Positions 1-64,000 of a stretch of DNA of 64,000 nt are shown one piece after another. Origin of the DNA: Promethearchaeia archaeon (GTDB lineage Archaea; Asgardarchaeota; Lokiarchaeia; Sigyniarchaeales; SOKP01). The position numbers and the translations under genes are program-made. Positions within the stretch are counted from its first letter, which is position 1. The number at the start of each line of letters is the position of its first letter. The notes under the pieces are model-generated. The model was not told where the DNA came from, did not search any database, and saw only the letters and a program-made list of their open reading frames with translations. Location of the stretch: positions 32,001 through 96,000 of the forward strand of contig JAHQWJ010000062.1 in assembly GCA_029856125.1 (NCBI GenBank), read 5' to 3'.

Positions 1-72
1 AAAAACAAAATAATAACTCTCATTCCAGTTTGGATTATTTGTGATGTTTTCGTTATGTGTTATCTTTTCCAT
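1..72 (-). CDS. N-terminus of a hypothetical protein with a WNESYYF motif (runs off the window edge)
   Basis: ATG at 72; reads MEKITHNENITNNPNWNESYYFVF to the edge; co-oriented 17 nt downstream of the PEP-utiliser gene. Confidence 0.6.
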   Translation of the reverse strand, partial: MEKITHNENITNNPNWNESYYFVF

Positions 73-89
73 TATATAGCACTACTCCG

Positions 90-2819
90 TTATTTTTCAA
101 TGGTAATTATTCCATCATATCCATTGATCGTTACTATTTGATTATTGTTGAATAATTTGCACGCATTTGGAATATTAGTGACCGCGGGGATTCCATATTC
201 TCGAGATACAACTGCTCCATGAGATAGAATTCCTCCTGTTTCAGTAATTAAACCTCCGATTTTTGAAAAGACAGGTGTCCATCCGGGATCTGTTCGAGGA
301 ACAACAAGAATCTCGTTTATTTTTACGGTAGAGATTTGATCGATAGTATTAATGATATGAATTTTTCCAGTAAATAACCCTTGACTTGCTGGAATCCCTC
401 GAAAGTTTTCACTATTTTTAGTAAATTTAAGCACATCATTATATTCGTGAGAGCCTAAAAGAAATTTTGGTGGAACCTCGTTCTCGTATTTAAGAAATTC
501 ATCTTTTCTTTTATTAACTTCAGCTTTCAGCTTTAAAATTTCCTCATCTTTGTATTTATTATGTAATAAATTTTCAACTTCTTTTTTTTTAAGAAAGAAC
601 ACATCCTCTTCCTCTTTTAGAAAACCCTCATTTTTCAATAATTTTCCTATCTTTAGATAAACGTTTCTGTTTCGAGTTATCCAACGATCCAAGATGAACC
701 TCTGGTTTTCTCGAAAAATGATATAAACTCTGCTTATTTTTAGAATAATATTATAAATCTTCCATTTAATAAATCCAAAAGGTAGTGCCCGAATTTTACT
801 TGCAACGATACTCTCTATTTTTTTACGATAATTTTGATTTGGTAATTTTTTCCTTTCTTGTTTGTGGTCCTCATCCATAATCAACGCTTTCAAAATGTTG
901 AAAAGATGTACCATTGGTTTTTCTTTCCAACGCGGATAAAAGGGTTCCCTCGTGAATCCACGATCTCCGTGGTTCTTTAAAAATTTGTTTAGCTCAGTTA
1001 AAAAATGTTGAATTGAATCATCTTTGTGATTGATTAAAAGATTGTATATATCCTCCGATGAATTATCTTCGACTAGGGATTTGAGAACAGGTGTTTTTTG
1101 GATTATGCGAGCTATTAAATGAATTTCTTCGTTAGTTTCAGTTAGTTTGTGTCTTAACCCAGAGATTAAAATAGGATAATATCTATGCGTTGCTTCTTCG
1201 CCTAGAAAACGAGTAAGAAGGTATTGCGTTAACAAGTTCATCCCGATATTGTGAACAGGTATTCCATACCTAACCAATCGGAAGTGTGGAATCATTATAC
1301 GATCAAGTTGATCAATTAGAGATAGAAAATCGTCACGTTTTAATTCTTTTTCCGTCAATTTATCAAAATTATTACAAAAAGGTATGAAAGTTCCGGTTGT
1401 CCATTCTTCGTATTTTTTAGCTGTTTTAGTAATACTTCCATCAGGATCGTGAAACATTATTCGAAGTTCTGCGATTATACGACTTTTTGTGCGGAAATGT
1501 AGGTTTTTTATAGTCTCCTTACCGAAATGACCATAACCCGTTGGAAAATAGTTTAAAATATCCTCATTTCGCATTATTGATGGTATTTCATTTTCAACTT
1601 TTTGCCTTAGAACTTTTAAATTAAAATAAACATGGCCATTGTGAAGTTTTAGAAGTTTTTTATCCATACTTGTATAGCCCATTATGCTATTAAGTTCGAT
1701 ATTAACAATGTTTGTTAAATGACTACCTAGTAAGTCAAAAAAAAGAGGAGTAACAGGATCATTCCAATAATCGTCGCTATAACCTCGAGTCCAAAGCACA
1801 TCGTGGTCTTCTGTTTTATTTTCTAAGGTTGTTATAGGCCGAGTTTGAAGCAGCCATATTTGATCGTCTGAATTTATAGCCCATTCAATGTCTTGGGGCT
1901 TATTACCAAATAGATTTTCAACAGTCTCCCCAATTTTAGCAAGCTTAAAAATAATATCGTCTGAGAGTGAAGCTTCTGACCTCTTTTGTTCAGTCAGAAG
2001 AACAGAGTTAACACCACCACCCTTCTGGCGATCTTTGGGATATGTTGCATAAAGTTTATTGCCGATTTTCTTACTAATTATTTTAAATCGTTCCTTCCCT
2101 TTTTTAATTAAGTTTTGAATAATGTATTGATCGGGGTTAATTTGACCCGACACTAAGGATTCTCCTAATCCGAAATTTGATTCTATGAGGTATTCCGTAT
2201 AACTATTTGTTATCGGATTGGCTGTAAATAAAACACCTGAAGACTTTACTTCAATCATTTTCTGAATTAAAACTGCGATATTTACGCTACTGTGAGGGAT
2301 TTTATTTTTCTCTCTATAAGAAATTGCTCTTTCAGTCCAGAGTGATGCGTAACATTTTTTTATATTAAGTGTAATATTTTCAAGACCGATTATATTTAAA
2401 AATGTATCATATTGTCCCGCAAACGAACTTGCGGGTAAATCTTCAGCTGTAGCAGATGATCTAACTGCAAAACTAAAGTTATTGTATAAATTACGGTTGA
2501 TTGATAACTCTTTAATTAGTTCGTCAGGGAGTGGGCTTTCAAGGATTTTTCTTCTGATTAATTCTGATATTTCTACAATTGAGCTGTAGTTATTATATTT
2601 AATGGTTTCCAACGATTTTTGGATTAATTTATCGATCCCATTATGATTTAGAAATAATTTATAACCTGAAGTTTTGATTACATGCCCATCTGGTATGCTG
2701 TAATTATTTTTCAATAAAATATTAAGATTCAGAGCTTTGTTCCCAATACCGATTGCGTCCTCTTCTTTTACCTGAGTTATGTCTATAATAAAAGGATATT
2801 CTACTTTCAATTGAAACAC
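90..2819 (-). CDS. PEP synthase/PPDK-family phosphotransferase with rifampicin-phosphotransferase-like domain order
   Basis: N-terminal ATP-grasp (AVRSSATAEDLPASSFAGQYDT, DIEWA, LLQTRPIT), large central domain, C-terminal swivel phospho-His domain (TDPGWTP, GGILSHGAVVSREYGIPAV). Confidence 0.85.
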   Translation of the reverse strand: MFQLKVEYPFIIDITQVKEEDAIGIGNKALNLNILLKNNYSIPDGHVIKTSGYKLFLNHNGIDKLIQKSLETIKYNNYSSIVEISELIRRKILESPLPDELIKELSINRNLYNNFSFAVRSSATAEDLPASSFAGQYDTFLNIIGLENITLNIKKCYASLWTERAISYREKNKIPHSSVNIAVLIQKMIEVKSSGVLFTANPITNSYTEYLIESNFGLGESLVSGQINPDQYIIQNLIKKGKERFKIISKKIGNKLYATYPKDRQKGGGVNSVLLTEQKRSEASLSDDIIFKLAKIGETVENLFGNKPQDIEWAINSDDQIWLLQTRPITTLENKTEDHDVLWTRGYSDDYWNDPVTPLFFDLLGSHLTNIVNIELNSIMGYTSMDKKLLKLHNGHVYFNLKVLRQKVENEIPSIMRNEDILNYFPTGYGHFGKETIKNLHFRTKSRIIAELRIMFHDPDGSITKTAKKYEEWTTGTFIPFCNNFDKLTEKELKRDDFLSLIDQLDRIMIPHFRLVRYGIPVHNIGMNLLTQYLLTRFLGEEATHRYYPILISGLRHKLTETNEEIHLIARIIQKTPVLKSLVEDNSSEDIYNLLINHKDDSIQHFLTELNKFLKNHGDRGFTREPFYPRWKEKPMVHLFNILKALIMDEDHKQERKKLPNQNYRKKIESIVASKIRALPFGFIKWKIYNIILKISRVYIIFRENQRFILDRWITRNRNVYLKIGKLLKNEGFLKEEEDVFFLKKKEVENLLHNKYKDEEILKLKAEVNKRKDEFLKYENEVPPKFLLGSHEYNDVLKFTKNSENFRGIPASQGLFTGKIHIINTIDQISTVKINEILVVPRTDPGWTPVFSKIGGLITETGGILSHGAVVSREYGIPAVTNIPNACKLFNNNQIVTINGYDGIITIEK

Positions 2820-3022
2820 CTAAAATTTTTGAAATTTCATTGAAAAATATTGATAATAAAAATGTTACTTTATCTTTGTTTAAAGCTTTTTTTAAAGTTT
2901 TATTCAGACAATGCGGTTAACAATTGATTTCAAGAAGAATTCTTCTCTCCTCATTAGAAAAATTTAAAGTTTATACTAGTTTTTATTTAAATACATTATT
3001 ATAAAAGAAACTAGTGAACGAT

Positions 3023-3313
3023 ATGGGTAAAACTAAAAAAACTGGGATATCGGCAACCTTTGGAGCGCGTTATGGTGCTAATGTAAGAAAGAAATGGCGC
3101 TTGGTAATGGAGAAGCAAAAAGGTGGTAATTTAAAATGCCCACGGTGCGAAACAAAAGGATCTATTAATAGAATCTCCACAGGTATATGGCATTGTAAAA
3201 AATGTAATGCTAAGTTTACTGGTGGTGCTTATGATACCCAAACTCCTCGTGGTGCTGAATCATTTAGAATAGCGAAGCGAAAGCAACGAGAGTTAGAAAC
3301 TATAGAAGAATAA
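3023..3313 (+). CDS. rpl37ae: 50S ribosomal protein eL43 (L37Ae)
   Basis: FGARYG, CPRC...RISTGIWHCKKC, FTGGAY; ATG at 3023 preferred over GTG at 3014. Confidence 0.95.
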   Translation: MGKTKKTGISATFGARYGANVRKKWRLVMEKQKGGNLKCPRCETKGSINRISTGIWHCKKCNAKFTGGAYDTQTPRGAESFRIAKRKQRELETIEE

Positions 3314-3585
3314 TGAATAAAAATAACTTACTTATTATTAAATCTACCTTAGAGTTTCAATTTAAAACGCCTGAATTATGTAATTATTCTTATAACTCTA
3401 TTTTACCTGAATTTAAAGTTCAAAAATCAAAAAGATCCACTGTATCTTTAAAAAAAGAAGAAAAATCCTTAATCTTTTTAATAGAAAGTAGAGATATTAC
3501 CGCATTCAGAGCTTCAATTAATGAAATCATCAGTTTTGGTCGGATATTTGAAGGCGTTTTGAATATTGTAAATAACACGCAATAA
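3313..3585 (+). CDS. pcc1: KEOPS complex subunit Pcc1
   Basis: 90 aa; SILPE...RS...IESRDITAFRASIN; conserved position between rpl37ae and pfdB. Confidence 0.85.
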   Translation: MNKNNLLIIKSTLEFQFKTPELCNYSYNSILPEFKVQKSKRSTVSLKKEEKSLIFLIESRDITAFRASINEIISFGRIFEGVLNIVNNTQ

Positions 3586-3661
3586 GCCTAAGATTAAATT
3601 ATTCGTAAATTTCATATTCCACATTTCATTAGATATTATAAAACAAATGTTGTGATTTTCG

Positions 3662-4018
3662 TTGACGATTAATTTAGATCAATTAGATGAAGAAACAAAA
3701 AAAAAATTTCAAAATTTAACTCAGGTTGGGCAGACTTTAGAACTCCTAACACAACAGAAGATTCAAATTGATAGTTCTATCAGAGAAACAGAACTTGCAC
3801 TGGGAGAGTTAGAAAAAGCAAATCCCGATACAATAGTTTATAAGCAAATTGGGGGTATAATGGTTAGAAGCGAAAGAGATAAGCTACTGGCAGAAAAAAC
3901 ATCTGATAAAGAAACCTTAAATATGCGATCAACCACGCTTGCTCAAAAAATAGAACGAACAAAGAGCACTTTTGAAAATATGCAAAAATCTCTTCAAGCA
4001 GATCTTCAAAATCAATAA
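3662..4018 (+). CDS. pfdB: Prefoldin beta subunit
   Basis: Coiled coils flanking ELEK...VYKQIGGIMVR; TTG start. Confidence 0.92.
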   Translation: MTINLDQLDEETKKKFQNLTQVGQTLELLTQQKIQIDSSIRETELALGELEKANPDTIVYKQIGGIMVRSERDKLLAEKTSDKETLNMRSTTLAQKIERTKSTFENMQKSLQADLQNQ

Positions 4019-4033
4019 TTTAATGAAATATTC

Positions 4034-5029
4034 ATGCTTAATTCTAAAAAAGAGGTTTTTTTAAACTTCTTAAAAGGAAAAAATCTCTTAATTACCACCC
4101 ATGATTTAGCAGACCTTGATGGTTTTATCTCAGGAATTGCCTTAAAATACTGTTTTGAAACTCATTTCCCTAACCAAAGCATACAATTAACTTTTTCAGG
4201 GCTATCTAAGCATACAAAAAGTTTTATAAACAAATTTAGTACAAAATTTCCAAACTTTAGCTTTACCTATCAAGAGCATGTTGAATTATCAGACATCGAT
4301 GTTATCGTAATAGTTGACTCAAATAATCTAGATCAAATAAAGCTATTTAATAATTTAGATTTGAACATTCCTTTTGTCTTTATAGATCATCATTTAAATT
4401 TACAGAAAGATTATTCAGGTAATATTTCTTCACTTAATTTGATTTTTGAAAATTATTCTTCAACATCAGAGATAGTGTCATATTTATTTGATGATTGCAA
4501 TATAAAGCTTCCAATACCATACAAATATCTCCTTGTATCAGCAATATTGACCGATTCTGGGTTTCTCAAGTATGGAAATACCGGAACAATAAAAAATTTA
4601 AATAATATCTTACAGGATCAGTTAGAAATTCAGGATGTATTACCCCTACTAGAAAGAGAAGTAGACCTCTCAGAGAAAATTGCACGAATTAAAGCTCTTC
4701 AAAGAGTTAAGTTAATTCGAATTAACAATTGGTTAATAGGAATATCACATCTTAGTAGCTTTAGTGCTTCTGCTGCTTCAACCTTAACAAAAGTGGGTTT
4801 TGACATTGGAATTGTCGTATCTGAAGATAAATCTGATTACAGAATCACTACTCGAGCAAAAAAACAAGTTTGTCTAAAAACAGGTTTACATCTCGGGAAA
4901 ATTATTAGTAAAATAAATAATGTGAATGGTGGTGGACATGATGGCGCTGCTACTTTGAATGGTAAGAACGATGTAGAGGAAAGTCTCAATCAATTAATCA
5001 ATAAAATAAAAGAAACTTTAATTAATTAA
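4034..5029 (+). CDS. DHH-family phosphoesterase
   Basis: TH..ADLDG, IDHH, AILTDSG, C-terminal GGGHDGAA; usual position after pfdB. Confidence 0.9.
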   Translation: MLNSKKEVFLNFLKGKNLLITTHDLADLDGFISGIALKYCFETHFPNQSIQLTFSGLSKHTKSFINKFSTKFPNFSFTYQEHVELSDIDVIVIVDSNNLDQIKLFNNLDLNIPFVFIDHHLNLQKDYSGNISSLNLIFENYSSTSEIVSYLFDDCNIKLPIPYKYLLVSAILTDSGFLKYGNTGTIKNLNNILQDQLEIQDVLPLLEREVDLSEKIARIKALQRVKLIRINNWLIGISHLSSFSASAASTLTKVGFDIGIVVSEDKSDYRITTRAKKQVCLKTGLHLGKIISKINNVNGGGHDGAATLNGKNDVEESLNQLINKIKETLIN

Positions 5030-5070
5030 CTATCCTTATAAAGCAAAAAGAATTATAGATATCTCCTTTC

Positions 5071-5910
5071 ATGAGCTTAATTAAATTTAATAATTTTCAT
5101 TTTCGATATAAAGGAAACGATGAGTATGCGCTTAACAATATTAATTTGGAAATAGAATCAAATAGATTTATTTTATTAGCTGGGGAGACTGGATCGGGTA
5201 AAACTTCATTAATTAGATGTATGAATGGATTAATCCCCCAATTTTACGCAGGTTATTATAAAGGACAAGTAGAAATTTCAGGAAAAAACACAACTGAAAC
5301 AACAATATCTGAATTATCTAGTGAAGTTGGAATCGTATTCCAAAATCCTGAAAATCAACTAATTGCAATGAATGTAGAACATGAGATAGCTTTCGGTTTG
5401 GAAAATTTGGGAATTCCAAGGGAAGAAATAAAAGAAAAAATTAAGGAAGTTGTAGAGATAACTGAAATTGAAAGTATTATAGGTAAAGCCCCTTTCGAGA
5501 TAAGTGGTGGTGAACAACAACGAGTTGCAATCGCTTCAATTTTAGTATTAGAACCTATGGTTATCGTTTTGGACGAACCAACAGCAAATTTAGACCCGTT
5601 ATTTGCAAGAAAAATTTTAAACCTATTAAAAAAAATTCAAGTCGAAAAGAAGATGACTATCATAATTAGTGAACACCGAATGGATTTACTTCTCCCATTA
5701 GTAGACGACATAATTTTAATGAAAGAAAGTGAGATCATAGCTCATGATACTAAGGATAAAATCATAAATTCTAACACATTTGAGAATTTGAATATTAATA
5801 AGCCAAAAATATATTCAATTTTCAATGAATTAAAAAATAGAAATCAATTTCAACACGATATTCCAGTTTCTATTCAAGATGCCATAAGTTCATTAAAAAT
5901 GATTAAATAA
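5071..5910 (+). CDS. ecfA1: ECF transporter ATPase (EcfA1-like)
   Basis: GETGSGKT, VFQNPENQL, ISGGEQQRVAIA, LDEPT. Confidence 0.9.
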   Translation: MSLIKFNNFHFRYKGNDEYALNNINLEIESNRFILLAGETGSGKTSLIRCMNGLIPQFYAGYYKGQVEISGKNTTETTISELSSEVGIVFQNPENQLIAMNVEHEIAFGLENLGIPREEIKEKIKEVVEITEIESIIGKAPFEISGGEQQRVAIASILVLEPMVIVLDEPTANLDPLFARKILNLLKKIQVEKKMTIIISEHRMDLLLPLVDDIILMKESEIIAHDTKDKIINSNTFENLNINKPKIYSIFNELKNRNQFQHDIPVSIQDAISSLKMIK

Positions 5911-5922
5911 CTCGAAATACTC

Positions 5923-6780
5923 ATGATGGATGAAAATTCGCACCCTTTAATAATGGTACACGATGTTGATTATGTGTATTCAAACGGAACAATTGCATTA
6001 AAGCAAGTTTCATTAAATATTAAGAAAGGCGAATTTATTGCAATAATGGGGCAAAATGGAGCGGGAAAAACGACATTGATTCGTACTTTTAATGGTTTAA
6101 TCCGACCAACAAAAGGAAGTATTTTTTTAGAAGGAGAAAATATTGAGTCAAAAACTATTGCTACAATATCTAAAAAAGTTGGAGTTATCTTCCAGAATCC
6201 TATGCATCAACTATTTTCTAATACATTAGAGGATGAAATTAAATTTTCCTTGAAAAATCTAAATTTAGATAAAGAAGAAATTCAAATTAAAGTCGATCAA
6301 ATACTAAAGGAATTTGATCTCGAAAAATATCGAAAAAGATCCCCATTTAACTTATCTGGTGGAGAATCAAAAAAATTAGCTACAGCTTCTATACTATGTC
6401 GAGACCCTGACATTCTAGTTTTTGACGAACCAACATTAGGTCAAGACGCAAAAGAGATTAATTTCTTCCTTGGATTAATAAAGAACGAGTTAGAAAGAGG
6501 AAAAACAATAATAATAGTCACTCATAACATAGAATTTACAGTAGAACATGTTCCAAGGACAATCTTGATGGGTAGGGGACAAATTATTGCGGATGGTCCA
6601 ACACAGAGTATTTTTACGAACGAGTTTTTAATATCAAAATCTTCATTAATTATGCCACAAATATATCTATTCAAAAAAGAACTTCAAAAAATAGGAATTA
6701 CTGTTCCTAAAGAAATTATTAGAGAAAGCGAAATAATTGATTTTTTGGATGCTTATTTGCAGAGCAAATCCACAATTTAA
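5923..6780 (+). CDS. ecfA2: ECF transporter ATPase (EcfA2-like)
   Basis: GQNGAGKTT, FQNPMHQLF, LSGGE, FDEPTLGQD. Confidence 0.9.
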   Translation: MMDENSHPLIMVHDVDYVYSNGTIALKQVSLNIKKGEFIAIMGQNGAGKTTLIRTFNGLIRPTKGSIFLEGENIESKTIATISKKVGVIFQNPMHQLFSNTLEDEIKFSLKNLNLDKEEIQIKVDQILKEFDLEKYRKRSPFNLSGGESKKLATASILCRDPDILVFDEPTLGQDAKEINFFLGLIKNELERGKTIIIVTHNIEFTVEHVPRTILMGRGQIIADGPTQSIFTNEFLISKSSLIMPQIYLFKKELQKIGITVPKEIIRESEIIDFLDAYLQSKSTI

Positions 6781-6797
6781 AGGAGGAAAATTAATAA

Positions 6798-7574
6798 ATG
6801 TCTTTAGAATTTCTGAGCGCTTTCAAATTCTTGAAAAAAGAGACTTTTCTCCACAGTTTAGATCCAAGAACTAAATTATTACTTGCTATAACATATACGA
6901 TTAGTGCTCTATTATTTCAAGAAATAATCCCCTTATTACTAATTTTAATAACCCTACTCCCAGTAATAATTATTGGAAAGTTGTTTAAAAAATGGGTTAA
7001 GAGCGTCAAAGGAATGTCTTTCCTCTACGTTTTTATTATTGTTCTTAATACTCTATTTATTAATGAAAATGGATTATCGTTCGCCATTGCTATGATCTTA
7101 AGGATTTCTATAATGATTTCAGCATTCTCTTTGTTTTTTTTAACTGTGGACCCAAACGATTTAGCTCTTTCCCTAATTTCTATGAAAATCCCATACGAGT
7201 ATGCGTTTTCTTTCTCGTTAGCATTTAGGTTTGTTCCAACTATTGCTATAGAAACACAAAATATCATCGATGCTCAACAGAGTCGAGGATATGAAATGCA
7301 AAAAAAAGGGATTATAAATCAAATAAAAAACTTATTTCCTCTTTTAGTTCCTCTTATTGTTAGTTCAATAAAAAGAGCTTTTAACGTAGCAGAAGCCTTA
7401 GAATCACGATCTTTTGGTAATAAAAAAGATCGGACATTTTATTATACGATTAGTTATTCCTTAAAAGATTGGATATTTTCGCTATACTTGATTCTTTTGT
7501 TAGCTCTTTTAATATTTATTAGAATTAACTTCATGTTAATGCCATTATGGTTTAGGTGGAGTTTACCATTATGA
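6798..7574 (+). CDS. ecfT: ECF transporter transmembrane component T
   Basis: LHSLDPRTK, FRFVPT, AQQSRG, ALESRSF. Confidence 0.92.
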   Translation: MSLEFLSAFKFLKKETFLHSLDPRTKLLLAITYTISALLFQEIIPLLLILITLLPVIIIGKLFKKWVKSVKGMSFLYVFIIVLNTLFINENGLSFAIAMILRISIMISAFSLFFLTVDPNDLALSLISMKIPYEYAFSFSLAFRFVPTIAIETQNIIDAQQSRGYEMQKKGIINQIKNLFPLLVPLIVSSIKRAFNVAEALESRSFGNKKDRTFYYTISYSLKDWIFSLYLILLLALLIFIRINFMLMPLWFRWSLPL

Positions 7575-8227
7575 ATACCTATTCTATTGCGAATTCAAAT
7601 GGTGTTTCTAATTATTACATTGGAATTAACCAGATTGAGATTGATCCCAAAGAAGTTCAAATAAACAAATTAGTAGAATTAATTGAAATTATTCAAAGTC
7701 ATTATGAAGATACCCTTTTACAATTCTTCAACGATAGATATATTCTAAACCCAGAACATATATTGCATGCTTGTCATTTCGTCCAAAAAGCCTTCTATAC
7801 TAAAAATAACATTTCAAATAAAAAGAATCTTGAATTTCTTCTATACTTAGCTGCTAAGAGACAAATTAAGCTAAGTCTCGAATTTTTTGGGGTAAACGAT
7901 TATAATTTACAAGATAAAAGAATAAGTTTTTGTATTATCTCTCAAAAGGATAATATTCAGCAAGTGAATATCGAAATTAATAGCTATTTACATTCTCAAG
8001 ATATAGACTTAAATTTAGGAAATTTATCTATTGATAAGTTTAAAAACGTCAAAAAGTATTTTGAGTTTTCTGATACCCAGATTTTAACCGTCTTAAAGGC
8101 TTACGGATATAAAAACGACGTATTAGATATAAGTTCCAAAAATTTAGAAAGCTTGTATGGAGCATTGAATGACTTAATTTGTGAAAAAATGGTTTTACTA
8201 AGTTTAGAAAAAAGGAGATCTATTTAG
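7571..8227 (+). CDS. cgi121: KEOPS complex subunit Cgi121
   Basis: HILHA...AF...NISNKKNLEFLLYLAAKRQIK.SL..FGV; ATG at 7571 overlaps the ecfT stop (ATGA). Confidence 0.85.
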   Translation: MNTYSIANSNGVSNYYIGINQIEIDPKEVQINKLVELIEIIQSHYEDTLLQFFNDRYILNPEHILHACHFVQKAFYTKNNISNKKNLEFLLYLAAKRQIKLSLEFFGVNDYNLQDKRISFCIISQKDNIQQVNIEINSYLHSQDIDLNLGNLSIDKFKNVKKYFEFSDTQILTVLKAYGYKNDVLDISSKNLESLYGALNDLICEKMVLLSLEKRRSI

Positions 8228-8754
8228 AACTTATTGTACTTATTATTGATAACAAAGATATCATCGGGAGTTAGAAACGATATCCCACTAACCTTTCCTA
8301 GAAGTTCGATCTTTATAATTTTATCTGGATTATCCAAATCTACTCTATTAGTAATTATTTTTGCCACTGATTCAATAATGACATCTCGTTCTATAATCTC
8401 ATTTTTTCTACGTTTTAATTCGATCTTAAAAGAATCTTCTTTGTTTAAATAAAGAGGATAATATTTTTCTACAAAATCCTTTATTACATTTAGTTTTGTT
8501 TCACACACGTAATCAATAGGGACAATTTTCAGGATGAATTGAAAAAAACTAGAATCTTTTTCTAGGATTTCTTTAATCTTTCGTATCACTTCTTTAGTAT
8601 CAAGGTTGGTTGCAGCGGTTATTAATCCAGGATATTTGATCCCTTGAATAATAGGGTATGTATCGCCACACATTAACAGAGTAAACCAAATTTCTGCTTT
8701 TGCATTCGCTTCGTTAAATCTCGAAGTTGAGACTAATAAATTAAAGTTATTCAA
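8224..8754 (-). CDS. THUMP-domain RNA-binding protein
   Basis: NLLVST, LKIVPID, SFKIELKRR, VDLDNPDKIIKIELLG. Confidence 0.88.
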   Translation of the reverse strand: MNNFNLLVSTSRFNEANAKAEIWFTLLMCGDTYPIIQGIKYPGLITAATNLDTKEVIRKIKEILEKDSSFFQFILKIVPIDYVCETKLNVIKDFVEKYYPLYLNKEDSFKIELKRRKNEIIERDVIIESVAKIITNRVDLDNPDKIIKIELLGKVSGISFLTPDDIFVINNKYNKF

Positions 8755-8770
8755 TATTTACTCCAAATAG

Positions 8771-9439
8771 TTAATTTTTATTTAATTTAATAAAAACTTC
8801 AATTTCCTCTTCTGTTACGACCCCAGTTCGCAATAGCTTTAACTCTTCCAAAGTACAATCAACAATTGTCGTGGGAACTTTCGTTTTGGTTTTTCCCCCA
8901 TCAAGTATTAGATCTATTGGTGTTAAAAATTTTTTCGCTACTTCGTTTCCACTTATCGATGGAGGTTCTCCAGAATAGTTAGCTGAAGTTCCTATTATTC
9001 CCCCAAAATATCCTTTTATTTTTAATTTTTTTAAAATAGTTAGAACGATCTCGTTTTCTGGTACGCGAATACCAATCGTATTTCTACCAGCCGTAACTTC
9101 TGGAGGAATAATATTAGGTTCCTTCTTATTTAAAATTAAGGTCAATTGACCAGGCCAGAAGTGTTCAGCTAATTTATAACCTATTTTGTTAAATTCCGCA
9201 ACTTTTTCTGCTTCTTCAATATCTGCAACTAATAGTAATAATCCCTTTGAACGATCTCGATACTTGATATCGTAAATCTTTTCAATAGCAATTAGATTTG
9301 TTGGATCACATCCAAGCCCGTATACACTATTAGTAGGGAAAGCAATTAATTTACCCTCAATAATGTTCTCCACTGCAGTTTCGAAAACAAATTCTAAATC
9401 TTGAATTTTTTTTCCTTTAAGTTTTATTAAAAAACCCAT
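8771..9439 (-). CDS. tsaC: L-threonylcarbamoyladenylate synthase (single-domain TsaC/YrdC type)
   Basis: AFPTNSVYGLG, K.R...K, FWPGQLT, IGIRVP, TSANYSG, TTIVD; no C-terminal SUA5 domain. Confidence 0.9.
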   Translation of the reverse strand: MGFLIKLKGKKIQDLEFVFETAVENIIEGKLIAFPTNSVYGLGCDPTNLIAIEKIYDIKYRDRSKGLLLLVADIEEAEKVAEFNKIGYKLAEHFWPGQLTLILNKKEPNIIPPEVTAGRNTIGIRVPENEIVLTILKKLKIKGYFGGIIGTSANYSGEPPSISGNEVAKKFLTPIDLILDGGKTKTKVPTTIVDCTLEELKLLRTGVVTEEEIEVFIKLNKN

Positions 9440-9484
9440 TTGGATTCATTTGGATTATTTATTTATTAAATAATAAAAAATGTT

Positions 9485-10423
9485 TCACTGATGATTTTCT
9501 TGGCAGAATAATTCATCAGCGAGATTAGCCCACTGAAGATCGAGTCTTTCTTGAAGTTCAATTAACTCTTTTTCAGATAATTTTGAAAATCGTTTCTGTC
9601 TTGATAAGTAATCGATTAGTGGAGCTCTTTTTGAAGGATCTAATAGTGGTTTGCTTTTTTTTGATAAAGTTAAAACACCATTTTCGATTTCATATAAAAT
9701 CCACGAACCTGTTTTAACTGCTAAACGAGGAATTTCAATAGCATCTTCGGAAGCAATGCCCCATCCAGGAGGACAAGAAGCCAAAATGTGAATGTATTTA
9801 CATCCTTCAATTGATTTTGCTTTTTTAAATTTCTCATAAATATCGAGAGGTTCGCTTACAGAACAAGTGGCAACATAAGGGATATCATGTGCTGCCATTA
9901 TCCGGGGTAGATTTTTCTTAAATCGTTCTTTTCCTAATGTGGTTGTAGTTGTTATTGCTCCATGTGGTGTGCTAGATGATCGTTGAATTCCTGTATTCAT
10001 GTACGCTTCGTTATCGTAACAACAATAAATAAAATCAGAATTCCTTTCAGCAGCTCCACTCAAACCTTGAATGCCAATGTCTGTCGTGCCTCCATCTCCA
10101 GCAAAAACTAAAGTCGTCATTTTCTCCCATACTTTACCGGGAAATCGATAATTCTTTGCTTTGAAGGCAGCAGACATCCCAGTTGCAGCCGCTGCCGCCG
10201 CTGCAAATGCCATGTTTGTAAATGGGAAATTTGGTGCAGCTTTGGGCCATAACCCTACTACTACATTTAAACAACTAGCTGGTGATATTAATGCTGTATT
10301 GTGGCCCAATGCTTTCATTGCCCATCGTAGGGCAATTTCGAGACCACATCCAGCACAACATGAATTTCCTGGAAGAAAAAATTCTTCTTGACAAGATTCT
10401 AATGCTTCTTTTAATTTTACCAT
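9485..10423 (-). CDS. porB: Pyruvate/2-oxoacid:ferredoxin oxidoreductase beta subunit
   Basis: CAGCG, TPP-binding GDGG...YDNEAYMNTGIQRS, CPPGW. Confidence 0.92.
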   Translation of the reverse strand: MVKLKEALESCQEEFFLPGNSCCAGCGLEIALRWAMKALGHNTALISPASCLNVVVGLWPKAAPNFPFTNMAFAAAAAAATGMSAAFKAKNYRFPGKVWEKMTTLVFAGDGGTTDIGIQGLSGAAERNSDFIYCCYDNEAYMNTGIQRSSSTPHGAITTTTTLGKERFKKNLPRIMAAHDIPYVATCSVSEPLDIYEKFKKAKSIEGCKYIHILASCPPGWGIASEDAIEIPRLAVKTGSWILYEIENGVLTLSKKSKPLLDPSKRAPLIDYLSRQKRFSKLSEKELIELQERLDLQWANLADELFCQENHQ

Positions 10424-10426
10424 TAT

Positions 10427-11683
10427 CTATTCCACCTCTAATAATCCGTCCCAAAAAGTGCCATAAAGCATATCTTTTGGGAACTCTCCGGTTTCGTTTA
10501 GTTTTATTAACATTTTTAATTGAACTTTTTGTTGTTCCAAAGTAACTTCTCTTCCGCCTAAACCGTTTATCATTGGCAATATTCTAGCGGTACCCTTAAC
10601 TCCATGTAAAGCGGTTTTTACCTCGCAACTCACGGGTCCTCCCGTTGGACTTCCAAACGCCGTTGCTCTATCAACTACTCCAAGAAGTGGCACTTTTTTA
10701 GCAATTTCAATAATATCTTCAACTGGAAAAGGTCTTAAATGCCTTAATTTAACCATACCAACGTTATATCCTTCTTCTCTCAAATCATCAACCGCTTGTT
10801 CCATTTGTAGAGCTAAGTCCCCATAAATTACCATCCCTACATCTGCCCCTTTCATTTTATATTCTTGAACTAAACCATTTCCGTAATTTCTACCGAAAGT
10901 CTTTTCAAAATCTTTTGCTACGCTTTTAATTTTCTCTTTAGCTCTAACCATGGCATCGTGAATCTTCATTCTGAACTCGTAATAGAATCCCGATGGCATG
11001 ATGAGATTCCCAAACATTAGAGGTCTTTCTGGATCAAACCATATATGAGGCCATCCTTTTTCGTCTGGCAAAGGTGGTAAAAATGAATCAACTAAATCTT
11101 GATCTTCAATTATTACAGGTTTAGATGTGTGAGATAATATAAATCCTCCGTAGGCGACGAATTTAGGCAATAAAACTTCGTAATCTTCACATATTTTATA
11201 GGACATTAAAATTTCGTCGTAAATCTCTTGATGAGTCGCACAAAACGCAGTCATCCATCCAGTGTCCCGACAACTAATAACATCTGTAAAATCAGCCCAT
11301 ATATTCCATGGTGGTGCAGCCCCTCTCGATGCAATAGTGGTGACAATTGGTAATCTGGACCCACTAGCCCAATGAAGCATCTCGAACATGTAAAAAAGGC
11401 CTTGTCCTGCCGTTGCTGTAAAAGTTCGAGTTCCAGCTTTACTTGCTGCAATAACTGAAGCCATTACAGAATGTTCAGATTCTACTTTTATATACTGAGT
11501 TCCTGGCATTAATCCATTATCAGCAAATTCAGAAAGTTTTTCTACTACTGTTGTTTGAGGCGTAATTGGATAAGCGCTTATAACTTGAACTCTGGCAGAC
11601 TTAGCGGCGTAAGCTGCTGAAATGTTTCCTTTTATTACTATCGTTTCTTTTTCTTGAACAAAATCATTTGTGGCTTCAACCAT
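10427..11683 (-). CDS. porA: Pyruvate/2-oxoacid:ferredoxin oxidoreductase alpha subunit
   Basis: AYPITPQT, VESEHS, TFTATAGQG, GLGGRE; start set at ATG 11683, next to the porD stop. Confidence 0.92.
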   Translation of the reverse strand: MVEATNDFVQEKETIVIKGNISAAYAAKSARVQVISAYPITPQTTVVEKLSEFADNGLMPGTQYIKVESEHSVMASVIAASKAGTRTFTATAGQGLFYMFEMLHWASGSRLPIVTTIASRGAAPPWNIWADFTDVISCRDTGWMTAFCATHQEIYDEILMSYKICEDYEVLLPKFVAYGGFILSHTSKPVIIEDQDLVDSFLPPLPDEKGWPHIWFDPERPLMFGNLIMPSGFYYEFRMKIHDAMVRAKEKIKSVAKDFEKTFGRNYGNGLVQEYKMKGADVGMVIYGDLALQMEQAVDDLREEGYNVGMVKLRHLRPFPVEDIIEIAKKVPLLGVVDRATAFGSPTGGPVSCEVKTALHGVKGTARILPMINGLGGREVTLEQQKVQLKMLIKLNETGEFPKDMLYGTFWDGLLEVE

Positions 11684-11684
11684 C

Positions 11685-12026
11685 TTATATATCACTCTCT
11701 CTAACCATTTCAATATTTTTAGTAGGACATTCTTTTGCGCAAATTCCACAACCTTTACAATATAATAAATCAATTTCAAAATGTCCATCTTCTTTCTTTT
11801 CAATAACACCTTCGGGACAATACATCCAACAAATTCCGCATTTATTACAGTTTTCTTGATCTATTATAGGTCTAAATGTTCTCCAATCACCGGTCGCTCC
11901 CATGTTTCCTTCAATAGGTAGGGAAATAGGAATTGGAGGCAACTCTTTCCAATTTTTATATTCTTGAACTTTAGGGCGTTCTTTTTTAGATTTATTAATT
12001 TTTTTCCATTTTTCAGATTCAGACAT
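11685..12026 (-). CDS. porD: 2-oxoacid:ferredoxin oxidoreductase delta subunit (2x[4Fe-4S])
   Basis: [34 protein letters not shown]. Confidence 0.93.
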
Positions 12027-12028
12027 AA

Positions 12029-12604
12029 TTATACCTCCCTTACAGAATTATAAGCGTCTTTTGTAACTATCATGTTTTTTTCTAACTTATTTTCTCCAAA
12101 TTCTTTTTTAAGAACTTTTTCCATAATCTTAAGGTCGTAATACCCAGTAATTTTACCAAAAGCCCCTAACATAGGAATATTTAGAATTGGTCCACTAGAA
12201 TGCATGAATCCTCTATTTATACAAATCCCAGTTGCATCTACTAGATGGGTCTTTAGGTTCTTTGGAAATAAACTTAAATCGATCGATTTAGCGCTGTTAA
12301 TTAAAAGCGTAACTCCTTCTCTAATCGTTTCTTTCACTTTTGGAATAGCTAACAAAGAAGTATCAAAAATCATTATGTAATCAGGATTGACTACACTATC
12401 GTAAGTTTTTATAGGTTTATTCCTTGAAATTTTAGTGAATGCTTGAATTGGAGCACCTCTTCGCTCAGCACCTATAATGGGGATCGCAATAGCGTCTTTA
12501 AACCCCTCTTCATAAGCAAATTTAGCTAAAAGTTGGCTCGCAGTGATAGCAGTTTGACCTCCTCGACCATGAAAGGTAATTTCTATTATTCCATTATCAG
12601 TCAA
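12029..12604 (-). CDS. porG: 2-oxoacid:ferredoxin oxidoreductase gamma subunit
   Basis: [26 protein letters not shown]. Confidence 0.93.
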
Positions 12605-12844
12605 TTTTTTCCATCCTTATATTTATTCAATCTTATAAATTTGATAATAATAAAAGCCATAAAACAGTAATATAGTTATTTTTTTGGAAAACTTATAAAA
12701 TTATCTTAAATAGAACTACTAAAGTAAAGTAACTAGCAATAAATTAAAAATTTCTGGATAAAATTTATAAGGTAGACACTGAAATTGATGAAAATTAATA
12801 ATAACCTTAACTTATTTTCCTAAAATGTAGATTAGTGATTAATT

Positions 12845-13414
12845 TTGTCAGAAAAATCAAAGAATGAGGAAGTAGAATATTCATTCAAATGCCCTTCATG
12901 TGATAAAGGTAAAATAAAAATTCTTAAAACTACTTATGATGTGCCTGACGGAGATAAAATGTTACTTATTAAATTCGAATGTAACATTTGTAATTTTACT
13001 AATAATGATGTAATTCCTTTAACTACCAACAATACTCCCGGAATTATGACTTTAAGCGTTTCAAATGAAAAAGATTTAAAATCAAAAATCTATCGTTCCC
13101 CTGTTGGAAAATTAGAAATTCCAGAGTTGGAATTATTCGTTGTGCCTGGTCCAAACGCCGATTTTTACTACACAAATGTTGAAGGGATATTATTTAGGTT
13201 TGAGAATGCCGTTTTAATTTATCGTAAAAATCTCGAAAAAGACGATGATGAAATAGAAGATATTGATAAAATCTTACACGATCTACGTAAGGCAATGAAG
13301 GGAGATTTTAAATTTACTTTAATAATAACTGACACAGGAGGCGGAAGTTATATCATTCCTGAAGATGAATCAAAATACTCGTTTCAAAAATTCGAACAGA
13401 AAGAATTAAATTAA
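12845..13414 (+). CDS. ZPR1-type zinc finger protein
   Basis: CPSC...CNICNF, IPELEL, TNVEGIL, FTLIITDTGGGSYI. Confidence 0.88.
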   Translation: MSEKSKNEEVEYSFKCPSCDKGKIKILKTTYDVPDGDKMLLIKFECNICNFTNNDVIPLTTNNTPGIMTLSVSNEKDLKSKIYRSPVGKLEIPELELFVVPGPNADFYYTNVEGILFRFENAVLIYRKNLEKDDDEIEDIDKILHDLRKAMKGDFKFTLIITDTGGGSYIIPEDESKYSFQKFEQKELN

Positions 13415-13480
13415 AAGTAATCAGTGTAATTATCATAATTTCTAAATAGTAATATATTTTTTAAAATTAGATTATAATAA

Positions 13481-14641
13481 GTGCGAAATCAATTGACAAT
13501 TAAAAAAATTGGAATCCTCACAGGTGGTGGCGATTGTCCGGGTTTAAACTCAGTCATTTACGGAATTATGCTAAAAGCTTATGACGCAGGTGTAGAATGC
13601 GTTGGAATTCTAAAAGGTTGGAAGGGTCTTATAGAAAATCTAACTATCCCACTTAAAATAGCAGAACATGATGACTTACACACTATTGGAGGGACTATTT
13701 TATATACAAGCAGAACCAATCCATTTAAAGGAGCGGAGTCTAAAGAAGAAGTTGCTAAAGGTTTGGTAAATAAATTAGATGAAATGGGTATTGACGCTTT
13801 AATTGCGATTGGAGGGGATGATACTTTAAGCGTTGCGGATGCTATGTGTAAATACGCAAAAGCAAATGTAATCGGATGCCCCAAAACGATTGACAATGAC
13901 TTGTTTGGGACTCATTACACGTTCGGGTTTTGGAGTTCGACGCAATTAGCCTCTAACGCAATGGACAATCTCACTACAACAGCTCGATCGCATCAACGGG
14001 TTTTTGTAGTTGAAATAATGGGGAGAGATGCAGGATTTCTCACTATGTATAGTGGAATTTCTGCTGGTGCTGATATTATATTAATCCCCGAAACACCATT
14101 TGATTTAGAATTGGACATTATTGATGTGCTTAAAAAGAGGGCAAATGCAGGATATAAATATCATATCATAGCAACTTCTGAAGGCGCTTATCCAAAGTTG
14201 GAATCACTTAATCGAGATTTTAAAACGATTTCAAAAGAAACCATTGATAAATTGCCTAAAGACACTTACGGTAATCCTCTCCTCGCGAAATTAAATATAT
14301 CTAAGATAATTGTTGATGAATTAAACTTAAGAGAAGATCTTAAATCAGAATTTCAGAAAAACGGTGTTGATTTTGAATGTAGAAGCGTCGTTCTTGGTCA
14401 TACTATGAGAGCCGGAACTCCTAATTGTTATGATCGAATATTAGGATTGAGGTTTGGTTTAGCTGCGATGAAACTAGTTTTAAACAAAGACTTTGGTTAT
14501 ATGGTTTCGCTCCAAGGAACTAAAATAGAGAAGGTTCCCTTAGCTGAAGGTGTTAAAAAGAAGTATTTAACATTTGATAATGATAAAATGGAATTAAGAG
14601 ACTTGTTGGTAAAAATTCGATATCTTTCTAAGCAAAAATAG
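13481..14641 (+). CDS. pfkA: 6-phosphofructokinase (PfkA family, probably PPi-dependent)
   Basis: ILTGGGDCPGLN, GGDDT, PKTIDND, EIMGRDAG, LGHTMRAG. Confidence 0.92.
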   Translation: MRNQLTIKKIGILTGGGDCPGLNSVIYGIMLKAYDAGVECVGILKGWKGLIENLTIPLKIAEHDDLHTIGGTILYTSRTNPFKGAESKEEVAKGLVNKLDEMGIDALIAIGGDDTLSVADAMCKYAKANVIGCPKTIDNDLFGTHYTFGFWSSTQLASNAMDNLTTTARSHQRVFVVEIMGRDAGFLTMYSGISAGADIILIPETPFDLELDIIDVLKKRANAGYKYHIIATSEGAYPKLESLNRDFKTISKETIDKLPKDTYGNPLLAKLNISKIIVDELNLREDLKSEFQKNGVDFECRSVVLGHTMRAGTPNCYDRILGLRFGLAAMKLVLNKDFGYMVSLQGTKIEKVPLAEGVKKKYLTFDNDKMELRDLLVKIRYLSKQK

Positions 14642-14769
14642 CACAATAATGTGCTACTACTAAGTTTACTTAGAATATAATTGTGGAATGAAATAATCAT
14701 AAATTCTTCCGTTCTATATGAAATAGGTTATATACATGGCTATCATTTTAGAATCATACTTGCATTTAA

Positions 14770-15555
14770 ATGAAAAAGAAAATGACAGCTTCTATTGTAA
14801 TTGAGGGAAAAATCTCTGTAAATGCAGTTTTGCACTCAAAATATCGTAAGGTTCTGACTTTATTTTATGATGTTACCAAGCTAGAGAGGAAAAGGAATAT
14901 TAAACAAGCAAAATCTCTCAAGCAAATACTGGAATCAGTAAAATCCAAGGAAATCAAGGTTGAAGTAGTGGATAAAAAGTGGTTTGATAAACATGCAAAG
15001 GGGAAGACTCATGGAGGAATTGCTGCTATTGTAAGTGAAAGAATCTACCAAAAAATGCCTGAACTCTTGAATTCAAAACTCAGCACTATTTTTTTTTTAG
15101 ATGGAATTGAAGACCCTTATAATCTTGGTTACACAATACGGTCATTATATGCTGCAGGAATAGATGGAATCGTTATGAAACAGAGAAATTGGCTTGATGT
15201 GGAAGCAATAATTATTAAATCTTCCGCAGGCACCTCAGAATTAATGCCGATAGCATTAGTTGAAGATCTAGAAACAGCAGCTAACTTCTTCAAATCTAAT
15301 AATTACACCATTGCTTGTGCTAGTAAAGATAAAGGAAAGTCAATATATCAAAGTAGTCTGAGCCCTCCGATATTTATAGTAATTGGGGGTGAAAAAAGAG
15401 GCATTAATCGTACTTTTTTAGATAAAGCAGATTTACGGTTTACTATTCCTTATAAGCGGGAATTTGCCGGATCTCTCCCGCTTAATTCAGCAGCAATTAT
15501 AATTGGATTTGAAATTCTTAGACAACACGATTATTCTCACAAGGAAGTCTTCTAA
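14770..15555 (+). CDS. SpoU/TrmH-family RNA 2'-O-methyltransferase (RlmB-like)
   Basis: THGG, LDGIEDPYNLG..IRS, SSAG, IGGEKRGI, IPY...SL. Confidence 0.88.
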   Translation: MKKKMTASIVIEGKISVNAVLHSKYRKVLTLFYDVTKLERKRNIKQAKSLKQILESVKSKEIKVEVVDKKWFDKHAKGKTHGGIAAIVSERIYQKMPELLNSKLSTIFFLDGIEDPYNLGYTIRSLYAAGIDGIVMKQRNWLDVEAIIIKSSAGTSELMPIALVEDLETAANFFKSNNYTIACASKDKGKSIYQSSLSPPIFIVIGGEKRGINRTFLDKADLRFTIPYKREFAGSLPLNSAAIIIGFEILRQHDYSHKEVF

Positions 15556-15584
15556 TCATTTTAAAAAATAACTTTAATTTCTAC

Positions 15585-16829
15585 TTAGCCATAATGCTTC
15601 TCTTCTTCCTGTTCAGCATCAATTGCGTCTTTTTCTACATCTCGATCGAGCCACTTTTCGCTTAGTAATTCTTTATAGTATTCATGTTGAATAATTAAAT
15701 TCATTATTTCCGTAGTTCCAGTCCATATTTCTCCAAGTCTTGAATCTCGAAGTATTCTTTCAATAGGATAAACGGTTGTATAACCAATTCCCCCCATTAC
15801 TTGCATTGCGCTATTGATAACCTTCCAGCAAGCTTTAGTAGAAAATTTTTTTGATTCAGAAACTAATCTTCTTTGTAAAGCGGATGGCGCACCTGCATCA
15901 ATGGTTCTTGCTGTATTCAAAACTAATGACCTCGCTGCATCTAAAAGCGTAATGCTATCGGCTATTTTAAAATTCACAGCTTGAAAGTTTTTTATTATCT
16001 GCCCAAAAGCTTTTCTCTTAGTTGAATATTTAGTAGCAATATGAAGACATGTCCTTGCTGATCCTAGTGAGCCCGATGCGGTTGTAAGACGTTCAGGGAC
16101 CATCATTTGATAAAAGATTATACCTCCCTTCCCTTCCCCCATAATGACATTTTCTTTAGGAACATGAACATCTTCAAATTTGAGTCTTCCAGCACCACCA
16201 CCTCTAGTTCCTAAAAGACCATATAAATATTCAGTTTCAACACCTTTACTACGATCTACAATAAAAAGAGTTAGAGATGACCGAGGATCAGCTTTAGGAT
16301 CTAAATTGGTTTTAGCATAAACTAGAAAGAAATCAGCTCCCTCAGCACCTACAACAAAACGCTTCTCCCCGTTTATTATATAATAATCCCCATCTTCAAC
16401 AGCCGTGCAAGTTGACCCAAAGAAATCAGAACCCCCTCTTGGTTCTGTTAAAGCCTCTGCTGTATATTTCTTACCTTCACACATTGGTTTTAGGTACTTT
16501 AACTTTTGATCGTCAGAACCAAACAAATTCATAGCTTCTCCAGTAATTATAGGAAGAGAATATAAACATGGTAGAGCGCTCCCTAATACACCTACTTCTT
16601 CAAGAGCTACAACCTCACATTCCCAATTTAATCCTCGACCACCAAATTCTTTAGGAAACCTTAAACCTATAAGATTTTTTTTACCAAGCTTCTGTAAAAA
16701 CTCCGTCGGATAGTTAATTTCTTCTTTATCCATTTTTTTAATTAAGGAGGGAGGAACATCGTCTCTCACGAATGCACGTACCTCTTCTTTAATTTTCTTG
16801 GCATCTTCACTTATTAAATAATCAAACAT
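15585..16829 (-). CDS. Acyl-CoA dehydrogenase
   Basis: [45 protein letters not shown]. Confidence 0.93.
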
Positions 16830-16983
16830 TTTTGATTCTCGCTTTATATTTTATAATACTCAATAAAAATAATAGACAGTTTAAAATTTATTAGTTTCCA
16901 ACAATTTTTAAAAAAAATAAGAAATCCATATTTAGTAATACAGAGAGCAATATCGTGGTAATATGAAGGTATATGGTAAAGTA

Positions 16984-17003
16984 CGTGAAAGTTCAGTTTC
17001 ACG
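16984..17003. promoter_or_regulatory. Perfect 7-bp inverted repeat CGTGAAA-N6-TTTCACG (hairpin or operator)
   Basis: Seen directly in the intergenic region between two minus-strand genes; function unknown. Confidence 0.35.
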
Positions 17004-17054
17004 AACTTGAACAACAAATAAATAAAATTAGATTTCTATTTTATAATTTGAAAA

Positions 17055-18206
17055 TTAATGCTCAATTTCGAATATAATCTTAAGATATTCGTATTTGGAA
17101 TTAAGTAATTTCAGGATATTTTTCGCAAGTATTCTTAGGTTTTGTGCGTGTAATGGTTTCTCTTCTGCTTGTTCATTGTAAAAATCACGAATCATCTTTC
17201 TTGTTTCATCTACTCCGTTAGCGTCGTAAAATTTATCCCAATGAATAGAGATTTTACATAGCGATTTTATCTTCTCGTCCGTATATTTAGATTTGTCTAA
17301 AAGAAGGTTTTTATATTTTTTTATAGCTTCGCCAACTTTTTCAAGGTGGTCCGCAATAGTTAAAGAATAACGGCAAATGCTTATTAGATTCGATGTAGAT
17401 CTAGTATTTCGCGTATTAGCTGCCTGTTCAAAAGAATTCCAGGTATCTAACCATTCATCCTTGTGAATACCATCAATACCATTGTTCACCATTGCTACAT
17501 TAATAATATCGCTTAAATCTACATCGTGTCCTCTTTTAATTTTTTTATCAAAAATTTCTTTTAAACTTGAACCTTCGAGATTGCTACCTGCTCCAAAATC
17601 AAGTAGCTGATTAAGATTATTTGCTGCAAACAATGTTTCACGCCTTTTTTCTTTAGTTTCAAACTTCTCCCATTCTACAGATTTTTCCCATTCTCCAGTT
17701 TCTTTGTTTTTTAAAAAACTGCACTCTTTTAAGGAAGAATCTAATAGGTTCGTCTGAAACATCCAGAAGTCTATATCGTCAGTAAATCTCTTTCTTCTCC
17801 AATCTCTAGTCGTATATTTACCTAAATAGAGTTTTAGTGTCCCTCTTACTGACGAGAATTTACCCTTTTTTAACACTTCGCGAGCTTCTTGACAGTAATG
17901 ATGATTAGGGTCTAGGGAACATAGTTCTATTTTTTTCAAAATGTTTCTTGCTTCTTTAGCAATTATATCACAAGGGATACTACCATCAGAAGGGTATGCT
18001 CTAGACCCACCCTCTATAAAGTTTTCGAACAGCTTGAAATCGGTTTCTGGAATTGTATACCATGGATTAGAAAATTTAACTTTGCTAAAAACATAGTGAA
18101 TAAAGCCTTCCCCGTCTTTTCTAGTTTTTTCGATAATTTGTGAGACATCCCTAAGGTTATCACCTTTCTCTATTACATCTGATTTACTGTCCCAAATTCC
18201 ATTCAT
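17055..18206 (-). CDS. Hypothetical protein with AbiEii/MenT-like nucleotidyltransferase motifs
   Basis: VRGTLKLYL...RFTDDIDFW and KKIKRGHDVDLSDI. Confidence 0.55.
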   Translation of the reverse strand: MNGIWDSKSDVIEKGDNLRDVSQIIEKTRKDGEGFIHYVFSKVKFSNPWYTIPETDFKLFENFIEGGSRAYPSDGSIPCDIIAKEARNILKKIELCSLDPNHHYCQEAREVLKKGKFSSVRGTLKLYLGKYTTRDWRRKRFTDDIDFWMFQTNLLDSSLKECSFLKNKETGEWEKSVEWEKFETKEKRRETLFAANNLNQLLDFGAGSNLEGSSLKEIFDKKIKRGHDVDLSDIINVAMVNNGIDGIHKDEWLDTWNSFEQAANTRNTRSTSNLISICRYSLTIADHLEKVGEAIKKYKNLLLDKSKYTDEKIKSLCKISIHWDKFYDANGVDETRKMIRDFYNEQAEEKPLHAQNLRILAKNILKLLNSKYEYLKIIFEIEH

Positions 18207-18338
18207 TTATTAATCCCGACAATTAACTAATATGACTATAGCCGTTATGCTTCTTAAATCTTATTTTTATAATTTAAATCATTAAGTATCTTAGAAATAA
18301 AAAAGTTAAAAGGATAGTATATATTAAACTTAAAGATT

Positions 18339-19016
18339 ATGTACAAATTCTTTTCAGTTTTCACATATACGCCATGGGATAATCTTAACACAGAAGTTTT
18401 ATCTGAAGTTAAACTTTTATCTCTGAAAAGTGTAATCAAAACTTTTCCTGTAGTTGAACCAGGATTTTTTGATGATTTACGTTCAAACATGTATAATTTT
18501 AACCATTATTCCTGGGTGGAATGTATTAAAAGAATCGTTGGACCTGATAACGAGGATTACGACATAAAACCATGGATTTTTATTTGGGGGATGGACCATG
18601 AAAGGAGAATGTTCCAATTTCTCATTCAAAAAGTCGATGAAGAATCAAAAGATTCGCAAGCTGTATTAGTAGCTCTAGCCCCTCCAGAATTAGCTAAGTT
18701 ATTTGAGGAATATAAAGAAGGAGCTATTTTGCGAACATTATCATTACTAAACACCCCGAAAAAATTGAAATTCTTAATAGTCTTAGCTCCAAAAGGAAAA
18801 TCCATTGCGGAAGAACAACAATTGCTACGGATAAATAAACAGGATTTAGAGAAATTGAAATTCGTTAATACTTTAAAGCATATGCCTAATATTAAAGGAC
18901 AATGGTTCCCAACATATGATGTGAAGTGTCCAATTTGTAATGGCCCACTTACACAAGTTTATGCTCCTGAAGTAGGGTTAAAGTGCAAAACATGTGGGTT
19001 TAAAAAAGTAAAATAA
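18339..19016 (+). CDS. Hypothetical protein with C-terminal zinc ribbon
   Basis: 225-aa ORF ending CPICNG...CKTCGF. Confidence 0.75.
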   Translation: MYKFFSVFTYTPWDNLNTEVLSEVKLLSLKSVIKTFPVVEPGFFDDLRSNMYNFNHYSWVECIKRIVGPDNEDYDIKPWIFIWGMDHERRMFQFLIQKVDEESKDSQAVLVALAPPELAKLFEEYKEGAILRTLSLLNTPKKLKFLIVLAPKGKSIAEEQQLLRINKQDLEKLKFVNTLKHMPNIKGQWFPTYDVKCPICNGPLTQVYAPEVGLKCKTCGFKKVK

Positions 19017-19108
19017 ATTTTTCATAGAACAATTAATAATAATTTTTAATTCATACTACAATCTATAACATATCAATTAACATAAAAATAAAAAGAGAAT
19101 TATTAACT

Positions 19109-20647
19109 ATGTTTGTTGCAGCACTCGACCTTGGAACCACAGGATGTAGAACTTTTATTTTTGATCTATCTGGTTCAATAATATCAAGTGCCTACCAAGA
19201 GTGGGAGAGTTTTTACCCAGTTCCTTCTTATGTGGAGCAGGATGCTAATTTGTGGTGGGAATCACTAAAGAAAACTATCGAAATAGCTATTAAAAAAAGC
19301 GGAATCGATAAATCTGAAATTGTAAGTCTTTCTGTTACTAATCAGCGCGAAACAATTGTTCCTGTAGATCGAGAAGGAAACCCTTTACACAATGCGTTAG
19401 TATGGCAAGATCGAAGAACTACTAACCAGGTTGAGTTCATTAAGAAAAAAATAGGAGAAGATAAAATATATAATGCAACAGGGTTAACAATTGATCCCTA
19501 TTTTTCAGCGACAAAAATTTTGTGGTTCAAAGATGAAAAACCAGATATATATCAAAAAACTCATAAATTCTTACTTGTTTCTGATTACATTCTTTATAAA
19601 TTAACAGGACAATTTTATACAGACCACTCTAACGCTTCAAGGACAATGCTTTTTGACATTAACAAATTAAATTATTCAGATGAGATCGCCTCTGAACTTG
19701 AAATTGACTTGGATAAGATGCCGGAACCAGTAGAAAGTGGAATCGATATAGGCGAAATCATAACTGAGGATATATTATTTGACAAAAAAACTTTGGTAAT
19801 AACCGGAGCGGGGGATCAGCAATCGGCAGCACTGGGAGTAGGAGTTGTTTCTCCCGGAAACATTAAAGTCACGACTGGAACTGGAAGTTTTATACTAGCC
19901 TATTTAGAACGACCTAACCTTGATCCAAAAAAGCGTGTGTTATGCAGTTGCCATGCAATTCCCGGAGCATGGGTTCAAGAAGCCAGCATTTTTACTTCTG
20001 GAGCCTTTTTAAGATGGTTTAGGGACGAACTTGGGTCAGAAGAGTGTCAACAGGCTGAAGAACAAAACCAAGATCCATACATTATTTTAACTGAAGAAGC
20101 TGAAAAGTCGCCCATTGGATCTAACGCATTAATAGCCATTCCGTATTTGGTTGGTGCTGGAGCACCTCATTGGAACCCGTATGCACGAGGATTAATCTAT
20201 GGTTTATCATTAGGTCATAAAAGAAGAGATATTATACGTTCTATTATGGAGGGAGTGGCATTTGAAATAAGAAAGAATGTTGAAATCTTTAGAGAGTTAG
20301 GAATCGCTCCGAAAGAATTGAAGTTAACGGGGGGTGGCTCTCGCTCAGATTTTTGGAATCAAATCTACTCTGATGTTATAGGGATAACTTGTGTAAGAAA
20401 TGTAATTGAAGAAGCAACCTCGTTAGGAGCAGCAATTTTAGCGGCTGCAGGTGCCGGATTGTTTCCTGATGTTGTAAAAGCTGCTGAGAATATTTGTAAG
20501 GTGGATAAGAAATGGACTCCCAACGTAAATCATCAGAAGGTTTATAATAAGGTTTACAAAATGTCAAACAATTTATATTCTTATTTAAATGAAAAAAGTT
20601 TCTTTAAAACATTCGTCGAAACGCTCCAAAATAAAGAAACCAATTAA
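19109..20647 (+). CDS. FGGY-family carbohydrate kinase (xylulokinase/glycerol kinase-like)
   Basis: LDLGTTG, TNQRET, WQDRR, TDHSNASRTML, GDQQSA, TGGGSRS. Confidence 0.9.
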   Translation: MFVAALDLGTTGCRTFIFDLSGSIISSAYQEWESFYPVPSYVEQDANLWWESLKKTIEIAIKKSGIDKSEIVSLSVTNQRETIVPVDREGNPLHNALVWQDRRTTNQVEFIKKKIGEDKIYNATGLTIDPYFSATKILWFKDEKPDIYQKTHKFLLVSDYILYKLTGQFYTDHSNASRTMLFDINKLNYSDEIASELEIDLDKMPEPVESGIDIGEIITEDILFDKKTLVITGAGDQQSAALGVGVVSPGNIKVTTGTGSFILAYLERPNLDPKKRVLCSCHAIPGAWVQEASIFTSGAFLRWFRDELGSEECQQAEEQNQDPYIILTEEAEKSPIGSNALIAIPYLVGAGAPHWNPYARGLIYGLSLGHKRRDIIRSIMEGVAFEIRKNVEIFRELGIAPKELKLTGGGSRSDFWNQIYSDVIGITCVRNVIEEATSLGAAILAAAGAGLFPDVVKAAENICKVDKKWTPNVNHQKVYNKVYKMSNNLYSYLNEKSFFKTFVETLQNKETN

Positions 20648-20739
20648 TGCATTCACTTCATAGGTCTTTACTTTAGATTTAAGTTAAAATACTCAATTTT
20701 ATATATTTAGAATGTTATAAATTTTTTAAATAAAATAGA

Positions 20740-21348
20740 TTGGTGGAAAAAATGGAAGAATCATATTCAAATTCTAACGAAATTTATCCTTCAAACCAAA
20801 GAGTAGTAGGAGATATGTTTTATATTTTTATCGTTATTTCTTGCTTAATTTGCATTACTGGAGGTATCTGGTCATTATTTGATTTTATCATGCCAACAGG
20901 GAAGTTAGAATCTTTCTTGGGATTAACATTAGGATACCAAATCGCAATCATTGCTGGAATTTTAGCAGTGTTGTTTTTTCTGTTAATATTTTTCTTCGGA
21001 TTATTCAAAAAAGGAAGAAGATGGGTGTTACACTTCATTTTCAAAGTGAGAGAAATTGAAGAAAAGTATAAAAATCGCGTAGATGTTAAAATTGCAGCTG
21101 GGGGCTTGTTAATAAGCATAATGGTAATTATTATAGGTATTGTGATAGCTATGATTCAAGAGATTTTGATTGCTCCTAGCCAAAGTTCGCCTTTTTCTTT
21201 GTTTTTAGCCTCGTTTTCAGCAGGTAATTGGATTTTATTCACGGGAATTTCGCTCTTTGCGATTTTAGCAGTCACCTTATTTATGATCTACTTTTGGAAA
21301 AATGGATACTATGTAATATTAAGAGTAATGGGAAAATTGGAGAAATAG
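20740..21348 (+). CDS. Four-TM hypothetical membrane protein
   Basis: Four hydrophobic segments arranged as two similar halves. Confidence 0.75.
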   Translation: MVEKMEESYSNSNEIYPSNQRVVGDMFYIFIVISCLICITGGIWSLFDFIMPTGKLESFLGLTLGYQIAIIAGILAVLFFLLIFFFGLFKKGRRWVLHFIFKVREIEEKYKNRVDVKIAAGGLLISIMVIIIGIVIAMIQEILIAPSQSSPFSLFLASFSAGNWILFTGISLFAILAVTLFMIYFWKNGYYVILRVMGKLEK

Positions 21349-21458
21349 TGCCTAAATTTTATTTCATCCATTTTTTTTTATCTAATTTACTTTCTTTTTA
21401 AATCAGTAAATTCTGTCTCTTATCTATATTTATTAATATTTTTACTTATCTAAATTCA

Positions 21459-22985
21459 ATGTCTCTAAAGCTTGGTATAGTGTTTAACTTTCTTCAATTA
21501 CCTGACGTTTCAAAATATCCATTTGTAATAAATAAACGAACTGACGGAACTTTTGTTAAAAAAGGTTTATTTGTGTCTACAAAATCAATTGAAGGATATT
21601 TAATCGGCATAGTTGAGAAAATCGTGTTGTTAAACGAATATTTTTCCGATGCTTTAACAATTAAGGCTTATAATAACGAAAATAATCCAAACATTCTCAA
21701 AGGTTTATTTCCGAGTGATGATTTTGAATATGCAATAGCAATTGTTAGGAATTTAGGAATTATAGATTTCAAGGAATCTAGTGAATCTGAGATAAAAGCG
21801 ATTAAAAGAATGATGTATCCTGCAAGTCCGGGTAAGAAAGTATATTTGGTTGACGATGAAATTCTTAAGAGTTTTATAGGGCTTAACCAAAAGCAAGGGT
21901 TGAATTTGGGTAAAGTTAAGGTATCAAATATTGATGCGTATATTAATATGGATCGATTATTAAACAAACACTTTGCTATTCTCTCGATTTCAGGAGGTGG
22001 CAAAAGTTACCTTACATCAATTATTATTGAAGAGCTACTAACACGAGAAAAAACTTCTGGGACTCCTGCAATTGTAATGATTGATGTCCATGGAGAATAC
22101 AAGTACCTAAATAGTGTTACTAAAATAAAAAATAAGGTTAAGGTTATTGACACTTCGTATTTTCAAATCTCTGTCCCTAAATTGAACGCGTATGCTTTTA
22201 AAAAATATCAGGAGCAAATTTCTAATGTTCAGATAAGAGAATTATCTAAATATATTAAAAAATTAAGAAAAAGGGAAGATTTAAAGAACAAATTTACTCT
22301 TGATACCATTATAGAATTAATAGAAAAAGAAGAAGAGGGCGGCAAAAGCACCAAACAAGCTTTAATCGGATGGTTATCTGAGTTAGAACGGCTAAATCTT
22401 TTTGGACCACAAGAAAATCCTGTTATGAAAAATGTCCTCAATCAGGGTGAAATTTCTATTTTTAACCTTCAAAATGAAGTATCAATTCGTAAAAAACAAA
22501 TTATTGTTGATTATATATGTAATCAACTATTTTATTTAAGAAGAAAGAAAGAAATTCCTCCATTTCTGTTAATAATTGAAGAAGCACACCAATTCTGTCC
22601 CGAAGCGGCTCATTCTAAAGCATTATCAAAATATATTATTGAAACTATCGCTAGAGAAGGGAGGAAATTTATGGCTTGCTTATGTTTGATAAGCCAGCGA
22701 CCTAAAAAATTAAGTACGACCGCTTTATCTCAAACAAATTCAAAGTTAATTCTAAACATTAAAAATCCCTACGATTTAAAACATTTGATGGATAGCTCAG
22801 AAGCAATTACTAAAGACTACGCGGAAATGATCTCGAGTTTAGGCGTAGGTGAAATGTTATTGATGGGAAATGCTGTAAATTATCCTATTTTTGTAGATAT
22901 ACGAGAAAGAAAATTTAAATCTCCAACTGAACACACATCTTTAGCTCAAGAATGCATTAACTGGAAAAAAGTCCACTCAATTTAA
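21459..22985 (+). CDS. HerA/FtsK-like ATPase (DUF87)
   Basis: KHFAILSISGGGKS, IDVHGEY, IEEAHQF, AREGRKF, SQRP. Confidence 0.9.
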   Translation: MSLKLGIVFNFLQLPDVSKYPFVINKRTDGTFVKKGLFVSTKSIEGYLIGIVEKIVLLNEYFSDALTIKAYNNENNPNILKGLFPSDDFEYAIAIVRNLGIIDFKESSESEIKAIKRMMYPASPGKKVYLVDDEILKSFIGLNQKQGLNLGKVKVSNIDAYINMDRLLNKHFAILSISGGGKSYLTSIIIEELLTREKTSGTPAIVMIDVHGEYKYLNSVTKIKNKVKVIDTSYFQISVPKLNAYAFKKYQEQISNVQIRELSKYIKKLRKREDLKNKFTLDTIIELIEKEEEGGKSTKQALIGWLSELERLNLFGPQENPVMKNVLNQGEISIFNLQNEVSIRKKQIIVDYICNQLFYLRRKKEIPPFLLIIEEAHQFCPEAAHSKALSKYIIETIAREGRKFMACLCLISQRPKKLSTTALSQTNSKLILNIKNPYDLKHLMDSSEAITKDYAEMISSLGVGEMLLMGNAVNYPIFVDIRERKFKSPTEHTSLAQECINWKKVHSI

Positions 22986-23249
22986 CTCTTCCATTATTTC
23001 ACTTCTAATGTGTTGATTTCTTTTGTTCAGTACAATCATTTTTTTTGTTTTTGAAACCCTAAATACATTAATTATACTTCTACTTTCCAGCTTCATTAGG
23101 AGTTCTTCTAACATAAGTGTTTGAATAAATGAGAATTCCTTCTTTAATAATTCCTCTAAACGTTTATCTAAAATTTCGCCTTTATTTTTTATCAAAATAT
23201 CTATTAAAGAATTTACGATAGGTTTTTGATTCCATCTGTGACTTTCTAT
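22977..23249 (-). CDS. Small winged-helix-like protein downstream of cdc48 (start uncertain: ATA 23249 or TTG 23195)
   Basis: LMKLESRSIINV pattern; frame stays open upstream of 23195 (ESHRWNQKPIVNSLIDI); AGGTG 7 nt before the ATA. Confidence 0.6.
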   Translation of the reverse strand: MESHRWNQKPIVNSLIDILIKNKGEILDKRLEELLKKEFSFIQTLMLEELLMKLESRSIINVFRVSKTKKMIVLNKRNQHIRSEIMEELN

Positions 23250-23334
23250 AATAATACACCTTTTACTAAATTTAAATTAGATTTTATTCGGTACAAAATA
23301 TATAATAATATCCTGCAAATTAATTTTTGGAATA

Positions 23335-25560
23335 TTATACAACCATCTGATCTTCTTTTGATTGTTGAATAATTCTACTTTTTAATTTTGCTCCAAAATC
23401 TTCGTACCACTTAATTATTTCTGGTGTAATACTCGGGTAAACCGACTCTGTTGCCGCTTTAAAGTGTTCCTCAGAAATTTTCCTTGCTCTCAAATTTTCT
23501 CTTAAAGCAATCATGCCAGCTTCACGACATAAAGTTTCTACATCTGCTCCAGAGAACCCATCTAGCTGCTTATTTAATCCATTTAAATCAATATTAGCTG
23601 CTAAAGGCATGCCTTTGGTAAAAATTTTTAATATTTTCTCTCTTTCATCTTCATCTGGAGCGGGAACGAGTAGTATCCTATCAATTCTTCCGGGTCTTAT
23701 TAAAGCAGGGTCTAAAATGTCGGGACGGTTTGTGGCAGCAATCACTATTATATCTTTTTTTACTTCTAATCCATCCAACTCAGTTAAAAATTGCGAGAGA
23801 ACTTTTTCTGAAACTCCTGAATCGGTAGTGTGTCTACCTCTACTTGGAGCTATCGAATCAAATTCATCAAAAAAAATAATACAGGGTGCTGCCATTTTAG
23901 CTTTTCGGAATACTTCACGAATTGCTTTTTCGCTTTCTCCAACATATTTTGATAACAATTCAGGTCCTTTAATTGATATAAAATTTGCTTTACTTTCGTT
24001 TGCTACTGCCCGAGCTAAAAGTGTCTTTCCACATCCAGGGGGGCCATAAAGTAAGATTCCTCTCGGAGGATTTATTCCCATTCGCTCGAATATTTTAGGA
24101 TGAGATAAAGGCCAGTCAACAGATTCTATCAACTTTTGCTTTAAATCTTCCAATCCACCTATCTGATCCCAGGTAACATTTGGTATCTCAACAAACACTT
24201 CTCTTATCCCAGATGGCATTACTTCTTTTAAAGCTTCCTCAAAATCAGTTTTGGTAACCTCTATTTGCTCAAGCAATTCTGGATCTATTATTTCTGAATC
24301 CAAATCAATCTGTGGGAGATATCTTCTAAGTGCTGCCATTGCTGCTTCTCGACATACAGCCATAATATCAGCCCCTACAAATCCATGAGTAATATTAGCA
24401 AATTCTTTTAAGGAAATTTTTTTGTCGAGAGGCATACTTCTCGTGTGAATTAGAAAAACTTCTCTTCTCCCTTTCTCGTTTGGAACTTTTATTTCAATTT
24501 CGCGATCGAATCTACCTGGGCGCCTTAATGCAGGATCCAAACTATTGGGACGATTTGTTGCACCGATTACTATTACTCGGCCCCTACTATGCAATCCATC
24601 CATTAATGCTAGTAATTGAGCTACAACTCTTCGTTCAACTTCTCCAGTAACGGTTTCTCTTTTAGGAGCAATAGCATCAATTTCATCAATAAAAATGATT
24701 GATGGACTTTTTTCTTCAGCCTCAATGAATATTTTACGCAGTTTTTTTTCTGACTCACCATAAAACTTGCTCATTATTTCTGGTCCATTAATTGAAATAA
24801 AATAGGCTTCGCTTTCGTTTGCTACGGCTTTAGCCAATAGTGTTTTACCACACCCTGGAGGACCTCTTAATAAAACTCCTTTTGGAGGGTCAATACCCAA
24901 ATGCTTAAATATTGAAGGGTGCCTTAATGGGAGTTCAACCATCTCTCTAACTCTTTGTATTTCACGATCTAAACCTCCAACCTCTTCATATGTAACATAG
25001 TCTGCCCCCCGCTCTTCATCTTCAGTAATGTTTTCACTTATATGAAGAACTGTCTCTGGTTTAATAGTACAAATTCCACTAGGTCTCATGCTTATGACCT
25101 TAAAAGTAATTTCTCGGCTGATGCCAATTGATATAAATATAAAATCATCAATAGCAACGGGATAGTTACTTAATTTTCGTTTAACGAAGGTTTCAAACCT
25201 TGGGTTCGATTTTATTTTAACACTAATTGGTGCTAGAACGATATTTTGAGCGGAATGAGTTATTACTTTTCTGATTTGAATCGTATCGTCTATGCTCGTT
25301 CCGATATTCTTTTTCAATCTAGAGTCAATGCGGATGATCCCTAAACCACTATCTTGAGGATAACTGGGCCAAGCTATTCCAGCACTCTCCTTCTTTCCAA
25401 CTAGGGCGATTACATCTCCAGTTTTTATATCTAACTTTTCCATGGTTTCCTGATCAATTCTAGCGATATTTCGACCAATATCCCTTTTTTTTGCTTCCTG
25501 TACTCTTAAAGATACTTTAAGATTATCCTTGCCATTTGAGTCGTTTTCTTTTAGTGACAT
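23335..25560 (-). CDS. cdc48: CDC48/VAT AAA+ ATPase
   Basis: N-domain plus two AAA modules ([11 protein letters not shown] twice; IDEID and FDEFD; RPGRFDR and RPGRIDR). Confidence 0.97.
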
Positions 25561-25647
25561 ATTAAGTCCTTTAATATTATTTTGAATATATACTAAAAAT
25601 ATAAAAGAATAATTTTGTAAAAATTTTTGCTTTTTTTAAGGTAATTT

Positions 25648-26703
25648 TTAATCTTTTTTGAAAAAACTATCTAATGAAACTTGAGTTTTGGAAGAAGTTT
25701 GTTTTTTTAAGCGTTCAATCGCGTTTTCTACCCTTTGCTTTGAGAAATTATGTTGCTCAATCAGAAGTTCTTCGACTTTTTCGTATTTACTTTTTTCCCA
25801 GATTATCTTTGGATAGTCTTTTTTTATATCTGGGTATAAAAATATCTCTTTTATTTGTTCAATAGTACTTTTTTCAATCTGAATTTCTATATTTCCAACT
25901 TTGATATTATTATTTATGATATTATCTAATGAACCGAATTTTCTAATAAGTTCGAGAGCTTTATGCTGTCCAATGCCTTTAATACCTGGATAGAAATCAG
26001 TTCCTATTAATATCCCCATTTCTATTAACTGTTCACGAGTTATGTTTAAATTTTCAAGAAATTTTGATAGGGAGATGTACTCAATATCAAGTGTAACGGT
26101 TGTGTTTCTAAGTTTTTTACTCCGGCTCACAGCAAAATTTCGTATTAGCCTTTCTCCACCAAAAAGTAATGTGTCGTAGTCTTGAGAAGCACATGCCCAA
26201 GCATCACCTTTTTCGACTAAAAAAGCAGATTGAGCTTCACCTTCAGAAGTAGCATCAACGATGGGTATTCCAAGATATTTTAATAATTTTTTACTCTCCT
26301 CTATCATGTTAGTATCCAATTTAGAAGTCATCTGGGCATATTTTTTAGCTTCTCCAAAATCTCCATCCTCTTGTGCTTTGATCATTTTGTTTTCTGCTGC
26401 TACTTTGATTTTTCTTCTTTCTAATATAGTCTCCTTCTTTAATTCAGAAGGAATTCCATCAAACACATAAATAGGCTTTATACCATGCTCTAAAAAATTA
26501 ATAGTTCTATAGAATAATCCAGATAGATGGGAAGTTATATTTCCATTGTAATCTTTTAATGGGGTTCCATCTCTTTGTCTAATAATTGCTAAAAACTGGT
26601 ATATCGTGTTAAAGGCATCGATAGCGATTTGTTTATTTAATAAATTATCAAAAGTTATAGTTCTCCTTACTTCTTTTACTAGTTCGTTTATTTTAGTGCC
26701 CAT
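25648..26703 (-). CDS. fen: Flap endonuclease 1
   Basis: AIDAFNTIYQFL, TSHLSGLFYRT, EGEAQ, SQDYD, GTDF.PGIKGIG, PIP box QVSLDSFF. Confidence 0.97.
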   Translation of the reverse strand: MGTKINELVKEVRRTITFDNLLNKQIAIDAFNTIYQFLAIIRQRDGTPLKDYNGNITSHLSGLFYRTINFLEHGIKPIYVFDGIPSELKKETILERRKIKVAAENKMIKAQEDGDFGEAKKYAQMTSKLDTNMIEESKKLLKYLGIPIVDATSEGEAQSAFLVEKGDAWACASQDYDTLLFGGERLIRNFAVSRSKKLRNTTVTLDIEYISLSKFLENLNITREQLIEMGILIGTDFYPGIKGIGQHKALELIRKFGSLDNIINNNIKVGNIEIQIEKSTIEQIKEIFLYPDIKKDYPKIIWEKSKYEKVEELLIEQHNFSKQRVENAIERLKKQTSSKTQVSLDSFFKKD

Positions 26704-26761
26704 GGTTTATCTTTAATTTTATATCCAATAATTATCTAAGTTTTATTGTATATATTTTACA

Positions 26762-27316
26762 CTATAATTTTTCCTTTTTCAGTAGACGCTTCTTAAGATG
26801 CAATCCACACCTTTCACATTTTTTGTTTAAATCTTCTGGTTTTTGCAGGGTTTTGCAATAAGGGCAATAAACTTCGAAGTACATTTTCTCCTCTATTCCT
26901 TTTTTATATAAAGGTTTGAATCTAATTTTTAACATAGTACATAAATTTTCCATGGAATAATCATTAGTGTAAAGAATAATATCTTCCGGGTATGTGTCCA
27001 TTAATTCTAATACTAAACCCATTAAACTAACATCGTTCTTAGATAAAACCTTCGTAGTACCAGTTGATTTGGATTTTTCCTCAACTATATTTGAATATTT
27101 ATCCTGACTTTTCTTAACGACTAGTTTTCCCGTCTCAATTGCAAATTCTATTCTTCGTAAAATATTTCTGTTTCGATCGATGTATTTTGGTACTTTTAAT
27201 TCATCCACAATCTCAGGTGTTGTGAAAATTTTTTCTGGAAAGTAATTAAAATCTAAACCAGTTAAAAATATATTTGTATCAAAAACTAGAATTGATTTCT
27301 TCTTCTGGGCTGTCGT
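26762..27316 (-). CDS. nob1: Nob1-like PIN endonuclease with zinc ribbon (proposed ACG start)
   Basis: Frame extends upstream of 27208 to include the PIN motifs LVFDTN and FTTPEIVDEL; also LSKND, TNDYSMEN, CPYC...CERCG. Confidence 0.8.
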   Translation of the reverse strand, partial: TTAQKKKSILVFDTNIFLTGLDFNYFPEKIFTTPEIVDELKVPKYIDRNRNILRRIEFAIETGKLVVKKSQDKYSNIVEEKSKSTGTTKVLSKNDVSLMGLVLELMDTYPEDIILYTNDYSMENLCTMLKIRFKPLYKKGIEEKMYFEVYCPYCKTLQKPEDLNKKCERCGLHLKKRLLKKEKL

Positions 27317-28205
27317 CTAACGGCACCTTTATAGTTCCAATTATCTTTTTCCTTAATCTTCGAATATAATTATCACTAATACTTTTAGAAAGACGAATAA
27401 AACTTGTATGGGAATTTGCTTTGCGAATTCTAATTATTGATTTTGGTTGAACATCTTTCAAAGTTTTTTGACCATCAATAATAATCTTAGCGCTTAATCT
27501 TGGTCTTAAAAGTTGGATTTCAACTTCGCTTTCTATTGGTAATACAATTGGCTTCAAACCTGATCGAGCAAAACTGTTTAACGGTGTAATTTGCATTATA
27601 TCCATCGTCGATTTTACAATCGCACCACCTGCGCTAAGGTTATATGCTGTAGAACCAACAGAAGTAGATACAATAATTCCATCTAAATAACTACGATTGA
27701 GATAACAACCGTTTATTTTTATCGATGCCAAAAGAACTTTTGAACTCTTTGATGAGATGATTAAAATTTCGTTTAGAGCGTTGCTCAATCGAATTTCTTC
27801 AGAATCCTTTAGTATAAAAGCAGTTAATTTTGAGCATTTTTCAATTAAATAATCACCTTTTAAAACACGGTTTATATCGTTAAAAACATTCCTTTCATTT
27901 GTTTCATCTAGGAATCCTAGAGATCCAATATTAACGCCTAGTAGGGGGGGGGCGTTCCGCGGTGGCAAACCACCTGCTACTCTTAATATGGTTCCATCTC
28001 CCCCTACAGAGATTAAAAATTTTGTGTTATCTTTCGTCATTTCCTTTAAATCTTTTCCACTATGTGGAAAGATTTTTGGTGCGATTCTAGTCTCCATTTG
28101 AACGATTTCGCCCTTTTTTACTAAATATTCGAAGATCTTTTTTGTTAAGCTAATCGCTCTCTCTGAGTCCATTCTACAAGCTAAAGAAATTGGTTTTTTT
28201 TCCAT
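27279..28205 (-). CDS. nadK: NAD kinase
   Basis: GGDGTILR, GSLGFL, ALNE, DGIIVSTSVGSTAYNLSAGG. Confidence 0.95.
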   Translation of the reverse strand: MEKKPISLACRMDSERAISLTKKIFEYLVKKGEIVQMETRIAPKIFPHSGKDLKEMTKDNTKFLISVGGDGTILRVAGGLPPRNAPPLLGVNIGSLGFLDETNERNVFNDINRVLKGDYLIEKCSKLTAFILKDSEEIRLSNALNEILIISSKSSKVLLASIKINGCYLNRSYLDGIIVSTSVGSTAYNLSAGGAIVKSTMDIMQITPLNSFARSGLKPIVLPIESEVEIQLLRPRLSAKIIIDGQKTLKDVQPKSIIRIRKANSHTSFIRLSKSISDNYIRRLRKKIIGTIKVPLDDSPEEEINSSF

Positions 28206-28290
28206 ATCACTCAGATTTTTTAGTAGATTTTCTTTTTAATACAAAAAATTAATATTAAAATATATTAAATGAAAAAAAGCTTTATGAATT

Positions 28291-28719
28291 CTAATTTATT
28301 ATAATTCTAGTAACTAAGGTTTTACCCGCTAACTTCCAATACTCTAACTGTGCTAATGACATCTTTCCGGGATCCTGTTGCAATTCTTTTAACTTTTTCT
28401 TTAATTCTTCCTCTACAGGCCAATTTACATCCATAGATTCATAGCTTTCAAGATCCATTATATTAATTGAGGTATCTTCAATAAAACTAATCTGAGCAGT
28501 GCCTTTGATTATCTCGGGAATGTCGCACATATGACCAGAGGGTATCGTGAGAGATCTCTTATTATTATCGAATACTCCGACGCATACAACACGAACTTTT
28601 GCATGTCCGTGTTTTCCTGACTTACTCCTTTCAGTTGCTTTAATTTGGCAGGGTTCATCATCAACCATGATGTATTGTCCAGTTTTTAACTTTTGAATTT
28701 CTGTTCTACGAATTGACAT
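28291..28719 (-). CDS. eif5a: Translation factor aIF-5A
   Basis: Hypusine-site motif SKSGKHGHAK; ATG at 28719 preferred. Confidence 0.95.
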   Translation of the reverse strand: MSIRRTEIQKLKTGQYIMVDDEPCQIKATERSKSGKHGHAKVRVVCVGVFDNNKRSLTIPSGHMCDIPEIIKGTAQISFIEDTSINIMDLESYESMDVNWPVEEELKKKLKELQQDPGKMSLAQLEYWKLAGKTLVTRIIIN

Positions 28720-28944
28720 TTTAAACTCATTTATTTTCATACTTTATTTTATATAATATTATCTAACTTTCACAGAAAAAAAAATTTCGCTTTTTATGAG
28801 AATTTTCAAAAATATATTCTATTTCTTATAGATTTTCTTAGAATATTACCTTTTCTTAGTTACTGCAATGGATTTTTAAAGCATTAAAAATATTAGTTTT
28901 TATTTATTTTAATTACTAAAACATAAAGCAATTTCATTTATACT

Positions 28945-30321
28945 ATGGTGTTTAATAAGTTAGGGAAAGATTTAGAATCGATAATGCGAAAATTACGAGG
29001 TTTGCCAAAAATCGATAAAGATGCGATTAACATGGTAATACAGTCGTTACAAAGAAGTCTTTTGGAATCAGATGTGAAAGTAGAATTAGTCTTCCAGATG
29101 ACTGAAAATATCAAAAAAGAAGCAATGAATACTGATTTAAAACGAGCGAGAAGGAAAGACTTCATAATTAAGCTCGTTCATGATGAGTTAGTGAAAACAA
29201 TCGGAGGGACATCTGCCCCTATAAGAATAAAACCTGGAAAAAGTAATGTTATTCTACTTGTTGGAATTCAAGGTTCAGGTAAAACTACTTCTATCGGTAA
29301 GTTAGCGCGATTTTATAAGAATAAGGGATACAAAGTAGCTGCAGTTACTACTGATACATGGCGTCCTGGGGCTTACGAACAATTAGTACAGTTAACAGAC
29401 CAAATTGGAGTTAAATGTTATGGTAATCCTAATGAAAAAAATGCTATCAAACTTGCAGTTAGAGAAACGAAAAAAGCAATAAATGACGAGCATGACATAA
29501 TAATTGTAGATACTGCTGGCCGACATAAAGAAGAAAAAGAATTAATGAGAGAGATGGAAAAAATCGAATCAAGTTTAAAACCTAACGAAGTTATCTTAGT
29601 AATAGATGGAACTTTAGGGCAACAAGCTTATTCACAAGCAGAAGAATTTGCGAAATCTACAAATATTGGGAGTATAATCGTTACCAAACTAGATGGGACA
29701 GCTAAAGGAGGTGGAGCACTTTCTGCTTGTGCTGCCACTAATCAATCCATAAGGTTCATTGGAGTAGGTGAAAAATTAGAAGATTTCGAAGAATTTAATC
29801 CAACAACTTTTGTAGGTTCTCTACTAGGCGTTCCAGATATAGAAGGTTTGGTCAAAAAGGTACAAGAAGCTGAAATCGATGCTGATCCTGATTTGGTTAA
29901 AAGAATGATGAAAGGAAAATTCACTCTCGACGATCTTTATTATCAATTGAAATCTATTAAAAAAGTTGGTAAAATGAAAAATATCTTAGCAATGATGGGA
30001 GGAGGTAATATTCCCGAGGCGTTAACTGATGATGCTGAAAAAAATTTAGAGAAGTGGGAAGTTGTTTTAAATTCTCTGACCCAAGCAGAAAAGGAAGATC
30101 CGAAAATTATTAAAAAAACACGAAAAAGAAGAATTGCTATTGGGAGTGGCACTGATTACACTACAATAAATAGAATGCTTGATCAATATAATCAAATGAA
30201 AAAATTCATGAAAAAAGCTCTTCAAATGCAGAAAAAAGGAAAAGGAATGCCTGGTATCCCGGGGATGGGAAAAGCAGGAGCCCAATTCATGAATAAGTTA
30301 GGAAAAGACAATAAATTCTAA
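28945..30321 (+). CDS. srp54: Signal recognition particle protein SRP54
   Basis: GIQGSGKTT, DTAGRH, TKLDGTAKGGG, Met-rich M domain. Confidence 0.97.
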   Translation: MVFNKLGKDLESIMRKLRGLPKIDKDAINMVIQSLQRSLLESDVKVELVFQMTENIKKEAMNTDLKRARRKDFIIKLVHDELVKTIGGTSAPIRIKPGKSNVILLVGIQGSGKTTSIGKLARFYKNKGYKVAAVTTDTWRPGAYEQLVQLTDQIGVKCYGNPNEKNAIKLAVRETKKAINDEHDIIIVDTAGRHKEEKELMREMEKIESSLKPNEVILVIDGTLGQQAYSQAEEFAKSTNIGSIIVTKLDGTAKGGGALSACAATNQSIRFIGVGEKLEDFEEFNPTTFVGSLLGVPDIEGLVKKVQEAEIDADPDLVKRMMKGKFTLDDLYYQLKSIKKVGKMKNILAMMGGGNIPEALTDDAEKNLEKWEVVLNSLTQAEKEDPKIIKKTRKRRIAIGSGTDYTTINRMLDQYNQMKKFMKKALQMQKKGKGMPGIPGMGKAGAQFMNKLGKDNKF

Positions 30322-30336
30322 GTATAGTATTCAGAT

Positions 30337-30981
30337 TTGATAAATTTGGATTTCTTAATATTTGTGGAAAGCGTTTCTAAATATACTAAAGGCGATATTG
30401 ATGAAGGAAAAACTCCCTTCGATGTATATACGCTATGCGCTATTATAAGAGAATCTTTTTGTATCTCTTATACAATAAGAAAAGATAATAATTTTTACTT
30501 ATATAATGAAACAGATCACCTTTTTATAAAGATTGAAGGTAAGTCTGTGAGATATTTAGGTTCTGATGAGAGATCCCAAGCTTTACTTTTATTGAGAGCT
30601 TTTATGAAAATAGAAAACAATGAAAATTATAACGATAGAGAATGGATTAAGTCAACTCCAGGGATATTTGTTAAAAAGTTGCCTAGCTCAGAACTTATTT
30701 TGGAAAATATTAATGGTAACTTCAGTAATACTAGGATATTTATTACTGATATTTCAAAAGAAATTTTTAAACAAAATGTTAGGTATGGAAAGAACATTGA
30801 TGAAAATAGCTCATATTGCTATCTTTTTTCATTCTCTCAAGAATCAATCACTTTTCTTAAGTTTTTACAAAAAGTTAATGAAGAGTGTAGTTTAAAAAAT
30901 ATTGATCTTTCAAAAATAAGAGGAATTGAAAATAAAATCTTATATATAAACTTCTTATATGATCACAGAATTACAGAATAA
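30337..30981 (+). CDS. TrmY-like (tRNA m1psi54 methyltransferase, SPOUT) protein, divergent
   Basis: SYTIRKD..FYL, G..VRYLGSDERS, STPGIFV; follows srp54; C-terminal SAM-binding knot motifs poorly recognisable. Confidence 0.6.
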   Translation: MINLDFLIFVESVSKYTKGDIDEGKTPFDVYTLCAIIRESFCISYTIRKDNNFYLYNETDHLFIKIEGKSVRYLGSDERSQALLLLRAFMKIENNENYNDREWIKSTPGIFVKKLPSSELILENINGNFSNTRIFITDISKEIFKQNVRYGKNIDENSSYCYLFSFSQESITFLKFLQKVNEECSLKNIDLSKIRGIENKILYINFLYDHRITE

Positions 30982-30994
30982 CTGATAAGGAACG

Positions 30995-32389
30995 ATGATC
31001 TTAAAAAATGGGCTCATATATAGTGACGGTTTGCTTCGTAATGGCGCTATTTTAATTCTTGAGGGTGTAATTAGATCAGTTATATACGATATAACCGAGG
31101 AGTCTTTGCAATCAATAAGGAATGAAAACACAGACGGAATAGAAATTGATTGTGAGAAGAGAACGGTTATACCAGGGATAATTGATATTCATTCCCACTT
31201 AAGGGATATGGAACAGAGCGAAAAAGAAACATTTTTAACAGGAACTTTAGCAGCAGCGTTCTCTGGAATAACAACTGTTTTCACTATGCCTAATACAAAA
31301 CCCCCAGCTATAAGTGCAAACCAGGTTAAAAGATGGATGAAAAAAGCACGCAATAATATATATGTAGATGTAGGGTTTATAGCGGGGATTCCAAGGGATT
31401 TTGATTTCGAAGAAATAATTTCTATTATTGACTTAGGTGTTATAGGCTTTAAAATTTACCCCTTAAATTCTTTAAGCGGTATCGATTGGACAGAGCACTT
31501 AAATATTCAAAAACTTCTTAGTATATCCTCAAAATTCCACCTTCCAATTTTTATTCATCCCGATTGGCCTTTGAACGCCGAAGAAAGAGGAAATATATTT
31601 CAAAAAGATATAGAAGAAAAATTACCGCTTTTAAAACTGCATAATAAATTATACCCAACATACATGGAAGCTAAATATGTGAATTTTATTCTTGAAAACT
31701 ATTATAAAGTTGTTGTGGATTTAGATTTAATCCCTGAAGATTATCCTATTATCCATTTCTGTCATATTAGTTGCCAGGATAGCTACTCCTTGATTAAAAA
31801 AGCGTTACATACGAATAAATCCTTAAGAATTACATTTGAGATAACACCACACCATCTTTTATTAGCTAATTCTATTCAGATTGAAAATCCTAATTATGCT
31901 AAAGTCCTCCCACCTTTAAGAAACGAAAAGCACGCATCTTATCTATTTCAAGAGTTTAAACGAGGTAGTATAAAACTATTGGGCACGGATCATGCACCAC
32001 ATACCTTCGAAGAGAAAAACAAAGCGTTTCTCGACGCGCCCTCAGGATTTCCAGGATTTGAGTCATATCCTTTAACAATACTAAATCAAGTTTTTAAAAA
32101 TGAATTTTCTTTAGAATCATTCGTTAAAATTACATCAGAAAATCCAGCAAAGCTTTTTAAATTAAATAATAAAGGTTTTATTAAAGCGCGATACGATGCT
32201 GATTTAATTATAGTAGATCGTGGAGTGGATTATCCTATTGAATCAAAACAATTCAAATCAAAAGCAAAGTTTTCACCTTTCCAAAACTATCAAACAAGTG
32301 TTCACATATGGAAAGTATTTTTGAGAGGTATAGAAGTAAATAGTGATGAATCTAATCCTATGGGAAACGTAATTAATGGAACAATTTAA
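30995..32389 (+). CDS. pyrC: Dihydroorotase
   Basis: PGIIDIHSHLR, MPNTKP, HFCHIS, EITPHHL, PPLR, TDHAPH. Confidence 0.9.
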   Translation: MILKNGLIYSDGLLRNGAILILEGVIRSVIYDITEESLQSIRNENTDGIEIDCEKRTVIPGIIDIHSHLRDMEQSEKETFLTGTLAAAFSGITTVFTMPNTKPPAISANQVKRWMKKARNNIYVDVGFIAGIPRDFDFEEIISIIDLGVIGFKIYPLNSLSGIDWTEHLNIQKLLSISSKFHLPIFIHPDWPLNAEERGNIFQKDIEEKLPLLKLHNKLYPTYMEAKYVNFILENYYKVVVDLDLIPEDYPIIHFCHISCQDSYSLIKKALHTNKSLRITFEITPHHLLLANSIQIENPNYAKVLPPLRNEKHASYLFQEFKRGSIKLLGTDHAPHTFEEKNKAFLDAPSGFPGFESYPLTILNQVFKNEFSLESFVKITSENPAKLFKLNNKGFIKARYDADLIIVDRGVDYPIESKQFKSKAKFSPFQNYQTSVHIWKVFLRGIEVNSDESNPMGNVINGTI

Positions 32390-32450
32390 ATAATTATTAT
32401 AATTTGTCATCTATTATATTATATTGAACCCAAAATCTTGAAGTGTAAAT

Positions 32451-33077
32451 ATGGCTGATAAAGAAATCTTCACCTTAGCTGACGGAAAAGAGCTAATACA
32501 ATTCGCAAGAGATAATATCGTGTATTACCTTAAGAATAGCAAAGGTATCATTATACCTGAAGTTTTAAAAAATAAATATAAGGAAAATTATGGAGCATTT
32601 GTCACTTTAAATACTCATAATGTGAATGGTAATCCTTTAAGAGGTTGTATAGGGTATATAGAACCAAGATTTGCATTATACGATGTTATTCATAAAGTTT
32701 CAATCAGTTCAGCAACTGAAGATACTCGTTTCTCGTCTGTATCTATTGATGAAATGGATAATATTACCATTGAAATTTCAATATTAACTCCTCCAAAGAT
32801 AATAGAAGTTAGCACTCCGAATGAATATCTTGAAAAAATTGTAATAGGGAGGGATGGACTTATAGTGGAGAGAGGAATGCGAAGAGGTTTACTTCTTCCA
32901 CAAGTTCCCATAGACCACGATAGGAATTGGGATGTAGAAACTTTCCTTAACCATACATGTAGTAAAGCGTGGCTTTCTTCTGATGCTTGGAAAGATATAA
33001 AAGGAACTAAAATATATTCTTTTCAAGCAATTATATTTGAAGAAAAAACTCCGCTGGGAGAGGTCGTTCGTAAATAA
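32451..33077 (+). CDS. AMMECR1-domain protein
   Basis: GAFVTL...LRGCIG, D.RF, EISILTPP, GRDGL, GLLLPQV. Confidence 0.93.
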   Translation: MADKEIFTLADGKELIQFARDNIVYYLKNSKGIIIPEVLKNKYKENYGAFVTLNTHNVNGNPLRGCIGYIEPRFALYDVIHKVSISSATEDTRFSSVSIDEMDNITIEISILTPPKIIEVSTPNEYLEKIVIGRDGLIVERGMRRGLLLPQVPIDHDRNWDVETFLNHTCSKAWLSSDAWKDIKGTKIYSFQAIIFEEKTPLGEVVRK

Positions 33078-33110
33078 TTTTCTCCTATCGAAATATAAAT
33101 TAAAATTTTC

Positions 33111-34628
33111 TTGAGAATTATGGAAAAAGATGAAAATTTAATTTTAACAATAGATATTTCTTCCAATTCAATAAAGGTAGGATTAGTATCCGACCAATTA
33201 AAAATAAAAATCTATAACACTCAAGAATTAAAAATATATAATGAAGATTTAGATGGTTTTGCTAAACGCTTTGACATGGATGACCTTTGGAAAAAGGTTA
33301 TGATGGGAATAGATTTTGTTCTTTCCAAATCTAAAAACAAAAGGATTGTAGGTTTATCAACCTGTACTCAACGAATTGCCTCCGTTTTTCTAGACGAAAA
33401 GGGAAACGCCGTGTATGGAGGACCTAATATTGATATACGTGGTATCGATTCAGCCTATCTCATAGATGATGCGTTTTCAGAAATTGATTTATTTGAGATA
33501 ACGGGACATAGTCCGTCTCTGCTATTTTGTCTAGCAAGATTATTGTGGTTTAAAGAAGAAGCGGAAGAAGTTTATGCAAAAATTAAAAAAGTATTGACAT
33601 TAGATGATTGGTTAGTCTACAAACTTACCGGAAATTTTTATTCTGATCTATCCTCTGCAGCTGAGTCCCAATTACTGGATATTAAAAAAGGAGAATGGAG
33701 TTCTGAAATAATAGACACTTTTAATTTTGATCCCGATTTTTTTCCAGATATTGTTGATTCAGGAACTATTGTGGGCGAATTAAAAGAAAGTTTAAACAAA
33801 AGATTCGATATTGACCTTAAAAGTATTCCCTTTGTCAAGTCGGGCGGAGATACGCAAGCAACTTTATTAGGTATGGGTGTAATCGAAGAAGGTGATATAG
33901 GCATTAGTTTAGGTACTACATCACCACTTCATCTCGTTGTAAATAAACCCATTTTTGATCCTAATTGTAATTTCTGGACCACATGCCATTCGATAAAAGG
34001 AAAATGGTTAATTGAAAGCAATGCGGGCAACACGGGTGCTTCCTACAATTGGTTTAAAGAAGCATTTTTATCAAGTTTTACTGACAATCCAGATTCTTTA
34101 ATAGAGGATTTTCTAAAAAGAACAACACCAGGAGCTTTTTCGACTTACACCTACTTGGGCCCTGAAAAGATGAACATTAAAAATACTACTTCTATTAGAA
34201 GAGGGGCTTTTGTTTTTCAACCACCTATTATGGTGTCTGAGGATGTTCCCAAAATTGAAAATTTTGCCCGGAGCGTTCTTGAAAACATAGCATTCGGGAT
34301 ATTTGAAAATCATCAAGTGCTGCGCAATCAAACTGACCTTAGCACAAAAACTTATGTTGCAGGTGGGATGGCTAAATCTAATGAGTTTTGCAAATTGTTA
34401 GCTAATATATTAGATAGCCAAATTTCTGTCGCCTGTATTAGAGATTCAGCATTTGTTGGTGCTGCAATAAATACACTAATAGGTTTAAAGTACTATTCCA
34501 ATTACAAATCTATTATTAATAATCTATTAACATTTGAAGATATAAAAAACGATCCTGGTGTCTCTGATAAATTCAAAACAATTTATCTCGAATGGAAAAA
34601 CCTAAAATCAAAAATTGATAGTTTATGA
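33111..34628 (+). CDS. FGGY-family carbohydrate kinase (LsrK/XylB-like)
   Basis: CTQR, NIDIRG, ARLLWFKE, DWLVYKLTG, GGDTQ, AGGMAKS. Confidence 0.85.
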   Translation: MRIMEKDENLILTIDISSNSIKVGLVSDQLKIKIYNTQELKIYNEDLDGFAKRFDMDDLWKKVMMGIDFVLSKSKNKRIVGLSTCTQRIASVFLDEKGNAVYGGPNIDIRGIDSAYLIDDAFSEIDLFEITGHSPSLLFCLARLLWFKEEAEEVYAKIKKVLTLDDWLVYKLTGNFYSDLSSAAESQLLDIKKGEWSSEIIDTFNFDPDFFPDIVDSGTIVGELKESLNKRFDIDLKSIPFVKSGGDTQATLLGMGVIEEGDIGISLGTTSPLHLVVNKPIFDPNCNFWTTCHSIKGKWLIESNAGNTGASYNWFKEAFLSSFTDNPDSLIEDFLKRTTPGAFSTYTYLGPEKMNIKNTTSIRRGAFVFQPPIMVSEDVPKIENFARSVLENIAFGIFENHQVLRNQTDLSTKTYVAGGMAKSNEFCKLLANILDSQISVACIRDSAFVGAAINTLIGLKYYSNYKSIINNLLTFEDIKNDPGVSDKFKTIYLEWKNLKSKIDSL

Positions 34629-34730
34629 TTTATTCTGGTTATTAATTTTAATATTTTTATAAACGATAGTAAATTACTAACTTTAAAATTATTATTAAAA
34701 CTTGTTTTCGTATTTTAAGGGTGAATAAAA

Positions 34731-35081
34731 TTGTCAAATTTTGAAAATTTTGAGTCTTGTTTAAAGGAAATTGAAAATCGTTATATTACTACAGAAAAAG
34801 TAAGAAAGAAATTAGCAAACTATAACGACCCTATACAAATTTCATTTTTAGATACGAATCGTACCGTCATGATCTACGTTAATAAGGATCAAGGAATAGA
34901 GGTAAAAGATAACGCTAGCGATGAAACTGCTACAGTTAAAATCGAGTTTACTTCAGAAAAGATATTATTGGAACTTTTTAACAAAGAGCTTGGAGCGGTG
35001 AAAGCGTATTCTTCAGGAAAAATAAAGGTCATTGAAGGAAACATTAGAAATTTAATGAAACTGAAGAGCTTGATGTTTTAG
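34731..35081 (+). CDS. SCP2 sterol/lipid-binding domain protein
   Basis: 116 aa with KAYSSGKIKV.EGNI..LMKL. Confidence 0.75.
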   Translation: MSNFENFESCLKEIENRYITTEKVRKKLANYNDPIQISFLDTNRTVMIYVNKDQGIEVKDNASDETATVKIEFTSEKILLELFNKELGAVKAYSSGKIKVIEGNIRNLMKLKSLMF

Positions 35082-35166
35082 CTAAATTCAGTTGTTTTAA
35101 TCATATAATCTAAATATAATTGCGTGATTATATAATCTAATACTTAAAGAATGGATAATCTTTTAG

Positions 35167-36864
35167 TTGAGTAGAGAAATTATGAAAGCATTTATAACAG
35201 CAAGTATAACTGATGATGTTTTAGAAGAATTGCAAAAGAAAATGGAAGTAACCTATGAGAGTTGGAGAGACACTGGAAATATATATTTTGACATTAAAGA
35301 GATGGTTGAAAAATTAAGGAATTACGATGTCTTCATAACTGTAGCAGATGATTTAAAAAAAGCAGAACTTTTTGAACAGACAAACTTGAAGCTGATTGCG
35401 TCTTGTCGTGGGGATCCTTTTAACATCAATTTAGACGCTGCTACAAAAAGAAATATACCTATTATTTACGCACCAAACAGGAATGTCGTTGCAGTTGCTG
35501 AATTAACTGTTGGTTTAATCATATCCATGGCAAGAAATCTTACTAAACTAGACCGATTCCTACATTCAGAAGATTTTGAAATTATTGAGTTTGAAGATTG
35601 GATTAATTGTTATAATAAATTCATGGGAAGTGAATTAGAAAGTAAAACAATAGGCATAGTTGGTTTTGGTCAAATTGGGCAAAGGGTAGCCGAACGATTA
35701 AAACCGTTTGGTGTTAAATTTCTAATATATGATCCGTATGTTTCCGAGGAAATTGTTGAAGAGTACGGGGACAAGACAGACCTTAACGTTTTAATGAAAG
35801 AATCAGATTTTATTACCTTACATGCAGTAGCAACTGATGAAAATGATAATCTTATTAACGAAGAACGGATAAAAATGATGAAAAGCTCTGGATATTTAAT
35901 AAACTTGGCTAAAGGAAGCCTAGTTGATTACGATTATTTATACGGGGCTTTAAAGAATAACGAGATCGCGGGAGCTGCTCTAGATGTATTCCCTTTAGAG
36001 CCCATTGATGAAGATAATGAGTTTTTAGAATTAGATAATGTTATAGTAATGCCCCATATTGGTGGAAATACAACTGAAGTAATTAATAGACAATCTAAAA
36101 TGCTCCTTAAGGATATTAACATTTGGTTAAATAATGGAATTCCTTCTCATGTATTGAATCCCGAAGTATTTGAAGGATATAAGGAAAAAAAGGAGATACT
36201 AGATAAACCAAGCAATAAATTTAAAGAAGAAATAGTAGAAATTTGTAAAAAGTTATTAAGCGACGGCCATGTTATTGGATCAGCGGGAAATGTAAGTATG
36301 AGAATTAAAAAGGGTGATGAAGAATTCATTTTAATCACCCCTAGTAATGTTAACTACAAAGAGATGGAACCAAAGGATATTTTAATTATTGATCTTGAGG
36401 GCAAAGTAATCGAAGGAGAAAGAAATCCCTCAGTAGAAAAACACTTACACTTAGGAATATACAAAGATCGAGAAGATGTGAATGCAATTATTCACTCTCA
36501 CGGAATGTACTCAACAATACTCAGTACTCTCAATTTGTCGTTACCTCCAATAATGGAAGAACTTGTGCCCTACTTAGGCGGAGAGGTTTTATGTTCCGAT
36601 TACGGTGAGGCTGGAAGTGAAGAATTAGCTGATAATGTAAAAGCAAGTTTAGAAGATAGAAGCGCAGTAATTCTTGCCAACCATGGGAGTTTATGTTGTG
36701 GAGGTCATTTAGAAGGAGCATATACCGTATTAAAATATTTAGAGAGAGGATCAAAAACATATTATCTTGCTAAATTAATTAAGGAGCCAAATCTTTTACC
36801 TGAAGATACTATTGATTATGAGATGGATATTTTTGAGCTTTTTAAAGAGTCAAAGAAAATCTAA
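35167..36864 (+). CDS. Fusion of D-2-hydroxyacid dehydrogenase and class II aldolase
   Basis: N-part GIVGFGQIG, DFITLH, ALDVF..EP, PHIGG; C-part AGNVS.R, ITPS, PSVEKHLH, IHSH, LANHG. Confidence 0.9.
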   Translation: MSREIMKAFITASITDDVLEELQKKMEVTYESWRDTGNIYFDIKEMVEKLRNYDVFITVADDLKKAELFEQTNLKLIASCRGDPFNINLDAATKRNIPIIYAPNRNVVAVAELTVGLIISMARNLTKLDRFLHSEDFEIIEFEDWINCYNKFMGSELESKTIGIVGFGQIGQRVAERLKPFGVKFLIYDPYVSEEIVEEYGDKTDLNVLMKESDFITLHAVATDENDNLINEERIKMMKSSGYLINLAKGSLVDYDYLYGALKNNEIAGAALDVFPLEPIDEDNEFLELDNVIVMPHIGGNTTEVINRQSKMLLKDINIWLNNGIPSHVLNPEVFEGYKEKKEILDKPSNKFKEEIVEICKKLLSDGHVIGSAGNVSMRIKKGDEEFILITPSNVNYKEMEPKDILIIDLEGKVIEGERNPSVEKHLHLGIYKDREDVNAIIHSHGMYSTILSTLNLSLPPIMEELVPYLGGEVLCSDYGEAGSEELADNVKASLEDRSAVILANHGSLCCGGHLEGAYTVLKYLERGSKTYYLAKLIKEPNLLPEDTIDYEMDIFELFKESKKI

Positions 36865-37949
36865 TTTTCTAAATAATTTATAATTGTTTTTTGAAATGTA
36901 CTTGGAGATTTTTTCAAGTTCGATAGCTTAATTCCGACTAATCTAACTTTCTTATTCATTGTAGAAAATTCGTTAGTTAATTCGGTGATAACTCGTAAAA
37001 CCTTTTTCTTATCTTGAATGTGATGAATAAAAGAATGCGCGCGAGTGAAGGTTAAATAGCCCTCAAGTCTTATTTTTAAACTTACCGTCTTATAATGGAT
37101 CTTATTTTTAATTACACTTTTATGAATTCTATTATTTATTTCTTCAAGTTTAGACAAAATTTCATTAAAATCGTCAGTGTCCTCAAAAAAGGTTCGTTCC
37201 TTACTAATAGATTTTCTATCGCCGTGAAATTCTTTTACTTCTCTAGTATCAAAACCGTTCGCAACATTCCATACCCATTCTCCGTTTTTTCCAAACAACT
37301 GAACCATTTTAGGAAGTGTAAGATTAATGATATCACCAATAGTTTTAATCCCCTTCTTGTTATAATATAATTGGGACTTTTTTCCAATTCCGGGGATTCT
37401 GGTTATATCCATAGGACTCAGGAATTTTTTAATATATTCTGGTTTTACGACCGTAACGCCATTAGGCTTATTATGATCTGAAGCGATCTTAGCAATCGAT
37501 TTAGTTGGAGCACATCCGATTGAGATTGTTATGCCTACTTTTTTTTGGACTTCGTCTTTTAATTTTTTAGCTAAATCTCTAACTTCTATAACATTTTTAC
37601 ACTTGTCTGATATGTCTAGGTATGCCTCGTCAATACTTACTTGTTGAAACATATCTGAATAGGAATTAACAATCTCCATTACTTCTTTTGAGGCTTTATG
37701 GTATTTCTCAAAATTGGGATGAAGATAGATACCGTGAGGACATCTTTTGTAAGCTTGGGATATAGGCATCGCAGAATGGAGCCCAAATTTTCGAGCTTCG
37801 TAGTTACAGGTACTGACTACACCCCTTCCTTTTCCATTTTTTGGGTCGGCCCCTATTATTATGGGATTTCCTATATATTTTGGGTTATCTCGTGCCTCAA
37901 CAGCGGCAAAAAAGCAATCTAAGTCGCAATGTAAGATAAAACGGCTCAT
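36861..37949 (-). CDS. dinB: Y-family DNA polymerase IV (DinB/Dpo4)
   Basis: HCDLDCFFAAVE, CNYEARKFG, SIDEAYLD, KPNG, IPGIG. Confidence 0.95.
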   Translation of the reverse strand: MSRFILHCDLDCFFAAVEARDNPKYIGNPIIIGADPKNGKGRGVVSTCNYEARKFGLHSAMPISQAYKRCPHGIYLHPNFEKYHKASKEVMEIVNSYSDMFQQVSIDEAYLDISDKCKNVIEVRDLAKKLKDEVQKKVGITISIGCAPTKSIAKIASDHNKPNGVTVVKPEYIKKFLSPMDITRIPGIGKKSQLYYNKKGIKTIGDIINLTLPKMVQLFGKNGEWVWNVANGFDTREVKEFHGDRKSISKERTFFEDTDDFNEILSKLEEINNRIHKSVIKNKIHYKTVSLKIRLEGYLTFTRAHSFIHHIQDKKKVLRVITELTNEFSTMNKKVRLVGIKLSNLKKSPSTFQKTIINYLEN

Positions 37950-38128
37950 TTTTAATCGTTTTTAATAAATTGTATTAATTTAGACAATGATAGTATTTCC
38001 AAATAAAATAAAAAAAGTTAGACTATGTTGAATTATTAATTTAAAAAGGTAAAATCCAATAATTCGACTCTAATGAATATCTAATTCTATGAAAATACAT
38101 TTTTAATCAATCTTTAATTTAAAATAAT

Positions 38129-38821
38129 ATGGAAACAGATAAGTTAGAACAACTTCGAAAAACGGTTGTAAGAGGAGCTCAAGAGATTTATAGTAAAGGT
38201 TTAGTTGAGGACGGTGAAGGTAATGTTAGTGTCAGGGTTAATAAAAATGAAATATTAGTTACTCCTACTTCCACGAAATATCGTCTATTAAATCCAGATT
38301 TAATTGTTCATATGGATTTAGATGGGAATGTAATCGGATCAGGAAAAATTCCCTCTACAGAAGTAAAAATGCATTTAGCAGTTTATAAAGATAGACCTAA
38401 AGTAAAATGTGTCATTCATAATCATTCTTCTTATGTTTCCATGCTTTCAATTCTCAGAAAAAACATTCCAATTATTATGGAACAACAATTAATTTTTCTT
38501 GGTGGATCAATTCAATGCACTGAGATTACAGAAGCTCATACAGATAAAATGGGAGTTAGTGCTTTAAACGCATTAGGGAGAAATAACGCTGCTATATTAG
38601 CTAATCATGGAGCTATAATATGTGGTAAATCGCTAGATCATGCAGTTCGATTTTCTGTGATCCTTGAAAAATTAGCTAAAGTGTATTGGGGAGCATTACA
38701 AATTGGAGAACCTCGAATCATCCCTCAAGAAAATCTTGAAGAACATGAAAAAATGTTCAATAGCCTATTTGCCTGCTATCCAAAAAGACTAAGAGTTAAA
38801 CAAAAAATGAGGCGGGATTGA
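38129..38821 (+). CDS. Class II aldolase/adducin-family protein (FucA-like)
   Basis: GNVSVR, PSTEVKMH, IHNHS, LANHG. Confidence 0.9.
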   Translation: METDKLEQLRKTVVRGAQEIYSKGLVEDGEGNVSVRVNKNEILVTPTSTKYRLLNPDLIVHMDLDGNVIGSGKIPSTEVKMHLAVYKDRPKVKCVIHNHSSYVSMLSILRKNIPIIMEQQLIFLGGSIQCTEITEAHTDKMGVSALNALGRNNAAILANHGAIICGKSLDHAVRFSVILEKLAKVYWGALQIGEPRIIPQENLEEHEKMFNSLFACYPKRLRVKQKMRRD

Positions 38822-39652
38822 ATGAAGTTAGGTATTAGTTCACTAGGGAACATCATGGAAAATGCGTTTAAAAACAAATTTCCTAATATTTCTAGTATGC
38901 TTTACCATTCTACAGAAGAATGCTTTAAATTTGCGGAAAAAAATGGGATTGATGTTGTAGAAATTGTTGTGGATCCACAGGATATGTTTATAGGGGAGAT
39001 GAAACAAGCGTATCTTGATCTTTTTAAATCGTATTCAATGGTAAAGCAAGTACATGGACCTTTTATAGATATTAACTTATGCTCTCACAATAAAGGAATA
39101 TCTCAAGCCTCAATAGACGCGTATTTTGAAACTGCTCAATTTTGCCAGGAATTAAAAGCCAAAATATTAACTATACATCCAGGATTGGCTAATTTTTTGT
39201 TGGAATCTCTTAGGGATTATAATAGAATCCAATTAGCTAAAGCAATTAATAGTATATTAGACATGACAAAAAATCTTGATATATCGATTTGCTTAGAAAA
39301 CATGCCTAAAAATACACATATAATGTTAAATCAAGATAATATCGAGGAAAATTTAAAGTCAATTAATAGAAAAGATTTATTCCTCACATATGATACCAGC
39401 CACTTCTATACCAATAATGGAGATGTGGATTTGCTTTGGGAAAGGTATCACAAAATTATTAAAAATGTACACCTCGTCGAAAACTTTACAACCGAGTCAG
39501 ATACTCATCCGAGCCTTGGTTCTGGGAAAGTTAACTTTAAAGGGATTTTAGAAACTATAAGAAATTATCAGTATAAAGGGGCTTTAATTATTGAGTTATC
39601 CTCTAATGAGGGTTTAGAAAACAGTATCGACTATATTCATAAGTTATTATGA
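38822..39652 (+). CDS. Sugar phosphate isomerase/epimerase (TIM barrel)
   Basis: VHGPF.DINL, IHPG, LENMP, DTSH, VHL, H...G.G.V, IIE. Confidence 0.85.
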   Translation: MKLGISSLGNIMENAFKNKFPNISSMLYHSTEECFKFAEKNGIDVVEIVVDPQDMFIGEMKQAYLDLFKSYSMVKQVHGPFIDINLCSHNKGISQASIDAYFETAQFCQELKAKILTIHPGLANFLLESLRDYNRIQLAKAINSILDMTKNLDISICLENMPKNTHIMLNQDNIEENLKSINRKDLFLTYDTSHFYTNNGDVDLLWERYHKIIKNVHLVENFTTESDTHPSLGSGKVNFKGILETIRNYQYKGALIIELSSNEGLENSIDYIHKLL

Positions 39653-39708
39653 AATAGTTTGGCTATTATTACTACACTTATTTAAGAACCATTTTTATAA
39701 TCCATATA

Positions 39709-40101
39709 ATGAAAATTATTTCCCTCCAAGTTAGCGAAGACTTACTAGAGAGGTTTGAAAAAGTTCGAAAACAGAGCGGGTTTAGTTCTAAAAGCGAAGC
39801 TTTAAGAGATTCAATATTAAAATTCATAGAAAATCATGAGAAATTCGAGAATTTAGAAGGATACAGAATCATGACAATTAACCTAGTATATCCTGTTAAG
39901 GAACCTATAGCTGATGAAATTTCTGAGCTTTTTTATAAATTTCACACGATAATAAAGGCTGTAAGCGATTGGAGAATTGCTGAAAAAAAAATCGAAACGG
40001 TTTTAGTAGTAGGAGAATTCGGATTTATTAAGGATCTTTACCATTCTATCGCAAAAATTAAGGATGTGATTAGTTCAATTCACGAAATAATATTAGATTA
40101 A
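39709..40101 (+). CDS. Ribbon-helix-helix regulator, NikR-like
   Basis: ISLQV..DLL..F......GFSSKSEALRD plus an ACT-like C-terminal domain. Confidence 0.8.
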   Translation: MKIISLQVSEDLLERFEKVRKQSGFSSKSEALRDSILKFIENHEKFENLEGYRIMTINLVYPVKEPIADEISELFYKFHTIIKAVSDWRIAEKKIETVLVVGEFGFIKDLYHSIAKIKDVISSIHEIILD

Positions 40102-40112
40102 CTGTTATACCT

Positions 40113-40973
40113 TTAATCAAATCGAAGTGAATAATCTACGAATTCCGTAGGCTTTTGAGTAAGAACGCTCGTACTTATCACGTCGGGCTCTGAAATTAGA
40201 TAGTCAAAAATATTTTCTTGAGTAATGTTCCCAGAAACTTCTATAATAACTTGATTACGTAATTTCTCTTGTTTTAATAAGTTTATGGCGTCCTGTACTT
40301 TATCTGGATTCATGTTATCCAGCATAATTATATCTGCTTTGTTTTTTACGGCAATTAGGACATCGCTTACATTTTCAATCTCAATTTCTATTTTTTTTGT
40401 GAAACTAACTCGAGACTTTACGTCTTTGAGAAGTTTTACGATGTCCCCTTTATAAAATTTTAAATGAGGTGATTTTAAAAGCACCATATCGTCCAAACTA
40501 AAACGATGAGTATCTCCTCCACCCAATTCTACGGCTTTCTTTTCGAACAACCTTAACCCTGGAAGAGTTTTTCGTGTACAAGCTATTTTCACATTTTTTC
40601 CAGAATCCTCAATTATTTTTACAAATTTTCGGGTAGTTGAAGTTATTGCACTCATGTGACTCATAAGATTTAGACCTACTCGCTCACCAAGCAATATATT
40701 TCTGGATTCTCCGTCTATTTTCGCGAAGATATCACCATTATGGATTTGATCTCCATCTTCTTTGTTTCTGATAACTTTAACATTTAAGAGTTGATATAAT
40801 ATACCCAACTCTTCTAAACCAGATAAATATCCATCACTTTTTGCGATAATTGTGGCTGAGGATACAGACTCTTTGGGAATGGCGTTTGAACTAACATCGA
40901 TGAAAGAGTTGTCTTCAATTAAGAACTTTTTTAGTTTTTCTTTGATTAAAATACGATTATAACTCATTTTCAC
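40113..40973 (-). CDS. nadC: Quinolinate phosphoribosyltransferase
   Basis: GERVGLN, CTRKTLPG, HRFSL.D, IEIE, IMLDN, EVSGNI. Confidence 0.92.
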   Translation of the reverse strand: MKMSYNRILIKEKLKKFLIEDNSFIDVSSNAIPKESVSSATIIAKSDGYLSGLEELGILYQLLNVKVIRNKEDGDQIHNGDIFAKIDGESRNILLGERVGLNLMSHMSAITSTTRKFVKIIEDSGKNVKIACTRKTLPGLRLFEKKAVELGGGDTHRFSLDDMVLLKSPHLKFYKGDIVKLLKDVKSRVSFTKKIEIEIENVSDVLIAVKNKADIIMLDNMNPDKVQDAINLLKQEKLRNQVIIEVSGNITQENIFDYLISEPDVISTSVLTQKPTEFVDYSLRFD

Positions 40974-41023
40974 TAAAGAATTTTGATAGTATTATTATTA
41001 TAGATTAAATACTAATTAAAATT

Positions 41024-41710
41024 ATGCATAGCGTTGAAAAATTGTTTATTCTTAATAATGAAGTAAAACTGGAAGCTGAAGTTTTTCAGATAGAAAATGA
41101 AACACCTAGTTGCGTTGCATTAATGTGCCATCCACATCCTCAATTTCTTTGGGTTTAAATCCCAAGAAAGGGAAAGTATGGCGGGGACATGTATAATAAC
41201 GTTGTATCGGGTGTTTTCAATTCGTTCGTTAAAAAGGATATATCCTGCATACGCTTCAATTTTAGAGGGGCGGGTAATTCGACAGGGGATCATACAAGCG
41301 GTAAGGGCGAATTAAGCGATGTTAAGGCTTGTGTTGACCATTTAACGCAGAGTTTACATTTTGATAGAGTTTTTATATGCGGGTATTCCTACGGTGCAGC
41401 TATAGGGTGCTCTACTATCAATTATTCCGAAAAAATAATTGGATATTGTGCAATTTCTTTTCCTTGGGACTTTATGAGCGTCCAATATAAAGAGTTATCT
41501 CAATCGAAAAGACCAAAATTGTTCATTCAAGGGGATATGGATACAGTAGCCCCTTATGAAAATTTTATGAAACACTTTAATTATTATTCAGAGCCAAAAA
41601 AATTCAAGATTATAGAAGGGGCAGATCATTTTTATCAAAATTTTGAAGAGGTGATTAGTAGAGAAGTATTGAACTTTTATGATTCCATAGCTCAAAATCC
41701 AATTTCATAA
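41024..41710 (+). CDS. Alpha/beta hydrolase (COG2945-like) split by a candidate intron: join(41024..41142,41176..41710), 217 aa when spliced
   Basis: Exon 1 MHSVEK...VKLEAEV...LMCHPHPQ is in the same frame as exon 2 YGGDMYNNVV; RFNFRG, GYSYG, QGDMD and GADHF are intact. Confidence 0.85.
41143..41175 (+). other. Candidate 33-nt bulge-helix-bulge intron in a protein-coding gene
   Basis: Central helix UCCU 41137-41140 / GGGA 41170-41173; 3-nt bulges CA^A and AA^G; intron hairpin UUUCUU(U)GGG / CCCAAGAAA; in-frame TAA at 41156; removal restores PQYGGDM. Confidence 0.8.
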
Positions 41711-41786
41711 CATCTCTGATTATATGAAGTGAATAGATTGAATTTTCTAATTCAATAATAATATAGAGCGAAAAGATTCGGTTTAT

Positions 41787-42185
41787 TTAAATTGTAGACA
41801 GTTTTTCCAAATCGGGAGTTGCATTTGAAACGGCCCAATCTAATAATTGATCGTAATAGGATTCAATTTCGTATGATTCGGGACTATTAGATAAAACTGC
41901 TAATATAAATTGCGTTTTTTGATCAGGCATAATAATATTTCTACATACAATATAATCTCCAATATATTTAATCTTCATACTCGATAGAAGAGACAAATTC
42001 ATTTCCTCAGAAGCTTTATATGCCGCATCGCTCAATAAGGAGCTCATGGCTGCAACAACCCGTTCATCAACATCCTCTGCTTTTTGGGAAGCTAAAACTA
42101 ATCCTGTTGAAGTAGAGAACAATGACGCTCTAAAATTTCCATTTTCATTTAATTCTTTAAGTACAAGTTCAAGTCGGCTAACCAC
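41787..42185 (-). CDS. Roadblock/LC7 (LAMTOR-like) domain protein
   Basis: LE.VL.EL...G.F.ASLFSTSTGLVLAS...DERVVAAMSS pattern; 132 aa. Confidence 0.8.
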   Translation of the reverse strand: MVSRLELVLKELNENGNFRASLFSTSTGLVLASQKAEDVDERVVAAMSSLLSDAAYKASEEMNLSLLSSMKIKYIGDYIVCRNIIMPDQKTQFILAVLSNSPESYEIESYYDQLLDWAVSNATPDLEKLSTI

Positions 42186-42275
42186 AGTTAATACTCCATT
42201 ATATTCTTTTATACTATTACTAACAAAAAAACCTTATTACAATATATTATGAACTATTTAATATTTAATTTTACT

Positions 42276-42800
42276 TTATCTTAAATTCAGATTTATAAGA
42301 AAAGTCGATAGAATATTATCATTATCGATCTTCAGGGTAATAACGCTTGGTCTCGCAATAGGTTTTTCAAAACCTTTTTTAGGAAGTGGGGCTATAGGTT
42401 TAGTTGGGCTCCCCGGATTGATTAATAACGTATTGTAGGGTGTTCCCTTAATAAGTGGTTGATGGGTATGCCCAAAAATAAGAATATGGATATTATTCTC
42501 CTTAATAAAAACTTCCGTATTCTCAGGTTTCTTGTGTACTATTCCGAGGGTGTATTCACCAACTTCAAAGTTTATAAAAGTCTCTAATCCAGGTATTTTA
42601 TCTGACTCTCCTCGTACGCATCGGACTGGAGCTATGTTTTCCAAATCGTTAAGAAAAAACGGTACACAAACATCTCCAGCATGAATTATTTCATCAACAT
42701 CTTCGAAAGTTTCTTTTAATTGATTCAATAATATATAATATAATTTGTTTTTATCATTAGTTGTAAAATGCGTGTCAGAAATGATTCCAAATTTAGCCAT
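42276..42800 (-). CDS. YfcE/Vps29-like metallophosphoesterase
   Basis: IISDTH, IHAGD, VRGESD, FGHTH, INPGS. Confidence 0.85.
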   Translation of the reverse strand: MAKFGIISDTHFTTNDKNKLYYILLNQLKETFEDVDEIIHAGDVCVPFFLNDLENIAPVRCVRGESDKIPGLETFINFEVGEYTLGIVHKKPENTEVFIKENNIHILIFGHTHQPLIKGTPYNTLLINPGSPTKPIAPLPKKGFEKPIARPSVITLKIDNDNILSTFLINLNLR

Positions 42801-42817
42801 TTCTTTTTTAACACTCG

Positions 42818-43894
42818 CTATAAAATTATCATTCCAACCAAAAAAATTATTAAGCCAAATATAAAATCCATCATAATTCTAACAACAGTTTCTAACGAAT
42901 TTTCTCCGATACTTTCATCACGGGTAAAATAACTTGTAAACTCTTTCCAACCGATTGATAAACTCTCTTTAATTCGAGAAAATTGCCAAATAAAAAGTAC
43001 TAATCCTATTATCAATAAAGGAATGTAAATATAAACAGCCATATACGAAAAATCAATGCCGTGTAAATAGTGCCAAATCGTATGAGATGTTATAATGTTG
43101 TTAAAAGTATGGGCAAAAATTACGGGAAATATCCAACGTCTTCTTAAAACGATCATAGAAAGAACAATTCCTACTAAGAAAGTTTGTAAAAACCAAATAA
43201 TCGGATAAATTATTGGCAATCCGGCTGACGACGGGCTAAGTATATAAGCAAAGTGTCCCATACCAAAGAAAAAGGAAGTCATGATCACCGCAGACATTTT
43301 ATTAAAGTAATCACTTCCTCTATTAGTTAAAAAGCCTCTTGTTAATGATTCTTCATAAATCGAAACGCATAGAGGTATTATAATGATTGATATAAGAAAA
43401 ATTGAGTAATTCTCGTTAAAATAGGAATTTAAAGAATATTGTGCTGCGGGTTCTATTGCCGTGGAAGAAAAAGAAAGCATTTCAGGTATAAGATAAATAA
43501 AAAAATCTAATGGTATAAAAATTAAAAAAAGCAATAAAATACCGTATAAGAGCTGAAATTTAAAATTTTTTCTTGTAATTTTAAATAAATTAAGAAAATT
43601 TCTTGAAGGGCTAATGTCTTCATCTAAAATCAATGATTTTCTCTGTTTTTCCATTATAAAATTTGATAGATAAAGGAATATGGGTATAACAACGACCATA
43701 ATAGCAGCTCTCATTATGTTATATAATCGCTCATATGTTGCATCGTCTATAGCATTTACATCAAAAAGGAAAGGTAGTATAAAGGTTGGAATTAACATAA
43801 ATACAAAAATTCCTAAGAATATTATTAACGCTTCAAAAAGAAAATAAAATCTCTGTCTCATAATTGTTTTTAAAGGAGTTCTTGGTCTTCTCAT
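42818..43894 (-). CDS. CPBP (CAAX/Abi) family intramembrane glutamic protease
   Basis: Multi-TM; YEESLTRG, FGMGH, HTFNN. Confidence 0.88.
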   Translation of the reverse strand: MRRPRTPLKTIMRQRFYFLFEALIIFLGIFVFMLIPTFILPFLFDVNAIDDATYERLYNIMRAAIMVVVIPIFLYLSNFIMEKQRKSLILDEDISPSRNFLNLFKITRKNFKFQLLYGILLLFLIFIPLDFFIYLIPEMLSFSSTAIEPAAQYSLNSYFNENYSIFLISIIIIPLCVSIYEESLTRGFLTNRGSDYFNKMSAVIMTSFFFGMGHFAYILSPSSAGLPIIYPIIWFLQTFLVGIVLSMIVLRRRWIFPVIFAHTFNNIITSHTIWHYLHGIDFSYMAVYIYIPLLIIGLVLFIWQFSRIKESLSIGWKEFTSYFTRDESIGENSLETVVRIMMDFIFGLIIFLVGMIIL

Positions 43895-43957
43895 GATTTA
43901 CCCAAATAACAAGTGTAATTAATAAAGGATAGTTTAATCGAAATATTATAAATTTTT

Positions 43958-44923
43958 TTATTTGTTGCTATTCCAAAAAAATTTTAGATGATCTCTATTT
44001 GGAATACCATTTCTTGCTCCAATTTTTTGAATACAGTTTCCAGCTAAGTAGTTACCAGTTTTTAAATAGGTTTTAAGGTGTTCAACATCAAAAATCATAC
44101 TTTGAACCAACCCATACATAAAACCAGCAGAAAATGCATCACCTGCCCCGGTAGTATCGATAACATTACTCAATTCAAGAGAAGGTATTAGTCCGTTTCC
44201 TTTTTTAGTAAGGAAAAATGATCCTTTATCACCAAGAGTAACTACAATTACCCGGATACCCAAGGATAATAATATTCTTGAATATTTGATAATAGATTCT
44301 TCATTTAAGTCGCTTTCTTTTATGTTTAAAAGGGTACGATATTCCCTCTGGGAAATAATCAGCACATCAATCTTTCCCAATAACTTCTTTAACTTTGTGA
44401 ACCCTAGATCGACGATTAACATGCCAGGATTTAAAATCACAGGGATATTGATACTTTTACCTATCTCCGCTGCAATTTGCAGCGGTTCAAGGTTTCTCAA
44501 ACTGCTTAAAAAGATTATTTTTGCATTTTTAAGTTCTTTTTCTGATATGTCTTTTTTTGAGAGATAATTAGCAGCACCACTATATGCGTATATTCTTCTT
44601 TCCCCTTTTTGATTTAAAGCCACATATGCAGATCCTGTTTTGTGATCTCGAGAATACTTAATTAATCTTGTATCTACAGAGACTTCTTTAAAATCGTTAA
44701 TTATTTTCTCGCCGAATGTATCTTTTTCCCCTAGTTTACCGATAAACGCCGTCGATAAGCCAATTTTTGCGCAAGCATAAGCAGTATTCGCCGCAGCCCC
44801 ACCAGATAATATTGATAAATCTGATACAAATACTTCGTCATCATCTAAGGGATGCCTTACTACTTGAGCTATTATGTCAACAAGTGCTGCCCCAATACAA
44901 ATTACATCGAAAATATTAACCAT
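43958..44923 (-). CDS. PfkB-family carbohydrate kinase
   Basis: GGAAANTA, VTLGDKG, DTTGAGDAF. Confidence 0.92.
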   Translation of the reverse strand: MVNIFDVICIGAALVDIIAQVVRHPLDDDEVFVSDLSILSGGAAANTAYACAKIGLSTAFIGKLGEKDTFGEKIINDFKEVSVDTRLIKYSRDHKTGSAYVALNQKGERRIYAYSGAANYLSKKDISEKELKNAKIIFLSSLRNLEPLQIAAEIGKSINIPVILNPGMLIVDLGFTKLKKLLGKIDVLIISQREYRTLLNIKESDLNEESIIKYSRILLSLGIRVIVVTLGDKGSFFLTKKGNGLIPSLELSNVIDTTGAGDAFSAGFMYGLVQSMIFDVEHLKTYLKTGNYLAGNCIQKIGARNGIPNRDHLKFFWNSNK

Positions 44924-44930
44924 TTCACCC

Positions 44931-46127
44931 CTAAATTATGTCTTTTTGATCATATTTGAAGGAGCCAAATTCAGATTTTATTTCTAGCAAGTTCTGGTGT
45001 TTTGAAGGTGAATTTTGGCAGTATCCAATAATTTTCGAGTCTACATTGTATTTTTTGCTGATTTTGATTATATCTTGAGCTGTAGTTTCATCACAATAAA
45101 TTTCCATCCGATGACCCATATTAAACACTTGAAACATCTCTTTCCATTGAGTTTCCGAAGAACTTTGAATAATTTCAAATATTTTTGGAATTTGAAACAA
45201 ATTGTTTTTGGTGTATTTAATTCCTTTACCGTAATTCAAAATTTTTGTTTGACCTCCTCCCGTGTTGTGGATTATTCCGTGAATTTCTTTCCGATGGGTT
45301 CTTAATATATCTAAAATTATTGGGGCATAAGTTCTAGTTGGAGATAAAAGCGCTTTTCCTATTGTTAGACTCGACCCTTTAATCTTGTCGGAAAGTAAGT
45401 GATTTCCGAAAAATACAAATTGTTCTTCAAGAGATTGGTCATAACACTCAGGATATTTCACGTAATATTCGTGCGATAGAACTCCGTGTCGAGCAAGCGT
45501 TAATCCGTTACTACCGATCCCGCTATTAAATTCTTCTTCATATGTTGCTTTTCCTGAGCTAGCTAAACCGATGATTACATCGTTATTGGAAATTTTGCTT
45601 AAATCGATGACATCTTTTTTCTTCAAACTAGTAAACGCTGATGCGTCGATTATAAGAGTTTTTACGACATCTCCTACATCAGCAGTTTCACCACCACAAA
45701 TTAGAGTATTTAAACCCAAGTCAGACAACTTCTTACTATAGGAATAATATTCTTGGATTATGGTACTAATAATCTCGCCATCAATATACCTGCTATTTCG
45801 ACCGATATTATTCGAAATGAAATAATCTCCTGTCGCCCCAACACAAAGCATATCGTCAATATTCATGACAATTGCGTCTTGTACAATTCCTTTAAAGACG
45901 GATATATCTTCAAGCTCTTTATAATACATATAAGCGAGGCTAGATTTAGTTCCCGCTCCATCGGAATGAAAAACTGAACAATAATCATCCCTTCTCCTCA
46001 CATCTTGAACGATTTTACAAAAAGATCCGGGATATAATCCTTTATCAATATTCTGTATTGCTTTATGGACGTCTTCTTTTTTAGAAGAAACACCTAATTG
46101 AGAATAAATATCTTTATGATCAGACAT
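44931..46127 (-). CDS. purM: Phosphoribosylformylglycinamidine cyclo-ligase (AIR synthase)
   Basis: DGAGTKS, GGETADV, SNGLTLAR, LSPTRTY, HNTGGG, VFNMG. Confidence 0.9.
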   Translation of the reverse strand: MSDHKDIYSQLGVSSKKEDVHKAIQNIDKGLYPGSFCKIVQDVRRRDDYCSVFHSDGAGTKSSLAYMYYKELEDISVFKGIVQDAIVMNIDDMLCVGATGDYFISNNIGRNSRYIDGEIISTIIQEYYSYSKKLSDLGLNTLICGGETADVGDVVKTLIIDASAFTSLKKKDVIDLSKISNNDVIIGLASSGKATYEEEFNSGIGSNGLTLARHGVLSHEYYVKYPECYDQSLEEQFVFFGNHLLSDKIKGSSLTIGKALLSPTRTYAPIILDILRTHRKEIHGIIHNTGGGQTKILNYGKGIKYTKNNLFQIPKIFEIIQSSSETQWKEMFQVFNMGHRMEIYCDETTAQDIIKISKKYNVDSKIIGYCQNSPSKHQNLLEIKSEFGSFKYDQKDII

Positions 46128-46129
46128 TT

Positions 46130-47488
46130 TTATAACGCGTATTTATTTTTAAGAACATTTAGAATATTTTCTGTTTGTTCAAGAGCCTTCCCTATGTATT
46201 TGTGAGGATCTAATAAATCATCGATCTCGTTTTTAGAAAGGACTTCTTGAATTTTTTGATTTTTATACAGAATTTCTTTAATTAATATATTTTCTTTTTT
46301 TGCTTTAATAGCTGCCTTCCTTAAAATTTCGTGTCCTTCTTGCCTACCGATACCTTTTTTAACCAGATTAACCATAACTTTTTCGGAAAGACTCGCTCCT
46401 TTAGTAAGATTTAAATTTTCTTCTATTTTAAATTCGTCAAATTCGACCCCTAGGACAATATCAGTTAATTGATTTATCATAAAATCTAAAAGTATGAAAT
46501 TCTCTGAGAAAATTATTCTTTCATTAGCAGAATTCGTTAAATCTCTCTCATCTTCTAAAATTATATTATCTAAAGCGGGAATTACATTAGACTTCAACAA
46601 TCGGGCTAAACTACAAATCCTCTCAGATTTATGAGGGTTTCTTTTGTGGGGCATTGTTGAACTACCAACTTGACTCTTCTTAAAAGGTTCAAACATTTCA
46701 GCTATTTCATTCCTTTGAAGTACTCTAATTTGCCTTGAAAACTTAGCAAGAGATTGCCCTATCAATGTTGTTATAAAAATCACCTCAGCGTGACGATCTC
46801 TTTGAATTATTTGGTTTGCTATTAATGCCGGATGTAAATCAAGCTCTTTCGTTACTATATTTTGTATTTCAATACCTTTCTCTCCAAAGCTTGCCATCGT
46901 TCCCACTGCCCCAGACATTTTACCGAACGCGATCCGATTAAGCGTTTCTTTTAATCTATCTATATGTCTATCTATTTCATATGCCCATACACCAAATCTC
47001 ATCCCATATGTTGTAGGAATAGCATGCTGTCCGTGAGTTCTTCCTATACAAACGAGGTTTTTCTTATCATCAATTACTTTGATTAAGGCTATAATTAGTT
47101 TCTTTAAAGATTTTATAATATGCGAGATCGCTTCTTTTAATTGAAGTGCTGTTGCTGTGTCTTCAATATCATAACTAGTTGCTCCTAAATGTGTATATTT
47201 TCCGGCGTCTCCCTCACATTGTTCAGATAAAGCTTTAACCATAGCCATTAAATCATGATGTATTTCTCTATCTATTTCTTTTACACGATTTAATTTTACA
47301 TAATCTAAATTAGCTTTTTTAGATATCTCATCTGCTGCTTCTTGAGGAATGTTCCCTAGTTTAGCGTGAGCTTTAGCTAATACAGCTTCAACTTTTAACC
47401 AGTTGGCTAATTTTTTATCTTCTGTAAAAATGTCGGCTATTTCAGTTCGGTAACGGGTTTCAACGGGATTGATAAATTTATGATCCAT
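46130..47488 (-). CDS. purB: Adenylosuccinate lyase
   Basis: HLGATSYD, GRTHGQHA, GSSTMPHKRNP. Confidence 0.96.
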   Translation of the reverse strand: MDHKFINPVETRYRTEIADIFTEDKKLANWLKVEAVLAKAHAKLGNIPQEAADEISKKANLDYVKLNRVKEIDREIHHDLMAMVKALSEQCEGDAGKYTHLGATSYDIEDTATALQLKEAISHIIKSLKKLIIALIKVIDDKKNLVCIGRTHGQHAIPTTYGMRFGVWAYEIDRHIDRLKETLNRIAFGKMSGAVGTMASFGEKGIEIQNIVTKELDLHPALIANQIIQRDRHAEVIFITTLIGQSLAKFSRQIRVLQRNEIAEMFEPFKKSQVGSSTMPHKRNPHKSERICSLARLLKSNVIPALDNIILEDERDLTNSANERIIFSENFILLDFMINQLTDIVLGVEFDEFKIEENLNLTKGASLSEKVMVNLVKKGIGRQEGHEILRKAAIKAKKENILIKEILYKNQKIQEVLSKNEIDDLLDPHKYIGKALEQTENILNVLKNKYAL

Positions 47489-47635
47489 AGCTACTTAACT
47501 CTTTTATAATCTCTATAATTGAAATAATCTATGATCAATTATTATTCTTTTTTTAAATTGTTATTAAAAAGCAAATATTCCAGTAAAAATATCCCAATGG
47601 CTCTATTGTAGAAAGAGAAGTATTAAAAATAGATT

Positions 47636-48364
47636 TTAATTCTGATGACCTGTGCGCCTAGCGGCGATTTGACCAACCTTTCGACCTGGAGGAGCATTTC
47701 TAGAAGTTGTTGTTGGTTTATGAGGTGACTGCTTTGCGCCCCCGCCATAAGGATGACTTGCGGCATTCATAGTAACTCCTCGTACGACCGGCCATTTTTT
47801 TGCTTTAGAGCGGTAAGCGTGGTGTGCGTTTCCTGCTTTCAGAAAAGGTTTATCTATTCTACCTCCACCTGCAACTACTCCTACGGTGCAAAGGCAATTT
47901 TCATTAAACCATTTTGTTTTTTTTGACCGAAATAGTACTTCAATATTTTTTCCAGATTTGTTTCGAACGATAGCAGAAACTCCGGATGCTCTTGCGAATT
48001 TACCTCCATCTTGTGGAGTACCTTCGATGTTAAATACAAGCGTTCCTATTGGCATTTTTTTAATTGGTAGGATATTTCCGACTGATACTTCTTGCCCGTA
48101 TCCCGTTTTTGATTGGAAAAATTCTTGTCCTTCATATATTCCTTCTGGAGGTAACCATAAACTTTTTTCCCCATCTTCGTACCTAATTCTAGCTACTGGG
48201 GCTCCTCTACCTGGAGCGTGGAGGAAATCAATCACTTTAAATTTTAACAATTTTTCATTTTTCTTGAAGGGACGATATTTTACCTTTCCTACATGTCGAT
48301 GACTTGGAGATCGAGCCCATAAATGGCCGTATCCTTTTCTTTGAGCTAATATACGCTTTCCCAT
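47636..48364 (-). CDS. rpl2: 50S ribosomal protein uL2
   Basis: MGKRILAQRKG, HAPGRGAP, GGKFARASG, WPVVRGV.MN...HPYGGG; ATG at 48364. Confidence 0.97.
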   Translation of the reverse strand: MGKRILAQRKGYGHLWARSPSHRHVGKVKYRPFKKNEKLLKFKVIDFLHAPGRGAPVARIRYEDGEKSLWLPPEGIYEGQEFFQSKTGYGQEVSVGNILPIKKMPIGTLVFNIEGTPQDGGKFARASGVSAIVRNKSGKNIEVLFRSKKTKWFNENCLCTVGVVAGGGRIDKPFLKAGNAHHAYRSKAKKWPVVRGVTMNAASHPYGGGAKQSPHKPTTTSRNAPPGRKVGQIAARRTGHQN

Positions 48365-48460
48365 AAAGATCACTTACTATATCGAATTAGTAATATCTAA
48401 TTAATAAAAGTTTAAATTTTTTATTATTTTGCATAGCAATTATAGATTTGTGAGAAAAAA

Positions 48461-49831
48461 TTATTGTTTTTTTACAAAGGTTTTACTCTTTAATAGTCTA
48501 TCAATGTTGTAATTAAAAGCGATTGGTAGTTCCCGATCTATAAACTCTCCAGCGATATTTGTTAATAGTAGATTTTTAATTTCATTTGGATCTTGTGTTT
48601 GGCCAAGAACCCAACCAAGTTTAACGTAACCGACTTCTGGTAAAATATTCTTTCCAGGAATAACACCAAGATTTTGTAATTCTCTACCAGTGGAATATAC
48701 ATCCATTCCAACGAACCCATGTAAGGTTTGAGTGGTCATTAATATAGTAATTCCTTCTTGGATTGCTCTTTTAATAGATTCATAAATATATGTGCTAGTG
48801 TGACCAAGTCCTGTCCCTGCAAATACTATCCCTTTATAGCCATTATCGATATAAAAATCAATTAATTCACTTTCCATGCCAGGGTAAGAGTAGACTAATG
48901 CGATCTTCTTCTCAAATTTTGTCTTTAATATAATTTCTCGATTTGATCTCTTCTTATAATCTGAACTAAACATCTTAATTTTTCTGTTTTTGATCATGCC
49001 TAATGGAACTTGATCAATAGTACGGAATGCCTCTCTTACTGATGAATGCATTTTTCTGACGAGTGTACCCCTATGGATTAACCCATAATCATGTGAAGAG
49101 GATCCTAACATTGTGACCAAAACTTCCGAAATATCTGAACTTGCTACAACAGCAGCGTTGATCAAATTAAGAGCGGCATCAGAGGATGGTCGATCAGAGC
49201 TTCTTTGACTTCCTGTAATCACTACAGGAATAGACAAATTCTCAAGCATGAAAGCTAAAGCAGCACTTGTAAAGCTCATTGTGTCGGTTCCGTGTCCTAT
49301 TAATATTCCGTCGATTCCAGCATCTGCTGCGCTTTTAACCTTTTCTGCTAGTTCTTGCCAATATTCTGGTTTCATGTTTTCCGATAAAATCTCAAAAGCA
49401 GTCTCACATTCAAGGTTACATATCTCTGCTAGTTCTGGGACAGAACTAAACAATTCTCCAGGAGTGAAAGAGGGGATAACCGCACCGGTAGTATAATCTA
49501 GCCTTGATGCCACTGTTCCTCCTGTACCCAGAAGTTTGATGTTTGGTAAATTTTTATTTTTTGGGAATTTTTTTTCTGGAATTTTATAGATTGCCTCTTT
49601 TTTACCAGTTTTTTTAATCTCTATTACATCGTTTAAATTAATACCTAAATTATAATTGTTTTTTAACTTAATTTCAATAAAATTAGGAGCAGAATACTCA
49701 TTTCTAGGTAAAATTATCCCTTGTAAAGTGGTTTTTTTTGTTTTTAATTCGACGACATCCCAAATTTGAATATTATTCTTTTCTAGGTATTCTCTTGCTT
49801 TTTCTTTGTATCCTTTTAACGAATCACTCAT
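48461..49831 (-). CDS. gatD: Glu-tRNA(Gln) amidotransferase subunit D
   Basis: TGGTVASRLDY, HGTDTM, GSQRSSDRPSSD. Confidence 0.96.
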   Translation of the reverse strand: MSDSLKGYKEKAREYLEKNNIQIWDVVELKTKKTTLQGIILPRNEYSAPNFIEIKLKNNYNLGINLNDVIEIKKTGKKEAIYKIPEKKFPKNKNLPNIKLLGTGGTVASRLDYTTGAVIPSFTPGELFSSVPELAEICNLECETAFEILSENMKPEYWQELAEKVKSAADAGIDGILIGHGTDTMSFTSAALAFMLENLSIPVVITGSQRSSDRPSSDAALNLINAAVVASSDISEVLVTMLGSSSHDYGLIHRGTLVRKMHSSVREAFRTIDQVPLGMIKNRKIKMFSSDYKKRSNREIILKTKFEKKIALVYSYPGMESELIDFYIDNGYKGIVFAGTGLGHTSTYIYESIKRAIQEGITILMTTQTLHGFVGMDVYSTGRELQNLGVIPGKNILPEVGYVKLGWVLGQTQDPNEIKNLLLTNIAGEFIDRELPIAFNYNIDRLLKSKTFVKKQ

Positions 49832-51751
49832 TTACTTCAACTCCTTTAATTTTAAACTTAATTTATTCTTCATTTCTCTTGAAATTATTGCTCCATCGAT
49901 TTTCCCCCTCACTTTTTTCATCACTTCTCCCATGAGAGGTCCAATTGCCCTCATACCTTTTTGTTTAACAATTTCGATGTTGGTATCTATTACATCATCG
50001 ATTATTTTTGATAATTCTTCCAAACTTATACTTTCAAGCTTTAATCGTTCTTTTATTTCGATAATTGTAAGTTCGGGAAGATCAGCTTTCATTATCATAA
50101 TTTCTTCTATCGCTTCTTTACTAATCTCTTTATTTTTTAAATACATGAAAATCTCTTCGAAATCAGATTCCTTAATATTACCGATATCTTTGCCTTCACG
50201 TCGAAGAGCTGTAGTAGTATTTAGAATCTTGTTTATTATTATAGATGGATTATCTGAATAAATTTTGATTAATTTTTTGAAGAGATTTAATTTTCCAGTG
50301 AAAAACAACTGTTTTACCGATGATTCTTCTATATGATAAGAGTTAGCATATTCTTCTATTACATTCCACGGATAATCGGGTAAATTTTCTTTAATCTCGT
50401 TAATATCGTTAATATCGTTCATAATTGCCCTTGAGTCTGTGTCAGGATACAACCTTGCACCACCATGTAATTCTCTTAAAAATTCAGTATTGCCATTTTC
50501 TAAAGCTCTCCTAGTTTCTGGAGGAACTCCTTTGAATGCTTGCTTCACTCTTTCAACTACAGTGGTCATTGCTTTAGAAACTTCTTCTTCTGTTCCTAAA
50601 ACTAAAATGAAACAATCATTTTCCTTTGAATTAAGCTTAGATTTTATTATTTTAACATCCTTATCGGAAAAATTATATTTTGTAAGATCTTCATCAGAAT
50701 GAATTATTCCATTTAATCCAGTTAAAGATTTAACTTTACTACTTACTTCTGTTCCAAATCGATAATCTGTAATTAAGAGTTTTCCAAAAATGTCTTTAAA
50801 TCCTGTTAAATTTATACCGTAAAGCTTCTTACCGGAGGATATTTCTTTAGACGCGAAATTAGAACTGGTATCTGAGAAAGATTCTGTCAAATCTGAATGT
50901 TTATTATGTACATCTCGTTCAGTTAATTTTCTTCTTTCTAATTCTTCTTTAACATTCAGAAGTCCAATTTGACGCGATATCTCGTGATTTATAAGGGGTT
51001 TTATCCAATCTAACTTCTGAACGCCTTTAATTTCAATTCTCGTCCCTTTTTTTATACTGACATTGATATCTTGTCGAATTGAACCGAGTACTTTCTTCAC
51101 ATTTGTAGACCATAATAATAATCCTAAACGCTCAGCACAGTCTCTACATTCCTCAGGATTATTTATATCGGGCTTAGTTGTGATCTCAACTAAAGGAATT
51201 CCCAACCTATCTAAGCGGAAATAATTAGTTCTATCAAAAGTTTTTATTTTCCTTGCTGAATCTTCTTCTAAGCTTAAAATCTCTATTCTCACTTTCTTTC
51301 CAGTTTTTAACGTAACAAAACCGTCTGTTCCAAGGATCATTGTTCTTTGAAACCCAGAAGGGACGCTTCCATCGAGATAATTCTTCCTGCAGACATGCAT
51401 TTCTTCGATAATATTGGAATTTAAAAGCAAAGCAATTTTTAAAGCGATTTTTCTCGCCTCACTATTACATAAAAAAGGAGGAGTTTCGTCTAATTCATAG
51501 GTACAAATCTCATCATTATAACATTCGTATTCTATATTTATGTTCTTCTCATATTCAGTAAGCATTGCTTTATCAAAGGTTCCCATCTCACCTAAAACTG
51601 GTCTCATTAATCGTTTTAGGGTAAAATCAGGGGGTTTTTTACCCAGAAGTTTACTTGGGCATCTACAAAATAGTTTCTTCTTAGTATTCAGTTGTTGATG
51701 GATTTCCAAACCGCACTTCATTCCTAATTCTTCATAATCAAAATCGTACAT
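49832..51751 (-). CDS. gatE: Glu-tRNA(Gln) amidotransferase subunit E
   Basis: GLEIHQQL, DGS..SGFQRT, LDRLGIPLVEI, IRQDINVSI, RLYPDTD. Confidence 0.96.
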   Translation of the reverse strand: MYDFDYEELGMKCGLEIHQQLNTKKKLFCRCPSKLLGKKPPDFTLKRLMRPVLGEMGTFDKAMLTEYEKNINIEYECYNDEICTYELDETPPFLCNSEARKIALKIALLLNSNIIEEMHVCRKNYLDGSVPSGFQRTMILGTDGFVTLKTGKKVRIEILSLEEDSARKIKTFDRTNYFRLDRLGIPLVEITTKPDINNPEECRDCAERLGLLLWSTNVKKVLGSIRQDINVSIKKGTRIEIKGVQKLDWIKPLINHEISRQIGLLNVKEELERRKLTERDVHNKHSDLTESFSDTSSNFASKEISSGKKLYGINLTGFKDIFGKLLITDYRFGTEVSSKVKSLTGLNGIIHSDEDLTKYNFSDKDVKIIKSKLNSKENDCFILVLGTEEEVSKAMTTVVERVKQAFKGVPPETRRALENGNTEFLRELHGGARLYPDTDSRAIMNDINDINEIKENLPDYPWNVIEEYANSYHIEESSVKQLFFTGKLNLFKKLIKIYSDNPSIIINKILNTTTALRREGKDIGNIKESDFEEIFMYLKNKEISKEAIEEIMIMKADLPELTIIEIKERLKLESISLEELSKIIDDVIDTNIEIVKQKGMRAIGPLMGEVMKKVRGKIDGAIISREMKNKLSLKLKELK

Positions 51752-51939
51752 ATTAGATCATTTGAGATTTATATCGTTCTACTATGAACTGTTTAATTCA
51801 TTTTATAATTTTAATATATTGTATGGAAAATCTAAAATTTAGTTCATTTAGATAGGAAATTAGACTTATTTTTATTGTCCTTATATTTCCGATAAATTGC
51901 ATATTTGCTATAGTAAGACTTAAGTTCAAGAGGGTTGTG

Positions 51940-53568
51940 TTAACCAGTTAAATTTTTTGAGACATAATACCCATCAAGGTAATAACCAAGTTCATAAAAC
52001 CAGTCCCTCACACCTATACCACTTATTACCGCTAATTTTTTAGAGTTGAAATCTTCAAGAGCAATTTTTTCAGCGTTTTCCATTAGTTGTTTACCAAATC
52101 CGCGATGTTGAAGTTGCGTATTCCTAAGTGGTTTTTGATCTTTAGGAACTAATTCGCCTACGACTTTAACTTCCCTTACTACCATTGTTTTTCCATCATT
52201 CAACTCTGGTCTATGAGCGTATTCTGAAGGTCTTCTTAATCTCAAGTATGCTACGAGATAATCTTCCTTTTTATTTTCGTAAGATAGAAATATTTCTTGT
52301 CCATTAGAAGCTTCATAATCGTGACGATATAATTTAATATCTTCAAATAGATTTTCATCAAAAATTTTAGATTTTTTAGCAATTCCATATTCTCGACATC
52401 TTATGCAATTACATTTAGAATTATGTTCTTCTAATCTTTTGTGTATTAATTGTCTTAAATTACTTTTTTTACATCCGGCTTCAATTAAAAACGCAGGTAT
52501 ATCTCTCATAATTCTCTGTATTCTCACATAAGAAGGAATTTTTTGTTTTACATTTGATATTAATTCAATCAATTCATCTAATGAATATGGTGTAAATTCG
52601 CCTTCTTTCCACCAATCGTATAAGATAGTCCCTTTAATTACCACGCAAGGGTAAATTTTCAACATATCTGGGCGGTAATCGGGAGAAGAAAAAAGAACAT
52701 CAAACATTTCTATATCCTTAGAGTAGTTAGAACCGGGTAGGTTAGGCATCATATGAGCATTTATTTTCAATCCAGCGTCTTTTGCAATCCTTATAGCATC
52801 AATACTGTCTTGGGTTGTATGCCCTCTATTTACTTTTTTATACACATCGTCCAACACAGTTTGTATTCCAATTTCTACTCTAGTTGCTCCATATTTCAGC
52901 ATCATGTCTACATAAGGCTCTGTACAATAGTCAGGCCGAGTTTCAATTGTCAACCCTATCAGTCTTCTTTTTGAATTCTCCGCTAGTTTTTTGGCTGCTT
53001 CTAACGAAATAACTTTGCCCCCAATTACTCCTTCGTATGCTCCTTTAATAAATTCTTCTTGATAATCAATAGGAGTAGATAAGAAGGTTCCTCCCATACA
53101 AACTAATTCAATCTTATCTACGATATGGCCAATCGCTTCTAAATCTCTGATCCTACTGAGCACTTGCTCATAAGGATCATAATTATTATGTATAGATCTC
53201 ATCGCAGCCGGTTCATGACCAGTATACGATTGAGCTACTTTTTGATCAGGTTGGGAATCTTGTCCTGGACAATAAACACATTTTCCCGGACAAGGAAGAG
53301 GTTTTGTCATTATTGCAATGACAGACACGCCTGAAATAGTCCTTGTTATCCTCCTCTTTAAGAGTTGTGTAATAACACGTAATTCTTCTTCAGTAGCATG
53401 ATGCAGGATTTGAGCGTTCTTTATAACTTTATGGTACTTATATTTCTTTCCAAATTTTCCTTTAAGGTTTGTAATTTTATGGCGAGGAGTATTTGGATTT
53501 TTCAGTAAATATTCGATAATCTCTCTGGAGATTTTATGTTCTATTTCAGAATTTGTGAGCTCATTCAT
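51940..53568 (-). CDS. elp3: tRNA uridine(34) acetyltransferase Elp3
   Basis: CPGKCVYCP, QSYTG.EPA, IETRPD, LKIYP, CIRCRE, QHRGFG. Confidence 0.96.
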   Translation of the reverse strand: MNELTNSEIEHKISREIIEYLLKNPNTPRHKITNLKGKFGKKYKYHKVIKNAQILHHATEEELRVITQLLKRRITRTISGVSVIAIMTKPLPCPGKCVYCPGQDSQPDQKVAQSYTGHEPAAMRSIHNNYDPYEQVLSRIRDLEAIGHIVDKIELVCMGGTFLSTPIDYQEEFIKGAYEGVIGGKVISLEAAKKLAENSKRRLIGLTIETRPDYCTEPYVDMMLKYGATRVEIGIQTVLDDVYKKVNRGHTTQDSIDAIRIAKDAGLKINAHMMPNLPGSNYSKDIEMFDVLFSSPDYRPDMLKIYPCVVIKGTILYDWWKEGEFTPYSLDELIELISNVKQKIPSYVRIQRIMRDIPAFLIEAGCKKSNLRQLIHKRLEEHNSKCNCIRCREYGIAKKSKIFDENLFEDIKLYRHDYEASNGQEIFLSYENKKEDYLVAYLRLRRPSEYAHRPELNDGKTMVVREVKVVGELVPKDQKPLRNTQLQHRGFGKQLMENAEKIALEDFNSKKLAVISGIGVRDWFYELGYYLDGYYVSKNLTG

Positions 53569-53676
53569 TCTATATAGAATATTATGTGGTAAATGAAAAA
53601 AAATTTTGTATTTTTTGGATCAAATAACAATATATTCTTCTAATGTTAGATTTCGTTGGTTTAAATCAAAAATTTT

Positions 53677-54513
53677 CTATATTGAGATTTTTTTCCCAGA
53701 AAAATCTCTCTTATATTTTCCAAAATCTTCCATTTTTTCTAAAACTGCTGAAGTAAAAATGGGTCCATCATTACAAACTAATAATCCAAGGGGATCTATA
53801 ACGCATAGACCACACAATCCGCAACCACACCTCATAATTCTTTCAAGACTTGCTTGAAGTTCAATTTTATTCTCAAGACATATGTGGAGCAATTTATGCA
53901 TCATAATTTCAGGACCACAGGTAAAAACTACGGTATTTTGTAACTCCTCTCTGCTCATGCTTTTAATAAGGCTTTTAAAGATTTCTGTAGTAAAACCCTT
54001 TTCCCCGTAACTACCATCATCAGTGCAGAAATGAACTTCAAACCCTTCTTGATCGTGATAATTCATGTCGTTCTTGAACACGAGTTGTTTTTTTAACTTT
54101 GCACCAATAATTAACTTAAAATTATGCTTCAGTCTTTTTAGTTCTGAAGCGAGAAATTTAAGTGGAGCTACCCCTATTCCTCCCCCGATCAAAAAAAGAT
54201 TCTTATTCTTTTGTTGAGGAATGGTAAAGTAATTACCGATTGGACCTCTAACTCCAATATAATCGCCTATTTTAAGTTGGTGAATTGAATTAGTACATTC
54301 TCCAACATTTTGAACAGTTATCGCCCACTCATCATTATCGGAATAAGACGATATTGACATTGGAATTTCATCCACACCAGGTAACCAAATCATTAGGAAC
54401 TGTCCCGGTTTAGGTTTTATCATGTCTTGTTTTTTAAATATAATAGTTTTGACTCCATGGCACTCGTCGATGATTTTAGTTATTTTTACTGTTTTAAGCA
54501 TGTTTTTAGTCAA
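53677..54513 (-). CDS. pyrK: Dihydroorotate dehydrogenase electron transfer subunit
   Basis: PGQF, RGPIGN, GGGIG, TDDGS, CGP, MRCGCGLCGLC...C.DGP. Confidence 0.93.
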   Translation of the reverse strand: MTKNMLKTVKITKIIDECHGVKTIIFKKQDMIKPKPGQFLMIWLPGVDEIPMSISSYSDNDEWAITVQNVGECTNSIHQLKIGDYIGVRGPIGNYFTIPQQKNKNLFLIGGGIGVAPLKFLASELKRLKHNFKLIIGAKLKKQLVFKNDMNYHDQEGFEVHFCTDDGSYGEKGFTTEIFKSLIKSMSREELQNTVVFTCGPEIMMHKLLHICLENKIELQASLERIMRCGCGLCGLCVIDPLGLLVCNDGPIFTSAVLEKMEDFGKYKRDFSGKKISI

Positions 54514-55432
54514 AATCGGGTACCTCTTGCGTTTTGTAATTATGTGCTAAACCCTTAATTTCAGAGATTGAATTGTATTCGTTTTCTTTAAGATATTTTT
54601 TTAATCCCTGATTTATTTCGGAGATAATCCCATATCCTTGATAGAGAGCAGTTCCAATTTGAACAGCAGAAGCTCCTGCCAAGAAAAATTCAATCGCATC
54701 TTCATAAGTAGATACCCCTCCGCATCCAATTATAGGGATTTTTAAAATTTTATATAGATCGTAGATTTTTTTCACAGCTATGGGATGAATTGCATTTCCT
54801 GAAAGACCTCCACTTCCATGCGATAAAACAGGTCTTTTTACGTTAATATCAATCTTCATAGCAGCAAGAGTATTAATTGCGACTACTCCATCGGCACCCC
54901 CTTTCTGTGCTGCTATAGCAATTTCGCCCATATTGGTTACATTTGGGTTTAGTTTAACAAACAGAGGGACACTTATTTTCTCTTTTATAGCTTTAACAAC
55001 TGAATAAGTTAGATTTTTATCAATACCTATGCTTGATACTTCAGCATGCGGACAAGAGATGTTAATTTCAATAGCGTTGGCCCCTGCTTTTTCTGCTTTT
55101 GAGGCAACATCAATGTAAGAATCCGTTGTATCCCCGAAAACGCTTACAATTAAAGGGAAACCGAATTTTTTAATCTCTTTAATTTCTGTAATAAAACTAT
55201 CTATTCCAGGATTTCCAAGACCTACACTATTTAAAAACGAGCCATTATGTAATTCAATGATTGAAGGGTTCTTATATCCCTTTCTTCGGACAGGACCAAT
55301 TGATTTAGTAGTAATTGCGCCAAATCCTGCGTCAATTAACCTTTTCATACTAGAGTAAGAAACACCTAAAATGCCGGAGGCTAAAATTAAAGGAGAGTTT
55401 AATTTTAACTCAGAAAGATTTAGTTCAAGCAT
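54506..55432 (-). CDS. pyrD: Dihydroorotate dehydrogenase (family 1B) catalytic subunit
   Basis: LASG, NSVGL.NPG, INISCPH, KLNPN, INTL, GGLSG. Confidence 0.95.
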   Translation of the reverse strand: MLELNLSELKLNSPLILASGILGVSYSSMKRLIDAGFGAITTKSIGPVRRKGYKNPSIIELHNGSFLNSVGLGNPGIDSFITEIKEIKKFGFPLIVSVFGDTTDSYIDVASKAEKAGANAIEINISCPHAEVSSIGIDKNLTYSVVKAIKEKISVPLFVKLNPNVTNMGEIAIAAQKGGADGVVAINTLAAMKIDINVKRPVLSHGSGGLSGNAIHPIAVKKIYDLYKILKIPIIGCGGVSTYEDAIEFFLAGASAVQIGTALYQGYGIISEINQGLKKYLKENEYNSISEIKGLAHNYKTQEVPDFD

Positions 55433-55502
55433 TACTATTATTATGTAAGAAATGATTATTATTATTATTTGAGAAATTTTACTAAAGCAAGTGTATAGGA
55501 TA

Positions 55503-56726
55503 ATGAGATGTTATATTATTGATTCTTTAATAGGGATATTTGCTATTGATGATGGAGGAAATTTCCTTAATTATAGAGATTTCTTAGACGACATTCAAAA
55601 ATCAGTAAATTTTTATAATTCATTAAATAAAGATACTCTCTCAGAAGGGTATTTAGACTTTATGAGTGAATTAAATAATTCTGGTTTTGATGATTTTGTG
55701 TTTGATAATAGAAAACTAAAAGACATAACACTGCAAGATTTAGGATATAACACTTCTTTTGAAAAATTATCTTTAGAATTTAAAAATTTTCGCTTCAATT
55801 TGAGTGAGCAATTGAAAAAAATAGGTATCACGAAAACACGAGACGAGATTCTCTTTTTCTTTAAGAAAGTTGAAGAACAACTGATTAAAGAACAAATTAG
55901 TCAATTTGGAAGTAAGGGAGATGTAGAAGTTGTTCAAATCATAGAAACTTTGGATATTCTTAAAAAATCAATAAGTTTATTCTCAAGCCGCATGAGAGAA
56001 TGGTATGGTTTACATTTTCCAGAACTAGTTGATAAAATAATAGAAGATAATGTCCTTATAGCAAAACTCATTTCAGTTTTAGGAAATCGTGATAATTTCA
56101 CCTATAATAAGCTCGATCAAGAGTTTGGTTTTAAAGAAGCAAGAATTAAAATGCTGCAGAATTTAGCATCCCAATCAATGGGAGCGGATATTGATCTTAG
56201 CATAATTAAAAAATACGCTAACGAAATTTTATCTTTGGATGACTTTACACATGAATTAGAGAAATATTTAGATTTAGTAATGGAACAAATTGCTCCAAAT
56301 CTTTTTGCTTTAGTTGGAGGCTTAATTGGAGCGAAATTAATAGCAAAAGCGGGAAGTTTAAAAAAATTAGCATTCATGCCAGCTTCAAGAATTCAACTAT
56401 TGGGGGCTGAGAAAGCTTTATATAGGTTCCTTAAAACCGGCGAAAAACGCCCAAAGCACGGATTAATTTTTCAGTGGAACCTAATACGGGGAAGTAAGCC
56501 ATGGAATAGAGGGAAGATATCTCGAGTGATATCTGGAAAAATTGGTATTTCAGCAAAAGTAGATTATTTTGGAGGAGAGTTCGTAGCCGATGTGCTTTCA
56601 AAAGCGATAAACGAAAAAATTCAAGAAATTGAGGAGAAATATCCTAAACCTCCTCTAAAAAGAAGTGAGCCCAAAACTAAGATTAGATCGAATAAAAAAC
56701 AAACAAGTAAAAAAAAAAGGAGGTAA
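55503..56726 (+). CDS. nop5: Box C/D RNP protein Nop5 (Nop56/58)
   Basis: REWYGLHFPEL, APNL, PASRIQLLGAEKAL, PKHGLIF; ATG at 55503 preferred. Confidence 0.95.
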   Translation: MRCYIIDSLIGIFAIDDGGNFLNYRDFLDDIQKSVNFYNSLNKDTLSEGYLDFMSELNNSGFDDFVFDNRKLKDITLQDLGYNTSFEKLSLEFKNFRFNLSEQLKKIGITKTRDEILFFFKKVEEQLIKEQISQFGSKGDVEVVQIIETLDILKKSISLFSSRMREWYGLHFPELVDKIIEDNVLIAKLISVLGNRDNFTYNKLDQEFGFKEARIKMLQNLASQSMGADIDLSIIKKYANEILSLDDFTHELEKYLDLVMEQIAPNLFALVGGLIGAKLIAKAGSLKKLAFMPASRIQLLGAEKALYRFLKTGEKRPKHGLIFQWNLIRGSKPWNRGKISRVISGKIGISAKVDYFGGEFVADVLSKAINEKIQEIEEKYPKPPLKRSEPKTKIRSNKKQTSKKKRR

Positions 56727-56733
56727 AGCTAAA

Positions 56734-57423
56734 TTGAGCAACATTAATTTAAGAACCCACCCAAAATTTTCCAATGTCTATATCTCGGGGTTACCACAGA
56801 ATCCAAAACTTTATTCTAAAAACCTAATTCCAGGCAATAAAGTATATGGGGAGAGGCTAATTACTTTTAAAGGAGAGGAATATCGAGAATGGGATCCTTT
56901 TAGAAGTAAATTAGCTGCGATGATATTGGAAAAGCCTTCGTTAGAATTCTTGACGAAAGATTTAAGTTGCTTGTATTTAGGAGCATCTTCTGGAACTACA
57001 ATTTCTCATCTTTCGGACATTGTTTACAACGGAGTTATTTACGGAGTCGAATTTGCTGAACGTAGTATGAGACAATTAATTCAAAACACCTATGAAAGAA
57101 AGAATATTGTCCCATTATTAGCTAACGCTAATTTTCCAGAAAGTTATGCTAAATCTATTTTTACTCCTATCGATCTAGTCTATCAAGACATCGCTCAACC
57201 TAATCAAGCACAAATAGCCATCGAAAACTGCAATTATTATCTAAAAAATAAGGGATTTTTAATTCTCGCAATAAAATCTCAATCAATTGACAGCGTAGAA
57301 AAGTCTGAAAAAATTTATATTCAAGAAAAAAAAATTATAGAAAAAGCGGGTTATGAAATAATTGATAGCATAAACATTCATAAGTACGCTGCAAATCACA
57401 TTATTTTAACTGTTCAAAAATGA
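56734..57423 (+). CDS. flpA: Fibrillarin-like rRNA/tRNA 2'-O-methyltransferase
   Basis: VYGE, WDPFRSKLAA, LYLGASSGTT.SH, YQDIAQP; TTG at 56734 follows GGAGGT. Confidence 0.95.
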   Translation: MSNINLRTHPKFSNVYISGLPQNPKLYSKNLIPGNKVYGERLITFKGEEYREWDPFRSKLAAMILEKPSLEFLTKDLSCLYLGASSGTTISHLSDIVYNGVIYGVEFAERSMRQLIQNTYERKNIVPLLANANFPESYAKSIFTPIDLVYQDIAQPNQAQIAIENCNYYLKNKGFLILAIKSQSIDSVEKSEKIYIQEKKIIEKAGYEIIDSINIHKYAANHIILTVQK

Positions 57424-57462
57424 TTTAAAACAGAGGAATCATAATAGATATAATTGTAAATC

Positions 57463-58161
57463 TCATTTTACAAAATCAGTTATTTTTGTGTTAGATATTT
57501 CCTCGCTGATTATTTTTTTCGTTGTTTCCCAAGATTTTCTAGCGATCAGTGGGGCTTTTTTCTTTTCTATTATCCATTCTCTCAGAAATTCTATAGATCG
57601 CGTATCGGAGGGATACCCTGATCCAAAATCCCCGTAATTCTTTTTTAATTCTTCAATAATGCTATCTCTCGTATCTTTTGCAATTATTGAGCTAGCTGAG
57701 ACGATCGGGTATAAATCATCTGCTTTATGCTTAGATATTATTTTAGTAGGCGAATATTTAAGAAGTTTTTGGATAGATTTCCCAAACCTTGCCTCGTTCA
57801 CATCTGCAGCGTCAACATAAATAATATTGGGCTTTAACGCTTCGATAATTTCTGCCATCTTAATTTCTTCAAGTCTATTCAAAGTAATTCTTTTTTTTTC
57901 TCTCGCGTCGATTTCTTGAGCCGAAATGATGATAGTTTTATAATTGTTACATTTTTTCTTTATTATTTTAGCTAGCTCAGACCGTTTTTTGGGCGATAAT
58001 TTCTTTGAATCCTTAACTCCAATATCGTCAAGCAATGTTAACTCAGCTTCGAAAAAACACACGCCACAAATTACCATTGGTCCTAATACGGGGCCTCTCC
58101 CTGCCTCGTCAATACCACAAATAACGCCTTGGTTAAATTCCTGATTCTTGGACGAGGTCAA
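57463..58161 (-). CDS. rnhB: Ribonuclease HII
   Basis: GIDEAGRGPVLGP, DSKKL, HKAD...VSASSIIAK, GSGYPSD, PIP-like TKITDF; start uncertain (TTG 58161 or ATG 58179). Confidence 0.95.
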   Translation of the reverse strand: MTSSKNQEFNQGVICGIDEAGRGPVLGPMVICGVCFFEAELTLLDDIGVKDSKKLSPKKRSELAKIIKKKCNNYKTIIISAQEIDAREKKRITLNRLEEIKMAEIIEALKPNIIYVDAADVNEARFGKSIQKLLKYSPTKIISKHKADDLYPIVSASSIIAKDTRDSIIEELKKNYGDFGSGYPSDTRSIEFLREWIIEKKKAPLIARKSWETTKKIISEEISNTKITDFVK

Positions 58162-59143
58162 TAAATTCCTCTTCGTCATCTATTTTTTCTAAATTTCTAA
58201 TTTTAACGATAGGAACTTTAATTTTTCTTAACGAATCTGGTATTTTGATGTCGTTATTTACGATAAAGAGAGAATTTATATGAAATAATTTGTTGAACTT
58301 ATTTAAGCAATTAAGACTAAGTTCGTTAATCTTTTTATCCTCTTCTGAAACGCCCGAAAAAAGAGGATACACATTTCTTTCCTTATTATCGTCAGAAACT
58401 TTGGAATATAAGGATAATTTAAACGGAATTGGGCTATTTTTATACCAATAAGAACAAATTCCAATGTCGTCTAAAACTGCTTGAAGGTGGGTTTCAAAAG
58501 GATTACGAGCAACGCACTCCCGAGGTTCTTTCCAATCAATCTCAAATTTGAAATTCCATTCAAAAAGGTTAATTTTCCTAAAGAGATCTTTATTTTCTAG
58601 GATATTTGATAGTTTTTTAGCGACTTTTTCAGAAGGTCGCATGCTTTCATTTTCGTAAGCACATACGGTACGTTTTGTTACTCCAAGTAACTCTGATAAT
58701 TCTTTTCGTGATATCTCCTGCTTTTCTCTAATGAATTTCATAACATTCCCGTTTAAAAACATTATACCACCTCCTCTTCTCGCCAGAATGTAGGGATATA
58801 AATCGTTTTCAATTATGTTTTCTAAAGTCGCTAAAGTAATGAATGGTAGCTCGTCTCTAATATATATAGTATTGTCTTCTAATTCATTGTACCGATTTTT
58901 AATACCTATTAATAATGGTTTAGATTTTAGCAATATCGACAATGATTTAATATCGTTAACAATTTCAGCGCTTACATTATCGATGTTCGTAAAAACTTTC
59001 ACGCTAAATATAATATCGTTCTTCTTGACGAGTAAATCAAAACAAAATTTACTTTTTTTATTGCAAAAATTATCTATCCTAAACGTCTCAAAACTTGCGC
59101 TCTTTAACAAATCGTCAATTTTTTCAATTATAGTACTATTCAT
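58133..59143 (-). CDS. Archaeal HTH transcriptional regulator (COG1395-like)
   Basis: CFDLLVK, KVFTNID, RRGG, Cro-type HTH ISRKELSELLGVTKRTVCAYE. Confidence 0.85.
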   Translation of the reverse strand: MNSTIIEKIDDLLKSASFETFRIDNFCNKKSKFCFDLLVKKNDIIFSVKVFTNIDNVSAEIVNDIKSLSILLKSKPLLIGIKNRYNELEDNTIYIRDELPFITLATLENIIENDLYPYILARRGGGIMFLNGNVMKFIREKQEISRKELSELLGVTKRTVCAYENESMRPSEKVAKKLSNILENKDLFRKINLFEWNFKFEIDWKEPRECVARNPFETHLQAVLDDIGICSYWYKNSPIPFKLSLYSKVSDDNKERNVYPLFSGVSEEDKKINELSLNCLNKFNKLFHINSLFIVNNDIKIPDSLRKIKVPIVKIRNLEKIDDEEEFIDLVQESGI

Positions 59144-59268
59144 TTATTCCCAAATCTAAGAAAGCTAAATAGGTTAATAAAATTTTTTTATTGTGATATA
59201 AGATTTTGGTATGATTTACTTATTCGAAAATTAAACTCTTAAACTCCGGTTTATACATATATGTTTTT

Positions 59269-59835
59269 TTATTTACTCGTAAGTTTAAGAAAATTAGAGT
59301 CTGTAATTATACCAATGAATTTTTTATCCTCTTTTACCAACACTGCCGGATAATTTATCAATAAATTTGAAATATCTTTTACGTTCCAATTTTTTTCTAC
59401 TTCTGGAAATGGCAGTTCCTTAATGTCCGTTACTTTTAGGTTTAGAATAATGGGATCGTCTGTTATGTACCCCTGAATTTTTTTAGCTGTAATACTTCCA
59501 TAATTATGATTACTCTCAATAATTGGGATTTGTGATATATTGTATTTTGTCATCAGCTCTACGGCTTCTTTCACAGTTGAATGTGGATTTATGAATATAA
59601 TTTCGGGAGTAAGAATGTCTACGGCATGTTTTATGGATCGTTTACGCGATATTCTTTCATTTTCTAAGAATTCATAAATTTGTTTAAACTTGGAGTAGGG
59701 GGGATCCATCGTCCCATTTTCTATTCTTGATATTGTAGACTGAGAAATGTTTAATTTCTCTCCCAACTCTTTTTGACTAATGTTTAAACTCTTTCGTAAC
59801 GTTTTAATTTCCAAAGGATCGGGTAATACTTCCAT
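59269..59835 (-). CDS. HTH-CBS transcriptional regulator (COG3620-like)
   Basis: ISQKELG...ISQSTISRIE.G..DP.YS plus a tandem CBS pair. Confidence 0.9.
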   Translation of the reverse strand: MEVLPDPLEIKTLRKSLNISQKELGEKLNISQSTISRIENGTMDPPYSKFKQIYEFLENERISRKRSIKHAVDILTPEIIFINPHSTVKEAVELMTKYNISQIPIIESNHNYGSITAKKIQGYITDDPIILNLKVTDIKELPFPEVEKNWNVKDISNLLINYPAVLVKEDKKFIGIITDSNFLKLTSK

Positions 59836-59868
59836 TTTAAAATCCGTAAAGCTTAATTATTATAATTT

Positions 59869-59899
59869 ATGAGCATATTTCATGCAAAACATGCATATT
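59869..59899. promoter_or_regulatory. Candidate operator made of overlapping GCAT/ATGC inverted repeats
   Basis: GCAT-N5-ATGC (59873-59885) and ATGCA-N5-TGCAT (59882-59896) between the divergent HTH-CBS and mat genes. Confidence 0.4.
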
Positions 59900-59988
59900 A
59901 TTATCAATAATTATTTATAAATGCCATTAATTTTTAAGACACATAATTAAAATAACTATTTATATAATTCACATGGAGTTTATTTAAA

Positions 59989-61230
59989 ATGTTGAAAATT
60001 ACACAAGCGAATTTTTTACCGATCGAAAAAAGTGAATTTCCGGAAATATGCGAGCGGAAAGGCGTGGGGCACCCCGATAGTGTGTGTGACGCAGTAGCCG
60101 ATGCGTGCTCGAGAGCACTTTGTGTGTACTATTTAGAAAATTACGAAAGGGTTTATCATCATAATGTTGATAAAGCAGCATTAGTTGGAGGGACTGCTAA
60201 ACCAGAATTTGGTGGAGGCTTAATAATTCAACCACAATATTTTTTAATAGTGGGAAGAGCAATAAATCAAATCCTCACTAAGTGTGGAACTGAAAGTAAA
60301 TTAGAGTACATACCAGTTGCGACTATTTGTATTGACACCCAAAGAAAAGTTCTTGCTGAAATTTTTAGAAATCTTGACCTTAATAGAGACATTCAATTCG
60401 ATTATGCCGTCCGACCTGGATCTATAGACTTAACTGGAGTTTTTGATGACTCCCACCACACAGACGACATACCACTTTCAAATGATACGAGCTTTGGAGT
60501 GGGTTATGCACCCTATTCAGATGTAGAAAAGATAACGTTAGAAGCTGAATATTTACTCAACTCAGATAAATTCAAAAATACATGTAAAGCTTCGGGAGAA
60601 GACATTAAAGTTATGACGGAAAGACTCGGTAATAAAGTAGGAATTACTGTAGCAGCTGCTATGGTTAGCAAATACATCAATGACACCGATGAATATATTA
60701 GTTACACAAATCAAATTAAAGACGCTGTTTTAGACTTGGCGGCTAAAATCATCCCCGAACGCGAAGTCACTTGCCAAGTAAATGTGGGAGATAATGTCGA
60801 AAAAGGAATTCTTTATCTTACAATAACTGGAACTTCAGCTGAAGCTGGAGATGATGGTGAAGTAGGAAGAGGTAATCGATCGAATGGATTAATTACTCCT
60901 TGTAGACCGATGAGTTTGGAAGCAGTGTGTGGAAAAAACCCGATAAACCATGTAGGTAAGCTGTATAACATTCTAGGCACAGAATTGAGTAGAGAAATCT
61001 ATAAAAGAGGAGAAGGGGATATTTTGGAAGCACATGTAAAATTACTTTCCCAGATTGGACGCCCTATTACTGATCCGTGGGTGAATTCGATAGAACTGAT
61101 CCCTGCTGAAAATGTGAACTTTGCGAGCATTAATAAGATAGCTCAAGAAGTTTCTGAAGAGATGTTAAGCAAGGAGTATTTTATTGACTTACGGAAGCGT
61201 TTGATTGAAGGAAAAGTTCAAGTGTATTAA
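59989..61230 (+). CDS. mat: Archaeal S-adenosylmethionine synthetase
   Basis: [49 protein letters not shown]. Confidence 0.96.
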
Positions 61231-61252
61231 TTTTGAGTGTCGATCAGTTACA

Positions 61253-61270
61253 TTTTTTTTTATTCTTTTT
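61253..61270 (+). terminator. Poly-T tract after mat (archaeal-type terminator)
   Basis: T-rich run starting about 22 nt after the stop codon. Confidence 0.4.
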
Positions 61271-61362
61271 ATATTAATTACTGAGAGCTATATTTTATGA
61301 ACAATTACTTTATTTTTATATTGAAAGAATTAAACAGTTAAAGATGATTTGGTGACACAAAA

Positions 61363-61617
61363 TTGGGATTAGATAAGTGGATAAAAACAGAAGTATCTGA
61401 AAAAAAAACTGAGAAAAAAGAAGAGGTAAGATCAACAAAAAAACCTAAAACTCAGCCAATAAAGAAGAAAAGTGAAATTGAATCAATAAATTTAACAAAA
61501 TTTGTTCTTATCTGCTCTAAACCAAAATGTAAATATAAAAAGATAATAATGAAAAAGGAATTATCTGAAAAAGATCGTATTTGCCCACGATGCAAAAACG
61601 AAATGAAAGTTCAGTAA
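61363..61617 (+). CDS. Small basic zinc-ribbon protein
   Basis: GGTGA before the TTG start; CSKPKC...CPRC. Confidence 0.7.
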   Translation: MGLDKWIKTEVSEKKTEKKEEVRSTKKPKTQPIKKKSEIESINLTKFVLICSKPKCKYKKIIMKKELSEKDRICPRCKNEMKVQ

Positions 61618-61620
61618 ATA

Positions 61621-61875
61621 CTAATTAGTAACATCTTTTTCAAGAAATTTTTTATCTGAAAGATTGTTGAGATCGAATTGTGTTTCGCAATTTGGACATC
61701 TATCTTTTGTTTTGCTGTATTTCAAGATTAAATAAAGTATAAAGCCTAATCCCATCGTTAAGATGACGGAGAAGCAAAGAATTTCGTGATACATATGTTC
61801 AAAATTCTTCCTTCTAAGAATGACATTCTGTTCGCATGTTGGGCAAAAGACTGTTTTTTTCCCCGTTATAATCAA
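61621..61875 (-). CDS. LITAF-like zinc-ribbon membrane protein
   Basis: CPTC, then a roughly 20-aa hydrophobic segment, then CPNC. Confidence 0.65.
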   Translation of the reverse strand: MIITGKKTVFCPTCEQNVILRRKNFEHMYHEILCFSVILTMGLGFILYLILKYSKTKDRCPNCETQFDLNNLSDKKFLEKDVTN

Positions 61876-62049
61876 CTATTTTTAGTTACTTTATATAAAT
61901 AAGTAGGTAAATTGTTATTTAATTATTTTATGGTAATTAAAAATGTTGGAGAAATCACTGAATTAAACAATCTGTTAGAATTTATTAAGTTTGAACTTTA
62001 TAAGATATATAAGTTCTTCTTAAAAAATTAAAAAAAATGAACCCATAAA

Positions 62050-63030
62050 ATGCCGATATGTTATCATTGTGGAACCGAGAACCCCGAATTGTTTAAATGT
62101 TCTAAATGTGGTCAATCTTATTGCTACTTACATCAAAATTCTATTGATCACGAATGCAATATTGTCATAGAGAGCTTGAATTTTACTCCTCATGCGGCAC
62201 CACACTTGACTCCTCAGTATGCAGCTCCATCACAAACAGCTCCGACATTTACAGAACAAAGTAGTTTAACAGAAACCATCACGCGAGGAACAACAGATGG
62301 AACTTATACATGGTATCGTCAAGAGCAAGCAGTGCCGGAAAACGCTTTTGATCCTGAATCAGGCATTGATTTTAAAGGAATATTATTGGCGCATAAATCT
62401 GAATTACTTCATTTTATAATTGGATGTACTTTAATTTTCCTGATTGGATTAATTTCATTCTATAATCAGATTATCGAGTCGGGTTATATATGGGCTCTAT
62501 TTATGCTAGCTGGTTTTTATATGACTGCATTTCTTTTCCACGAATTTGGGCATCGTCAAGTAGCAATACATTTTGGTCTTCAAACAAAATTTCGTTTACT
62601 TACATTTGGGATGCTTATAACGACTTTAAGCCTTGTTATGGGCTTAATTAGTTTAATAAGTTCATCAAGCACATTTCCAATGCTAGCTCTCCCTGGAGCA
62701 GTCGTAGTATTAGGATTAGATAAGATAAACAGGAAAACGGGATTGTGTAAAGCAGCAGGACCAATAGTTAATTTGATTTATGGTTCGATTTTATTAATTA
62801 TATCACTACTTATACCTAATACATTCTATCCTCTAAATTTTTTCATTGGTTATGCATCCTACTTCAATTTCATGCTTGGAGCTTTTAATATGATTCCTAT
62901 CGGAATATTAGATGGCCAAAATATATGGAAATGGAATAAAAAAATCTATGTCGGCTTAATAAGTTCGTTAGGTCTTATGTTAATATTGTCCCTACTTCTT
63001 ATTAATTCACCAGTAGGACTATACATCTAA
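62050..63030 (+). CDS. AN1 zinc finger fused to an M50 (site-2) intramembrane metalloprotease
   Basis: C-x2-C-x9-C-x2-C-x4-C-x2-H-x5-H-x-C; HEFGH, AGP..N, NMIPIGILDG. Confidence 0.88.
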   Translation: MPICYHCGTENPELFKCSKCGQSYCYLHQNSIDHECNIVIESLNFTPHAAPHLTPQYAAPSQTAPTFTEQSSLTETITRGTTDGTYTWYRQEQAVPENAFDPESGIDFKGILLAHKSELLHFIIGCTLIFLIGLISFYNQIIESGYIWALFMLAGFYMTAFLFHEFGHRQVAIHFGLQTKFRLLTFGMLITTLSLVMGLISLISSSSTFPMLALPGAVVVLGLDKINRKTGLCKAAGPIVNLIYGSILLIISLLIPNTFYPLNFFIGYASYFNFMLGAFNMIPIGILDGQNIWKWNKKIYVGLISSLGLMLILSLLLINSPVGLYI

Positions 63031-63178
63031 TTTTCTTACCTTTGAATAGTGTTTAAAGAATCGTAAAGAAATTAATAAGAAAAATTATCAAGGATCGAAA
63101 TTTTAAAAATGTAAGAAAGAAAAATCAAACTTATACAATATAATTTTTAGAAAATTTGTAAATTATAAGGAATATTTC

Positions 63179-64000
63179 ATGACATTTTGCGAACATTGTG
63201 GTGAAAAAATAAACTTCTTACCATTTAAGTGCAAGTATTGCGGAGGAGCTTATTGTAAAGAGCATCGCTTACCTGAAAATCATCAATGTACTTTCGAACT
63301 AAAACATGTCCAGAATACATTTTCAGGCTTAGGAGAAACGCCATCAAAAAGTGGTTCATCGCGTAGAACTTCAAGGAATTTCAAGAAATATATGAAAAGA
63401 CAAGATAAGCAGAAGCAGAAAACCACTAAGCTATATAAAAGTTATAATTTTGAACCTAATCAAAATAAAGGAACGAAAATCTTAATTATAGTGATAATTG
63501 TTTTATCTATTGCGAGTATATGGTATCCATTGTTTTTAACCTTAAGTAGGTTTAGTTTTTTAAATTTTTGGTTATGGACTTTTGTTACATCAGTATTTGT
63601 GAGTTATATTTCTGATTTGTTTGGATTATTTTTTCTATTTATCCTCATACTTTTTTTCTACATGATTATTAAAAATATTGAAAAGGCTTTTGGAACAAAA
63701 TTCTTATTGCGCTTGTATTTAACTTGCGCATTATTCTCTGGTTTGGTTTACTTTATATTATGGATTATATTGGAGATATTCTTAATACCTCCTGGGTTTG
63801 GAATAATAATTCCCTATGGTCTGGCCTCAGGTGCTTTATTGGGTGTTATATGTTTCATGATATTTATAAATTGGAACCGGCAAATGACATTTTTAATTTT
63901 TTTTATGCCGATAAGAATGAAAGGGAAAACCATTATAATCGTCTTAATATTAATAAAGTTAATTCCCGGTATACTGTTTGCTATTGACTATCCTCCAGCC
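63179..64000 (+). CDS. AN1 zinc finger fused to a rhomboid-superfamily membrane domain (partial; missing from the ORF track)
   Basis: Open from ATG 63179 to the edge: CEHC..LPFKCKYCGGAYCKEHRLPENHQC; WTFVTSVF, IEKAFG..FL..LY, GLASGA. Confidence 0.82.
   Translation, partial: MTFCEHCGEKINFLPFKCKYCGGAYCKEHRLPENHQCTFELKHVQNTFSGLGETPSKSGSSRRTSRNFKKYMKRQDKQKQKTTKLYKSYNFEPNQNKGTKILIIVIIVLSIASIWYPLFLTLSRFSFLNFWLWTFVTSVFVSYISDLFGLFFLFILILFFYMIIKNIEKAFGTKFLLRLYLTCALFSGLVYFILWIILEIFLIPPGFGIIIPYGLASGALLGVICFMIFINWNRQMTFLIFFMPIRMKGKTIIIVLILIKLIPGILFAIDYPPA

What the first reader, a model, noticed from the sequence alone, without database searches (positions are those of the whole stretch)
41024..41710. 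Canonical bulge-helix-bulge intron interrupting a protein-coding gene
Seen: an ORF from ATG 41024 reads ...LMCHPHPQ-FLWV*IPRKGK-YGGDMYNNVV in one frame, so 33 extra nt with a TAA (41156) split the family motif HPHPxxGGxM. The RNA can fold as follows. Exon-exon stem in a single register: 41136:41177, 41134-32:41179-81, 41129-28:41184-85, 41126-23:41187-90, with mismatches. Central 4-bp helix: UCCU 41137-40 with GGGA 41170-73 (one G-U). Bulges: CAA 41141-43 and AAG 41174-76 on opposite strands. Intron hairpin: UUUCUU(U)GGG-UUUAAAU-CCCAAGAAA. Known: archaeal splicing endonuclease EndA cuts after the second nucleotide of each bulge and RtcB ligates. Those cuts excise exactly 41143-41175 and join CA|G, giving CCT CAG TAT GGC GGG GAC ATG (PQYGGDM) and a 217-aa hydrolase with an intact Ser-Asp-His triad. 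The established archaeal mRNA example of such an intron is crenarchaeal cbf5. Inference: mRNA splicing of a metabolic gene in a probable Asgard archaeon, possibly a splice-dependent expression switch, and a class of gene that annotation pipelines would truncate.
Basis: partly seen in the sequence, partly recalled or inferred. Interest (0 to 1): 0.95.

Follow-up and report, generated by a model that had tools for sequence, protein, structure and literature searches.

The report
tRNA-type intron splitting Asgard hydrolase gene
A 33-base insert breaks an enzyme gene of an Asgard archaeon but has the RNA shape that the tRNA-splicing enzyme cuts, is kept at the same spot in about 30 related genomes, and appears to spread between lineages as a mobile element, so these archaea very probably splice messenger RNAs, which is published for only one archaeal coding sequence.

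Summary
Observation confirmed base for base. The host is a Promethearchaeota (Loki-type) archaeon. The insert at 41143-41175 sits inside the HPHPxxGGxM motif of an alpha/beta hydrolase. 30 of 89 family orthologues examined carry an insert here (30, 31, 32 or 33 nt; two independent types). All 30 are ORF-breaking unspliced; EndA-rule excision restores an open frame in all (full length in the 29 complete ones). Central helix and bulge lengths are invariant in type A, the intron stem covaries, and exon 1 is under purifying selection. The genome encodes a two-subunit EndA with the broad-specificity loop, RtcB and archease. Its only aIF2-gamma, uL11 and uppS genes carry similar inserts. Distribution is patchy; one carrier acquired exon 1 + intron + a free-standing LAGLIDADG gene as one block, suggesting homing. 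No spliced transcript was found, and nothing supports a regulatory switch. Strictly the motif is HBh' (exon helix interrupted after 1 bp). In the searched literature only cbf5 (coding) and a Haloferax 5' UTR are known. This scan already reported the same intron family in other genomes (e1-3024574) and many other archaeal BHB mRNA introns.

The parts
41024..41142 (+). Exon 1 of the alpha/beta hydrolase: ATG, three N-terminal beta-strands and the HPHP part of the conserved motif
   Evidence: dN/dS 0.29 in intron carriers; strands E5-11, E14-21, E30-35 in the model of an intron-less orthologue
41143..41175 (+). 33-nt BHB (HBh') intron, type A
41137..41140 (+). 5' strand of the 4-bp central helix (exonic UCCU)
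   Evidence: Invariant in 24/24 distinct type-A rows; the His-Pro codons are fixed in 30/30 carriers against 22/59 intron-less copies
41141..41143 (+). 5' bulge CAA; predicted cut after 41142
   Evidence: cut rule from PMC2738675
41144..41169 (+). Intron hairpin (h'), 9 bp with one bulged U, 7-nt loop
   Evidence: -7.3 kcal/mol; compensatory changes at three pairs
41156..41158 (+). In-frame TAA in the intron loop
   Evidence: all 25 introns of length 3n hold an in-frame stop, TAA, TGA or TAG at varying places
41170..41173 (+). 3' strand of the central helix (intronic GGGA)
   Evidence: Invariant in type A
41174..41176 (+). 3' bulge AAG; predicted cut after 41175
41176..41710 (+). Exon 2: YGGDM and the catalytic core (Ser 41387-89, Asp 41540-42, His 41627-29)
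   Evidence: Pfam Abhydrolase_11/Hydrolase_4; triad motifs in 28-29 of 29 carriers; PDB 3TRD, 2I3D, 2FUK family
41123..41190 (+). Interrupted exon-exon stem 41123-41136 with 41177-41190
   Evidence: Pairs 41132-34 with 41179-81 at probability over 0.9; codon-level covariation at 41134:41179
41189..41710 (+). 173-aa truncated ORF from the internal ATG, the form that annotation pipelines call
   Evidence: the 24 closest database proteins are 149-179 aa, and cluster members are exon-2 or 44-aa exon-1 fragments
40113..40973 (-). nadC (quinolinate phosphoribosyltransferase), conserved divergent neighbour; context only
41787..42185 (-). Roadblock/LC7 protein, conserved convergent neighbour; context only

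Best explanation
The 33 nt are a tRNA-type intron in an mRNA. The transcript folds a bulge-helix-bulge; the two-subunit splicing endonuclease EndA cuts after the second base of each bulge, RtcB (with archease) joins the exons, and a 217-aa alpha/beta serine hydrolase is made; unspliced RNA stops 5 codons into the intron. Shown: the geometry, its conservation, the intact exons, the enzymes. Inferred: cleavage and ligation in the cell. Evolutionarily it is a tolerated, mobile micro-intron in a conserved motif, gained and lost repeatedly, at least once carried in by recombination together with exon 1 and a free-standing LAGLIDADG endonuclease gene (collaborative homing; inferred, one case with the nuclease).
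For: 30 of 89 family copies carry an insert at this motif; lengths 30, 31, 32, 33 nt cover all three frames, and EndA-rule excision gives 208-225-aa ORFs in the 29 complete copies, like intron-less orthologues. Type A: central helix 100% paired in 24 distinct rows, bulges 3 nt, 13 cells with two-sided change against 2.3 in shuffles. A second, unrelated 30-nt intron (type B, 3 genomes) sits one base further with its own BHB. His-Pro codons fixed in 30/30 carriers. Exon 1 dN/dS 0.29, exon 2 0.19. The two Gly codons lie after the stop and before any start yet vary only synonymously, and the internal ATG is CTG in one carrier. EndA alpha aligns with Aeropyrum EndA with Tyr/His/Lys triad and the KPR loop, beta subunit present, RtcB and archease present. 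The only aIF2-gamma, uL11 and uppS genes found in this genome hold ORF-breaking 28-30-nt inserts whose BHB cut restores the reference peptide. Mobility: 7 changes on the gene tree, AU p 6e-6 against one clade; G099 is 93-96% identical to intron-less G095 on both flanks but 62-75% over exon 1, with a LAGLIDADG gene in between.
Against: No spliced junction in JGI contigs and no near-identical full-length protein on record. The BHB conformer is not the predicted MFE in this copy. The exon helix is interrupted after one pair. Invariant pairs carry no covariation signal, and kin are not independent. The endonuclease was found beside the gene in 1 of the 29 carriers whose flanks were seen or partly seen; its relatives sit by nrdD and leuS, where I saw no intron.
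Confidence: 0.9

Rival explanations
1. Pseudogene: a hairpin insertion killed a dispensable hydrolase.
For: In-frame stop; the gene was not found in 11 of 135 family genomes.
Against: No other lesion in 29 complete carriers that diverge to about 52% identity; both exons under purifying selection and the triad kept; essential single-copy genes bear the same kind of insert.
Confidence: 0.02
2. Unspliced expression: a 44-aa peptide and a 173-aa protein from the internal ATG, alone or as a split enzyme.
For: An in-frame ATG at 41189 precedes the whole triad; pipelines call this form.
Against: It would delete three core strands and break HPHPxxGGxM; the GG codons upstream of that ATG are conserved as codons; the ATG is CTG in G016; it does not explain the invariant BHB.
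Confidence: 0.03
3. Translational recoding: readthrough, another genetic code, frameshift or ribosomal bypass over the hairpin.
For: A 3n insert with a stop and a hairpin; one gene caller read a relative with TGA=W.
Against: The stop is TAA, TGA or TAG at different places; 31- and 32-nt versions change frame; exact EndA geometry in two unrelated intron types.
Confidence: 0.03
4. The intron is spliced and is kept as a regulatory switch linking hydrolase output to EndA/RtcB activity or to the alternative fold.
For: BHB and slipped conformers lie about 1 kcal/mol apart; all 25 3n introns keep a stop, though each has a 0.6-0.75 chance of one; the Haloferax HVO_1309 5' UTR intron affects expression (PMC7714728).
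Against: Patchy gain and loss among close relatives; two different introns at adjacent bases; signs of homing. This is an add-on to the main reading, not an alternative to splicing.
Confidence: 0.12
5. Assembly or sequencing artefact.
For: Metagenome-assembled genome with 6% contamination.
Against: The same insert in 30 independent assemblies with graded divergence and in named GenBank records.
Confidence: 0.005

Closest known systems
cbf5 pre-mRNA intron of Crenarchaeota (Watanabe 2002; Yoshinari 2006; Yokobori 2009, PMC2738675)
   Same: Short BHB intron inside a coding sequence, in a conserved motif, cut by hetero-oligomeric EndA between the second and third bulge base, with gain and loss across relatives.
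   Different: Different host gene (metabolic hydrolase) and phylum (Promethearchaeota); one of several such genes in the same genome; two independent introns at adjacent bases; signs of homing. cbf5 splicing was shown experimentally, this is not.
HVO_1309 5' UTR intron of Haloferax volcanii (PMC7714728)
   Same: mRNA BHB substrate of EndA.
   Different: Untranslated region, so the reading frame does not depend on it; here it does.
BHB introns of archaeal and Asgard tRNAs (bioRxiv 10.64898/2026.10.13.758758)
   Same: Same motif (HBh' is scored canonical there), similar size, repeated independent gains.
   Different: That study covers tRNA only, has no mention of mRNA, focuses on other Asgard families, and found no general arrival route; here one carrier shows a nuclease-linked block.
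Collaborative homing of ORF-less group I introns with free-standing endonucleases in phages (reviewed in PMC3984707)
   Same: ORF-less intron plus a neighbouring free-standing homing endonuclease gene, with co-conversion of flanking DNA.
   Different: Protein-spliced 30-nt BHB intron in an archaeal chromosome; the nuclease target was not tested.
IRE1/RtcB splicing of XBP1/HAC1 mRNA (own knowledge; mentioned in PMC13149111)
   Same: Spliceosome-independent removal of a short ORF-breaking intron, ligated by a tRNA ligase.
   Different: Different nuclease and RNA motif; regulated. An analogy, no homology shown.
Lid-less alpha/beta serine hydrolases 3TRD, Atu1826 (2I3D), XC6422 (2FUK)
   Same: Host protein family: sequence E 1e-27 to 1e-14 and TM 0.83-0.87; the motif is unbroken in 3TRD and 2I3D.
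   Different: Substrate unknown.

Membership tests
Archaeal BHB (EndA-type) intron | 4-bp central helix between exon and intron | tested here: met
   4/4 pairs in all type-A rows
Archaeal BHB (EndA-type) intron | Two 3-nt bulges on opposite strands, cut after the second base, giving the homologous exon join | tested here: met
Archaeal BHB (EndA-type) intron | Intron helix h' of at least 2 bp | tested here: met
   6 contiguous pairs here, 4-11 in relatives; covariation
Strict hBHBh' subclass | Exon helix h of at least 2 contiguous pairs next to the 3' bulge | tested here: not met
   One pair, a mismatch, then up to 3 pairs: class HBh'
Archaeal BHB (EndA-type) intron | Host encodes EndA able to cut relaxed motifs, and a ligase | tested here: met
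   Alpha with triad and KPR loop, beta, RtcB, archease; activity inferred from PMC3241643
Archaeal BHB (EndA-type) intron | Excision and ligation seen in RNA or in vitro | not testable with these tools
   Searches of assembled contigs and proteins found no spliced copy; no reads available
Group I / group II self-splicing intron | Ribozyme core of several hundred nt | tested here: not met
   33 nt; no Rfam match
Collaborative homing system | Free-standing homing endonuclease gene beside the intron-bearing gene | tested here: inconclusive
   Absent in this window; present in G099 only
Collaborative homing system | Co-conversion tract ending at the intron site | tested here: met
   Three independent carrier/non-carrier pairs with exon 1 replaced and exon 2 at 88-96%; exon 1 is somewhat more variable in control pairs too
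Collaborative homing system | Endonuclease cuts the intron-less allele and spares the carrier | not testable with these tools
   Needs a cleavage assay
Alpha/beta serine hydrolase (3TRD/Atu1826 group) | HPHPxxGGxM motif, GxSxG nucleophile, Asp, His, fold | tested here: met
   (fold from an intron-less orthologue)

The most novel reading that the evidence does not exclude
This Asgard family has an undescribed, actively spreading class of ~30-nt endonuclease-spliced introns in protein-coding genes, including essential ones (aIF2-gamma, uL11 at several sites, uppS, histone), moved between lineages by free-standing homing endonucleases acting from outside the intron.
Probability: 0.45. Interest if true: 0.88.

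Novelty: new variant of a known kind. Interest (0 to 1): 0.72.

Why it matters
Papers in the searched library give cbf5 as the only archaeal coding sequence with confirmed splicing (PMC2738675, PMC7714728). A second family with a frame-dependent intron, in the archaeal group closest to eukaryotes and accompanied by introns in essential genes, means mRNA splicing by EndA/RtcB is routine in these cells. It makes testable how BHB introns arrive, which a 2026 Asgard tRNA study left open, because one carrier preserves the incoming block. It also means public Asgard proteomes hold systematically truncated proteins.

Tried and rejected
Spliced-junction DNA search in JGI contigs: 0 hits; a broader pattern gave 13 stretches without the insert, of which two could be parsed, a g28-like and a distant intron-less gene. 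No near-identical full-length protein; the one 224-aa member is a TGA=W gene call. A homology-free genome scan for BHB at ORF breaks did not beat its antisense control except at the strictest setting, so I relied on a homology census, which covers 1421 orthologues from 2.0 Mb of one relative and misses introns shared with it. One search used a mistyped structure and is void (redone). Single-sequence AlphaFold failed; the spliced protein itself could not be submitted, so an intron-less orthologue was folded. The BHB-like hit at window 49187-49216 lies antisense to a long ORF and was rejected. The broken nrdD piece beside a related endonuclease in G128 is a decayed duplicate, not an intron. No second copy of the intron sequence in the genome; a likeness to two tRNA-Glu D-arm introns rests on a pattern chosen after the fact. 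The promoter scan is bacterial and uninformative.

Full report
Observation. From ATG 41024 the frame reads into HPHPQ, meets TAA at 41156 and resumes as YGGDM. UCCU 41137-40 can pair with GGGA 41170-73, flanked by 3-nt bulges and a 26-nt hairpin. Cutting after the second base of each bulge removes 41143-41175 and yields a 217-aa ORF. Two qualifications: the exon helix is one pair, a mismatch and three pairs, so the class is HBh', which the Asgard tRNA preprint scores as canonical; and the BHB fold lies about 1.2 kcal/mol above a slipped alternative.

Host and protein. The nearest named records are Promethearchaeota MAGs. The gene lies between divergent nadC and a Roadblock gene, a layout kept in the family. 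An intron-less orthologue matches PDB 3TRD, 2I3D and 2FUK by sequence and fold, with the motif unbroken. Exon 1 supplies three beta-strands and half the motif.

Comparative test. Of 89 family copies parsed, 30 carry an insert here; none of 20 from other families does. Type A (27 copies: 19 of 33 nt, 3 of 30, 4 of 31, 1 of 32) is found in three genera, 25 of 40 copies in the host genus. Type B (3 copies, 30 nt) is a different sequence one base downstream with its own helix and bulges. All 30 terminate unspliced; excision gives 208-225-aa ORFs in the 29 complete copies. In type A the central helix is paired in all 24 distinct rows, while the intron stem shows compensatory changes: 13 cells changed on both sides against 2.3 in shuffles, 95.8% paired against at most 73% when slid; relatedness inflates these figures. 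The His-Pro codons forming the helix are fixed in 30/30 carriers but in 22/59 non-carriers. Both exons are under purifying selection (0.29 and 0.19). The Gly-Gly codons between the stop and the internal ATG vary only synonymously, and that ATG is lost in one carrier: they can be read only after splicing. Lengths in three frames and stops of all three kinds exclude readthrough or another code.

Machinery. The genome has two EndA genes. One aligns best with Aeropyrum pernix EndA alpha, with the Tyr/His/Lys triad and the KPR loop that gives broad specificity; the other lacks the His and fits a beta subunit. RtcB and archease lie on the same contig, about 22 kb beyond the window. Hetero-oligomeric EndA is the type that cuts cbf5 pre-mRNA.

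Not alone. A motif-free comparison with 1421 orthologues of a relative found four ORF-breaking inserts of 28-30 nt whose BHB cut restores the reference peptide: aIF2-gamma (P-loop), uL11, a histone and, with a relaxed helix, uppS. A uvrA-like gene gave a strict BHB in the direct scan. Only one locus was found for each of aIF2-gamma, uL11 and uppS, so this 99%-complete genome appears to need mRNA splicing for essential proteins. In congeners uL11 has short inserts at several nearby sites, two in one gene.

History. On the hydrolase tree type A needs 7 changes, 5 forced by well-supported branches, and a single clade is rejected (AU p 6e-6; quick tree, family rows only). In G099, the only carrier among the 26 fetched copies of its genus, a 650-codon Zn-ribbon/LAGLIDADG frame sits between nadC and the hydrolase. 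Against intron-less G095 the flanks and exon 2 are 93-96% identical but exon 1 only 62-75%, with the step at the splice site. G021/G012 against G018/G029, and G087/G091 against G092, show the same one-sided step. Control pairs show smaller drops, since exon 1 holds a variable loop. I read this as conversion of exon 1 plus intron by recombination, in G099 driven by the nuclease, as in collaborative homing; the G092 case may be a loss by the same route. The nuclease's target is untested, and no such gene is in this window.

What was not found. No spliced contig or full-length near-identical protein. Databases hold the 169-173-aa exon-2 product and sometimes the 44-aa exon-1 peptide, confirming the annotation problem. 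Nothing supports a regulatory switch.

Literature. cbf5 is the only confirmed coding-sequence case, with others merely predicted in 2009; a Haloferax 5' UTR intron was added in 2020. Six searches found no paper on Asgard mRNA introns; the library lacks most subscription papers. The scan's own notes report this intron family in other genomes and many similar introns elsewhere; they are not independent evidence.

Verdict. A real BHB-type mRNA intron with about 0.9 confidence; a new variant of a known kind; interest 0.72.

Noticed in passing
G000:C136:18999-19027 (+), locus L232: 29-nt BHB insert in the GHVDHGKTT P-loop of the only aIF2-gamma gene found.
   Followed up: partly
G000:C72:4371-4398 (+), loci L233, L266-L295: 28-nt BHB insert in the only uL11 gene; congeners carry short inserts at three or more nearby sites of the same motif, G016 two in one gene.
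   Followed up: partly
G000:C32:16905-16934 (-), L234: 30-nt relaxed BHB insert in the DGNRRW motif of uppS.
   Followed up: partly
G000:C8:64406-64435 (+), L235: 30-nt BHB insert in a histone gene.
   Followed up: partly
G000:C149:3272-3302 (-), L236: 31-nt strict BHB in the zinc motif of a uvrA-like gene.
   Followed up: partly
G000:C125:2028-2056 (-) and C115:1188-1215 (+): A 29-nt ORF-breaking insert without a clear BHB at the tested registers, and a 28-nt strict BHB whose joined frame stops 35 codons later; both unresolved.
   Followed up: no
L251:1501-3450 (G099), relatives L252-L262: Family of free-standing LAGLIDADG genes in this archaeal family, inserted beside the hydrolase, the 3' end of nrdD (once with a decayed duplicate of its end) and leuS.
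   Followed up: partly
G000:C84:96590-96690 and 116396-116497: Two tRNA-Glu genes with D-arm introns whose stem ends resemble this intron's; post hoc and low in complexity.
   Followed up: partly
G000:C63:117866-119711: rtcB and archease are adjacent and convergent on the window's own contig.
   Followed up: no
L265 (SRR18920792): A gene caller switched to TGA=W to read through this intron's stop, giving a false 224-aa protein: such introns can mimic alternative genetic codes.
   Followed up: yes
window 33111-39652: Sugar-utilisation cluster by eye: FGGY-type kinase, a 2-hydroxyacid dehydrogenase fused to a class II aldolase domain (35167-36864), a second aldolase and a sugar isomerase, with dinB on the other strand.
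   Followed up: no
window 49187-49216: BHB-like hit on the strand opposite a long ORF; treated as a false positive.
   Followed up: yes
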